Below are positions 1-64,000 of a DNA stretch of 64,000 nucleotides, in pieces. Position 1 is the first letter of the stretch. Each line of letters opens with the position of its first letter. The stretch covers positions 257,238,001 to 257,302,000 of the forward strand of contig OZ024742.1 in NCBI GenBank assembly GCA_964016885.1. The letters run 5' to 3'. A model generated the notes under the pieces. The model made no database searches and was not told where the DNA came from. It was given only the letters and a program-made list of their open reading frames with translations. Both the position numbers and the translations under genes were made by a program. This DNA comes from Eledone cirrhosa (Eukaryota).

Positions 1-410
1 TCATTTCTCACTATCTTATTTTATATATATTTTTTTTATTTCTATTATCTTTTATTGTCTCCTACTCTCATTCGATTTACCTATTCTATAACCACCCTCC
101 TCTACTTCATACACTATCCTTAGTATCTGCTGTATACATATCACTTTCAACGCTTGACCGCTCCACTCACTCCCCTATTGTTCTACAGGCAAGTTCAGCC
201 AGCCATACCTCCCACCACATGCCATGATAGACTTATTTGTGTTTACAACAAATTTTAACCAATCCTCTTGACAACTACAATCTTCCCATATAAGAATACC
301 CCCTTGACAAGTTCGTCTATTTATTCACCAGGCTAAAAATTCTAATTTAGTCCAGAAATAGCCGTCGAAACGGCTTGAGCACTGCCGTCGTGGTCATACT
401 TTTTCCTATA
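1..410 (+). mobile_element. Probable 3' end (pLTR) of a PLE-like element with a degenerate hammerhead, ending in (TA)n
   Basis: Pyrimidine-rich UTR-like sequence; GAAA (367-370) followed by hairpin ACGGC/GCCGT and GTC (387-389). The upstream core is degenerate (TTGACAA, about 304-310). Confidence 0.35.
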
Positions 411-1212
411 TATATATATATATATAGTTAGGGAAGCAGAAAATTGCTTATTGTGATACAGTTCGTGGTTAACAAAGCCAGTTTCATGGACGGTTCCAAC
501 GTACGGTTAGGGGTAACTCAACAGGTTTATAAGAATTCCGTTCAATCTTGGAGTATAAAGTATAAAAGAGAAAACACAGGTAAGCATTAAGAGAAGGATT
601 TTATCCAGGTATTTACGACCGTTTCATTGGTAAGTGCAACCTTATATTGCTATACTGCAAATAGCAGTATATAATTGTTGTTCACGTACAAATTTTCAAA
701 ATAGTGAGTAAGTTACTCTTGAAATAGTTCTTAATATATAGAGAAAAACATTTTTTGGAATTGTATTTACTAGTATAGAGAGAGAGGAAGAGGAATTAGA
801 AGGTGACGGGACAAACGGAATAGTATAGAGAGAGAGGAAGGGGGAGAAGGGTTAGGAAGTAGAGTGACAAACTGAGATGGAGGGAGGGGTAGAGGTGGAA
901 GGATTCCTTGATCAGTTATGATATGTAGACTTCATGTCGAATGTAGTGAGTTAAAGAGAATTAAATTGATCATAGTGGGAGGGATGGAGAGAGAGAGAGA
1001 GAGAGGGGGATATAAAGAGATAATTTTATATATATAATAAATAAAGATAAAGATAATAATGATAAAAATAAAAGCAAGGAAGAGGGGAGAATAAAGAAAA
1101 GAAAAGATAGCCAAAAAGGAGAGGGAAGGAAGGAAGAAAACGAAGAAATAGAAGAGGAATGAGGGAGAAAGGAGAGATATAGGTGTTGGTTCTTGTGGGT
1201 AATTAAAAGGGT

Positions 1213-1710
1213 TTAGATACAATAAGAGGGTATAAAGTCTAAGTATATGCAGTTTGTCAGTTGGTAGTAAGTGTTCGTTTTGCACTTGTTGTGCGAACAC
1301 TTTTCTTTGAGTCTATGGTTACATTGAATTGATCTTTCGATTTTATTGTTGAGTAACTTATTCTTTGAACTCAAAATGTGGAACAGCTCAAGATCACATA
1401 ATCGACAGCTTCTCATACCACTCCGATATGGAGGCGCGTTCGATAATCTGTTTCCACTTCAGGGTGTATTGATGGTTACTTTCCCTCAGTTGCCAGGTCT
1501 TGTTTGCAAGGGTAGTTACATAAGGATGCTGGGAATGTTTCATTGCGTAACGGTGTGTATACCAACGGGCTTTAAATGTATTCCCAGTCGCTCCGATGTA
1601 ATAACATTTCTGGTTGTCTGATTCTACTGTGCATAGGTAAACCAGGTTAGACTGTATACATTCATTATGTAATGGACAGGTTTCAGGTAGGTGGCAGTTA
1701 CAATTCTTGT
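1213..1710 (-). pseudogene. GIY-YIG endonuclease domain of the PLE
   Basis: Manual translation NCNCHLPETCPLHNECIQSNLVYLCTVESDNQKCYYIGATGNTFKARWYTHR, and C-terminal CRLCDLELFHIL...LLNNKIE...CNH (ORF 1213..1416). Confidence 0.88.
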
Positions 1711-2031
1711 CATGGGCTACTTTGGCATTATGGTGGGCTGCGATGCCTGTACAAGTGTGTTACGTTTTGTGTGCCTATTAGTGGGTGGCTGTATATTAGA
1801 TATTCTGTTGAGTTGAATGGTGATTGTATTGTTATTGTTGTAAATTTGTGTTCTGGTGTTGTTATGTATCTTTTTAGCGTGAAGCATCTTAATGTGTGCC
1901 TCTATATTTGGTGCCGTGGAGTAAGATTGTCAAATAGATTTAGCGTTACGGATTTTGCTCTATCTATGTGGATCTGGAAAGTGATTATTTATTATTCTAA
2001 AGAAGGTAGAGGGTAGGTTAGTACCCTGGAG

Positions 2032-3195
2032 TTAAATATGGGTGTTAAATATGGGGTTATACCAAATATATTTTCTACTGCGTGAATTGTTTGATTTCGA
2101 TGTTGTATTTCTATTTACAGTATACTTTGTAGTTCTATGCGTAAGTGCGCGTGTGTGTGTGTTTCTGGAGTTTGTGTTATGCGTGTTCGTTTGCGCTTTG
2201 CGGAGGCTTTCATCTATATATTCTACTCTATCTAAGTGGCCTGCCTTGTCTAATGCGGTATTGTAGTAATCAGCATGTTCCTCGACCATTTGTCGGTTAG
2301 ACGAGAGGCAAGAGATCCTAAGGGGTATACTGCGTGGAATGGATTTAATTATGGATAGTGGGTGGTTTGAGTTACAGTTGATGTATGCTAAGTTTTCATT
2401 AATTTTGTGAAAGGGTCTTATAAGTCCTGTATTTAGGTTAAGCGTCGCGTCTACAAAGTTAACTGTTTTAGTGCTAAACGCATACGTTATTCTAAGGCCT
2501 AGTTTCCCGAGAGTATTTCTAATATTCTTACGGAGTCTTTCTATGCTCTGATTATTTAGGTTCTTTACTAGAAGGGCGTCGTCTCTGTAGATTCCACCTT
2601 GAAGGTCGCTAAACTCACTCTGTAAATGATGGGCTATGTAAATACCTACTAAATCTGTGACTTGAGCCGAGTCGTTAGCCCCCATCGTGATGTCAAAGTT
2701 ATTTAATCTATCCTTACGTTCCCAATAGGCGTTTTCAAATTGAATTATTGTTTTCCTAGCAGCTAATATGATTTTTATCTCGTCATCTGTTAGGTCAGAA
2801 TTGGCTTTGGAGAATGCTAAGGCTTTATTCAAGGTCTTGTGGGATATAGAGGAGTAATAGTCATTAAGGTCAAATTGTATACATTCAGATACTTTTTTGT
2901 TAGCTATATTGTTAAACCACTTAATTGTTTCGGTAGCCTTACCCCATAGTTTAATCACTAGTTTATTCTTCATTTGTGCTATCCCTCTATCTAATATATA
3001 TTTACTAATTTTCCCGATGTCCGATTTGGATGTGCATATAAGTCTAATTGTGGGGTTATAATCAAAATTTACCTTGTGGTCCTTGAGATTTAATGCGGGG
3101 GTACAAGGCCTAAATGGCTCCGTTCTGTCGTCTATTGCTAGATGTTTGACTATATTGTGTGCCTTGTTGTTGATGTTTATCAGTGCCGCCTCATT
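2032..3195 (-). pseudogene. PLE reverse transcriptase (probably Hydra-type clade), disrupted
   Basis: LKDHKVNFDYNPTIRLICTSKSDIGKISKYILD, QFDLNDYYSSI, FDITMGANDSAQVTDLVG, GIYRDDAL, VNFVDATLNL, YINCNSNHP, IWYNP; stop at 2032. Confidence 0.9.
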
Positions 3196-3408
3196 AGTTT
3201 TTTTTTGTACTTCCTATATAATTCTTTCCATATGAAGCTATTGTTAATACATACAATAGCTTCATACGGAAAGAATTACATAGGAAATACAAAAAATCTA
3301 ATGAGGCTGAACTAATAAACATCAACAACGAGGCACACAATATAGTCAAACATCTAGGAATAGAGGACAGAACGGAGCCACTTAGGCCATGTACCCCCAC
3401 ATTTAATT
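3088..3408. repeat. About 155-bp imperfect fold-back at the 5' truncation point of the PLE
   Basis: 3088-3245 is the reverse complement of 3253-3408 (roughly 90% identical) around a short loop. Confidence 0.9.
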
Positions 3409-3977
3409 TCTTCGGTTTCTTCGTTCTTTCCCTCCCCTTTTTGGCTATATTTTCTTTTCTTCTTTCTCCCCCCTTCCTTGCTTTTATTTTTGTCATTATT
3501 ATCTTTATGTTTATGTTTTATATATATATATTTATCTCTTTATATCCCCCCCACCCTATCTCTCTCTCTCTCTCTCTCTCTCTCCATCCCTCCCAGTATG
3601 ATCAAGTCTACATATCAAAACTGATCAAGGAATCCTTCTACCTCCACCCCTCCCTCCATCTCAGTTTGTCACTCTACTTCCTAACTATTCCCCCCTTCCT
3701 CCCTTTCTATACTATTCCGTTTGTCCCCTCACCTTCTAATTCCTCTTCCTCTCTCTCTATACTAGTAAATACAATTAAAAAAAATGTTTTTTCTCTACAT
3801 ATTAAGAACTATTTCAAGAGTAACTTATTCACTATTTTGAAAATTTGGACGTGAACAACAATTATAATTGAGTGGGTGCTATTTGCAGTATAGCAATGTA
3901 AGGTTGCACTTACCAATGAAACGGTCGTAAATACCTGGATAAAATGCTTCTCTTAATGCTTACCTGTGTTTTCTCTG

Positions 3978-4038
<61 letters not shown>

Positions 4039-4083
4039 TCAAAGTCTTAAATCAATCAATTCTTAGTGTGTAATAGATTTATT

Positions 4084-4130
4084 TGCTGACAATTGTTTCT
4101 TCCGGAGGGAAGTCTGGATTCATCGAAGCA
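4084..4130 (-). ncRNA. Degenerate minimal type I hammerhead ribozyme
   Basis: Minus strand: TGCT-TCGATGA-ATCC...GGAA-GAAA-CAATTG-TC-AGCA; stem I TGCT/AGCA, palindromic stem III, core mutated. Confidence 0.55.
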
Positions 4131-4580
4131 TATGGAATGTCTAAACAGTTGATTAACATCATAGTCGTTCAGAATCATTAGTCAGATACATAAATGTTGT
4201 TAGTGGCATAGACACCATGTAGAGAATAAGGAGTTAACAAAGATGCTATGCCTGAGAATAACACAATTACAAGTAGCACGGGTTGTAAGTGTAAGAGATA
4301 CAAGCAAAAAATACAGGCCAAAAAAGTTACAAGCAAGGAAAAATCTGCTTCGTAGAATCAAGACGCATATGAGGACCATGCGAGTTTCAGAGTCAGGTTC
4401 GATGATCACATCGATCGTGACTCGAGCTGGTCGCCAGAGTAACAATTTTAATTTGTTCAATAAATTCCATTGGTCGCAACACTGACTCTCTTTTTTTCCT
4501 GTGATATCATACTCTGCTCTATGAGAGCATCGAGTGCTCATATAGCCTACCGCATCCGGACGCTTTAAGCATCCAATACC

Positions 4581-4633
<53 letters not shown>

Positions 4634-5739
4634 ATGCCGGTGTTCGCATATATACGCATGTGTGTATGAGGTAACATACTGGATGTCACGATACATAAAA
4701 TGATAAGCTGATGCTGTAGGTGTCGTGTGGAGGCTCATTGGTTCGTCACACCGATGCTCGCTCATAGTTTCGTATTGGCCAACTGACACATGTAGAGGTC
4801 TGCACATATACACACATTGAACCCTATTTACATTTATACCGAAGTGTCCAAGGATATAAACACTCGCACTATCTGATCCATAAATACATTACTTTGAATC
4901 ATCATACTTGAACATGTTCCATAATATTTATATTTACAATCCTACTAACTAATAGAAACAGATAAGAACATTGTTTTAAAACGGCACAACGAAACGCCCT
5001 CTATAGTCTGGGATACTTTTTGATTACAAAGATGAGAAATCTATCATACTTTGCTGCAGCATGATTGAGCTAATTTTAAATAATAAACTACATACAATCC
5101 AAAAGAATTTCAGAAGCAACATAAACATTTACACGATTTTAGAAACAATGTGCATACATACATAATTTCAGAAAGAATATACATTATTACTCACTTACAG
5201 AAACAAAACAACATACACGCTTTCCTTCACGATTAAGTTTTCTTCTAATACTATGTGTAGCGTTTTGACGATGAAATCTGTTATGACCCCTCCATATCTA
5301 TAGATCCAGTACGTGATTGTTGTATATGCTGAAATATTTTCTATGTCAGTGGAATGGATTGTTATTTCGAAGCTGGTCAAAATAGTGATATTTGGAACTC
5401 TCAATGAAATATGTTCAATAAAATCAAGAAGAAAACATTTGGATAACAATAGCAGCTCCATGTATTAAATTGGGACGGGATTCCTAGCATAAAAAAAATT
5501 GTCAGAAAGTAGAAACCACATTTGGCCAACATTTTAAATGTTACATTATCGAGGAGTGGAAAGGCTCTCTTGTGGACTGCTTTATATATTGGAACAAATT
5601 AAAAAGTGAACTACAATCACATCACATTTTACACACTCTGCTCTTACACATTAGATTCACAACGGAAATGATTGGGAAAAACTACCATGTTTGGACATAT
5701 TTCAGAAAAAAACACATTTTCACATAATTCATAGAAGGC

Positions 5740-6350
5740 AGAATATGTTCAATAGTGGATTTGGAACGATAGGAAATTCAACGTCATAAGCTACAGATTT
5801 TAAAATCGAAAAAAACTGTATATAACTCGATGTAGGACACTTAGACCGATGTTTGTGGCAGATAATATTCTATTTGTCAGCCCATATGATCTAGGAGTAC
5901 CAAAATTGTTTGCCCGATTAAGGTGAAACTGACAATTCTTTGTAAAGAACAACATTGAATGATGGAGTGAAAGAGACGCCAAACATTAAGAGCAAACCTT
6001 AAAACATTAAACATCAAGGACAAAAATTATATTTAAAACATTGTGAACTTTTCTATGGCAAACACAGTAATTGTTTGCAAACCGTTTCTGAGATTAAATT
6101 CAAAAACGGACAGCCTTTAAAATAAATACAAAAATGATATATAAAACGAAAAATCGGACATATTATACTGTATTTCTCAGCTCCAACAATGATTATGTTG
6201 GTCACACCAGTAATTTGTCATTGTGTGGTGTGCGTTGATGTACACATACGACAAATAATAAACATGAAAATAAGAAAAATTACACGGAATGATCATCAAG
6301 AAATGTTCACGAATTCAAGTGATGTCGAATATAAATATTGGAATAATTGA
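5740..6350 (+). pseudogene. Possible heavily decayed class A GPCR-like relic
   Basis: Collinear fragments in different frames: GFGTIGN (TM1-like), LRPMFVADNILFV (TM2-like), VIVCKPFL (post-TM3-like), then a hydrophobic segment; many stops and frameshifts. Confidence 0.25.
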
Positions 6351-6795
6351 GAAATAAATCTACTTCGAAATGATGCAAAGATAGGTCAACTTAAGGAGAT
6401 GCAAAACTAGATTCTATGGATTTTAGGTTTGCATATACTTTTAATAACAACATGTTAATTCTCTTGAGAGACGTAAAAGCGAGAATCAATTTCTAGCAAA
6501 GATTACTTATTATATTTTTAATGCGCATTAATCGATTAATTTACATTAACACCTAATTTCACAACACTTGTGTTTATTCAGTGAAGTTACACTTAGAAGC
6601 ATACTATAGCGGAATATATATTGGAGAAGAAAATGGGTGCAACACAACAATACTATGTTTACGTGTAGAGAATTATTCGTATATACTGAAAAGCAACTAA
6701 GATGTGTTATTTTCGCTTTCCTTATTTAATATTCCCACTTGTTGAAACACTTTAATTGGAAATAAATGTCTCAAATCCCAGCACCATTCCTGTGC

Positions 6796-6849
<54 letters not shown>

Positions 6850-6878
6850 TGTGTGCATAAGTATGTGAATATATATAT

Positions 6879-6940
<62 letters not shown>

Positions 6941-6977
6941 ATAAGTATATATGTATATATATATATATATATATATA

Positions 6978-7374
6978 ATAATAACTAGAAATTGATTAAC
7001 ATATATAAACATGAATAATCACAGGAGATAATTTTAATATTCTTCCTTGTTGATAATCCAATAATATCCACTTTCCGTGACTTACCATCTGATTAATTGG
7101 TGAAATATATTTATTTAATGCAATATATACAGGGAAGATTAATCATATTAAAAGGTATCTATTTATTTGTTACCCAACTAGCTATGCGTGGTTACACCCT
7201 TGCAAAAATTATCTCCTGTGATTATTCATGTTTATATATGTTAATCACTTTCTAGTTATTATAAAATGCTCGGACCTATCTTTGAGCTTATTTCCGGGCG
7301 ATATGGCGCACGCCGTTATGGCATGACACCCACAATTTCGATTTGGATTAAATTCATTTAATTTATCTTAATTT

Positions 7375-7375
<1 letters not shown>
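6978..7375. repeat. Small insertion between (TA)n tracts with about 58-bp inverted arms
   Basis: 6978-7035 is the reverse complement of 7205-7262. Confidence 0.75.
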
Positions 7376-7469
<94 letters not shown>

Positions 7470-7503
7470 GCATAAATATATGTATATATACATATATAAT
7501 TAA

Positions 7504-7537
<34 letters not shown>

Positions 7538-8239
7538 GTTTTGTCTTGACTCCTATATGACCACCTTACATTGTGGGCTGGGTGTTTTTGTCGTGAAACA
7601 TACACTAACACATTTCAGTGTTGATTAAGTGTATTTTACCATGTCGACATCATGATCAATATACAGTGTCGGCTGGGCGCTTTTTGTCGTGTCACCATCA
7701 TTACCACTTTACAGTGTGGGATAGAGGCTTTATATATTTATAAGCATATTATAAAATTATATTTGTATCAATACAAAGTGTGTTACTGAGACTGCACCAA
7801 CGTTTATAAATATCTGCACATATTTAATTTGTAGGTATATACCCATTCCAGAGAATAAGTTCCCTCCCCCCAAAAATTCAAAGATAATAAACATCTTTAA
7901 GTTATTAGAGTATGTTATTGAATCCTCCTAATCAAACACAGGGGAAAATATATCGGGTGAGTATATATAACATTCACTCTTAATATCTTTCAGAAATTTA
8001 TATACTAATTTACATAAAATCAGGACGTCCATCTGAGAATAATATTAAGAGAGAATGGATATATATTGACACCTGAAATACATGTCTCCTATCGGATGAT
8101 TGCCTGATGTAACTATTTTCTCAATAGTATTCATTCAATAAGTGCAAAAATCGATGAGGGATATTTTTAATATTTTCAATTTACGGGGAAGTTCGTATTT
8201 TCTGGTATATGTGCATGCCAACAAATGAGGTATATGAAC

Positions 8240-9870
<1,631 letters not shown>

Positions 9871-11899
9871 TATATATGTGCATCTGCTTCTCCGTGATGT
9901 CTTCCTTTGCGTCTTATCTGAAATATTTATTCATAAAAATATTAACCATATTTAATTAAATTAACATTTCATTTTTCGTTCTTCTTGTCGACCTTATCGT
10001 CAAAATCTATATGAACATGTTCAATCTTACCGCTGATGTATTGAAATATATCACGCACACACATACACAAGTACATATATATGTATACATTAATAATATA
10101 TGTATATGTGTATGTGTATATGTGTTTATATATAAATGTATATACATTTATGCATTTATGTTATAAGCATGCATACACTTGCATATATATCTATATTCAT
10201 TGAATATTCACCATATCTCTACAGGAGCTGCGATGTAACGAAATACAGTATACATTACCGTGTGTATTTCTCAGAGGTGTACATCCTTCTATTGCCGCGA
10301 TGAGCTTTGCAGTTCTTTGATAAATGGACAAAACCAAATGAAATATTACGTTAATTTTTCTGGAAATTAATCATGGAAATGAGTCACAACAGTGGCACAA
10401 ACCATTAGAAAAACAACTCGCTACAACTTCATCTTTGTCAGTTAACTAGAGTGAAAAAACGCCATACACGTATTAAGTACACATCCATACACATATCAAT
10501 TGTTTATATATATATATAAATATTGTTTTTATTTAAAAAAAATTAATATAAGACCTGTAAAGAAGTAGGTAGAGATATTAAAGCAACTCAAAATACGTTA
10601 ATTTATTGTAAATATTACAAAAGGCTATACTTTCTTGAAAAAGATTTTTCAAACAAGCATGTGTACAAAATCCTATTGTGTTATAAAATAATAATTACAC
10701 GTGAAGCATATTTTTCATTAAATTATTATCAAATAAAATTTAACATTATATATTGATTTACAGTCATTTCATCCCTTATTGAGATTTTAAAATCAATCAT
10801 GTATGGGCAAACATCTCAACATTTTGTCTCTCCATACAGACAAATATTTCACAGTCAAAACGTTTCTTTACATGTATATATATATATAAATAATAAACTT
10901 ACCTCGATTCCGTTTTTCTGCCAAAGCTTATTGAAAGTACGATTAAATAACTTCTGTCAAAGCTCACTTATATGAGAAGATTACATTAAAACTCATGCAA
11001 GAAAATACTAAGAACAAGTAAAGTACAAAAGCAATCATAATGTAAAAAATTACATTCTTACATTATTTATTATACCTAAAACTAAACGTATACATCTGTT
11101 TCCAATCTGAAAGGAATAAAAGCAGAGAGTACCACTATTAAAGTAAATAAGCAGAACTAGTGGACTAGAAAACAATATATTATCGTCAGTAGGAAATATA
11201 TTTTTTAAAACACCATACCACAAAATATTATTTGCCCATCAATTACGTAAATCAACAAATAACAACTGGCTGGAATGAAAGCTGGGTGAGCATTTTTGGC
11301 GATATGTGGAGAGCAAATCGGTTGATGAAAAAGCTGCAAATAGCCCATGAACTAATTCATCAGCTCGCCCTTAATATCGGAGCAGTACCTATATATATTC
11401 TTATGATGTAAGAAGAAACTATGTTTCAATTTGTAATATAATGTTCATCATGGAGCACGGCATATTTCACAGATGAACAGTTGGGGAATTTAATTTAATT
11501 TAAACATAATATACGTGCGTAGATGAACAAATAGATATCTTCAGAGTCAGATCAATCGTGTAGACTAAATCTGATAAATGTTATACCACGTTTTATGGTG
11601 AATACAAATATTTAGAATTAAAATTCCGTTCACTTTTACACAATGTATACATTCTCTTGTGTTTGAAGTAACATGCCTTACCCTAATTTGCTAATGCTGT
11701 AGCCTTATACTTTACCAGATTCCATACTTGTTTCACTAATGTAGGTTTGCTTGTAAACTTTACATCTTATACAGTTATCCTCATACTCCTAACTTTGGTC
11801 AATTCCATTTCCTAATTTGAGTTTCTTTAACTTTGGTATCCAACTGCATGCACCACTACATTTTTGGTAGATATTTACATGTCTTTTACTTTTTATAAG

Positions 11900-12560
11900 G
11901 GAATATTCCTGTCAGACGTTCACTTAGAATAGTTAAGTAAAGATTCGAAATATGTGGTATAACCATGATTTTCTTAGTTTCTTTATTGTTGTGTGTATGT
12001 GTATAGGAGGGGGGGGTCTCTCGGATTTCTCAGATGTTAATGATTCTTGCAATTTGTGTAGTAGAGTTCAGTTCATTCAGCATACATAATTTCTTGATGG
12101 GTATTTTGTTCATGCCTTCTAGTCCTGACTCTTTTGTTGTTAACTATATGACTAATGTGCAGAGACTGTTAACTAAATTGATTGACACCATAGTCCGAAT
12201 TTTCTTTGACTGACATGACGGAAAAAGTTGGTATTGTCGGATGCATTGGTTTGCAGAATATATAGGTTTATAATTGTCAGCATTTTGATTGATTTTTAAT
12301 ATAGGTAAGATGTCTCCTTTTTGTTAATAAAAATGGCATAGTGAATTATAATGTGGATGTATATACCTAGTGATTCTTTACGTAGTGATGTTTAGTGTAT
12401 CAGGATTTTGCCTCACAATATAAAGTGGTTGTCAAGGAACCTTTTCGAGTTTTCTATATTATTACAGTTGAATTTACTCCCAGGAATATTTAAAGATTGT
12501 TGTTAGGTTTTTTATGTGTAGTATCACATGAATAATGATTCCCTACGTTGATGTAATCTT
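11900..12560 (-). mobile_element. Highly decayed LINE fragment (CR1/L2/Jockey-group-like C-terminus)
   Basis: Minus-strand peptide remnants ESLGIYIH and MLTIINLYILQ; no open frame. Confidence 0.3.
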
Positions 12561-12930
12561 TGGTGACCAGACTGGTCGTGATTTTAGTTGATAGACATAT
12601 GGATCTTGAAATAAATTTAAAATCAAAATATACTAACCACCATTAAAAATGATATTCCTATAAATACTATTCCGTAGCTCATAATGGAATTATTCTAGCC
12701 AGCATTCAAAAGACTTTTCAAGATGTTTAGTTCCAGTCATGAGGAGAATCCGTAATCGATAAAATCGAAATGATCTATTACGGATTGCTTCTCCTCATAC
12801 ATGAAACGTGCCTACAATAGAAACAAAGATGTTTAAAATCCCTAAAAGCTTTTGGTTTTCCTATACACACACCCATGAATACACACATACGCACGCACAT
12901 GCACACACGCATACACACATACACACACAC

Positions 12931-13013
<83 letters not shown>

Positions 13014-15777
13014 TATATATGCGCATAGTTTGGATATCGTTACTGCTGACACTTAAATCACACTTAGATCATTCCAAAGTAACAAAACTGAAACTTACCC
13101 TTTTATAAAAAAAAAAATATTGTTCTCTACTATGGTATTGAGTACTGATTCTAATGATATTTAATACGAAGCGCATATATATGCGTATGTATATATAAAT
13201 GTGTGTGTATGTGTATGTGTACATTTTTAGCTTCTATTTCTGTACATTGCCATAAGGCTATATGAACTTAGAATTTCGATTCAGAGACACGGATCTTTAT
13301 GGCTTAATAATATTCCCCCTAGTATTATTATAGTATATTTATTGAAACCATCTTTGCTGATTTTCTAGCAAAAAATTACCTTTTATTCCCCTACCTTATC
13401 TGTCGTAGTCTATATATGTTAATATGTGTTTATTTACTTATCTTGTTTGCTAGGAATGTGAGAATTCAATTGAACATATATTATTCATAGTCGATTCAAT
13501 TAACTTGTTGACCAAAGTCAAGTTTATTAGTTTTATGTTTCAACTATGCAATGTGAATTTGCGTGGCTAAGTGGTAAAGTGTTGAGTTCCATTAGCGGCA
13601 GTACGCTGTGTCATTCAGCAAGACACTATATTACATATTTATTTGCAATCAGGTGGCAAGTGTGTGTTGTAATTGTATAGTAACAGGACCAAGTTTTGAC
13701 AATTATTCTCCCTTTGAAAGACGTTACGTGTACAGGTATCTGTGGTATTTTAAGCAATCTCCCTGCTAACTTCATGAGAAGGCTCTTCTATTTTTCGAAT
13801 AGTTTGAACTGTCATCTTTGGAACTGTAGGCGTTTTAATATACATCAGTTGTGACGACAAAATATTTTCAGCAATGCACACAATTCATCAAATTGTGTTG
13901 TATTCATCTCAGCATGAGAATTTCTGAAATAGTATTTTCATGGTGCGGTATATGTCTTCGAAGATCAGCACGAGGCCTGTAAGGTGACAGACTTTCAATG
14001 AAGATATTTGGCTCAAACTTAGTGATATGTTGTAATATTGAGCACTAAAATTGATGTCAAGTTCCTTAATACATTTCAGCTTATAGATAATGGGTACCAG
14101 CAGAAGTAGCCTCAGCCTGATGTAATGCACACTCAGTGGTTAAGGCCCATGAAAATGGCATACACCCAGAGGTAATGATCCTGTACGATCGAGAGAGATT
14201 TAATTTTCTCTCAAATAAATATGTCAGGTGAATATGTATCTCTGATATTCAAATCCCACGTATATTTTATCTTCTAACTTCTGTTTGCTAATAATTTATT
14301 ATGCATACATGTTAATGTGGTGAGGGAAATTCCTTTCCAATGGTTGATATATTATCGACTATGTAGCAATCGTGTTGAAAAGCAATGCATTCTGAAGCAT
14401 ACCCAACACTCGTGATAGGTGAATAATTAGATGTTATACAATACTTTAGTTTTTCATTGAAAGTACTCCCATTCTGACTTATGCGTGCCTCGAAAACGAC
14501 CACACAGATATTAAGATATCCTCTACACCGTTGTTTTAGAGCCATATTAAGACTATATTTGTATGATCGTTTCACGTTTGATGCGCTCTTGTAAAATGGA
14601 GGTTCAGTAATCAACAGGGATCCATAACCATACTACGATGGACAATGCTCGGCCAGGTGTCATTTCAGCCCGGCGGGATATTAAAGAAATCATCTTTCGA
14701 ATGGAGGCCAGGAGGTTTGTTGAGGGATGGATCCTGACAAAACGTATTTGTGGATTGTAGAGAAGTAGCTAGTAGATGGGAGCTCACACAGGATAGAGCT
14801 TATGACCATACTGGTTTGGAGATCTTTTTCATGAAGATGCACCATTAATAGCAGGGGCTACTAACTAACAAACTAATATTACCCTATTTAAACATATTCA
14901 TTCGAAACCCGCTAATCCCGTTGTTTGTGTATATAATTACTACATATATTCAGAAATAACATGTATTATTGTTCAATGTCATCTAATTTCCCAATTGAAA
15001 TATTATAAATTATGACGGATGAATTACCTTTTTGTTTAGTTAAATATGTGTAAAATGTTTCGCTTCTGTCGCTTTGAAATATAATATGTTGATCTTGAAG
15101 AACATCTTGTTGTGGACGAAGAAAACATTTCTTTAGAAACTGTCGTAATTGCAGCTGCCTAGTATTTAGTTGTAAACGTGCTTCGTAGTTGTAAACAGCC
15201 GCCATGTAATTTATGCAACATATGTATTGTCGCTAATTCACTTTGCCAGTTTATATTGTTAAAGAATATATACGCCTGATACATCACACCGAACGTATAT
15301 TTTCAATGGTATATATTCTACTGGTCTTGTATATATTCATTATATAAAATGTATATTCTATATAAATTCTTCCTTGTTTGTGAAACATTCGGTTCAATTA
15401 TGATCGATGTGGTTTTTAGACAAGTATAGTTAATACATGTCGTAATATAACACTCTTTTCAGTTTACTATGCATGGCATGACGTCCCATTGTTCTATAAA
15501 CGTATACATGTCTGGAAAAAGAGACGACATAGTGATGTTGTACTCTGCTAATTAATATTTAAATTACCTTACAGATCGCTGTCGTACATATGTGTATAGC
15601 ATAGCGTTTGGGTGTAATAAAATGTGAAGTAATGTAAATACAACATATCTAATAACAACAACATTGGTAGCAACACATGAAGTGAGGATGTGAGAAAAAC
15701 CTGTTAATGGAAAATAAAAGAAAAAATATAGGATATAATAGTAAAATGATGTGAAAGATACGAATGAGGATTAGAAT

Positions 15778-15834
15778 ATTCTTCTTCTTCTTCTTCTTCT
15801 TCTTCTTCTTCTTCTTCTTCTTCTTCTTCTTCTT

Positions 15835-15865
<31 letters not shown>

Positions 15866-16190
15866 AACATTCCTCCCAGCGGGTCCTCTGAGATGCAACC
15901 GTCTCTAACTTATCCAAGCGAGACGAGCCACGCTCAAGATGTTATCCAACCATTCTGCTCGGCGCCTAAGCCTCAATCTCCTGCCGGTTGGTTTTGCCCG
16001 TAAAATATGTCCTGAGATATTCAACCCACATGCCCATAGTATCGGATATATGATATCTCATTTCGGAGAAGTAGCGGCTCTACTTGGAGTGGCTCTCTGA
16101 ACTTACTACAATGGCCATGGTGCTTCGTCTACCGTGAAGTAACACGTTTGCAAGGCTTCTGCTCTCTTTTCAAAAATGCAGGGTCCACAG
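15778..16190 (-). mobile_element. RTE-clade LINE 3' fragment with (GAA)n tail
   Basis: REPLQVEPLLLRNE..IRYYGHV and LRAKPTGRR..WLDNI on the minus strand; (TTC)n at 15778-15863 is the tail. Confidence 0.75.
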
Positions 16191-16530
16191 ATATCCGTTG
16201 CTGAAAACATCAGTGCTGAGAGGTAAAAATACAATGAAGAAAACCAACACAAATTATAGAAACAACAACAGCAGCAGCTACTCAACAAGTAGAATCTACA
16301 TCAATCGAGGAAATCTGTGTTTACTCGATTTCTGTTACATAATCATACATATAAATAACTGTATATGCACATACACATACTCACACACATACAAATACAC
16401 GCCAACATAAGGAAAAAAGATTCTAATCCCTTCATCTTTCTCATTCACTCACTCCCACTCTGTCTCTCTCTCTGTATATATGTCAAATAGTCACTCTATC
16501 TACCCTTGTCTCTCTCTCTCTTTCTCCCTC

Positions 16531-16607
<77 letters not shown>

Positions 16608-16614
<7 letters not shown>

Positions 16615-17180
16615 GATAAGCAGAACAAGTAAAATTCAATCAATTTTTCAAAATACATTAAAAAATATAATATAAATATTTACCTCTTCTAGTGGCCCTT
16701 ACTGATCAGTTTCGCTCTGTAAAACCTCATAAATCCGATGGATTTATGATGGAAAACCAAAGCTCATCAGAGAAGCATTTTCCCTCCCTAGGGCTAAACG
16801 TCCCAGGAACGACACAATATACAACCTCCTGCCAACTAATAAAGGTCTGAAAGGTCGTAAAATTGATTTTGTCGTTCCTGGGACGTTTAGCCCTAGGAAG
16901 GGAAAATGCTTCTCTGATGAGCTTTGGTTTTCCATCATAAATCCATCGGATTTATGAGGTTTTACAGAGCGAAACTGATCAGTAAGGGCCACTAGAAGAG
17001 GTAAATATTTATATTATATTTTTTAATGTATTTTGAAAAATTGATTGAATTTTACTTGTTCTGCTTATCTTAATATTAAAGTTCTGGTGTATCAAATTAA
17101 CACCATTGAACAACCTTGAATCATAGACAACCTATGTATTTTTAGGGGTACCTAGTATCCCTGGACATATTAACTTCTAC
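16608..17180. mobile_element. Non-coding HHR element inserted as a head-to-head inverted pair in (TA)n
   Basis: Arms 16608-16814 and 16870-17076 (about 207 bp, 1 mismatch seen), 55-bp spacer; right copy extends to about 17180. Confidence 0.9.
16908..16989 (+). ncRNA. Type I hammerhead ribozyme with extended stem II (mirror copy on minus strand 16695-16776)
   Basis: CTGATGA 16914-16920; stem II GCTTTG/CAGAGC enclosing hairpin TCATAAATCC/GGATTTATGA; GAAA 16971-16974; palindromic ACTGATCAGT; GTA 16982-16984; stem I weak. Confidence 0.75.
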
Positions 17181-17360
17181 ATATATATATATATATATAT
17201 ATGGTAGTTGAAGTGGTGTTGGTGGTGATATACCGGAAGTGTTGAAATTTGAAAATGTTAAAAGACGTGAATCTTGTAATACGCAATACAATTATTTTGT
17301 TTAATCAAGTGTTATGAAATTTAGTACATATATTATATAATATTCATTCATTATGTGGAA

Positions 17361-17545
17361 TGGCAGTATCGGAAGAGGGTCGGACGCCATGCTTTCCAGC
17401 ATAGTTACGTCCCTTTACGATCTGAGTTCAAATCTCGCCGAGGTTGACTTTGCCTTTCATCCTTACGGGGTCGATAAAATAAAAGTACCAGTAATGCACT
17501 GGGTAATTTGCTGGCCTTGTGCCTAAAGTAGAAACAATTATTTAT
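17361..17545 (+). mobile_element. tRNA-derived SINE (Nin/Deu-like core)
   Basis: B-box-like GAGTTCAAATC followed by GCCTTTCATCCTTACGGGGTCGATAAAATAAAAGTACCAG; same family at 33.8, 48.2 and 54.6 kb. Confidence 0.85.
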
Positions 17546-18679
17546 TCAACAACGTAATCCAACTTATTTTACGAACGGGATAAAACATAAATAAACAGGA
17601 CACAGTCACGTACTCCGCCTTTTATTATATTAGCATGTGATTGACATTATCGGCCACGTGCTGAAACACAAACTCACACACAAACACTCATACATACATG
17701 TATATGTATGCGTGTATGTATGTATCTTTGTATGTAATGTATATATGTAAGTTTTTTTATGTATATATCAAAACTTTTTTTCTGCAAATCAATGGTCCTG
17801 AGACATGGCCCAATGATTATAATGTTTCCTATGTTTAGGTTTAAGCCATTGGGTGAAATTGCTAAACTCAAAAGTTAAGTTCATGAATGATCTGTTCCTT
17901 TGATGGAAAATGTGAATACTCATCGTTGAAAACAGTACATATATTTTTCGTCATGTTTACCATAGTATTAAATACATCGGTTCTAATTTTTTTCTTTATG
18001 TTCAAATTAAGTTCATTATTCTTAGTGTGGAATGTTTGCGAAATAGCTTTCAGATACATTCGTGTCTTACCATAAAACAAAAAGATTCCCTTAGATAGTG
18101 ACATGTGCATTAACATAACATGATCACTATGAAGAAGATGTAAAAGTACGCATTTGAAACGCTAAGTGAAACTTATAAAAGGAATTGAAAATGATTTGCA
18201 CTATTCTAAAGAATATATTTTCATACGAGAAACTTTAAAAACTCCTAGATTGTAAAGCAGGCATTGTCGAATGGGAATTGTGGTAAGATTATCATTCCGA
18301 AGAAGCGGAAATTATTACCATGAATATGTCATCAATTTTATCTTGTATTTAAAGAAATATCATATATGACAGTGCTTATGCCTTCACTTTTGCAGTTGGC
18401 CTAAACGTAAATAAATGGTTATTCGAAGGTTAGCAGATGCCTTAGAGTGTCGGATTAAAAGCGCCCCTGCATCACACGAGATTAAATACCACTGAGGCCA
18501 AATTTGCTTTTTATCTTTTGGGCGAAGATGAGTAAAGACCACTTTATTATCAGATTCGATTCTTCTCCACACTTCCCTCTCCCTCTCTCTCCTTCTCACT
18601 CGGACTTTCAAAAATCAGTGGCGTTTTGACTTAGAGAAGAATGGGACCGACAAGTTTAAAATGTATGCCAATGTTGTAT

Positions 18680-19025
18680 GGAGCAATTTTACTCAATATA
18701 GTGGATAGCAACAGAGATCATGGAGCCGCCGCAGTTAGAACTGCTATTTCACCTATTTGAGAGATCACAGCTCCGAAACTACGGGCAGCTGGGGAGAATA
18801 ACTAAGAAAATAATCGCGGGACAGGTGTTACCAACCGTTATAATATCCAGTAGTAGACCACGAGCAAGATGATGGATAACATCGAAGAGTTTGGCTGTGC
18901 TCGCTTGGGAATCCAGCCGAATCAATTGGAAATTGTTGCTTCTGAGAGAAATAGTAGGTGTTGTGGAGGACTCTGTTCCCACGGCCCCCCTATGCATAAG
19001 TGCGCAAGTAGAAGAAAAAGAAGGA
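18680..19025 (+). mobile_element. RTE-clade LINE 3' fragment
   Basis: EIMEPPQLELLFHLFERSQLRNYGQLGRI...SRPRAR and WMDNIEEFGCARLGIQ-like remnants; same family as the 15.8-16.2 kb fragment. Confidence 0.7.
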
Positions 19026-19332
19026 AAGTGTTACTTTAGGATTCCATGAGAAGTTAGGTTACTTATTACATGGAAACGTAAGATAATTTAATAAGAAGAA
19101 AAATGTTACGCAATTTGTCCAACGAACCTAGATATCATAGCAGCCTTTCAGACTGCTATAATACACTCGTGGCTATGTTCATTGAAGGAAGTGGGATATG
19201 TGTTTTTGAGTAAGACGCATTTTCCTGTTAGGACTAGACCCTATATCGTTAAAACCAAGAAAACTCCTATACACATACACACGCACATACACGAACACGC
19301 TCAAACACACACACGCACACACACACACACGC

Positions 19333-19446
<114 letters not shown>

Positions 19447-21071
19447 CCAATAACTAGTCCCTCGAGTTCGACTGTCGCTAATATGTCATCTACATCGCTC
19501 CCGTCGAATGTGTTGCGTTCACAAATTTTGATGACCGGGACCATCACACAATATCTATCTAATGAAGCATTGACATGTACCATATTGGATGAACATTTTA
19601 TTAAACTACGGAATGTTTTGCTGATAGGTATCGTTTAATCGTTCCATAGTTTACTTCGACATGAACATTCTACGTTTCCCGTATATTTCATGTTCAGACG
19701 AAACTAATCTTCATTTCTTTAGCAATAATTTGATTTGAATTTTGGATGGCATGCATAAAGTATTGAATATGTAGACACATTATTTACAGTGGTAATTTAA
19801 TGATTTAAAGTAGGTAGTACACGCTGACATTTTTTTATGCAAAACATTTGACGTATGAATATAAAATCAAGATTTAACACCACGGAATTTTAGCGGTAGA
19901 AATCGAGAACTTCATAATCTTAACGTGAAAATAATTAAAGAATTATAAATAATAGATTCGCTTATTAACCAATGAAAATATATGCCAATAATTTCATATA
20001 TTCTAAATGGCATACATTATCATTAAGTGCAAAGAATATATATTATCAATTCATTTGAAAAGCGGTGACATTATATAAACACAATTAAATCGCCTTTATT
20101 TTAAATATATCGACCTTTGAATTACTTTAGTGAAATAGCCTGCAGGAGAGTACCATTTGAAACGGGTTATAGAAAGCATTAACCTTATGAAATATTAGTG
20201 TTGAGATGAAGACATTTACATTAAAATAGCTGAATGTGAAAACCTCACTTCAGTGTATAATTTTAAGAAAAGTAGATTCGTTTAAGTATTGCAAGAACTA
20301 CAGAATTTCGTTTGGATTTTTATTTCAAAATAAGAAAAAGAACTCCGTCTAGCAGCTAATTGATGTGTATGTGCTGTAGAATACATGTCAATTATTCAGC
20401 TATATAATTATTAGGGTGTCAATAACAATGTTTTGTGGCATTTACGTACTGAGTTGAAATCCCACCTAGGTTAAAATGTTGTTTTTCTTGCCCTGATAGA
20501 TGAAACAAAATTCCAGTCGCCTGCCGATGTCGATTTAATTACCGCTTCTTTCACTTATAATTGGTGTCATCATGTTGAATTAAAAAACATTTCTCTATAT
20601 CATTCTAAACCAAACGAATATTTCCCTTTCCTCTGTGTGATGGAGTATGACAGAATGTTTAAGAAATAGGTTTCGCAATGATTAGCCAAGAATTCATCCC
20701 CAATGCATGCCGTCTTGGGCAAGTGTCATTTACAATAGACATGAGCGCACTTAAGCATGGTGACTGAAAATGAGAAAGAAAAAAAGGGTTTAGAAGACGG
20801 ACATATGTCCTGTACCTGTACATCATTCGGTAAAACCTGTCGTACCGACTTTATGAGCACAAATAGTTCGTGCTTGGCAACAGTGAGGGCGCAAGTCATT
20901 TTTTCCGACTGAATGGACGTGAACTAAAGTGTCTTACTCAAGGGCATAATACAATATCGCAGAAAAAGACCTTTATACTAATATATAAACACACAAACGC
21001 ACACAAATACACACATACACATGCGCGCGCACACACATATACACATACACATGCGGGCGCAAACACACACC

Positions 21072-21140
<69 letters not shown>

Positions 21141-21430
21141 GAATGTATATATAGTGTATTTTGCAATACACTGTATTCATAATTAAAAGCATTTCGAGGA
21201 CATTACGCTATTGTTTTAGAGTCTTGACAGTTTCACTTACTTAACATTTTCAGCAAACAGGGGAGATACATTTGACATTGCTCTGTTTCGTAGTGATTGG
21301 TGCTTATCACTACTTTAAAACAATAGCGTAAGGTCTTGGAAATGCTTTTAATGAAGCATAAAGTGTATTGAAAAATACACTATATATACATGCATATATA
21401 TATCGCTATTTCAGAGCACCAATTCTAATA
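21141..21430. mobile_element. Old inverted-pair relic homologous to the 310-bp monomer
   Basis: 21141-21222 is the reverse complement of 21312-21393; 21323-21429 aligns to the 310-mer (ATAGCG..AGGTCTT..ATATATCGCTATTTCAGAGCA); (TA)n on both sides. Confidence 0.75.
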
Positions 21431-21562
21431 TATATATATATATATATTTTTTTTTCTTGTTTTAAATTTTAATCCAAATACAAAAGCTATTGTTATTTAC
21501 AGTAATTCTGTGTTTTGTTTCGTCCTTTTCAAATCTCAAATCCTCCGATAGACTCGATAAAC

Positions 21563-21675
<113 letters not shown>

Positions 21676-23580
21676 TACTTCGTAACTGCTATCCAAGACT
21701 CTTGAAGTCCTGTAGCTTAATGGATAGGGTTTCGGGATCATAATTATAAGTGTCTCATATTGATTACCGATGGTGTGTCGTGTCCTTAAAGAAGAGTCGT
21801 TGTTTCACATTGCACCTGTAAGTCAAATGCCTAAAGTTCTCACTCATAGTGTGACATTAAATCCCCCGGATATTGAAGTTGATGTAACCAATGAAATAAG
21901 CTTCTCGTGAAATTGACCTATAACTGACTGTAATTTTCAAACGCACACGTGTACGTAACGCAGTTTTCGGATAAATTCTGAATGAACAGTGTTTCAAGGC
22001 CGATCCTTTGAATCACAGGAACAACTCATGCTTGCTTTCTTAGTGAAATAGCGCAATAGTAAATAAAGTGCCTCTCCGAAATGACAACAATCAACCGGGA
22101 ATCGTAATTATGAATTAGATCATGAACCGAATATTTTTACCATTAACCTGCTCGCTTTCACATCCTTGAGCCTAATAGTAATATATACGGTGGAATGCAT
22201 GAATAAGTCACTAAGAAATTCTGATCGAAATCATGACTTCTCAGAACTGATTACACTGCGCAGCATCTTACCCACGTGTATTTACCATACAGGCTTGTGT
22301 AGAGAAATGGAGTGCATGTGTAATTAAATGTTTCAATTTTCTCTCGCCTCGGTAATTAGTTGAAGGGTTGGGATGCCTATGGAATTCACAGACACTTACA
22401 TATTAATTCACAAATTTGACGGTAAGTTGACGACCGTCCTCGAAATCGACATATAATCTATAATTAATATATATACATTTTAATGAAATCCACATATATA
22501 AATATGATCAAATAAGTAAGTTGAATTGGTTTGTGAATGCCTTTGAATGATAGTGTTAGTTAAAGGAACCTGAATTAACCATTGCTTCAGTAGATTTAAA
22601 TTTCTTAACGCGCTTGTGGAAGTAATGCGTACAGTATCAATACAAACCATATGGCTGCACACTGAGGCATACATATACACACATATATTGATCTTGACAT
22701 ACATACTGCTCTCTTCATATAAACCTATTGAAAGTGGAAAACCTGTATGCCTTTATAATTAACTACCTACTGAAGACGAAAGGCTAATTCCAATTGCAAA
22801 ACGGCGACCAAGATAGGATGATATATTGTGTGATATATATATATATAAAAGCGTGAAAGTATGACTGTTGCAAGGATTCAAAGACCCAGGTAAAGGCATT
22901 GCTAAGCAATTGGATATAATTCCAGGCGAAGGAAATCTAATGTACAAACGGATATCACGAAATAGCTTTAACTAAACAGAACTCTTTTCTATGCTGAAAA
23001 CCTCCGAACTAAACGACATCTAATAACATTTGTGCCGCTATATATTTAGTTTTCAATTTACTTTGCTTAGAATTTAAAATGACGCAATGTGTGTTGATGG
23101 TCTTGGGTTTCCTGAGGTTTCATACTTTCTCTACAAACGTCACATTCAACTGACTTCCCAATTAATTTACCTTGTTAATGCAGCCTATTTCTATCAATTC
23201 GCTATAGAAAACATGGATGCATACTGACATTTCTGGGATTTCCTCGTCTGACATTCTCAATTATAATTTCGATAACAATTCGTTCGATACCTTGACGTGT
23301 ACAATTTCACACGATTAGAATGTATCTATACTATACTCAAATAACGCAATAGTCAAACAGACGGGGTAACGTAAAGATCGTTACAACGTAGGATATAATA
23401 ATTTGCGGTATTTGTCCCGGCTCTCTGTGTTCCGAGTTCAGATTACGTGAAGAGTTACATTTTATTTCATTCTATTAATGTCGTGAAATGAACAACACTT
23501 TCTTTATAATTGTTTCTCAATTCCTTTCACACTTACACTCTCAGCACACACTAGCGCCGCTAAATCTCTCTTTCTCCCTC

Positions 23581-23630
<50 letters not shown>

Positions 23631-25198
23631 GATGAGGTACGATATATTAAGACATGAAATGGAATAGGCTCACCCAGGTTTAGATTGCATAAAGAAGACG
23701 ACGATTCAATGATTCCACTATGAGTTATGGATACATAGCATAGCTTTCGCAAATAAACACATTATTTGACATAAAAACATTAATTAATTCTTATTTGTCA
23801 CGCTGACAATGTTGTAGTGAACTTCTTTCTTACCTCAATAATAAATACATTTTCTTTAATACATTCAGAAAGCCACATCCAATGTATGTGCTTGCCAATT
23901 CATCCAAACGGCATCTTCATTTGCTTGTGTGAAAACATTGCTTACACCCTTTAAGAATGTTCTGGGAAGCCACACTGTAACAGGCGAAAGTTATGCCTCA
24001 AGCCAAAGTAGAACTTAAACAGATTCTTACATTTCTTTCTCTCCCCTTCTCCCCCACTCGCTCTCCACCTCTCTCTATCTCTCTCTTTACAAACACACAG
24101 ACACACACTCACTCATACACACACATTATATATATATATATATAGGTATGTGTATGTGTGTGTGTGTGTGTGGGTGGGTGTGTGTATACACACACCCATT
24201 CATATACGTGCGTACGCCTACTTGTGAATGTAAATTCCATACCTTTTGGGGAATGAAAATACATGAAATTCTAGCTCATTCATTTATTATCCCATGTTTA
24301 AATGTGTTTCTATATGTGTACAATCAATACATAGCGGATTTTTTACGTAATATTGCGACTTGAAATACCCATTATGTTATGAAATTGTTATAAACATGTA
24401 AATTTGAATAATGCATATATATTCTTCATTTCAATCGTGCGCTACCAGCTAGCGCATTGAGCCAACAATGTTCACTAGTGCTCTTCATCATCCTCTTTCG
24501 TTGGCAAGTCGTTGTGCTTATGGTATTTGAACTCCACAGGTTTGAAGTTCCTTAGTGAGAGTATCCCACCATCGAGTGCAAAGGAGCGCCTCGTGGTTGA
24601 CTCCATTCTACAGCTTGGGTGTCAAACTAAGGATGGCACACTGGGATGGTCACCAGGGAGGTGAAGTAAATGTCCATAGCATCGGACGCATCTACGCAAA
24701 ATAAAAATATAAGAGACCACCCTGGTACAGAATCCTAAACATATACCTAATGCATATTGGATAACCATAGAGGCGGATACAAAAGAGCTCAAAGTTAGAT
24801 AACTGATAACCTTAGGAGTACAGTCAAAAATATTTTTTTGTAAGTCTTTTTTCTCGGTTATGCTATTATGTGCCGCTTGTTTATCTATTCTTTTTCATTT
24901 TAGCTCTATTTGAGTAATTCTTCGAAAACATTGTTCTATGTCGGCCTGTTTTATTCTGTTACCACGGGATGTTTATTGGAATGAATAATCCCAACTGTAC
25001 GGAACTTGACTGAAACACGGAGAAATCGCTTTTCCGTTGTTTATTACACCCATGAATTTGTCTTGTGCATCACCCTTTTTTATTCATATTCGATATAGTT
25101 ATAACTACGCGTAGCATTTTAACACATATCCCTCTATCTACCTATCTATCTGACTGTCTAACTGTCTATCTATCTCTCTTTATAACTCCGTCTCTCTC

Positions 25199-25266
<68 letters not shown>

Positions 25267-25273
<7 letters not shown>

Positions 25274-26592
25274 ATACATTAACGGAGCCATAGACTGTCG
25301 CCGTTCCCTGTAAATAATGTGCTCAAAGGAGAGGAAATCCTGAGCTCTTTAAAAGGTAATACACTAGAGAGAGATAGAGTGCGCTATCAATAAAACAGGG
25401 TAAAACCACCAGTGTATGGAATCTATAACCTATGAAAGGCATAGTATAGACAGGATAATTAAACTTTTAAATTAAAGCGTAAATAAATACCTCTATAACT
25501 ATATAACACACGTACAAATCCAAAGTGATCTGTTTCGCCAGTAAGTTGTTTACAGAAATGAAATAATCCCGTTTCTTCAGCGTGTGTACGGCTATACGTT
25601 TCAGACAACACGAAGAGAATTTTTAAAGCGACCCTCCATCTACACGTGGGAGAGAGAAGTCCCAGCGTGTTCAAGGGCAGTGAACCAGTGGCCTCTGAGG
25701 GACGAGCTGCTAGAAAGGACAGCCGGAAACCACTCAGAGAAGTGTGCTCAACCAAACAGAGAGAGACGAAATGATGTTATAAAGAGCGAAATATCACGAT
25801 ACATTAACGGAGCCATATACTTTCGCCGTTCTCTGTAAATAATGTGCTCAAAGGAGAGGAAATCCTGAGCTCTTTAAAATACAATATGTTGCAAAGGTAA
25901 CACACTAGAGAGAGATACAGTGCGCTATCAATAAAACAGGGAAAAACCACCAGTGTATGGGAATCAATAGCCTATTAAAGGCAGAGTATAGACAGGATAA
26001 TTAAACATTTAAATTAAAGCGTAAATAAATACTTCTATAACTACGTGTAAAACAGGGTAAAACCACCAGTGTATGGAATCTATAACCTATGAAAGACATA
26101 GTATAGACACGTACAAATCCAAAGTGATCTTATTCGCCAGTAAGTTATTGACAGAAATGAAATAACCCAGGTTCATCAGCGTGTGTAAGGCTATACATTT
26201 CAGACAACACTAAGGGAATTTATAAAGCGACCGTACATTTAAACGTGGGAGAGAGAAGTCACAGCGTGTTTAAGGGCAGTGAACCAGTGGCCTCTGAGGG
26301 ACGAGCTGCTAGAAAGGGCAGCCCGAAACCACTCACAGAAGTGTGCTCAATCAAACAGAGAGAGAGGAAAGACTGTTATAAGGAACGAAATATCTCGATA
26401 CGTTACCGGAGCCTTAGACTGTCCCCGTTCCCTGTAAATAATGTGGCCAAAGGAGAGGAAATCCTGAGCTCTTTAAAATACAATATGCTGAAAAGGTAAC
26501 ACACTAGAGAGGGATACAGTGCGCTATCATTAAAACAGGGAAAATCCACCAGTGTATGGAACCTATAACTTATAAAAGGCAGAGTATAGACA
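25267..26592 (-). repeat. Diverged tandem array (about 2.4 units of 525-600 bp) carrying a hammerhead; retrozyme/pLTR-like
   Basis: Units start at about 25267, 25792 and 26391; starts at (TA)n; HHRs on the minus strand at 25508-25585 and 26107-26184. Confidence 0.85.
25508..25585 (-). ncRNA. Type I hammerhead with full (non-palindromic) stem III
   Basis: Minus strand: ACACG-CTGAAGA-...-GAAA-CAGATC ACTTTG GATTTG-TA-CGTGT. The second copy (26107-26184) has CTGATGA but GAAT; stem II partly decayed. Confidence 0.75.
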
Positions 26593-26768
26593 TATATATG
26601 TATATAGTATATATATATTTTGAGTATATGTTGGTTGTTTACCAACACCTCAGTATGCAGATTGGAGCACTCGGCGAAGTACGCAGGTTGGTTTGCTTAC
26701 TCCAGAGTAAGGTAAAATAAAATAATTAAGGCAAATATTTAAAATTTGGCTTCGTTTATTAAACGTGT

Positions 26769-26822
26769 ACTGCTATATATATTTCGGTGACAGCATCCTT
26801 GTCTGAGACCTCTTCAGGCAGT
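26769..26822 (-). ncRNA. Minimal type I hammerhead ribozyme
   Basis: Minus strand: ACTGC-CTGAAGA-GGT(CTCA)GACA AGGATGC TGTC ACC-GAAA-TATATA-TA-GCAGT. Confidence 0.8.
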
Positions 26823-26964
26823 TCGAATTGGTGTGGTATAGACAGGTACACATGTTGTTGAAGTGTTTAACTCCGTCAATGCACCGATATGCCCAGTTCC
26901 TGGTTGGCTTATACAGACGTAGAGTAGTATGTATATACATACATACATTCACGCATATATATAT

Positions 26965-27138
26965 GTACGTATGGGATTACCGAACATTTATTATAATGTT
27001 CGGTTTGTTTGTAAACAAACAGCACGAATTAAGCCGTACAGTATTCGGCAACCATCATTGCCCTTTTGTTCAAAACTGACAAATGAACGATGAACTAGTT
27101 TCTAGCTTATTAGCTGTCATCAGCACCGTATACCTTCC

Positions 27139-27183
<45 letters not shown>

Positions 27184-27540
27184 CATGTATGTATATATAT
27201 ACATACTACTGTACGTCTGATACATATATGTATGTACGTATACATACTAACATTTAAGTATCAGCCGTACTATTTTTTCCATTTTTTCCATTTATCGTTT
27301 TCGGTACGCCCGGCCGACTAACTCACTCGATATGCAAACTAGGCTGCTCAGCCGTTACCATGTATAAGGAAAGTATACAGTGCTGATGACAGATAATAAG
27401 CTAGAAACTAGTTCATCGTTCCTGTGTCAGTGTTGAACAAAAGGTCAACGATGGTTGTCGAACACTGTACAGCTTAATTCGGGCTGATTGTTTACAAACA
27501 AACCGAATATTATAATACATGTTCGGTAAACCCATACGTA
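26965..27540. mobile_element. Head-to-head inverted pair of an about 180-bp HHR element
   Basis: About 26965-27143 is the reverse complement of about 27360-27540; HHR at 27088-27128 (minus) CGGTG-CTGATGA-CAGC TAATAA GCTA-GAAA-CTAG-TT-CATCG, and at 27378-27418 (plus). Confidence 0.8.
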
Positions 27541-27641
27541 TATATATATATATGTGTGTATGTATGTATGTATATACATACTACTGTACGTCTGTATACA
27601 TATATGTATGTACGTATACATACTTACATATATATATATCC

Positions 27642-27877
27642 GAAAGACATGCGCCACATCCATTGTAGTATATGCTCAAAGATTCCAATGAATAGATCCG
27701 AGCATTTTATATCAAGTAGAAATTGGCTGACATATATATATCTAAAATAAATATATGAAGCAGTCACAGGGAATAATTTTTAAAGTGTGTAAGCACACAC
27801 AGCTAGTTAGACAATGCTCGGATCTATTTATTGGAATCTTTGAGCATATTCTACAGTGGATATGGCGCATGTCTTTC
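27642..27877. repeat. 65-bp inverted repeat with about 105-bp spacer
   Basis: 27642-27706 is the reverse complement of 27813-27877 with few mismatches. Confidence 0.8.
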
Positions 27878-28824
27878 AGACATGACACCCTTAATTGCAG
27901 AGTTAACTCAGTTGAAAGGACTCGGCTGCTATTTCTAGTTGTCGAAAATAATGTGTCCTACCTGACTTTCAAATGGCTAGTCGGATCAAACACTGAGTAA
28001 CAATTAATCATATGTCTTTGGAATATACAGCCCATTATACGTTAATTCCACGAGCTGACTCTACCATTCTACATGGATTAGAACACATGTCGTCAGAACT
28101 GTCGTGGAACCAATACTACGTAAACATTAGTGTGCCACCCATTTAAAGGAGAGGAACACTATATTGAGTTACGTATAATATTGTATTTACTGTATTTTCT
28201 TTTGCTTCAAACAAAATCATTTTACAAAGCATAAAGTATAGACCTGTTTCAATTTCAACGATCAGTATTCCAATAGTTCGAACAAAGGATCATCCTGATC
28301 ATGAAATGGCTTTCTATATTGTAAAGTATTCTATAGTCATGTATAACTTTAACAGAATTCACAGGCAGATCCAGTGTGTGACACCTACGACATATGAGTT
28401 GAAAGCACAATCCAACCAAAGGGCTTTCAAACAGGTTCCATCTACTGAATTTCACTCACAGGTGTAAGGTAAATTACATTTGACCACCATACAACGGAGT
28501 GTGAGTGATCAGAGCTCGTTATGAATGTTAAACGAACTACGTAAATATTCACTCACGCTGCGACTACTAAAAATATAAGAGCAGAACCTGAATACAATTT
28601 ACAATTATTCACTGAAATATTTATTCTTTATTTCAATAAGAATATTTTATTTATTGCAATCCAATATTAATTGTAGTGAAAAGGTTTAAACAGATAATAT
28701 TAATGAGGTTGATTTTTAAAAAGTCTCATAATTGCTGAGTGAATTCTAGTTTTAAAGATGGCCATTATTTTCAGCTCTCACCTCACTGGTTTGGATGACA
28801 TAACCGCATTATAATCTCCGAAAA

Positions 28825-28888
<64 letters not shown>

Positions 28889-29449
28889 TAATTGATTACT
28901 TTAATTAGACAATTCTATTAATTGAATAATTGTTTATGTCTGTTTGATAACTTCTAGCTGAGTGCTTAATTCCGTTTGTGTAAGGGAATGTTATTCCTTT
29001 GTTCCAAATTTCGAATTGACTGCCAAAACCGGGGGTTACCTCCCTTTGGGAAAATCATGTGTCTTATAGCGGTGCTTAATGCTAGAACGCACACCCGCGA
29101 GGTCCAGAACGAAAAACCTGTTGGCGAAGTAAACTCCTTTGTTCTGTCGTCAAAAACCATTAACTTGCAGACCCCTGCAAATGGATTTTGTCGATTTCGG
29201 ATTTACAGAAACCTAGCGATGGTGCAGGTCAGTGAAAAATGTTTCCTGAGTTCGGTTTTCTTCGTCGCTATGGTCACGGCGGCTCGTCTATCGGTCGCTG
29301 TATTCGATTTGCAAAGCTGTCTAAACGTAATGTTATAACTCTAGGGTAATATTCCCTATTGAGTGCTTAGCTGTACACCGAGACTGCATTCGCTTGCTTG
29401 GCTGCAACCAAAAGCTTCGTTGATGCTGTGCTAAAATGTGTGTATATAT

Positions 29450-29820
29450 ATATAAATATATATATATAACTAAGAAGACCGAAGTTGAACAGAAAGAACC
29501 AATGGAATAACAACAACAAACATACCCAAACAAACAATACTGACTTAAGGGAAATATAAATATATGAATAAAAATATATATATACAAGTAAAATAACAAC
29601 AAACACATATAAACACAAACTAGTAAACAAATATAGAATACAAAACCAAAACACACACCAAACAGTAAACACACACGCAAACGCATGCGCAAAGACAGAA
29701 ACAGGAAGAAATAAAGAAAGAAATTAAATTAAAATGGCGTAGACTTTATAACACAATGGGAGAAACATATATGTACCACTGATGATGTCGGAGATGTGTG
29801 ACGAAAGAACATTGATAGAC
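29450..29820 (+). mobile_element. PLE 3' UTR fragment (same family as the 46.3 kb fragment)
   Basis: Shares AACGCATGCGCAAA and CTGATGA..GATGTGTGACGAAAG with the reverse complement of 46340-46480. Confidence 0.5.
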
Positions 29821-31540
29821 TATATATATATATATATATACTGGATAACAATTTATCGTTATAGGCAATCCACTTAGAGGTAGTCCAGTTAGAGTACTCT
29901 GTGCTGTGCATGGTATTAACGTATGGCTTAGTTTGACTCAACAAGACGCTTCCATAGTGATGCAGCGAGTTCACGCTGATTTCTATGTAGGTTATACTTG
30001 GAGTAATAAAAATTCAAGAGATAAGCGTAACATGGTTGTCTTTACAATAAGGGCTTTATTTCACAGTGCTGACAATTGTTTCTTTGATCTGGTAGGTCTA
30101 GAGTTCGCTAATCGCTAGATGTTGCGTCAATCGAACTCCAATACTTTGTTTATAACCAGTTAATTCATCAGAGCAAGCGAATGTGAGGGTAATATACAAG
30201 GCATAGCTTTTATAGAGGAGTGGTATTAGACCAGAACAATAATATCAATAACAAAATAACTAGATACTGAATAGTTAAATTAATAACATCAATATAAGTG
30301 AGAAATATAATATAATGATAAAATGATAAAACTAGCATGGTAACCGAAGTGATATGATACAGATGTATGAAGTTGACATGTGAAAACTACTATAGGTTAC
30401 TTCAGACGTAGTTTTTGAGGGATGAAGAGATAACTAATAAAATATACCCAGGGACAGATTTTTGGAATTTACCCCTTTAAGGCACGTTAGCAATAACCCG
30501 GAGATTGATTTATGGTCTGATAGATAAGTATTTTCGTTGTATTAACTTAGTTCGAATCATGGGCGTTTAGTTTTCACAACTTCCATGACACATAATGTAT
30601 AATTAAGACAGTAAATCAACAATAAAATATGCAGGGTAAATAGATAGAGAACATGATGAATAAAATTAGGGAGGGGTACATTAAGATTATCATAATAGTA
30701 ATAAGAGGAACATAAGTAAGTAAGAGTTTCAAGGAGTGTAAGGGTTATAATATAATGTACTTAGAATTAGATTCATCTGTTAGAGATCATGGGTGCTAAT
30801 GTGAGATATGTAGATACAATTGTTTGATCCGAAAGAATAAACTACTGCAAATGCTAGATTGATTTATGGGCTGACATGATAATTGGTAGATATCTGTAGA
30901 TATTACTGCTACATCTTGGTGATATAGATGTAGGGAGGCTGGAAGGTGTTTATAGTTCTGAGGTGGGCTGTGTGAGAATGCGGATTTCATATGTTAAATT
31001 CTAAGTGATTTTCCATTAAGTACATGGATGTTGGTTCGATTCACGGTGGTTTAAATCTCGTAAATTTAGTAGCAATCATATGCCTGCGGAAAATTGATTT
31101 TTCTATTTTGCTGTTAAGTAGCATTTTATCGTACCTTCAGATGTGTAGCAATTCAAAATTGCAGAGCCTGCAATGGGACATACCGCTGCTATAGGCCTTT
31201 GCGGACGCTAATTTCCACCAGCTAGTATTGTAATCAAAGTTTTTGTCCTTAAGTTGCCAGATTTATTGGCGGGGGTTGTCTATGTACAAACCATCTTTTT
31301 TTAAAAACACCGCGGTGGATCCAAGGTAGTGCCTGGTGGAGTTGGCCGAGTTTACTGTACACATGTACACTAAGCTAGAATCCAGGCATCTATTCCCTAA
31401 TGGGCACTTATCTATATAGATATGTATATATGTTTATTATAAACACACACAGAGGCACACACGCACACATACATACACATATATACACACACGCACGCAC
31501 GCACACACAAACAAACAAACACACACACAGACACACACAC

Positions 31541-31615
<75 letters not shown>

Positions 31616-31722
31616 TCGTGCAGTCGAATTCAACTGTTTTAGGTGTCAACATTCTGAACGAGTCCTTATCTATCTATCTATCTATCTATGTGTCAATCTA
31701 AGTCTCCCTTTCATCCCGTACA

Positions 31723-31850
<128 letters not shown>

Positions 31851-33789
31851 TAAATAGGAGTGCATGTGCGTGCTCGCGCGCGTGTGTGTGTTATTATGTG
31901 TGTGTATACGTACATAATTCCTGATAAAATGTTTCATGTTTTTATTTCCTACAGATGTTTCAGTGGATCAGCGCACATGTGCGACTTTCATAAAGATTCT
32001 GCTGAATTATATAAAATATACCATGAGTCGTGACTCGGAGCATGTTCCGTTTCCCAGGAAATTTTTGAAATGATTTTATGGATAGCTAGCACCCTGTTAC
32101 ATGCCAGCTGAGCGATGACAAACAACACATAAGCATGGTATATCGCATAAGGTTATACATTACTATGAGCAAATCACTGTATCTTGAGATTACATGTGAG
32201 GATTACCTAACGTCTACCATCGAATTTTTTCGAATTTCGTAATAAATCAAATATGGTGAAATTCTAACATACTGCCTTCTAATTGATTACTTGCATTTTT
32301 ATTTGTGTTGGTTCGTATTACGCTTCCTCCGCATAATATGAAACAACATACTTTAAAAGAGAAATTGTTCTATGCGACCGGATCTGTTATTATAACTTTG
32401 TATCTACACACAAATGTATTTGAACTCACTTCGGTATGACGGAAATATGATACAAAGCATTTAACCTGACACATTAACTCCCAATTGACCGCGTGAATTA
32501 GGAACAATTGAATATAATAATATATTAATGATGCAACAATATGTCATATCTCGTAGTTTCACTAAAAATATTGCGATAACAGATAGGAAATATTAATAAT
32601 TATCTAAATGTTTTCTAATATTTTCGAAACTGCTTGTAATAGATTTCGTTAATCCAGTATCATCTATTTCAATTGGTATTTTACCCCTCTTATTAAATCA
32701 TTGAGTGAAGCAGATAATAAAAGTTGTCATGTCATATAACAGGTAGAAATACGTTTGTAAATCTTCATATTTTCTGCATAGTAAGCACTAACCCATTTAA
32801 AAATCATAGTTCTTATTTTCATTTTGTTTTTCAGAGACAAATGTGAAATATTGTCGACTGAAATTAACATCTTGGAGACTTTAGGCAAGAATTTTATCAC
32901 CGGTTTTGACTGTCGTTATCAACGAACGTCAGATTCAATATTACTAATAAAACTATCGTCATCTTTGACGACAGAGGCGCTCTAGTTTAATTATAAAGAT
33001 CGAATGCAATAACAGTAACATGATGCGAACTGCTGGCTGTTGTTTCCTCCATTGTTGCTCGATTGACACTTTATTCACCATTTTTGTCAGGTGTTACAAG
33101 CCTAAATCAACGATAACTCTATTAGATTATTTCTAATTGCTTTCCGTGTTCTGTCATTACCAGTAGTTTTCAATGATGGATAATACTCTTCACAAATTCA
33201 GCCATATTATTTTGTTCGTGCGGAATCGAAATAATGTATTTTGTATAGCATTAATTCTTTATGTCTGTCTTTTTTATCTAATTCTCTCTCATTATTTCAC
33301 TATTTCGTTCTCTGTCCCTAAAATTATTTTATGACGACAATGGTTCCAAAGTGTCGTACCTCGCGACTAGATGTCTGCTTTTCATCATATATTGTATAAA
33401 TATATAAATATATAATTACTCATCAGACCGCAGATTGCTTTATCCGAATTAAAGGTGCCAAGCGAAATGGCAATTTATGTCAGTTTTATGCAAATGATCA
33501 AATTCTGAACATTTTTTAATGGCATAGTAATTTCATAAAAATGATAGGATTGCCATGAAATTCATGTTTGAATAAATGATTTTAATGATAACTATGTTCT
33601 TTGATGCAATGCGATCTGAGAGAGCAACACCTGCGTCTACCATTGATACATAGTGTAGGCCTTTTAAGACGATAATTTCAATATGTATCTATAGCGCTTG
33701 TCATTCATATTGAAATAAGACTTTATAAATACCAAATAATTTATTTAGGTATAATATTACATTTGATATAAAATAAATAGGAACAAAGT

Positions 33790-33925
33790 ACATTACTGGT
33801 ACTTTATTTTATCGACCGGTAAGGATGAAAGGCAAAGTTAACCCCAGCGAGATTTGAACTCAGATCATAAAGGGACGAACTCTATGCTTCAAAGCATGGA
33901 GTCCGACTCTCTACCGATACTCCAC
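33790..33925 (-). mobile_element. tRNA-derived SINE copy
   Basis: Reverse complement of the 17.4 kb SINE core. Confidence 0.85.
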
Positions 33926-34210
33926 CGTCCTTTGGTCAATCCACCGCCCTTATATCAATAGTAATAATGCAGCATAATTCAAATAAGAGCTTCAAAATTT
34001 CAGTCAGACAGTATATATGTCAGGTATAAACAATCACGCTGCATGTATTTACATATATACAAGTAAACTCAGTCAAAAGTACACGCACCAACGGACGCAG
34101 ACACATACGCTCACACACACGCACATATATATACATACAGAGAGATAGAGGGGATATAGAGAGTAAGAGAGAGAGAGCGAGTGAGAGTGAGAAAGAGAAA
34201 GAGAGAGAGT

Positions 34211-34255
<45 letters not shown>

Positions 34256-34278
34256 TATATATATATACATATATATGT

Positions 34279-34423
<145 letters not shown>

Positions 34424-34985
34424 CTATATAGCACAATTTTTGTTTCGATGTCACGTAAATTCAACCTCATGTCCAATGCTGCACCCCTTGAGCGAATAAG
34501 TTCCAATATATACTTATTTTGACCATTTCCTTCGCTGGGAAATTTAGATGACTGAAACTGAAAAAGCCTGTACATGTGTGTTTGCTTTTTCGTTAATCTA
34601 GCTGTCCGACTAAGTGCAACAATAACAAATATATCGGTACATAAGGGTAAAAGATACAGGATTTATGACATGGAACATTGTAGACTACATAATTTATAAA
34701 GGGGAGTAATTAATAATGCAATATACCATTGCCTTGTTTTCTCAACGTCAAATACATATTTACAAACAGTCTTGCATTGTGAGGATATCACTTGGCAACT
34801 AAGTAATATGGAGACGTGTCATACATATATGGCTTGCACACAGGCGTATACATATAATTTTTGGTGTATAGATGTGTATGATATGTATATATGATTTAAT
34901 GTGTATATGTTTAATTTGTATGATTACACACATACGTATATTAACAGACACATATTATACTTTATAAATTCATGCATATATATAT

Positions 34986-35017
<32 letters not shown>

Positions 35018-35083
35018 TATATATATGTGTCTTTGAGTTTGTACATACACACACACACATGCAGACAAGCACACACACACACT

Positions 35084-35167
<84 letters not shown>

Positions 35168-35515
35168 TACATGTGTGTATGTAATGTTGGTGTATGTCTC
35201 TATTGTTGATTGCCGAATACACATGCAATAAACTCTGTCAGTATTTATTTATGAGACTAGGCTAATAAATCGGCCTACAATTACTCGTAACAAAACTAAC
35301 CGTCTGAAAAAAGAAATACAATTAAATGTATATTCTGATTTTATCAAGCACTAAACGATCAATTGTTGTTGCAGCTTTATTTATTGATACTTGCTACTAG
35401 ACCGCCACTCATATATACTTTATTACGTCGCTTACACTTTTAGACGAATAATATCCTTTTTTTTATATTTTGGTTTTGGTTTCCTATCTATGATGCTCCT
35501 AAAATCATTATTTTT

Positions 35516-35559
<44 letters not shown>

Positions 35560-36307
35560 TATTTTCCTATTTGTTTTTATTGCTTCTTTCTCTTAATATG
35601 TGTGTTGCTGTTCCTTTTGTTGTCAGTTTCTGTTTAGTACTGACCTCCTTCAAATGAACGTGTGTTCATTAACAAAAGATTTTTATGTTAATGCCTTTGT
35701 TTGTTGCTGTGTGTGTTTATTTTTAATTATCTTGCTCTCGATGTTGATTTTGCGGTTGTGGTTGTTCGTTGTATTTTGTAGTTTGTTAGCAATGATGTGT
35801 AATTTTCTTACTAATATTTTATTGAGAAGGAAGAGTGCGCCTATACAGATATTTATCTCCTTAGCGAAATTAAATTTGCTGTAAAACATATATGCAATGA
35901 AATAAAATTGAGAAATGCAAACATAACTAAATATTCATTTAATGATGATAATAACAAGACTATTATTTTTATCTGATTAAAAACATATAGGGCGCATTTT
36001 CAACAGAGATTCCTCAGTCGTAATCAAAAGTTTCCGCAGTGCCAGCGCATAATTTGTATTGTCATCTAATAATGTTTCACTCGAACGTAGTATTAACATG
36101 AACATGGTATTCGCATATATGGCATACTTGTATTGTCCCCCTATGGGATTAAACCTCAAGCAGTCCTCTTTTTAGGGAAATGTTAATTCGTAATAACAGT
36201 TGTAGTTGGGCATATATATGAACGTAAAATGTAAATAGAAAGAACAAATTAAAAGATTTAGTATATGGAAGAAAGATATCAGTTTAACACTTCGAAAAGA
36301 AGAAACA

Positions 36308-36349
36308 GTACCTTAACGTTTCGGACACTAGTCCTTTATCAGAAGGTAC
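36308..36349 (-). ncRNA. Minimal PLE-type hammerhead, core mutated
   Basis: Minus strand: GTACCTT-CTGATAA-AGGA CTAGTG TCC-GAAA-CG-TT-AAGGTAC; 7-bp stem I. Confidence 0.65.
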
Positions 36350-36474
36350 AGTTAGAAATAGAAAGTACAGCGTGATAATAGAACAGAACGAGGAAAATAC
36401 GGAGAAAAAATCATACATGCGTATTGACTCAGCCATAAATACCCCCACCCCCCACACACACATATATATATATG

Positions 36475-37400
36475 AATGCAGGCGATGTTGACTCTATTGC
36501 TCACTCTGAAGATGATATGCAACACAACACGGATTGTTTTGCAGATTCTTGAAATGACTTTGATATGACAATTGATCTGAAAAAGAATAAGATAATGTTC
36601 ACTCTATCATAATGCTAACCATATATTGACCCATATATAATAGTGCATGAAACCACGTTGGGTGTAGTTAACACGTTTGATATTATGGGCAGTGCATTGC
36701 TGAGGAATGCTTCACTGGATGCAGAAATACATATGCGCCTTCAGAAGGCCTCTGTTGCCTTTCGAAAACTTGAAAAGAGATTGTGGGTGGATCAGGGCAT
36801 CACAATCAAGAGAAAGATGTGCTTGTACAAAGCCTGCATAATGAATGTTCTGTTTTCTCTTCAGAAAACTTTAATTTCTTTGATCACTTTAATCAAATGT
36901 CTTTAATACAAATCCTGAACATCAAATGGAGGCAAAAAATATCTCACATAAATCCTTATAGATACTGTTTGCATAAACAGTGAATCTGCCATCCTATCCT
37001 CTCCAATGAGTTGGGTAAGACATGTGGTGCGCATGAATAAGGAAAGGTTCCCAAAACAACGAATGTGCAGTCAATTGCACACTTGGAAACGCCAGCTACA
37101 CAAACTAGGTAACAAATATAAAGAGACAAATGTAAAGAGACAATCTTAAGGATCTAGAGTTTAAAGTTTAGGGCTGGGAAGTATTTGGTTTAAAGAGGGT
37201 TGAATAAAGAGGACATTTGACGAATGGCTGCCAAATATTTGAAGAGAGGCTATTTGACCAAAAATCTTCAGCTTCGAAATAGTAACATCATAAACTCCAA
37301 TAAGAACCTTTGGGAGCTGGAGCTGCGAATTGTGTGGTTTTCTACTGCTATCTAAATCTAGATACATCCCTCATCTAAAATCACATGCAAAGCCAACTCT
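36475..37400 (+). mobile_element. RTE (BovB-like) LINE RT C-terminal fragment, decayed
   Basis: AHSEDDMQ..DCFA, LDAEIHMRLQKASVAFRKLEKRLW, LYKACI, ILNIKWRQKIS, HVVRM..ERFPKQ. Confidence 0.88.
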
Positions 37401-40400
37401 ATGCAATAGTATCCGTCTAATACTATGTGAGACAACATTCGTGTTGTGCAAAACAAATCTGTATATGAGGGTACATAAGTATGACATCTCATATGTCAGA
37501 TTTGCAGCAGACCGTCCAAATCTGCAGCTTGACTTAAAAGCCACCTATGAGGCAATGAACAGACGTTGGGAGTTGGTTTCATAGGGAGACGCCAATCATC
37601 TGCAAAGTTGAAGCAATCACCACATATACAATGTACACCATAGTTGGTTATATTTATAAATCATGTGGTATATATACACACAATCTACACTATATTTAAG
37701 TTTATTGGTTTCTAATTTGATAAACTTCCATACCATAAAATATATTTACGATTATTGGCATTTAAAATGGTATATATGTATATATATAATATTTTTTTTA
37801 TTATTGTGCTCCTAAAATGCACAGTGTTATAATATACATTTCTATTATTGCACCTTGATATTGGGACCCTATGATACACATCCATATGTTTGTAACCCTT
37901 TCTATTATTGGCTCCTGCTATAGAACCATGCGTTTTATACGTTTCTACATCGGATACATCAGTTAGAATTGAAGATACACATCATTGATACACAATCTGA
38001 AATTTCTCATTTTATACAATAAGACAAAAATCCGTGGACAGAAGGATAGTGGAAGCAGCAGAAAGAGTATATGCTTTGTTGTAGAAGACATGAGTAAAAT
38101 GATGAGCAGTGATTTAGACAACAAACGTCGTTGGAGATTTTCTGCTGACATCTACTCCACCTAGGGCTGAATGAATGAGTGTCCGATTTAATTATATTTC
38201 ATAGGTGATTTCACATTACAATCCATATTCCCTGTGATATATTAAAAAATATAATGTCAGTTTAAGCTAGGCCACACTCAGCCAAAAATCAAACATGGTT
38301 TTAATTTAATACATTTTATTAAATCTCTATGGAAACATTTAACTCTGATGGTGAAAGATAATACATTATTTGTTGTCTTTTTAAAATTTGGTTAATTTCC
38401 ATTAAAGCATATTTTGTCTAGAGAAAAGAAAGCATTATAATGTATAACATCTCAATTTTTAATGTTGTATGTGATATTAAAATCTACCAGTAATTTGTAT
38501 CTGCATGTTAATGTTGACATTATACTTTATTTTATTTTTATATCGACCTGTCTATCGAAATGTTTATTAATCCGATATCGATATATTTATTACTATTGCA
38601 GTGACATTTCATTTTTTAATACTGTACATCAGTGTAATATACAGTGTATGTATAAACATATATAAACACCTTGTGATTACTTGCCATATATTTGAAGAGA
38701 AAAATTATTACCCAGTCGTTGAAGAAAATATTCGGGCTCATTTCTCATTTTTTCTAAGTAAACAAATTCTATGTACAAAATGTGCTCGCCTGTATGCTTA
38801 CATATATTAATATATTTACAGATTTATAGAAGGTAATAATTTAATTTTGCGATCATTATATCCCTGGTTAGATCCCACTGCTTTGATTTGACCCATAAAC
38901 GTGGCATGAGATTGGGTAATTGGAAACTCCTTCAAGTCCATCGTATGGAAAGAACTAAAAATTGAAAAGGCAAGCCTTGTCACATATAGTGACACGCTGA
39001 GTCACTCCGATAACTTCTTCTGTCTGTGGAAATCTCGGATTTTTACACTTTAATATATTGAACAGTCTGATCCTCTAATGACAAAATTGGAACTGTGAAG
39101 GTAGTAAACGTTGCAGGTCCGTGCCAGGGCAATAGTGAATTCAGGAAATGTACAGATAGCTGAATCGAGTAATCAAATAAATAAAGCCTCTGCTAAGAAT
39201 TAGTTATATGTACAAATGTGTCTATTCGATATATTCAAACAAACAGTATCAGTGCGATGAGAGACAGTGTGTCAAATAATATATTAAGAAAGGATACATA
39301 GTCTCTAAACGTGGAATTTTACGCAGTGCCTCCAAGTTTATATAAAAATGATACACCGTACGTGGATATGCACTTATAGACTTTGTATCCATAGTTACAT
39401 TTAAAAAAAAGTATGCATTGCATCTAATTCTGCTTTTATAAGCAGTGTGTCCATGGGTATTGAAACATATACATAATAGCTAACCATATATCAATGATCA
39501 GTTTCTCTAAGTGAATATAAAACAGGTATAAATGGCATATAATCGTGTTTATAAGAAGTATGTCCTAGACTACGTTTGTAAAATGGAAACATTATCTAAT
39601 TAATGTTTAAACAGGAACGTAGTTAGGCCTACAAATAGAAATTACTATTTCCACTAAAATATTCTATAAATAGATATGCTGATTATACAGATTTCTAAAT
39701 ATAACGTGGTTACCCATTTGCTCACCATACAGCGACATGAGGAAGGTGAGAGAGATGGAGGCGATCACAGTAGGATCGACTCTTCTACGTTCGGACCATA
39801 TCCTTGTGGTTGTGTTTATCATCTAGATAGAAAATTATTTATTTCAATGGTATATCTGCTTGGACACACTTGACTCTGAAACGCATTATTCCATTTACTT
39901 TGCAAAATTGGTAAAATGTTATACCCCTTTCCTCTCTCTCTCTCTCACTCACTGCCTTTCCCACCTTATCCTCCTACCTTTTCCTCTTTTACCGCGGCTT
40001 CGGTAGGCATATGTACCGTCTGTCAACATTCACCTCCCTCAAGCCTTTACTCTACCTCCGCCTTTGAGCCTTAAATGACTTAGGTTATATTTTTTGAGGC
40101 AGGGGAGCAATGGAACGTGCATTGATTACAGTTTATCCAATATTGTCAATGGTCATCTTGGGGGGGGGGGTGCTGAACATAATAGACGGCGTTCTAACGG
40201 TATTGCCAGTTTATCGTTGATGTTTACCGCTGAAGAAGAAGAAGAAGACGAAGAAGAAGAAGAGGAAGACGGAGGCGGACGATGGGGAGGAAGGCAAGGT
40301 GGAGGAGGAGAGGAGAAGGAGGATGTGTTATACAGAAAAGTGGGAGTGTTAAGGAAATTTAGTAGTAGTTCCGAATTACCTAAACTACCTAACCCTTACA

Positions 40401-40517
40401 AGCTAAAGCCTTGTTAGGGTTAGGTAGTTTAGGTGCGCCCGTAAGTGTATGTCTTTAAATATGCGTATTGAGAAAACAGACTCATACACACATACGCACA
40501 GATCACACACACACTGA

Positions 40518-40677
<160 letters not shown>

Positions 40678-41526
40678 ATAAAACTGTTTAGATGAATTGA
40701 TAATAAAACTGTATAACGCAGTCAGATATTCAAAGCTAGAATGCGATTTTGTTATCAACAGTAATATTGGCAAAATATAGTTAAGAAATTAAGCCAAATT
40801 TCAAATTTCCAGTCATCGTAGTTTTACAAGGTTGGGAAAAAATATATTCATCAGTTTTACAGGTTGGGAAAAAATATATTCATCAGTCATTACAGAATAT
40901 ATTTTTTCCCAACCTGACAATGCATGTCTCTAAACTGAAACAATTCGAAAAAGTTAAACAAGCTTCATATATAGTCGGAAAAACGTTAACAATTATGGGT
41001 ATATATGTATATAAAGTATAGTTTAAATTGACTCATATACTTAATACTTGTATTTTGTCTCGAATAAGCAGTATAGGATTGAAATTAGGGTTTATCAATT
41101 TAATAACGCTTATTTATTAAAGTTACCACAAATTTCTATTCTAACTATATAATGTAAAGGAAATAACATAAATGTTATAGATTCTTATATTAGTAATAAT
41201 GTATTAATCAGTTGTATGATGAATAGAACTATTAACCTAAAAGTTATGACTATTTTCTAATATTGCATACGCGTGCACACACATACACACACGCATACAC
41301 CAACACACACACACATACACCAACAAAAAAACACAGGCATCAACACACACAGAGGCACCAACAAATATATAATACAGTTTAATTGTGCCAAGAAACAGAC
41401 ATACACATACAAGATCATATGTGTGTCCATCTATATTTACACTGTGCATAAACTCTATAAATATCGCCCTCCAATGGTAGGGAAATTTATTTTTAATTTG
41501 TTGATGAGAAACTTGACTATGAGGTG

Positions 41527-41579
<53 letters not shown>

Positions 41580-41581
<2 letters not shown>

Positions 41582-42130
41582 CGGTTTTAACCCTCGGAGT
41601 GTTAAGTTTGAAGAACGCCCTAACTATTGGTGTAGATACCTCTCGGCTGAAGGGGTGGAGTGTTGTACCAAGTAAATTGCCAATTCTTATTTCTTCTAAG
41701 TGGTCTTGGGTTTTGTTTTAGACAGGTAATCTTTTCTTTGAAGCCACTGTTGGAAAGGGCTTCGTTATAATAAGGGGAAGAGCTGTAAGAAGGTCTTCAT
41801 TGGCTGAGAGACCAGAGATTCTAAGTGAGACACTTTTAACTAAATTATCAGTAATAATTCTGGGGTGGTTTGAACTAACATCAATGTATCTAAGTGATTC
41901 GTTAAGTTTGTGGTAATAGAGGGAATATCTAAATCTAAAGTGACATCTAAAATGTTGGCCCTGGTCATATTTGATTCTATGGGTATTCTAAAACCTAGAT
42001 TACGGAAAAACCATCTTAAGTTTTTCCCAAACCCATCCCAATAACCATCTGCCCTACCACCAGACAATGTATAAGTACCACGATATCACTTTGACAGTCG
42101 GCTTTCCTGATGATTCCCTTCGAGTGAAAT
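41580..42130 (-). mobile_element. Decayed PLE RT fragment related to the 426-3982 element
   Basis: ANILDVTLDL, YIDVSSNHP, LRISGLSANE..PYYNEAL remnants. Confidence 0.75.
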
Positions 42131-42267
42131 AGTTCTAGGTCTGTAGAAGCCATTTCTATACTAAATATTCATAATCTGGTATGTATTGAGTATGTTACTT
42201 ACAGTGGTTACCCCCGATTGTACCTGGGATAGACATACAAACACACATATATATACATACCCCCCCC

Positions 42268-42312
<45 letters not shown>

Positions 42313-42469
42313 TGGAATAAATGCTCTGAAATAGCGATATATATGTGAATATAGACATAGAATATTCGAAAATATTCTGTATGTTTATAATAAACATTTT
42401 GAAGACCTAATCGCTATAGAATAGAATACGTCACGTATTACAATTAGATTCTCGATAAAAGCAAGGGAA

Positions 42470-42512
42470 GTAATCTACGCGTTTCATTCTTGTTAGAATT
42501 CATCAGGACTAC
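42470..42512 (-). ncRNA. Same hammerhead on the minus strand; copies at 42780, 43090, 43400
   Basis: Exact reverse complement of 43868-43910. Confidence 0.92.
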
Positions 42513-43867
42513 ATATCCAGTGCTTTTATCGAGAATGACACAGCTAGAGACTTATAGAATACTTAGCTGTGTACAGGAACTGGTTTGAAAGAGCGGTTGC
42601 CGGTCCGGCAGAAATTAGAAATTGGAATAAATGCTCTGAAATAGCGATATATATGTGAATATAGACATAGAATATTCGAAAATATTCTGTATGTTTATAA
42701 TAAACATTTTGAAGACCTAATCGCTATAGAATAGAATACGTCACGTATTACAATTAGATTCTCGATAAAAGCAAGGGAAGTAATCTACGCGTTTCATTCT
42801 TGTTAGAATTCATCAGGACTACATATCCAGTGCTTTTATCGAGAATGACACAGCTAGAGACTTATAGAATACTTAGCTGTGTACAGGAACTGGTTTGAAA
42901 GAGCGGTTGCCGGTCCGGCAGAAATTAGAAATTGGAATAAATGCTCTGAAATAGCGATATATATGTGAATATAGACATAGAATATTCGAAAATATTCTGT
43001 ATGTTTATAATAAACATTTTGAAGACCTAATCGCTATAGAATAGAATACGTCACGTATTACAATTAGATTCTCGATAAAAGCAAGGGAAGTAATCTACGC
43101 GTTTCATTCTTGTTAGAATTCATCAGGACTACATATCCAGTGCTTTTATCGAGAATGACACAGCTAGAGACTTATAGAATACTTAGCTGTGTACAGGAAC
43201 TGGTTTGAAAGAGCGGTTGCCGGTCCGGCAGAAATTAGAAATTGGAATAAATGCTCTGAAATAGCGATATATATGTGAATATAGACATAGAATATTCGAA
43301 AATATTCTGTATGTTTATAATAAACATTTTGAAGACCTAATCGCTATAGAATAGAATACGTCACGTATTACAATTAGATTCTCGATAAAAGCAAGGGAAG
43401 TAATCTACGCGTTTCATTCTTGTTAGAATTCATCAGGACTACATATCCAGTGCTTTTATCGAGAATGACACAGCTAGAGACTTATAGAATACTTAGCTGT
43501 GTACAGGAACTGGTTTGAAAGAGCGGTTGCCGGTCCGGCAGAAATTAGAAATTGGAATAAATGCTCTGAAATAGCGATATATATGTGAATATAGACATAG
43601 AATATTCGAAAATATTCTGTATGTTTATAATAAACATTTTGAAGACCTAATCGCTATAGAATAGAATACGTCACGTTTATTATAAACATACAGAATATTT
43701 TCGAATATTCTATGTCTATATTCACATATATATCGCTATTTCAGAGCATTTATTCCAATTTCTAATTTCTGCCGGACCGGCAACCGCTCTTTCAAACCAG
43801 TTCCTGTACACAGCTAAGTATTCTATAAGTCTCTAGCTGTGTCATTCTCGATAAAAGCACTGGATAT

Positions 43868-43910
43868 GTAGTCCTGATGAATTCTAACAAGAATGAAACG
43901 CGTAGATTAC
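43868..43910 (+). ncRNA. Minimal type I hammerhead; identical copies at 44178, 44488, 44798, 45108, 45418, 45728, 46038
   Basis: GTAGTC-CTGATGA-ATTCT AACA AGAAT-GAAA-CGCG-TA-GATTAC; predicted cleavage after 43904 (GUA); enclosed by a 16-bp stem ATTCTCGATAAAAGCA/TGCTTTTATCGAGAAT. Confidence 0.92.
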
Positions 43911-46236
43911 TTCCCTTGCTTTTATCGAGAATCTAATTGTAATACGTGACGTATTCTATTCTATAGCGATTAGGTCTTCAAAATGTTTATTATAAACATA
44001 CAGAATATTTTCGAATATTCTATGTCTATATTCACATATATATCGCTATTTCAGAGCATTTATTCCAATTTCTAATTTCTGCCGGACCGGCAACCGCTCT
44101 TTCAAACCAGTTCCTGTACACAGCTAAGTATTCTATAAGTCTCTAGCTGTGTCATTCTCGATAAAAGCACTGGATATGTAGTCCTGATGAATTCTAACAA
44201 GAATGAAACGCGTAGATTACTTCCCTTGCTTTTATCGAGAATCTAATTGTAATACGTGACGTATTCTATTCTATAGCGATTAGGTCTTCAAAATGTTTAT
44301 TATAAACATACAGAATATTTTCGAATATTCTATGTCTATATTCACATATATATCGCTATTTCAGAGCATTTATTCCAATATCTAATTTCTGCCGGACCGG
44401 CAACCGCTCTTTCAAACCAGTTCCTGTACACAGCTAAGTATTCTATAAGTCTCTAGCTGTGTCATTCTCGATAAAAGCACTGGATATGTAGTCCTGATGA
44501 ATTCTAACAAGAATGAAACGCGTAGATTACTTCCCTTGCTTTTATCGAGAATCTAATTGTAATACGTGACGTATTCTATTCTATAGCGATTAGGTCTTCA
44601 AAATGTTTATTATAAACATACAGAATATTTTCGAATATTCTATGTCTATATTCACATATATATCGCTATTTCAGAGCATTTATTCCAATTTCTAATTTCT
44701 GCCGGACCGGCAACCGCTCTTTCAAACCAGTTCCTGTACACAGCTAAGTATTCTATAAGTCTCTAGCTGTGTCATTCTCGATAAAAGCACTGGATATGTA
44801 GTCCTGATGAATTCTAACAAGAATGAAACGCGTAGATTACTTCCCTTGCTTTTATCGAGAATCTAATTGTAATACGTGACGTATTCTATTCTATAGCGAT
44901 TAGGTCTTCAAAATGTTTATTATAAACATACAGAATATTTTCGAATATTCTATGTCTATATTCACATATATATCGCTATTTCAGAGCATTTATTCCAATT
45001 TCTAATTTCTGCCGGACCGGCAACCGCTCTTTCAAACCAGTTCCTGTACACAGCTAAGTATTCTATAAGTCTCTAGCTGTGTCATTCTCGATAAAAGCAC
45101 TGGATATGTAGTCCTGATGAATTCTAACAAGAATGAAACGCGTAGATTACTTCCCTTGCTTTTATCGAGAATCTAATTGTAATACGTGACGTATTCTATT
45201 CTATAGCGATTAGGTCTTCAAAATGTTTATTATAAACATACAGAATATTTTCGAATATTCTATGTCTATATTCACATATATATCGCTATTTCAGAGCATT
45301 TATTCCAATTTCTAATTTCTGCCGGACCGGCAACCGCTCTTTCAAACCAGTTCCTGTACACAGCTAAGTATTCTATAAGTCTCTAGCTGTGTCATTCTCG
45401 ATAAAAGCACTGGATATGTAGTCCTGATGAATTCTAACAAGAATGAAACGCGTAGATTACTTCCCTTGCTTTTATCGAGAATCTAATTGTAATACGTGAC
45501 GTATTCTATTCTATAGCGATTAGGTCTTCAAAATGTTTATTATAAACATACAGAATATTTTCGAATATTCTATGTCTATATTCACATATATATCGCTATT
45601 TCAGAGCATTTATTCCAATTTCTAATTTCTGCCGGACCGGCAACCGCTCTTTCAAACCAGTTCCTGTACACAGCTAAGTATTCTATAAGTCTCTAGCTGT
45701 GTCATTCTCGATAAAAGCACTGGATATGTAGTCCTGATGAATTCTAACAAGAATGAAACGCGTAGATTACTTCCCTTGCTTTTATCGAGAATCTAATTGT
45801 AATACGTGACGTATTCTATTCTATAGCGATTAGGTCTTCAAAATGTTTATTATAAACATACAGAATATTTTCGAATATTCTATGTCTATATTCACATATA
45901 TATCGCTATTTCAGAGCATTTATTCCAATTTCTAATTTCTGCCGGACCGGCAACCGCTCTTTCAAACCAGTTCCTGTACACAGCTAAGTATTCTATAAGT
46001 CTCTAGCTGTGTCATTCTCGATAAAAGCACTGGATATGTAGTCCTGATGAATTCTAACAAGAATGAAACGCGTAGATTACTTCCCTTGCTTTTATCGAGA
46101 ATCTAATTGTAATACGTGACGTATTCTATTCTATAGCGATTAGGTCTTCAAAATGTTTATTATAAACATACAGAATATTTTCGAATATTCTATGTCTATA
46201 TATATATATATATATATAGGCAGCATGACCCTCCCA

Positions 46237-46267
<31 letters not shown>

Positions 46268-46269
46268 CG

Positions 46270-47050
46270 CACCATGAGGTTTTCACTTCAAATTGTTATA
46301 AATTGCTGGTTGTTTGGTTGGTTCGATAACCGAATGGTTATTTATTAACGCTCTCTCGTCACACATCATGTGACCTCCTCAGTGACTACGTATTTGTTTT
46401 GTGTCTCTACTTTGTTCTGTCCTACACCATCTTGTTTCTGTGTGTTGTTTGATGTATGCTTAGTTTGCGCATGCGTTACATCCGGGTGTGTATGTGTGTC
46501 TGTTTATTTATTTATTTATGTGTTTATTTACTTGTCACTACTTGTTTTTTTTTTGTTCTATCTCTTTGTGTCTGATTTGTTTTGTTAGTTTGGTTTTAGT
46601 GTGTGTGTCTGTAAATCTTCGTGTTTTCCTTAATTACTAGTCCTGGTGTTTCTATAGCACTCATGTTTTCTGTTTAATTTTGGTTGGATTTCGTTTATGT
46701 TTGTCGGCTCTGTAGTTTGACTGAACATTGCAATTATTCTGTGTGGGCATATAATTCTCTAATGTGCTGCCTTTGGTCTATTTTGGCATGTTAGTGGAGT
46801 TCTTGTGAGTTTTTCCCCTCCTGGAGTTCTCACCAGTGTTCACTTATCCTTTCTCCTATGCTACAGGCTGTTTCACCTATGTATATTAGGTTCTTATTCC
46901 TACAGTGTCTCTCAGTATATATTATGCTATATACCACGGTCCTAGTTTTGCAGGTAGTTTGCAGGCTTAGCTTGGAGACTATGCATTTCTTATCAGTGCA
47001 GGCGGATCTATAAACTCCAGTATTTGAAGAACTCATCAGTACTCCAGTAA
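46270..47050 (-). mobile_element. PLE 3' fragment (GIY-YIG + 3' UTR)
   Basis: CKTRTVVYSIIY..CRNKNLIYIGETACSIGERISEH (ORF 46830..47036); degenerate HHR CTGAGGA-GGTCACA..TGTGAC-GAGA at about 46350-46389. Confidence 0.85.
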
Positions 47051-48223
47051 CATATTTCTAACTGTCTGCCTTGTCACACATTGCCACCCTTAATCTACTA
47101 ATCTATATGTGAATTATATTAAACTTACGCATATTTCAGGTATGCTCAGAAATGTGTATATTAAATACATGATACGGCTTTTGCATTGTTCGGAAATATC
47201 ATCGCTGTAACAGATGGAATTCCATTTTATTCCATTTGAGTTTTAATACAAACATTCACAGCAACGAAATTCAAAGACACACACTCACATAGCTATTGGA
47301 GTGTGTGTGTATGTGCATTTATTCATATGTGTGTGTGTGTATGTGCATTTATTCATATGTGTGTGTGTATGTTTATTTGTGTGTGTGTGTGCCTGTATGT
47401 ATGCATGTATGCATGAGGAATGTTTTCATTGTTTGTCTGTGTGTATGTGTATGTGGTTGTGTGTGTATTTTTAAGTTAATGTGTTTGTGTGTGACTGCCT
47501 TTGTATGTGCGTGTTTATATGTTTGTGAGATTGTATATGTGTTTGCATAAAGGAATATTCTAAACATTACTAAAGCAACACATCATATATCCTCCCTCCA
47601 TCGTTCCATATTCCAGGTTGCATTAGTTGATGTAATCCAACATAACTAACATTAACATTAACAGAAAAATGTCATGAAATTTCAGGAACATCGATAAATT
47701 TCCATTAGATTCTGTTGAATGCACCTTCTTCCCTCTTCTTCCATCTTCCTTTTACGTCTTGAAATCTTGTCTAAGGTGAAGAAATGCCATCAGAGCTAGA
47801 CGGTATAATGGACCTCTATCAAGTTGATGTGATTCAAATATAATACTTTTTCACCCAGAAATAGAAATGAAATAGGTTGAATTTGATGTCGACATAAGGC
47901 GCCGAATACACTTTCATCTCTCTTTCACTTTTCTTAGATTTGTTATTTCTAATTATATTTTTGGAGTATTACTTTTTTATTTTAATTTTCATTTATATTA
48001 TTTCCCTGCTATGATGGAAATGTTGTACTCGTTCTCGTTATTTCTTTGGTGGAGGGGCTTATAAAATATCCATTTATATTTTCGATAGTTTATTTTAGCA
48101 TGGAAAGTCAATAGAAAATCTAACAACAACACAGTCTAAAGTTAGTATTTAAATATACACCCTTGAATAACTCAGTGTCTGTCTGCTCAGCTGAATCTGT
48201 AAAACTACTGTGTGTATTATTTA

Positions 48224-48335
48224 TCCCGCCGAGGTTTACTTTGCCTTTCATCCTTACGGGGTCGATAAAATAAAGTACCAGTAATGCACTGGTTAATTGC
48301 TGGCCTTGTGCCTAATGTAGAAACAATTATTTATT
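48224..48335 (+). mobile_element. 5'-truncated SINE copy
   Basis: ATCCCGCCGAGG..GCCTTTCATCCTTACGGGGTCGATAAAATAAAGTACCAGTAATGCAC. Confidence 0.85.
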
Positions 48336-49227
48336 TTTATATATGTCCAAGCATTGCCTAAATATCCGCAGTGAATAACACGAATTGCTACATAATGTTT
48401 CTAATAATGTAATACAACAGCGATTTTATTTCGTGATGGTTAACATCGTTGGATATATTATGTGGTACTACATTGCATTGAAAAATACAATTTTAACACA
48501 CTAGTGGTGTTAAATAAAACCTCTTGCCAGGAAATATATCCGAGTTATTAAACCCATAGTGATAACGTATTAATAAAAAGAATAATTCATAAGCTATGAA
48601 CATTTGGAGATTGAGAATACGTGTCATGAATGAGACGCTTCAGTTGCGCTGCGTAAAATTAGAGTAAAAAGAATATATATATATAAATATTTAAAAAATT
48701 TAAATGCAAGGAACAGCTGATGCAACAGCCGAATATCGTCAATGAAAATACCCCTAAGGGCAGAAATCAGTTGCAATCAGTCTCTAGAGCGGAAAGGAAA
48801 TTTGTGAGAAAGGGGACACCAGACCTCTTTTTGCCTTATTTCCTTCTCTTCTTACTCCATCACTTTCCAGAAAACTTGTCTTGTCTCATCTCAGGCTTGC
48901 TGCTATTGCTGTCACATCCGCGCTAATGTTAAACATTTCCTTTTAGCTAGCGGCAGACCTCCGCAACAATGGCACCGATTTCGCGTGTCATCTCCAAATC
49001 AAATATATATTCTTTGATTGAACTTGCCGTAGTGATTAACTAAATATGCAATACACATGCATTGATGTCACCAGGATATTTTGTGACCAGGCCACTGAAA
49101 TATACTTGTTGTTTTCTCAACATTAAGGCTTTAAAATTTATTTCCAGAGCGGTTTTGTATTGTTTCGCTTAAAAAAAAAAAAAATATATAAACATGCACA
49201 CACACTCTCACACACACACAGACACAT

Positions 49228-49258
<31 letters not shown>

Positions 49259-49302
49259 CACACACACATACACACACACACACACACGCGCATATACCCC
49301 CC

Positions 49303-49400
<98 letters not shown>

Positions 49401-49957
49401 ATAAATTTAAACTAAAATATATATCAGTCATATTACACCATAAAATATAGCTCAACAGGCTAAAAAGTATATAACGTAGAGCTTCCTTTCTATAAATTAT
49501 ATTTAGCTGTAATTATATATTAAATGTAAGAATTTCAACCTAAAATTCCCGAAAGATTTCAATTAACAAAGTAGATTACTAATGAAGACAATTAACCATT
49601 AATTAAGAAATAATAAACATTTGTGAGCAACGTCTTTAAACAAATATTACAGCTTTTACAGGAAACATTCATGTGAAACTACCTTGTGTTATTATAACTT
49701 CCAACAAATATGAAGTGCTGATATTACAACATATAAAAACTACGTGCTCTTAACCAGAGATAAATAGGGAAGCCCAATATTCGAACACACACACACACAT
49801 ACACAGACATACACACACATACACAGACATACGCACACACACACATACACAGACATACGCACACACTCATACATACACACAGACACACACACACAAACAC
49901 ACACACACACACACACATACACACACGCGCACGCGCGCACACATATATATATATATA

Positions 49958-50809
49958 TATTGAAATACAAATATTAATAAAATAGATGTTCTTTTGATCA
50001 ATTACATTTTATTATACATATATACCGGCTCATTAATATACATAATATACATAATCGTTATTTAAATATTTCTAACAATAAGTATTCACAAGCTTTACAT
50101 ACCTAATACGCTCAGTATCTGCGTTAAAGTTTACATTTAGGAAATTAATCAACAGTATAAACTTTCACTCCTGTTGGCCAGCTAATTCCTATAAATGTTA
50201 CCCACATGAAATTCAGAAGCTTTGAAATGTTAACACATTTATAGAATATATAAAACTAATATATAAATAACCAGCAATTTTTTTTTTTAAAACCAAAATC
50301 TCGAACCTTCACCCTATAATACCATAAATTAAATATTTTCAAAATTAACCGTTTAACTTTCGGCAAAAATAAATCTCCTTCATCTGATTACCCCGCTTTA
50401 TTCAAAAAATTATACTATCATACATCTTAATATCTATTTAATTGTTACATTAAGCAACGTTTTTCTTACTCGCACTTTCTCTGTTGATTTTATTACGTTT
50501 TCGCATTTTCTCATTAATAGGGTATACATTGTTAAATTTTTCTTGGGATAATCACTACCTTGATTAAATCTTAACCATTTACATATCAGGGTATGTCATG
50601 TATCATTATATTTTGTGAGATGAGGACGTAGAGTCGTACATCCGAAATATGTATAATAAAATGTAATTGATCAAAAGAACAACTGTTTAATTAATATTTG
50701 TATTTCAATATTAATAACTCTGGAAAATTAATTTTTTCGTAGAGTGCTTCCAATCTACTGTAAAACTCATTCTTTGACATACTCATTGATTCTTGTATAA
50801 CTATTTAAA

Positions 50810-50810
<1 letters not shown>
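49958..50810. mobile_element. (TA)n-flanked insertion with about 64-bp inverted arms and a decayed HHR-like motif
   Basis: 49958-50021 is the reverse complement of 50647-50711; GAGATGA-GGA..TCC-GAAA-TATG-TA at 50617-50653. Confidence 0.6.
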
Positions 50811-50854
<44 letters not shown>

Positions 50855-50865
50855 TATATATATCC

Positions 50866-50928
<63 letters not shown>

Positions 50929-50930
50929 CC

Positions 50931-50985
<55 letters not shown>

Positions 50986-50986
50986 C

Positions 50987-51067
<81 letters not shown>

Positions 51068-51929
51068 CATATATATGAGGTGGACTGGTGCGAGAAAGTA
51101 GTATTCGATATCGAAATAGAATTTTAACATTCATTTAATTACGGCTAAATAAAGAGGCTCTTTACTCTGGAGATTCGCTTGTTTACCACGGATTCACCAG
51201 TCAGGAAAGGATGACTTCATGATAAACAGGCGAAACTGTTCAGTAACAAGACTAACTATTTACCCTTAATAAAATAAATATATGTATGTAGGGGTAAAGA
51301 TTAAAGACACCCTTGGCTTACAGATGACCATGGGATTTGAAGCTAGAATGTTCCACTCCGAGGCCCAAGTCCGGGAAAATATTGTTTGTGGAAAACCATC
51401 AGTCGCTCATGCATATTAACCTCCCCTCTCCACGCCACCGATGCTGTCCCAGGGGAAGACAAAGGCCGGTACCATTTTGCACCAAATACGTCGCAAATCA
51501 TTTCTACAGCTGTGTGAAATGGAGAACTGGAGCAAGTATTTTGCTTAAGAAAACAACGGTAAATCCGATCCATGAATCGAACTCACGATCTCACAATTGT
51601 AAGCCCGAGGCTCTGTACATATATACGTACATACATGCATACCTATATGTATACACACATGCATATATACATACATGCATACGGACAAGTGGTGTCGAGT
51701 AAGTCCACATCTTAGAGTGAAAAATGGGGCGGTGGTAAAAACGTGTTATTGATGTTGCTCTCATGTTTGTCGCCTCACAGGACCCATCAAACCTAGATGC
51801 GTGTAACATGTCCGACAACACAGTGCAAAGGTTGTACTGTCTTACATGTTACCAGTAGCGCTGAAGAGCTGCCTGACATACATACACATATACATGCACA
51901 CACACACACAAATATATATATATATATAT

Positions 51930-52520
51930 ATGGTCGCTGCCAACTCGTTTTCGAGGACGGCCACTACTTTATATCCATGTAGGAGAACCCCTACCGATGA
52001 GCTGAACGAGTGTCACTTTTTAGTCAAGCCAGCGACTTGAAAACTCTGGTACAAACACTACACTTGTAACAATTATTGACACATAGTGCTGGGCCCATGG
52101 TACCATGTGACGACAAGTGCTGAGAGATCTCCAGATATAAAGCAATGCCTGTGCCGTGAAGCTTTTATAGTGAGGGAAGGCACTGCACAAAGCCAGTCCC
52201 ACTCTCTTAACCAAGATGATATTTAGCAAAAAGAAGAACAAGTCAACATCATTGGATACCATCAGGGTTGCAGGTGTTATATCAGAGTTTTCCTTCTCCT
52301 AGAATTCTGCCTTGACAAAGTCTAAGGGGTCAGCTCTCCCGGTGATTTTGGATGACCATTGACTCTTAAGAGCTCCCTTGCCCTTTGACAGGTTTTGTTT
52401 TTAGTCCTGTAGGATGTCCAAAGTCACCCTCCTCACCAAGAAACCTTGGTAGGGTTGCCAGTTTAGTCGCCAACGACCCGACGATGGGACAGGTTGTACT
52501 GGGATACATGTTACCAGTAG
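51930..52520. mobile_element. Interspersed repeat (probably LINE 5' region); second copy about 53080-53585, related end at 51830-51880
   Basis: Shared TCAGAGTTT.CCT.CTCCTAGAA, TCACCCTCCTCACCAAG and GTTTAGT.GCC.ACGACCCGAC motifs between copies. Confidence 0.6.
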
Positions 52521-52552
52521 CACCAACTGGTGACCTGACATATATATATATT

Positions 52553-52662
<110 letters not shown>

Positions 52663-53654
52663 TATCAAAATAAAGACCAGAAGGCATGGCACAAATTTCC
52701 AAACACTCCAATCACAACACATGTCTCAATAAGAGACAAATCGATCGTGCAGCCACGATCGACCATCACCGATCTGGCCATGCGAAAAGGAACTGTCCCC
52801 AAATCCCCGACACGCGGGAGAAAACGACGATGTTCACTCACAGAGTTTAGTCCCTCATATCTAGTGAGTGAACATCGCCAACCCTCTCCCTCACATCAAG
52901 GACCCGAAGACAACCCACCATCACCCGACGAGGTCAGTGACAATCGACCACGGCCACACGATCGATCCATCTCCCATCGAAACACGTCGCGACCAAAATG
53001 CCTGGAAACCCACACCATGCCCTCCGATCCCTGTCTTGATACAAATACTCCGTTTTACATCATATATATATATATATGGTGGCTACAAGCTCTGCTAAGA
53101 GTATTACAATCGCTTGTCAGATTGCAGAAAATGGAGTACCTTTAGGCTACGGCCAGCCATACGAACCTGTAACATATTCTGAACAAGCAATGCCTGTGTT
53201 TGAAGGTTTTTTTAAGTGGGGAAAGGCCTTGCACGCGACCAATCTCACTCTCTGAACATTGAAAACATTACCCGAAACGGAGAACTGGTCAACATCATCG
53301 GATGCCTCCGAAGCCGCAGGTTTTTTTCAGAGTTTGCCTCTCCTAGAAAGGTGTTGTGACAACAACAGGGGACCCTTCACTCCCAGGTGAAAAAAAAATG
53401 AAGAAAAAAATGTACTCTTTGGATGGTCGTTGACTCTGCTGAGTTCCTCCGCCCTTCGCCGGGTCTTGTATTTCATCCCGCAGGATGTCCGAATATCACC
53501 CTCCTCACCAAGCAAGCTAGGTGGGGTTGACGGTTTAGTTGCCGACGACCCGACCATGAGACAGGTTGACTGGGTTACATGTTTGCTGTCCTCATCTCTC
53601 ACTATTATAAGCAAATGGGAGCCCGCTCGCTGGCGGACCGGGTGGAGATTATAG

Positions 53655-53830
53655 AGAAGGAGCCTCCTCTGAGGACGGTGAGGAAGTCGCGCCGGAAGAG
53701 CCATCCCCGCTCGCGAGGCGCACACCCGCGGGTAGCCAACTCCGTACCGATAATGCTGAGCAGGGGAGGCGGTCCCAGGGCCAAGAACCCCAGAAACTTC
53801 CACTGCTACGGGCAAAAACGTGTAGACATG
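53655..53830 (-). mobile_element. CRE-like RLE non-LTR retrotransposon C-terminal fragment
   Basis: YTFLPVAVEVSGVLGPGT, then after a frameshift LLSIIGTELATRGCAPRERGWLFRRDFLTVLRGGSFSII. Confidence 0.65.
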
Positions 53831-54215
53831 ATAATGTAGCGGAAATAATTCAGTGTCAGTTTTATAAGAGATATGATTCACAGAAAAGATCTTTGGTTAC
53901 TTTGTTGGAATAGAAAAGGAAGTTTTAGAATACAAGGAAGTGAAATAGCTATGGGACTTTCTCCATAGAAACTGAGAGTAAAATAGGGCATAACAATCAG
54001 GATATTGTAGTCGTTGGTTGGAAGAAGAATCTGGTAATTGATATAGCATGCCGGATACCAGAGTTAAAAATATAATGACATCCGTAATATATAATATCCT
54101 GAACTACTGAATACAAGAAGGTGACGATATCTATGTGTTTTGTTATCATCGGAGCTTCAGGAACTGTGACAAGGAACTTAAAAGTGAACCTTGGAAAGCT
54201 GGACCTTAATTTGGG
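53825..54215 (+). mobile_element. R4/Dong-like RLE non-LTR fragment
   Basis: RHDNVAEII, VLEYKEVK*LWDF, IGHNNQDIVVV, LVIDIAC, VIIGASGTV. Confidence 0.8.
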
Positions 54216-54226
54216 AATAGATGACA

Positions 54227-54620
54227 GCTATTAACAACACAGAAGTACTTTAATTGGAGCGAGAGGACAGTTATTGACAATATAGAAGGACCTTAATAGG
54301 GGAGAGAGAGAGATGACAGCTATTAACAACGCAGAAGGACTTTAATTGGAGCGAGAGGACATCTATTAACAACATAGAAGGACCTTAATAGGGGAGAGAG
54401 GACAGCTGTTAACAATGTAGAATGACCTTAATAGGGGAGAGAGGACAGCTGTTAATAATATAGAAGGACCTTAATAGGGGAGAGAGGACAGCTGTTAATA
54501 ATATAGAAGGACCTTAATAGGGGAGAGAGGACAGCTGTTAATAATATAGAAGGACCTTAATAGGGGAGAGAGGACAGCTGTTAATAATATAGAAGGACCT
54601 TAATAGGGGAGAGAGGACAG
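54227..54620 (+). repeat. 43-bp minisatellite (about 9 units); inverted copies at about 55030-55100 and 55345-55490
   Basis: Unit GAAGGACCTTAATAGGGGAGAGAGGACAGCTGTTAATAATATA. Confidence 0.92.
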
Positions 54621-54758
54621 CATGGAGTTGCTGCCCTTTATCGTCTGAGTTCGGATCCCGCCGAGGTTGGCTTTGTCTTTCATCCTTGCGGGGTCGATGG
54701 AGTGGGGTACCAGTGGTGCGCTGGGTAGTTGCTGGTCAAAAGTAGAAACAATTATTTA
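54618..54758 (+). mobile_element. SINE copy with clustered A-to-G substitutions
   Basis: GATAAAATAAAGTACCAGTAATGCAC in other copies reads GATGGAGTGGGGTACCAGTGGTGCGC here. Confidence 0.85.
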
Positions 54759-54805
54759 ACAGAGTATTCGTACCATGAAATGTTGGGATCTGGTAATAAC
54801 TCCCA

Positions 54806-54843
<38 letters not shown>

Positions 54844-55533
54844 GTAGTTGTCAAATTCTGGGGTTGATGAGATCGACTCCCTACCATAACATTTACCGAC
54901 CTTGTGCCCAAATTAGAAATCATCATTAGTTTTGCTGTTGCTGTTGCTGTTGTTGTTGTTACACGGTATTGAACTTGTGGTTGTAATAAGTACACTTCCT
55001 ACCAGACCACAACTCATGGTCTAGGACGAGAAATATCTCTCCTATAAAGGTCCTTCTGTATTGTTAATAGCTGTCCTCTCTCTCCTATTGAAGTCCTTCT
55101 GTAAAGACATTATTGGGGGAGACTTAGCTGATCACCGAAACCCAACCACAACAGTATCTTCTGATGTACAAAGGTGCATCAGGAAGCAATGTCCAACTCT
55201 CGGAGGCTGAGGTCACAAGAACAACTTAAGAGCTCAAATGTGGCAAAGCATCTAGGAAGGGTGAGAGTTGGCCAGAGATGTTAAAAGCCTTATATAGAGA
55301 AGGTATTTTCTAGCTGATTCATGTGCGCCAGGTCTCCTGAATCTCTGGTCCTTCTATATTGTTAATAGCTGTCCTCTCTCCCCTATTAAGGTCCTTCTGT
55401 AGTGTTACTAGATGTCGTCTCTCCCCTGTTAAGGTCCTTCTATATTGTTAACAGTTGTCCTCTCTCCCATATTAAGGTCCTTCTATGTTATATATATATA
55501 TACATATATATATACACACACATACATATATAC

Positions 55534-55634
<101 letters not shown>

Positions 55635-55689
55635 ACTGCCATACCATCGATTTCAATGGAATAGCCTACTTGGAAAATTAACGTGGATT

Positions 55690-55910
55690 TGATTGAGCAT
55701 CCCACAGACGTGCGTACCCTTAATGTAGTTGTCAGAAAGATTGAACGTGACAGCGAATGTGACATGATTGGTTGCATTCAAATTACTGGTACAATTCATT
55801 TTTGCCAGCCGGATGTAGTGAACCAACGACAAATAACGTTTCTTGCTCAAGGACTCAATACAACGCTGGGAATCGAACTCCCGACTTTACAATCATTAGC
55901 CAAATGTTCT
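55690..55910 (-). mobile_element. Second tRNA-derived SINE family (degenerate relatives near 13560, 20660, 21710)
   Basis: CTTGCTCAAGGACTCAATAC..GGGAATCGAACTC = reverse complement of a B-box and CORE-like segment. Confidence 0.65.
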
Positions 55911-58185
55911 GTTAACATCACATCATCTGGTAAAACTAGATGTAAAGAAAGAGTAAGGGCTTTTATAGAGCAGCTACTATATAACAAAATAATCGTCATT
56001 GAAGTACGGCAGGGACTTTGGCTATAGTGTATTTGTATTTCTTGTTGGCTTTGATATCATAGCAACATTTATGCAGTTAGCCCAGGACCTACAATCATTA
56101 GGAGTAGATATCTAACGCTTAAGAATGAATTATTTCACGCCTCTTCTTTTTTATATCTGATACGAAGCAAATGAAATTCGATACCATACACTAGTAAACA
56201 TTCGTATTGCAGGGTGATAGCATGTTAATGTTACTTCTCCTCCGCTCGTTAAACCCAATAGCATAACTGCACATACACATAGTGTACATAGAAAGTGATG
56301 CAGATATCCCTCCTATCATTTCACATCGACGGACTTAAGATTGATGGCCAAACTAAAAAAGCAATTGGACTTCATTAATTAAATCTCAATAGGCATTGGA
56401 ATAACATTTTATAAACCCAAACGTACATTTGGGCTACAAAATTCGAAGAATGATTAAGTTGAAGATACAGCATTTCTTTTTAGAATACTAATGCAAAAAA
56501 ATTGCCGATATTTTGGATCTTCGAGTAAGGAGAGGACTGGGAACAAAGGCATCAGGGGTCCGAAGAGAATCTGGTCATCAAATATATCTCCATATAGCAA
56601 ATACTATTGCCACAACACTATTGCTGTATCCCTCCTATGATATTTGCCTACTAAACTGACCAGTATGCATGCAAGAATTCTCAATGAAAACAAAGTTACT
56701 GGTAATGTTTACCTCAGGTTATATTTCCTATGATAGGAGGGCGGACGGTACCTAAAATCGATATTGATAGTATGCGAGAGCCCAGAATATGACACTGCAA
56801 CATCACAACTTCAACAAAAGTAAAGCGTCAACAACCATCTGCCGAACGTTTATGAACAACATAACACAACGTTATGATTGACATTGAAATAGAAGAAATT
56901 ATGAAATAAATGTGAGAAAAATTCTACTCAATTATTTAGGAAAATGCACCATGAGTTGAGACGAAAACACTGATTATAGAGAAGATAGCTTCCACTAAAT
57001 ATCTGGCATGGATTTCAGGCAATTTCTTAACATCCCACCTTGGAGGTTACGTTCATGGAATCCAGCGGAAAGAAAGCAGTTGTTTCATCAGTTGACAATG
57101 CTTTGCAAAATAAAGGCCAAAGATATTAGCTATATTATTGCTAACAGTAGACGTCTTCTCGTTACAACCTTCCCATGAGTCATGATGTCGTATCCACAAC
57201 ATTCTGGAATGCACTATAGAAACGAAAATAACCACAACTATAGATAGATATTTTGAGACTGGTAGTTCCAAATAATATTGCTGTAACATGAAAATTTAAA
57301 AAAAAGTCCAAATTCAATATATATTGCTATATATATTGCGCCACCGCAACGACGAAAATACATGAATGTTGATACAGACTTGGACCTAATTCTAGATATT
57401 ATACATCTTCGATTGACTGCTGTGAATCCTAAATCAACAATTGAAAATATCGCAATATGCAAATCTGTAGTGTATGAAGATCCAACATTGACTCACGTTA
57501 TCAACAGGATATGAAAAAGGCACAAGAAGGTGTACCTTGTGCGTAACAGAATATAGAATTCAACAGAATTTGGAATCTCCTAAAACCTGTCTTAACTCTA
57601 ATTCTGAGATATTTAAAATTTACCCATATATAAAAATATCACCTCCTTTCTCGGAATCAAAACACCATTATGGACACTTACCCACCTTAAACACTTGCTC
57701 CTCATCAATATTTATCATATATGAACACACTTTCTTACTTTAAACACTGTGGACCTTTACCCCACATTCAACACTTATACTTACACCTATTTTATTCATT
57801 TCTTCTTATCCCTTACATTGAACAATGTCACCCATTTTATTTTACTTTATTTCACACTTATTTTACAATTTATTCACTTCTTGACTTCATCTTTTCCTGA
57901 ACATTCTCACTTACGTTACCACCTTGCGCCTTTAACACATACTTTTAACAACAACATATTTTTTACAGCTTTGTTCTATACATAGAGTACCAGTGTTTCC
58001 TTTGCCTTTATCACATTCTTTCAACAAGAAAATATATTTATATATTTATATATATTTATATAATTTTAATGCTCTGCTCTATACATAGAGCACTCGTTTG
58101 TTCCTATGCTTTCTCATCGGAACCATCTACCACATTTATGTTTTTATATATATTTTGTCTATATATATATATGTGTGTACATGTG

Positions 58186-58253
<68 letters not shown>

Positions 58254-58281
58254 TGTGTGTGTATGTGTGTGTGTATGTATG

Positions 58282-58359
<78 letters not shown>

Positions 58360-58372
58360 TATATATATGTAT

Positions 58373-58424
<52 letters not shown>

Positions 58425-58732
58425 TTGCATGTATGTATGCATATATGTATGCATATATATATATATTTTTTTCCTTTTATTTGAATGTATGTATGCGTGT
58501 GTATGTGCACATGTCTTTTTCTATATTGGTATATATTTTCTTTTTTTAATTTTTATTTTTATCCCGTTATTTTTCCAGCCTCATTTCCATTTTTTAACAG
58601 ATTTAAATTTGATTTCATATATTTTATCCATAACATCTCTATCTGACGACCGATCCAGACATATATATTATTATCGCCTGTGATCCAGAAACCTTTGGGG
58701 TAGTTATATTTCGTGTTGTTCACTTTCTGATT

Positions 58733-58767
<35 letters not shown>

Positions 58768-58825
58768 CGTTTCTGAATTTGTTTAGCAAGATTCTTTATC
58801 TGAAATCGTGTGTTGAAACCGATAT

Positions 58826-59000
58826 AGTGTGTGACGAAAGGACTATGACTATATATAAACAACTATCTGGTTGTGGAACCATCCAACCAACCAGATATTT
58901 ATAAATTTATAAATTTGTAAATTTATAAATATATAATAAATTGAAGTGAAAGCAACTGGTGCGTGTGTTTCTTATTGGCAACATGACCCACCCAAAGTAT
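58826..59000 (+). mobile_element. PLE pLTR 3' tip (family of the 46.3 kb fragment)
   Basis: GTGTGACGAAAG, GAACCA.CCAA.CAACCAG, TTGAAGTGAAA and GGCAACATGACCC match 46219-46370. Confidence 0.6.
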
Positions 59001-59057
<57 letters not shown>

Positions 59058-59061
<4 letters not shown>

Positions 59062-59473
59062 TAAACGGAATAGAAAATGCTGACAAATTGTTCACAGTTG
59101 AAAAATGGTTTAATTAGGAATAAAAGAGTATTAGTGATTGTATGGGTTAGTATTCAGTTGTGGTTTTAAGTTTTTAAGTTTTTACCGGTTGCGCATTTCT
59201 AAATGCTTTTCAAAGATAACTTTGAGATAGAGCCTCCGTGTTGTTAGCTCTGATCAGAGCCAACAATACGGACGCTCTATCTCAAAACCACCCCTGAAAA
59301 GCACTCAGAAATGCGCAACCGGTAAGAACTTAAAACCACAACTGAATACCAACCAATACAACCACCAATACCCCCCCATTCCTAATTAAACCATTCTTCA
59401 ACTGTGAACAACTTGTCAGCACCCTCCATTCCGTTCACCAACATATAACAACTTGTGTGTTACACTTCCGTTC

Positions 59474-59570
<97 letters not shown>

Positions 59571-59806
59571 TAAAATAATAGAGGTGCAACACACAAGCCA
59601 CCATATATTGGTAAACGGAATAGAAAACGCTGACAAATCGCTCACAGTTTGAAAAATGGTTTAATTAGGAACAAAAGAGTACTAGCGATTGTATGGGTTA
59701 GCATTCAGTTATGGTTTCATGTTTTTAAGTCTTTACCGGTTGCGCACCTCCAAATGCCTTTCAATAACAATTTTGAGATAGAGCGTCCGTGCCGTTTGCT
59801 CTGATC
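59058..59806. repeat. Three copies of an about 200-bp pLTR-like unit: palindrome centred at 59253 plus a third copy across (TA)n
   Basis: 59058-59253 and 59254-59446 are inverted about GCTCTGATCAGAGC; 59570-59806 is inverted to 59254-59476. Confidence 0.9.
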
Positions 59807-59828
59807 TGATTAGTTTTGGGAATTCTAC

Positions 59829-60057
59829 CTGTTTTTATGTTAAAAAAAGTGGCTCCAGCGTTATTTTTGTGTTGCAAAAAGTATTGTGGTCAAAACAATT
59901 TTGATTGGTCGGTAGAGGTCATGTGAATGTAAAAAGTTGATTTTGCGCCAAGACTGTTTTTATGTTAAAAAAGTGGCTCCAGCAAAAATTCTTCGTCAGA
60001 ACAATTTTGATTGGTCGGTAGAGGTCATGTGAATAAAAAATTGGTTTTGCGCCAAGA
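59829..60057. repeat. About 115-bp tandem duplication (another of about 120 bp at 60230-60450)
   Basis: CTGTTTTTATGTTAAAAAAGTGGCTCCAGC...TTTTGCGCCAAGA occurs twice. Confidence 0.8.
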
Positions 60058-60104
60058 TTGAGAAATCACTCTTTCACAACAAATATGTGTGTGTGTGTGT
60101 GTAT

Positions 60105-60147
<43 letters not shown>

Positions 60148-60234
60148 TGTGTGTATGTGTGTGTGTAGTAGTAGTAAGGTGTTCGATGTTGCGACAATGG
60201 CTAGCAGCGATGTGTGTCAAATGGCTATTAAGAT

Positions 60235-60287
<53 letters not shown>

Positions 60288-60829
60288 GCAGAGTGATTCG
60301 TGGTGGCAGGGATGGTCAGTAAGAATGTGTCTGAAAGCAATGGGGGGTATTTTAGCATCTCAAAAGATAAGTGTGTGTGTGAGTGTGTGTGTGTGTATAT
60401 ATCAGAGTAATTTGTGGTGGCAGGGATGGTCAGTAAGAATGTGTCTGAAAGCATGTCCAAAGATATTTTTCAGCTTTTGTCTTATACGGAGAAGTGCGTG
60501 TGTGTGTGTGTGTATATAAGTCTCTTTGTATGTTGATGTACGCGTGTGTATGTGTTTGTGTATATATGTGTGTGTGTGTGGGTGGACCAGTATTGTTCCC
60601 CCCTGGTAAAATGGTGTACATTATTCGATTTTTTCAGTAAAATCGGTTCTCTTAATAGAACATCAAAAATCTTAACAATAAAAGGTGTGAAATGATATTC
60701 ACTATATATATATACACATACATATATTCACTACAAATATATATATATATATATATACACATACATATATATATGCACATATATTTCTTTGTATTGCACC
60801 ATAGAGCATGTGTGTTTACGTGTGTCATT

Positions 60830-63800
60830 GTGTTTATATGTGGGTAGAGATGTGTGCTGATGTAGGTATGTATGTTGACGTGTGTATGTTGTGGGTTCGT
60901 CTTAGGGAGAAGTGTTTAGACGGGGTCCGTATTTGTTAATGAAGTAAGATTCCTTGCTGATGCGCTGGGTGTGGGTGGCACTGTCTTTAAATTTGTAGAG
61001 GGGAAAGATTCTGAAGTTGGGATGATTTTGGGCGGCACAGGTATCAATGTTTTCACTCAGTGGTATTCTCCTGTATTCCCGTATTTTAATTTGGGATCTA
61101 TGGACAGTCATGCGTTGGCGGAGGCTGTTTTTGGTCTGGCCTATGTATTGTTCTCGACAAACTGAACAAGTTAATACATATATTAGATTTTCCGATGCAC
61201 ATGTGAAATTGTGTTTTACTATAAAACGTTGTCCATCTTTGAAATAGAATTCCGAACCCTCTATTAGGTTGATGCAAATGCCACAGTTGGGTCTATCGCA
61301 TTTTTTTACTGTGGGTTTCGTTGTTGTGGTTGGCAGTACTTTGGCATGTGTTCAGATGTTTTTCATTGACTTGGATTGTCTTTTGCTCTTTATGATATCG
61401 TGTGTTCGTAGAATTTGGTTCATTCTATTGTCCTTTTTCAATACAGGGATGTTCTGGAGGATGGTGTCAAAGGCCTCATTGTTAAGGGGTTGTGTGTGGA
61501 GATGTATGGAAGAGCTTTTAGTTTTGGTTGATTTACTTTAGGGTCTCTAAGGTCCTGGGTACTGAGTTTTAGGGCACGTTGGATTCCTTTGTCAATTAGT
61601 GATGCAGGGTAGTCCTTGCCTATGAGTGTGTCCTTTAGTTCTTGTAGCCGTAAGTAGCAGATGTTTTTATTGGAGACTATAGTACAGATTCTCTTGGCTA
61701 AATTGTAGGAATATTAATTTTGACGTGTCTAGGGTGGCAAGAGTTGAATGGGAGATATTGCTTGGAGTCTGTGGGCTTGTAGTATATGTCTGTTTCTATT
61801 TGTTTGTTATGGATCTTAATGAGGATGTCGAGGAAGGGGAGTTGTTGATGGCTGTATTCCATCGTGAAGTTAATATTTGTGTTGAGCCCATGTATAAGGG
61901 TGTGAAATTCTTTAAGTTTTTCGATGTTTTCGTGCCAAAGGATGAAGCAGTCATCTAGATATCGCTTCCAGTTCCTTTCAATGTGTAAGTGGAGGGTGTT
62001 TCCAAATTTGTTTAGGACTTTAGTGTAGAGGGTGATTTCCAGGTATCCCATGACTAGGTTGGCATAAGTAGGGGCTGTTTTCGTTCCCATAGCGGTCCCA
62101 GATTTCTGCCTGTAGGGTTTGTTATTGAAAACGAAGTAATTGTTCTCCAAGATAAATTTGAGTCCCTCTATCACGAATTCTTTTTTGATGCATTGTGGGA
62201 GTTCATTTAGGAAATTATCCAGCCAGAATTGGATAGCTTCTATTCCTAGGTTGTGGGGGATGTTGGAGTATATGTTGACTTAATCGAACGTCACTAGTAG
62301 GGTTTGTTCAGAAAGTGGCATATTAGGGAGGTGATTGAGCATATCTAGGTCGTCCCTTATATAGCTTTTGATGTGCTTGAGGAAGGGTTTGAGAAGGGTA
62401 TCAATGATGTTGCTAAGACGGTGTGTTTCGCAAGCGGGGCCTGCTATTATAGGTCTTAATTTGAGATCATTGGGTGAGGGGACATTGATGACTATGTCTG
62501 TGGCTTCCTTGCATGCCTTACTTATTGATTCGCTTTTATGTACTTTAGGGATACCGTAGAAAAGGCTGGATTTACTTGTGAAGTCTGTGATGAAGCTGAA
62601 TTCCTTGTTAGTGAGTCCTTCTTTGTATTGGTTGATTAGAGTTTTTAGGTTTCTCATAATTTTCTGTTGATTGTAGTGTTCAGCCTTTTCGTAGTATGTT
62701 TCGTTTTCCAAAGTGGAGAGCTCTAAGTTGATATAGAATTCTGTCTCCATTAGGACTACTGTACTCCCTTTATCAGCCTCTTTAATTGTAATGGTTCTGT
62801 CGGTTTTTAATCTATTTAATTCTTCCCATTCTTTCTTGTTGAGGTTTGGCTTGTGCTTTTGTCTGTGCAAGTGTTGGTAAGGGAAGTTTGTGATGTGTTC
62901 ACAGAATTCGTCCCGGATTTTATTTCTACCTTTTGAAGGGGTGTAATTGCTTCTCTTCCTGGCTAATGATTCATCCTCATTGTACTGGTCGAATAGTCGT
63001 TCACTAAGTCGTAACTTTCTACAGAAGTCTGTGATGTCTTCCTTCATTTCATAGTAGTTAGGACGTAGTGGGGTCGGTGTGAATTTAAGACCTTTGGAGA
63101 GTAAGTTGATAAGGTAGGGTGTTGGTTCTGCACTAGTAAGATTGATAATTTTTATTACTATCGGTTTCTCCTCCCTGTCTTGTGTTATTTTGTTTGCCTG
63201 TATCTGTGTGCTGTGTCTAAAAAATGGTTGGGGTAGAGGGGTTGTCTGCTGATGTTAAGTGGTCTCCTGTGTTTGTTATATTCCTTGTTGTTGTAAAATG
63301 TGGTTCGGGTTGGTGGTTGTAGATTGAATGGGGTGTTCCTGCACTGCGAGTATGGGTGTGTGTTTCTATGTGCCATGTTGTATTGTGGTGTTATAAGTGG
63401 CCTACGTTGTTGGTTGTATCGTGTGGTGTGGGTTCGTTGTGTATTGTGGAAGTGAGAGTTGAGAAAATGGTAATTACATTGCTGTCCCCTTGAAGCGGGG
63501 AAGTTGTTGCATCTATCATGGCGGTGGTATCTTTTCCCTATGTTTGACGATGAGGAATCCGCGTAGTAGTTGAGTGATTTGGTATGGTGTCTCCTTGAAG
63601 GGGGAAAGTTGTAAATGTCATTCTGGGGGAGATGATTTCTTGAGTTTTTGTTCCTTCTTATGGTAGCGAGGTTGGGAAGTTCATCTTCGGTGTGGTGCTT
63701 CCTTCTTCGTTTGTTTGAGGCTTGGGGGTTTGAGAAGTTGTTGTGCGGTTCAGTTATGGGTTTTCCTATTTTTATGAACGGGTTATTGGAGGTGTAATCC

Positions 63801-64000
63801 GTTTGAAAAGTCGATTCATAGTGTAGGAACCAAGCGGCACTTTTTTCCCAGCGTTGAAGGGATTTCAGTTCTTCTCTGTTGCAGTCCTCTTTCCATAATT
63901 TGGAGATCTTCTCTACCTTGGGGCCTTCAGTTTTGTTGTTGATTTCCAGGAGGATCTCTTCATCGATGGTGTTGATTTTTTCCTCATTTGTCTGGGCCCT
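60830..64000 (-). mobile_element. Neptune-type Penelope-like element, continues past the window end
   Basis: RT motifs, CxxxxCxxC linker and C-terminal GIY-YIG, all collinear. Confidence 0.93.
60902..63150 (-). pseudogene. PLE RT-GIY-YIG ORF with nonsense codon (62280) and frameshifts
   Basis: IKEADKG, FYGIPKVHK, LRPIIAGP, LVTFD*VNIYSNIPH, GTAMGTKTAPTYANLVMG, WKRYLDDCF, LPFLDI, DIYYKPTD, CDRPNCGIC, NLIYVLTCSVCREQYIGQT. Confidence 0.93.

What the first reader, a model, noticed from the sequence alone, without database searches (positions are those of the whole stretch)
42306..46201. Pristine 310-bp hammerhead tandem array: candidate cephalopod non-LTR retrozyme / self-cleaving circRNA
Seen: about 12.6 almost identical non-coding 310-bp units, each full unit with a complete minimal type I HHR (CTGATGA, 5-bp stem II, GAAA, palindromic ACGCGT stem III, GUA site, 6-bp stem I) inside a 16-bp stem. 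Established: minimal HHRs with palindromic stem III occur in PLE pseudo-LTRs and cleave as dimers, and metazoan non-LTR retrozymes are tandem HHR repeats of a few hundred bp that yield circRNAs. Inference: transcripts self-process into 310-nt monomers or circles, and near-identity indicates a very recent insertion. I do not recognise this family as described.
Basis: partly seen in the sequence, partly recalled or inferred. Interest (0 to 1): 0.9.

Follow-up and report, generated by a model that had tools for sequence, protein, structure and literature searches.

The report
Two-armed retrozyme copied from edited RNA
This repeat is one of an estimated two thousand young copies of a protein-free jumping element with a predicted self-cutting RNA motif, sitting in TA repeats as two back-to-back arms, and A-to-G changes repeated in every unit of some sister copies suggest that each insertion was likely copied round and round from one edited RNA circle by a Penelope-type enzyme.

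Summary
The array and its hammerhead are real, but it is not a plain tandem: 4.4 units lie on the minus strand and 8.2 on the plus strand, head to head, with both outer ends fused to (TA)n. The genome holds 18,158 such hammerheads in an estimated 2,000 loci. Of 100 sister insertions, 95 have the same two arms; where readable (94 of 94) the second end lies about 35 nt from the first, the known Penelope 'inverted copy plus tail' signature. Both arms share one haplotype in 76 of 79 cases. Array-wide private changes are mostly A>G on the ribozyme strand (14 of 26, against 10 of 100 single-unit changes); two such sites occur in 811 and 834 units, against 7, 13 and 2 for controls. Best reading: a non-LTR retrozyme (known class) inserted by priming from both cut target strands, likely on one A-to-I-edited monomer circle. 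Cleavage, expression, circles and the partner enzyme are untested; some arrays point to multimer templates. This scan had already noted this family and the editing reading on other DNA of this genome.

The parts
42271..42307 (.). (TA)n target tract fused to the left outer end
42306..43676 (-). left arm, 4.42 units, 4 hammerheads; RNA-sense 3' end at unit position 90 (site B class, carries the 'tail'); 5' end at unit position 270
43675..43676 (.). inversion junction, 2-nt overlap between the two 5'-truncated arms
43675..46201 (+). right arm, 8.15 units, 8 hammerheads; 3' end at unit position 47 (site A class). Unit position 1 = window 43675 throughout this report
43692..43711 (+). 8-bp hairpin with UUCG loop just 5' of site A; 2 of 8 pairs change on both sides in the sister family and the loop becomes GCAA; inferred RT-recognition element
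43721..43733 (+). priming zone A (unit 47-59), first unit shown
43759..43764 (+). priming zone B (unit 85-90), first unit shown
43844..43932 (+). 16-bp stem (43844-43859 with 43917-43932) enclosing the hammerhead; holds the recurrent A>G sites 179 (43853) and 250; 8 of 16 pairs change on both sides in the sister family
43868..43910 (+). type I hammerhead of the first plus unit; predicted cleavage 43904/43905; recurrent A>G site 196 (43870) in stem I; repeats every 310 bp
46202..46218 (.). (TA)n target tract fused to the right outer end
41718..42085 (-). broken relic of an older PLE reverse transcriptase flanking the insertion; not part of the element
46830..47057 (-). broken relic of a PLE GIY-YIG endonuclease (Pfam PF01541, E 0.0099, below cut-off); not part of the element

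Best explanation
This is one young insertion of a dispersed, protein-free family of 310-bp hammerhead repeats, built as two head-to-head arms in a TA tract, and it was likely made by a Penelope-like RT/GIY-YIG enzyme priming from both cut target strands on one RNA monomer, probably a circle that was sometimes A-to-I edited. Shown: dispersal, two-arm structure, two fixed 3' end zones 26-38 nt apart (modal ends 50 and 85), TA targets, random inner junctions with microhomology, shared haplotype of both arms, and array-wide A>G excess on the ribozyme strand. Inferred: arrays are transcribed; neighbouring hammerheads pair through the ACGCGU palindrome and cut at 230/231; the monomer is ligated to a circle; ADAR edits its stems; a PLE protein (Hydra-type candidates are active here) binds near the UUCG hairpin, cuts (TA)n on both strands and starts cDNA at site B from one strand and at site A from the other; both run round the template several times; the two cDNA ends are joined by end joining, giving the inversion. 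A minority of insertions likely use multimer templates.
For: Dispersal: 2,528 exact 43-mers, 18,158 with 4 free positions, 1,001 exact site-B/TA junctions, 1,987 forward TA-fused ends. Unselected set (window plus first 9 arrays): 9 of 10 inverted, 19 of 19 outer ends in zones A or B, although 3-nt or longer TA microhomology exists at 32 places around the unit. Set selected on a site-B end, all 100 listed: 95 inverted, partner end at 44-59 in 94 of 94 readable. This matches the inverted 5'-truncated copy and one-ended 30-40 bp tail of PLEs (PMC8557442) and the two internal RT starts and two-strand cleavage and extension of the Anolis PLE protein (PMC11167929). Coding PLE copies here show the same two-arm, two-site form (L043, L073). 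One non-TA site shows a 12-nt duplication (L034). Arms concordant in 76 of 79, permutation mean 8.6, maximum 19, 28 haplotypes. Array-wide private substitutions: A>G 14 of 26 events, 7 of 19 sites, against 10 of 100 single-unit changes (Fisher p 5e-6 and 0.006). 179A>G 811 units against 7 for its pairing partner 249T>C and 13 for the wobble control 175C>T; 196A>G 834 against 2 for 234T>C. All readable units carry the change in 8 of 8 listed 179G arrays and 11 of 13 listed 196G arrays, on at least 5 haplotype backgrounds each. No non-fixed indel at 228-233 in 1,095 crossings of the cut site.
Against: No expression, cleavage or circle was observed. The ribozyme has A-U (62 of 87 arrays: U.U) at 10.1-11.1 instead of G-C, scores under Rfam's cut-off, and 8 of 9 predicted Xenopus retrozyme dimers did not cleave in vitro (10.64898/2026.07.22.740005); the Anolis PLE does not need its hammerhead for insertion (PMC11167929). 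L070 and L085 carry a change in the same unit number of both arms, and L063 and L211 are mosaics for 196G, which a single monomer cannot give. Event-level A>G against T>C is 14:3 versus 10:10, p 0.08. Unit counts of 811 and 834 are inflated by inheritance; backgrounds can also arise by recombination; A>G in an A-U pair is tolerated as G.U whereas T>C is not, and only one wobble control was counted genome-wide. The absence of fixed changes at 12 core positions is not significant (about 1 expected). No coding PLE with a similar pLTR was found in two active families.
Confidence: 0.65

Rival explanations
1. Same Penelope-type twin priming, but the usual template is an uncut linear multimer transcribed from parent arrays; the hammerhead is weak or dispensable and circles are rare or absent.
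For: In-register shared changes in L070 and L085, mosaics in L063 and L211; inner junctions show no pile-up at the cut site (5 of 182, 6.5 expected), which also fits a circle; weak ribozyme; unprocessed RNA is the main substrate for the Anolis PLE (PMC11167929).
Against: A change in one unit of a linear multimer stays in one unit. 28 haplotypes fixed across whole arrays, and all-or-none A>G on several backgrounds, need a repeated monomer-to-multimer step. Only 2 in-register events against 55 single-arm changes in the span that both arms cover.
Confidence: 0.15
2. The monomer-to-multimer step is real but is not reverse transcription round a covalent circle: either RNA-to-RNA rolling replication comes first, or the RT jumps across the nick of a cut monomer held closed by its stems.
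For: Gives the same all-or-none pattern; stem I and the 16-bp stem would hold the cut ends together; RNA-RNA replication is raised for mussel retrozymes (PMC7229834, passage).
Against: No scar at the cut site in 1,095 crossings argues against error-prone jumps; the excess is A>G on one strand, with no matching T>C excess that an edited antisense intermediate would leave.
Confidence: 0.13
3. DNA-level satellite: arrays grow and homogenise by slippage, unequal exchange and conversion, inversions come from repair, and A>G survives only because G.U is tolerated.
For: Long arms show repeated non-adjacent variants that fit local duplication (L054, L055, L074/L179, L174-L177).
Against: Does not explain fixed A and B ends in 94 of 94, TA targeting, the same form in coding PLEs, or the wobble control 175C>T staying at 13 scattered units although C>T is the commonest single-unit change.
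Confidence: 0.05
4. Assembly artefact (fold-back chimeras, collapsed repeats).
For: Near-perfect identity; the window's own junction was not bridged in the listed contig pieces of three public runs, which proves nothing either way.
Against: Locus-specific haplotypes shared by both arms, fixed asymmetric ends, and unit-to-TA junctions at positions 59 and 90 in an independent short-read assembly X2.
Confidence: 0.02

Closest known systems
Metazoan non-LTR retrozymes (Cervera and de la Pena 2020, PMC7229834: passages and part 4 of 6 read; Li, Clavereau and Pollet 2026, bioRxiv 10.64898/2026.07.22.740005: parts 1-3 of 5 read, supplements closed)
   Same: Non-coding, low-GC (34%) tandem units of about 300 bp, each with a type I hammerhead; short palindromic helix III as in axolotl HHR_Amex1; U.U at the base of helix II in the major haplotype as in HHR_Amex2; PLEs proposed as mobilisers and circles as RT templates.
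   Different: In the text I read neither paper reports head-to-head arms, fixed priming sites, TA targeting or editing marks ('inverted' 0 times in PMC7229834). Their cleavage and circles were shown by experiment; here they are not.
Penelope-like elements, Hydra clade by motif (Craig et al. 2021, PMC8557442: passages and section 11; Frangieh et al. 2024, PMC11167929: parts 1-2 of 4; Cervera and de la Pena 2014, PMC4209133: passages)
   Same: Inverted 5'-truncated copy, 30-40 bp tail at one end only, two internal RT starts near a stem-loop, (TA)n targets, hammerhead predicted to work as a dimer.
   Different: No ORF. Many full units per arm. No sequence similarity to the pLTRs of the two active families examined (821- and 830-codon open frames; the first has RWT, DKT and CxCX5C, the second RWR and DKT; no phylogeny was run).
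LINE-1 twin priming (recalled, not read)
   Same: Both target strands prime cDNA on the RNA and the products join by microhomology, giving an inversion.
   Different: Here it is the rule (95 of 100), both starts are internal and fixed, there is no poly(A), and each arm can exceed the monomer many times.

Membership tests
Non-LTR retrozyme | Tandem units of 150-450 bp, each with a type I hammerhead | tested here: met
   310 bp, 12 of 12 full cores
Non-LTR retrozyme | Non-coding, GC under about 45-50%, no LTRs | tested here: met
   No frame over about 60 codons; 106 of 310 G+C; no LTR-type repeats round the array. PBS and PPT were not searched
Non-LTR retrozyme | Dispersed through the genome | tested here: met
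Non-LTR retrozyme | Target-site duplication over 4 bp when present | tested here: inconclusive
   12 nt in 1 of 9 flank pairs inspected (L034); not measurable in TA tracts
Non-LTR retrozyme | Self-cleavage of the transcript | not testable with these tools
   needs in vitro transcription
Non-LTR retrozyme | Expressed as linear and circular monomer RNA | not testable with these tools
   no run on record as RNA was available; only indirect genomic marks
Type I hammerhead | CUGANGA and GAAA core, UH cleavage site, stems I and II | tested here: met
Type I hammerhead | G10.1-C11.1 pair (highly conserved per PMC4209133) | tested here: not met
   A-U here, U.U in 62 of 87 arrays; lowers expected activity, but U.U occurs in a published retrozyme (PMC7229834)
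Type I hammerhead | Short palindromic helix III allowing a dimer | tested here: met
   6-bp self-duplex, -7.5 kcal/mol
Type I hammerhead | Rfam gathering score | tested here: not met
   HH9 23 bits against 52
Type I hammerhead | Loop 1-loop 2 tertiary contact | not tested
   not modelled
Autonomous PLE | ORF with RT and GIY-YIG | tested here: not met
   none in the unit; inner junctions of 95 of 100 sisters join another arm
PLE-mobilised element (works like) | Inverted 5'-truncated copy | tested here: met
   95 of 100 selected, 9 of 10 unselected
PLE-mobilised element (works like) | 30-40 bp tail at one end only | tested here: met
   ends at 44-59 and 85; 94 of 94
PLE-mobilised element (works like) | (TA)n target as in Hydra and Naiad clades | tested here: met
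PLE-mobilised element (works like) | Homology to the pLTR of a coding PLE | tested here: inconclusive
   none in 30 + 30 loci of two active families; other families not sampled

The most novel reading that the evidence does not exclude
Each insertion is a fossil of one RNA molecule: a Penelope-type enzyme opens a TA tract, starts two cDNAs 35 nt apart on a single 310-nt ribozyme circle and rolls round it from both sides, so A-to-I edits made on that circle are written into every unit of both arms and become heritable haplotypes of the family. That would be genomic evidence for rolling-circle reverse transcription of retrozymes and a direct explanation of the PLE inverted-copy-plus-tail structure.
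Probability: 0.55. Interest if true: 0.75.

Novelty: new variant of a known kind. Interest (0 to 1): 0.6.

Why it matters
Retrozyme papers propose that a PLE reverse transcriptase copies RNA circles into tandem DNA but do not show it, and PLE papers call the origin of inverted copies and one-ended tails unresolved. This family gives about two thousand nearly unmutated records of the reaction, with fixed start sites, a small defined template and candidate enzymes with intact frames in the same genome, so both questions can be tested in vitro. It would also show RNA editing feeding back into germline DNA through a mobile element.

Tried and rejected
DNA search of the unit in the own genome gave nothing because common words are skipped; patterns were used instead. 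No RNA holder listed among public runs: no evidence on expression either way. Contigs of X2, X4, X5 and X1 laid on the window's inversion junction showed no bridging piece among those listed; a hole proves nothing. Partner PLE: the unit was compared with masked flanks of 81 loci plus the window and with 30 loci each of two active PLE families; no pLTR similarity, and an apparent match of about 130 nt between cut site and end in the 821-codon family was dropped because its two ends are about 90 nt apart. Folding z-scores do not tell the strands apart (-4.5 sense, -4.7 antisense). A core-like motif at 42107 lies antisense in the old RT relic and was set aside as chance. Pfam found nothing in the 590-aa PLE fragment. 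Sequence look-up in earlier findings returned nothing. Literature searches; none listed a paper on cephalopod retrozymes, two-armed retrozyme insertions or editing marks fixed in such arrays. The Octopus vulgaris repeat annotation PMC13282606 has no 'ribozyme' or 'editing' in its main text (passages only). No supplements were read; those of the bioRxiv preprint are closed and could hold related structures. Rows left out of counts: 13 of 101 elements (100 plus the window) had under 3 copies of some position, plus 1 more under that rule, leaving 87; 12 common variants of unknown polarity (including 215A>G and 232A>G) were excluded from the private-event count; L145, L147 and L051 were trimmed 100 nt at the junction; outer ends of L042, L056 and L084 were set by hand; L148 is cut by the fetch; 16 of 95 pairs with an arm under 330 bp were left out of the concordance test.

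Full report
Observation. Tandem Repeats Finder splits the region into two arrays of period 310: 42306-43676 and 43675-46213. They are reverse complements. The left arm has 4.42 units with the hammerhead on the minus strand, the right arm 8.15 units (exact end 46201) with it on the plus strand; they meet at a 2-nt overlap and each outer end runs into (TA)n. There is one mismatch in 3.9 kb. I number the unit from window 43675. Rfam HH9 matches all 12 units weakly (23 bits, gathering 52). Pair 10.1-11.1 is A-U, not the G-C that PMC4209133 calls highly conserved.

Family. A 43-mer over the ribozyme occurs 2,528 times and a version with four free positions 18,158 times, about 0.19% of the genome if each stands for a unit; reversed controls give 0. 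Ends fused to TA number 1,987 on the forward strand, and 1,001 ends are exactly at unit position 85, so I estimate about 2,000 loci. Non-fixed differences are 95 in 197,027 bp, so the family is very young; I did not date it. An independent short-read assembly holds the unit at very high depth with TA-fused ends at 59 and 90 (X2).

Insertion anatomy. In an unselected set (the window and the first 9 arrays) 9 of 10 are inverted and 19 of 19 outer ends fall in two zones, 46-59 (A) and 74-90 (B), one of each per two-armed element. I then fetched all 100 site-B ends listed. 95 have an opposed partner arm; the partner ends in zone A in 94 of 94 readable cases; of the other five, one abuts an N run and four are single arms. 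TA microhomology of 3 nt or more exists at 32 places round the unit, so sequence match alone does not pick these sites. Inner junctions are spread evenly (chi-square p 0.14; 5 of 182 near the cut site, 6.5 expected); of 90 junctions 53 overlap by 1-6 nt, 1 by 16, 8 are blunt and 28 have short insertions. One element in a non-TA site has a 12-nt duplication (L034). Craig et al. (PMC8557442) describe this for PLEs: an inverted 5'-truncated copy and a 30-40 bp tail at one end, with (TA)n targets for Hydra and Naiad. Frangieh et al. (PMC11167929) show that a PLE protein cuts and extends both strands and starts at two internal sites that bound the tail. Coding PLEs with intact 821- and 830-codon frames and 97-100% identical copies exist here; the first has Hydra-type motifs and two of its copies show the two-arm, two-site form. 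Neither pLTR resembles the unit, so the partner is not identified.

Conserved RNA structure. A sister family of about 321 bp (67% identity; L094, L105, window 21131-21434) has the same two-arm form. It keeps the hairpin 5' of site A with 2 of 8 pairs changed on both sides and the enclosing stem with 8 of 16 pairs changed on both sides (gapless comparison with one L094 unit). In the present family fixed changes in the ribozyme fall at the free core position 7 (two different bases), loop II, the 10.1 position and stem I, none at 12 invariant positions, though that last count is too small to be significant.

Template. Both arms carry the same haplotype in 76 of 79 elements with two arms of 330 bp or more (permutation mean 8.6, maximum 19 in 10,000; 28 haplotypes; one of the three exceptions is an alignment overrun). 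In 87 elements, private substitutions present in every unit are A>G on the ribozyme strand in 14 of 26 events (a site counted once per backbone haplotype) and 7 of 19 sites, against 10 of 100 single-unit changes (p 5e-6 and 0.006). A>G against C>T is 14:1 versus 10:16 (p 8e-4); A>G against T>C is 14:3 versus 10:10 (p 0.08). Most of these sites are A-U pairs in predicted stems, and 179, 196, 250 and 38 have a 5' U, which fits ADAR preference as I recall it. Genome-wide, 179G is in 811 units, its pairing partner 249C (same context on the other strand) in 7, and 175T, which also makes a G.U pair in that stem, in 13 scattered units; 196G is in 834 units and 234C in 2. The first 100 matches of each fall in 8 and 13 arrays with no isolated unit; I read all 21 (one in part): every readable unit is changed in 8 of 8 and 11 of 13, on five or more backgrounds each. 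An edit is made on one unit of RNA; to appear in all units of both arms it must pass through a step in which one monomer is copied repeatedly. No non-fixed indel lies at 228-233 in 1,095 crossings, which favours a ligated circle over jumps across a nick.

Against a pure circle model. L070 and L085 share a change at the same unit number in both arms, L063 and L211 are mosaics, and long arms repeat variants at irregular or multi-unit spacing. So some templates are multimers and some arrays rearrange after insertion. Inheritance inflates the unit counts, recombination can mimic recurrence, and selection for G.U is only partly controlled. The window's own array carries no such edit; the evidence comes from sisters. 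Cleavage and circles are not shown, and only 1 of 9 predicted Xenopus dimers cleaved in the 2026 preprint.

Verdict. It works like a PLE-mobilised non-LTR retrozyme and meets every sequence-level feature of that class that I could test, apart from the weak stem II closing pair; the two experimental features are open. The class and the PLE link are published; the two-arm signature and the editing marks were not in what I read or in five searches. I reached this reading before opening the scan's notes (notebook); the notes show the same family and the same editing reading on other DNA of this genome, which is neither support nor a discount. New variant of a known kind; interest 0.6.

Noticed in passing
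window 21131-21434; L094 3917-4719; L105 2919-3414: Sister retrozyme of about 321 bp, 67% identical, two-armed in TA, with a U3-A8 variant core and a longer helix III.
   Followed up: partly
window 26932-27574; L046, L057, L087, L094, L127, L139: A third hammerhead repeat family with an ACUAGU palindrome, in opposed arms; its ribozyme is the closest to this one (about 75% over 37 nt).
   Followed up: partly
window 16608-17076: 211-bp arms, 99% complementary, beside (TA)38; likely a short two-armed PLE-type insertion.
   Followed up: no
window 1445-3015 (-): Broken PLE RT and GIY-YIG, about 44% identical to the 821-codon family over the RT, with an opposed arm ending in TA near 4000.
   Followed up: partly
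window 54201-54621 and 55347-55486: 43-bp minisatellite with a second block in the opposite orientation ending at a TA tract.
   Followed up: no
runs X1, X3, X6 laid on window 43675-43984: Three runs coded as other organisms hold the unit as one closed 340-nt contig at depth 12-34; X1 and X3 match the window haplotype exactly, which is the minority form at 207 in X2. Run type is not on record and a tandem array also closes on itself, so this is unexplained, not evidence of a circle.
   Followed up: partly
G000 loci L112-L141 and L180-L209: Two abundant, apparently active PLE families with 821- and 830-codon open frames and palindromic-helix-III hammerheads in their pLTRs.
   Followed up: partly
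window 44380; L095: The array's only mismatch (unit 86 T>A) recreates the first letter of the site-B/TA junction; the same single change occurs in L095. It may record a restart or be chance.
   Followed up: no
L074/L179, L054/L178, L055: Arms of 19 to more than 40 units with variants repeated at irregular or 7-unit spacing, suggesting local amplification or multimer templates.
   Followed up: partly
L163 5666-5788: The inner junction holds 123 nt of repeated short unit-derived words, like slippage synthesis during end joining.
   Followed up: no

What the first reader, a model, noticed from the sequence alone, without database searches (positions are those of the whole stretch)
59254..59806. 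Strand-coherent A-to-G hypermutation on both arms of a fold-back: ADAR editing fossilised in DNA?
Seen: comparing 59254-59446 (reverse-complemented) with 59058-59253, about 25 of about 30 substitutions are A-to-G (manual count; AATAGAAAAT to AATGGAGGGT, AATAAAAGAG to AATGGGGGGG). Most have a 5' T or A neighbour, and A after G is often spared. The third copy (59570-59806), which is inverted to that arm, carries more than 15 T-to-C changes on plus, so again A-to-G on minus. Established: ADARs hyper-edit both arms of dsRNA and disfavour a 5' G, and coleoids edit heavily. Inference: a minus-strand hairpin RNA was hyper-edited and reverse-transcribed into the genome. Caveats: the intervening (TA)n is barely changed, and nanopore errors at palindromes or polishing with RNA reads could mimic this.
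Basis: partly seen in the sequence, partly recalled or inferred. Interest (0 to 1): 0.85.

Follow-up and report, generated by a model that had tools for sequence, protein, structure and literature searches.

The report
RNA edits mirrored in a Penelope insertion
A jumping-gene insertion carries about fifty one-way A-to-G changes confined to two arms that can pair into a hairpin, repeated in mirror image at its far end, most likely because the RNA-editing enzyme ADAR altered the RNA before it was copied into inherited DNA.

Summary
Observation confirmed. The three arms (A, B, C) are terminal repeats of a Penelope-like retrotransposon with RT and GIY-YIG on the minus strand. Against the family majority, B has 27 of 76 A>G and C 21 of 88, both on the element's sense strand. 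A has 2 of 80, the body 9 of 1767, and 133 other arms about 0.6%.

The block recurs inverted 5.3 kb away, beyond the window. It shares 37 of 39 edits but differs at 11 ordinary sites. An edited transcript or RNA-read polishing cannot give mirror-identical changes on opposite strands. Twenty-four unedited fold-backs argue against a palindrome artefact.

An independent locus (C437) repeats the pattern: two arms edited, third spared, A after G avoided (3 of 37 pooled). Best reading (0.85): an ADAR-hyperedited read-through RNA was reverse-transcribed, one molecule likely templating both ends.

Open points: no raw DNA reads were available, the (TA)46 loop is unedited, and no parent locus was found. 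Earlier scan notes (unchecked) report the same phenomenon in other families of this genome and in other genomes. I found no paper on it for germline retrotransposons.

The parts
59005..59058 (.). (TA)n tract at the left edge; likely the insertion target
   Evidence: the right edge also sits in (TA)n
59052..59253 (+). Arm A: pLTR end copy, unit positions 33-239, lacking the 32-nt tail; unedited (2 of 80 T>C)
59254..59478 (-). Arm B: inverted pLTR end copy (unit 2-239, with tail and an 8-bp deletion typical of a subfamily); 27 of 76 A changed to G on the minus strand
   Evidence: against the natural unedited sister arm in L131: 29 A>G of 35 differences
59477..59568 (.). (TA)46 spacer between B and C, one interruption; not hyper-edited
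59570..59810 (-). Arm C: the element's own 3' pLTR end (unit 2-240); 21 of 88 T>C on plus, which is A>G on the sense strand
59811..60901 (-). Rest of the pLTR / 3' region; no A>G excess
60902..61351 (-). GIY-YIG endonuclease frame, preceded by a CxxxxCxxC linker (Neptune/Nematis-type)
   Evidence: PF01541 E=5.5e-08, above cut-off; translation
61698..63254 (-). Reverse transcriptase, in two frames (broken)
   Evidence: PF00078 E=1e-4, below the curated cut-off; two single-base deletions against sister copies in the region compared
63185..64000 (-). N-terminal part of the ORF. It continues past the window for about 400 bases and is cut about 92 nt after the family's start codon. It is followed, outside the window (G000:C3:257302404-257303087, L031 6404-7087), by the inverted duplicate C'(unit 135-2)-(TA)n-B'-A'(unit 239-1, with tail) that carries the same edits, there A>G on plus

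Best explanation
This is a 6.0-kb Penelope-like retrotransposon insertion whose paired end-repeat arms carry dense A-to-G changes on the element's sense strand, most likely made by ADAR on the RNA before reverse transcription. Shown: the element's identity, the three-arm block C-(TA)n-B-A, its inverted duplicate at the other end, the restriction of changes to C and B, and the shared edits. Inferred steps: (1) A source element lay next to further short insertions of its own family in one TA tract; such unedited arrangements exist (L040, L026). (2) A read-through sense RNA folded C with B, leaving A single-stranded. (3) ADAR deaminated about a quarter to a third of the paired adenosines. (4) With C's tail paired and edited, reverse transcription started further downstream in the intact arm A, at the two family-typical start sites (unit 1 and 33). 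(5) One RNA molecule likely templated both cDNAs, of 5.35 kb and 0.68 kb, which were joined head to head. Inosine was copied as G and the insertion became heritable. Step-level odds: ADAR-edited RNA 0.85; one molecule for both ends 0.75; A on the same RNA rather than added by a template jump 0.6.
For: Class and strand purity: B 27 A>G of 36 changes, C 21 T>C of 25, both A>G on the ORF's sense strand. Sharp boundary: 21 T>C in C against 9 of 1,767 T in 4,527 body columns, p=1e-22. Mirror copy shares 25 of 27 and 12 of 12 edits, while two independent events share only 14 of 32 and 11 of 33. The two blocks differ at 13 of 561 columns (2.3%), twice the body's distance from the family (54 of 4,527, 1.2%), as expected if they were duplicated at insertion after editing. 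The ends (unit 33 left, unit 1 right) match the family: 77 and 48 of 133 arms start at 1 and 33. Independent locus C437: 27 of 81 and 23 of 63 edited on one strand, terminal arm 1 of 88. Pooled 5' neighbours U 39/81, A 46/124, C 9/56, G 3/37, G versus rest p=3e-4; no 3' G preference, p=0.29. This matches the invertebrate hyper-editing motif in PMC5625713 (passages). With the edits undone in memory, folding pairs C with B (212 bp) and leaves A out.
Against: No raw DNA reads were seen: the run search hit only small shares and 4 of 24 runs laid gave nothing. The (TA)46 loop should extend the stem, yet has at most 1 change in about 44 A; P=7e-6 at this locus's UAU rate of 4/14. It also has nearly the same length at both ends (92 and 92-93 nt). 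No parent locus was found by two exact patterns. A and B carry different subfamily markers. B has two A>G that B' lacks. C437 is a 26-kb unplaced contig, and it was found with a pattern that fixed two UAG sites. ADAR genes were not searched for in this genome.
Confidence: 0.85

Rival explanations
1. Assembly artefact: long-read errors at a palindrome, or polishing / gap filling with edited RNA reads.
For: No DNA reads could be checked. The equal TA lengths at both ends are odd. The second case lies near the end of a small contig.
Against: 24 other fold-backs of the same sequence show 10 of 3,195 A>G and 23 of 3,698 T>C. The edits are mirror-identical on opposite strands, which one transcript of this locus cannot give, while the blocks differ at ordinary sites. 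The body has 2 single-base deletions in the 3.6-kb ORF region compared, not an indel-rich error profile.
Confidence: 0.05
2. A burst of reverse-transcriptase misincorporation (C opposite A, e.g. from nucleotide-pool imbalance), or a DNA-level adenine deaminase, produced the changes without ADAR acting on RNA.
For: It would also give one class on one strand, fixed at insertion. No enzyme was tested here.
Against: The changes stop at the limits of the C-B duplex in two independent events and spare the arm copied first and the 4.5-kb body. The 5' G avoidance fits ADAR. The same sites are changed in both cDNA arms, which two separate error-prone passes would not give. Editing of the cDNA strand would read T>C on sense, not A>G.
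Confidence: 0.06
3. Biased gene conversion or hairpin mismatch repair between the arms, or ordinary old divergence.
For: The arms are inverted repeats, and A and B share markers near their junction.
Against: Conversion copies existing alleles, but the G alleles are private: B's best match outside this element is 85%. GC-biased repair would give A>G and T>C on both arms; B has 27 against 3. Old copies such as L038 show mixed classes.
Confidence: 0.02
4. Variant of the best reading: the edited RNA ended at B, and the unedited arm A came from a second RNA by a template jump at the GATC palindrome; or the mirror block was copied from the first cDNA rather than from the RNA.
For: A and B differ in subfamily markers. 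No parent with A's markers was found. C437 has a short duplication at the B/A junction.
Against: C437's B/A pair has the ordinary fold-back form (unit 33 / unit 1). Unedited three-arm loci exist (L040). Folding alone explains why A is spared.
Confidence: 0.35

Closest known systems
Endonuclease-bearing Penelope-like elements (Neptune/Nematis type) with inverted pLTRs and a 30-40 bp tail (PMC8557442, PMC3846280 passages; PMC11167929 parts 1-2 of 4)
   Same: RT plus C-terminal GIY-YIG, cysteine linker, microsatellite target, 5'-truncated inverted copy, 32-nt tail at one end only, tandem pLTR-ORF structure in sister copies.
   Different: The terminal block carries two extra arms and about 50 A>G changes; the passages I read describe no edited copies. 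No hammerhead was found in it.
ADAR hyper-editing of inverted repeats in RNA (PMC5625713, passages)
   Same: Dense A>G clusters on paired arms, G depleted upstream, no downstream-G preference as in the invertebrate group.
   Different: Here the signature sits in the genome assembly itself, duplicated in mirror image.
ADAR-linked A-to-G hypermutation of avian retroviruses RAV-1 and ALV (Felder 1994; Hajjar and Linial 1995; seen only as cited in PMC8586724)
   Same: Edited RNA reverse-transcribed into DNA.
   Different: Those are exogenous viruses; this is an endogenous non-viral retrotransposon copy old enough to have gathered about 1.2% further changes.
APOBEC 'DNA editing' of retroelements in vertebrate genomes (PMC4866542, PMC2873906, passages)
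   Same: Deaminase scars fixed in retroelement copies, strand-biased relative to the ORF.
   Different: That is G>A made on cDNA, in LTR elements, and absent from 19 invertebrate genomes; other mismatch classes were reported as very rare. This is A>G, tied to RNA pairing.

Membership tests
EN+ Penelope-like element | RT followed by a C-terminal GIY-YIG endonuclease in one ORF | tested here: met
   PF01541 above cut-off; PF00078 E=1e-4 below cut-off; this copy's frame is broken
EN+ Penelope-like element | pLTRs, direct in tandems and inverted at the truncated 5' end | tested here: met
   The unit directly precedes the ORF start in L116 and sister loci; inverted copy at the truncation point
EN+ Penelope-like element | 30-40 bp tail at one end only | tested here: met
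   77 and 48 of 133 arms start at unit 1 and 33; this insertion has 33 left and 1 right
EN+ Penelope-like element | Hammerhead ribozyme in the pLTR (usual, not universal) | tested here: inconclusive
   No Rfam hammerhead in L031 or L116; a recalled core motif found none in the element's window part
Neptune/Nematis clade | CX2-5CxxC linker and RT phylogeny | tested here: inconclusive
   CxxxxCxxC present; no tree built
ADAR hyper-edited sequence | One class (A>G) in dense clusters on one RNA strand | tested here: met
ADAR hyper-edited sequence | Confined to double-stranded regions, both arms | tested here: met
   C and B edited; A and body not. Exception: the (TA)n stem is spared
ADAR hyper-edited sequence | G depleted 5' of edited A | tested here: met
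   3 of 37 against 94 of 261, p=3e-4 pooled; p=0.06 for this locus alone
ADAR hyper-edited sequence | Dependence on ADAR; inosine in the RNA | not testable with these tools
   needs RNA-seq of source-type loci or enzyme work
Genomically fixed edit | G alleles present in raw genomic DNA reads | tested here: inconclusive
   No run held the stretch; indirect support from the diverged mirror copy
APOBEC DNA editing | G>A on the sense strand | tested here: not met
   Changes are A>G on sense, and A is the ancestral state

The most novel reading that the evidence does not exclude
ADAR edits are written into the germline genome through Penelope retrotransposition, and they act as single-molecule barcodes. 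Here they show that one sense-strand RNA templated both arms of an insertion from two start sites. They also suggest a filter: a hairpin that buries and edits the normal start arm pushes initiation to an intact downstream arm, so edited arms hitch-hike as a 3' transduction. Pure (UA)n stems may be refractory to editing.
Probability: 0.55. Interest if true: 0.82.

Novelty: new variant of a known kind. Interest (0 to 1): 0.7.

Why it matters
If true, it is a direct route from an RNA modification to a heritable DNA change in an animal, and a record that ADAR acts on retrotransposon RNA in the germ line. It also bears on an open mechanistic question. PMC3846280 argued for an antisense template for Penelope fold-backs without excluding a sense one, and PMC11167929 found two RT start sites in vitro but left later steps unvalidated. 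Shared edits on both arms give an in vivo read-out of template strand and of the number of RNA molecules used. The events are rare in this family: 2 found, against 5,860 exact unedited 30-mers, with patterns that miss some edited copies. The effect on genome evolution is therefore probably small.

Tried and rejected
Sequencing runs: the search returned 24 rows, all with shares of 0.09 or less, probably from the TA tract that I left in the query. Laying 4 of the 24 on 59062-59474 gave no cover. This is no evidence either way.

Parent locus: the exact pattern with arm A's markers matched only this element's two ends. The junction pattern matched the left end and L131, an unedited sister fold-back that is not the parent. 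One later mutation would hide a parent.

Edited subfamily: rejected; B's best outside match is 85% and C's is 90% (40 candidates scored in each).

One T>C pattern found nothing, but it did not match even the known edited arms, so it is uninformative.

L009 and L038 were flagged by low identity and proved to be old copies with mixed changes.

Rfam gave only sub-threshold hairpin and microsatellite matches.

A literature search on editing of AU repeats gave nothing relevant.

Not done: a genome-wide control pattern for another substitution class, and an ADAR gene search. The class control rests on the 133 fetched arms, which are best-scoring hits and so lean towards little-changed copies.

Full report
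Observation. Arm A (59058-59253) against the reverse complement of arm B (59254-59446) differs by 30 substitutions, 25 of them A>G. A against arm C (59570-59806) differs by 24, 16 of them T>C. The window is G000:C3:257238001-257302000 in a 3.0-Gb genome. The repeat is abundant: one 30-mer with the A alleles has 5,860 exact matches, so G is the derived state.

Family comparison. I aligned 157 arm hits from the loci to one natural copy and took the column majority as reference. I dropped 24 hits in 7 loci that were this element itself or a duplicate locus, leaving 133 background arms; these are best-scoring hits and may hold a few repeats. B has 27 of 76 A>G and C 21 of 88 T>C; A has 2 of 80 T>C. 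The background is 0.56% A>G and 0.66% T>C. No background arm has more than 8 changes of any one class, and that one (L038) is an old copy with mixed changes.

The element. C runs on into a minus-strand ORF with a CxxxxCxxC linker, GIY-YIG (PF01541, E=5.5e-08) and RT (PF00078, E=1e-4, below cut-off). In sister copies the unit directly precedes the ORF start, and arms begin at unit position 1 (77 of 133) or 33 (48 of 133). This is the pLTR with its optional 30-40 bp tail described for Penelope-like elements (PMC8557442 and PMC3846280, passages). PMC11167929 (parts 1-2 of 4) ties the tail to two RT start sites and reports cleavage and extension of both target strands. The hypermutated class in B and C is A>G on the ORF's sense strand. 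It stops where C's pairing partner ends: 21 T>C in C against 9 of 1,767 T over 4,527 body columns, p=1e-22.

The mirror copy. Just beyond the window (L031 6404-7087) the block recurs inverted as C'(unit 135-2)-(TA)n-B'-A'. The insertion begins at unit 33 on the left and ends at unit 1 on the right, as ordinary copies do. B and B' share 25 of 27 edits; C and C' share 12 of 12 in the part both cover. The blocks differ at 13 of 561 columns, or 2.3%, two of these being the unshared edits. The body differs from the family at 54 of 4,527 columns, or 1.2%. That 2:1 ratio is what duplication at insertion, after editing, predicts. The left edits read A>G on minus and the right ones A>G on plus, at the same sites. 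A transcript of this locus, or reads from one, would give changes on a single strand at unlinked sites. Twenty-four other head-to-head fold-backs in the sample carry 10 of 3,195 A>G, so palindromes as such are not miscalled.

An independent case. Three degenerate patterns for edited arms each returned 3 matches: the two ends of this element and C437:25270-25980 (L136); a fourth returned none. L136 has the same order: an inverted unedited stub from unit 33, an edited C-type arm (27 of 81), a short TA loop, an edited B-type arm (23 of 63) and an unedited tail-bearing arm (1 of 88). Its edits overlap this locus at 14 of 32 and 11 of 33 sites, more than chance (p=0.004, 0.003) but far from the identity of the mirror copy: shared hot spots, separate event.

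Neighbour bias. Pooled 5' neighbours are U 39/81, A 46/124, C 9/56, G 3/37 (G versus rest p=3e-4). 3' G shows no preference (17/42 against 80/256, p=0.29). PMC5625713 (passages) reports upstream G depletion in both of its species groups and no downstream G preference in invertebrates. The full order U>A>C>G as the ADAR preference is recalled, not from a call.

Why C and B but not A. With the edits undone in memory, the minimum-energy fold of the whole block pairs C with B (212 pairs) and leaves A out; C-TA-B scores -369 and B-A -296 kcal/mol. The sequence as it stands prefers B-A (165 pairs). C also precedes A in the transcript, so it would meet B first (inference). Unedited arrangements of this type exist: L040 has two short insertions side by side in one TA tract, and L026 has two tails facing across TA. 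C's own tail is edited, and in both events the terminal tail-bearing arm is clean, which suggests that RT started at the intact downstream arm (inference, two cases only). The alternative is a template jump from an unedited RNA; A and B differ in subfamily markers, and no parent was found.

Against. No raw DNA reads were seen. The (TA)46 loop is predicted to pair (43 pairs) but carries at most one change, P=7e-6 at the UAU rate of 4 of 14. It is 92 nt on the left and 92-93 nt on the right, so later expansion from a short tract is a poor explanation. I cannot explain this. ADAR genes and the species were not checked.

Known precedents. ADAR-linked A>G hypermutation is recorded for two avian retroviruses (seen only as cited in PMC8586724, passages). 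APOBEC G>A scars are common in vertebrate LTR elements and absent from 19 invertebrates, with other classes very rare (PMC4866542, passages). PMC2873906 (passages) treats genomic A>G clusters as background. Searches (listings and abstract starts only) showed no paper on ADAR-edited retrotransposon copies fixed in a germline genome. The library lacks most subscription papers and I read no supplements, where such cases could be listed. Earlier notes of this scan report the same phenomenon in other Penelope and CR1 copies of this genome and in other genomes; none matched this family's sequence. They are unchecked and I do not count them as support. One reports edits on the opposite strand in another genome, so the sense-template result may not be general.

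Verdict. A real feature, best read as an ADAR-hyperedited Penelope RNA fixed in DNA (0.85). It is a new variant of a known kind; its particular value is the mirror copy and the twice-seen spared third arm. Interest 0.7.

Noticed in passing
window 54618-54770: A SINE-like repeat copy with 17 of 47 A changed to G on the plus strand against the majority of 34 other hits (9 other changes; 0 of 5 after G). A second candidate editing scar in the same window, with no paired arm found beside it.
   Followed up: partly
G000:C437, L136 1089-1892: Independent hyper-edited three-arm insertion of the same family, with a short duplication at the B/A junction.
   Followed up: yes
window 59477-59568 and L031 6540-6632: The two copies of the TA loop have almost the same length (92 and 92-93 nt) despite 2.3% divergence of the flanking arms, and neither is edited.
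   Followed up: partly
window 42306-46213: 310-bp tandem array, 99-100% identical copies, that flips orientation at 43675 (4.4 and 8.2 copies) and is bounded by TA tracts.
   Followed up: no
window 54201-54621 and 55036-55486: 43-bp minisatellite with inverted copies about 0.4-0.9 kb downstream.
   Followed up: no
L131 1314-1733 (G000:C4): Unedited fold-back whose two arms share an 8-bp deletion and two private changes but differ at three subfamily marker sites, hinting at template switching or repair during insertion.
   Followed up: partly
L012, L037, L044, L051, L057, L074, L092: Fold-backs recur at the same GATC site (unit 236-239), suggesting a preferred self-priming point.
   Followed up: no
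window 16682-17002, 3085-3410, 21154-21380: Other palindromic fold-backs in the window with mixed substitution classes and no A>G bias.
   Followed up: partly
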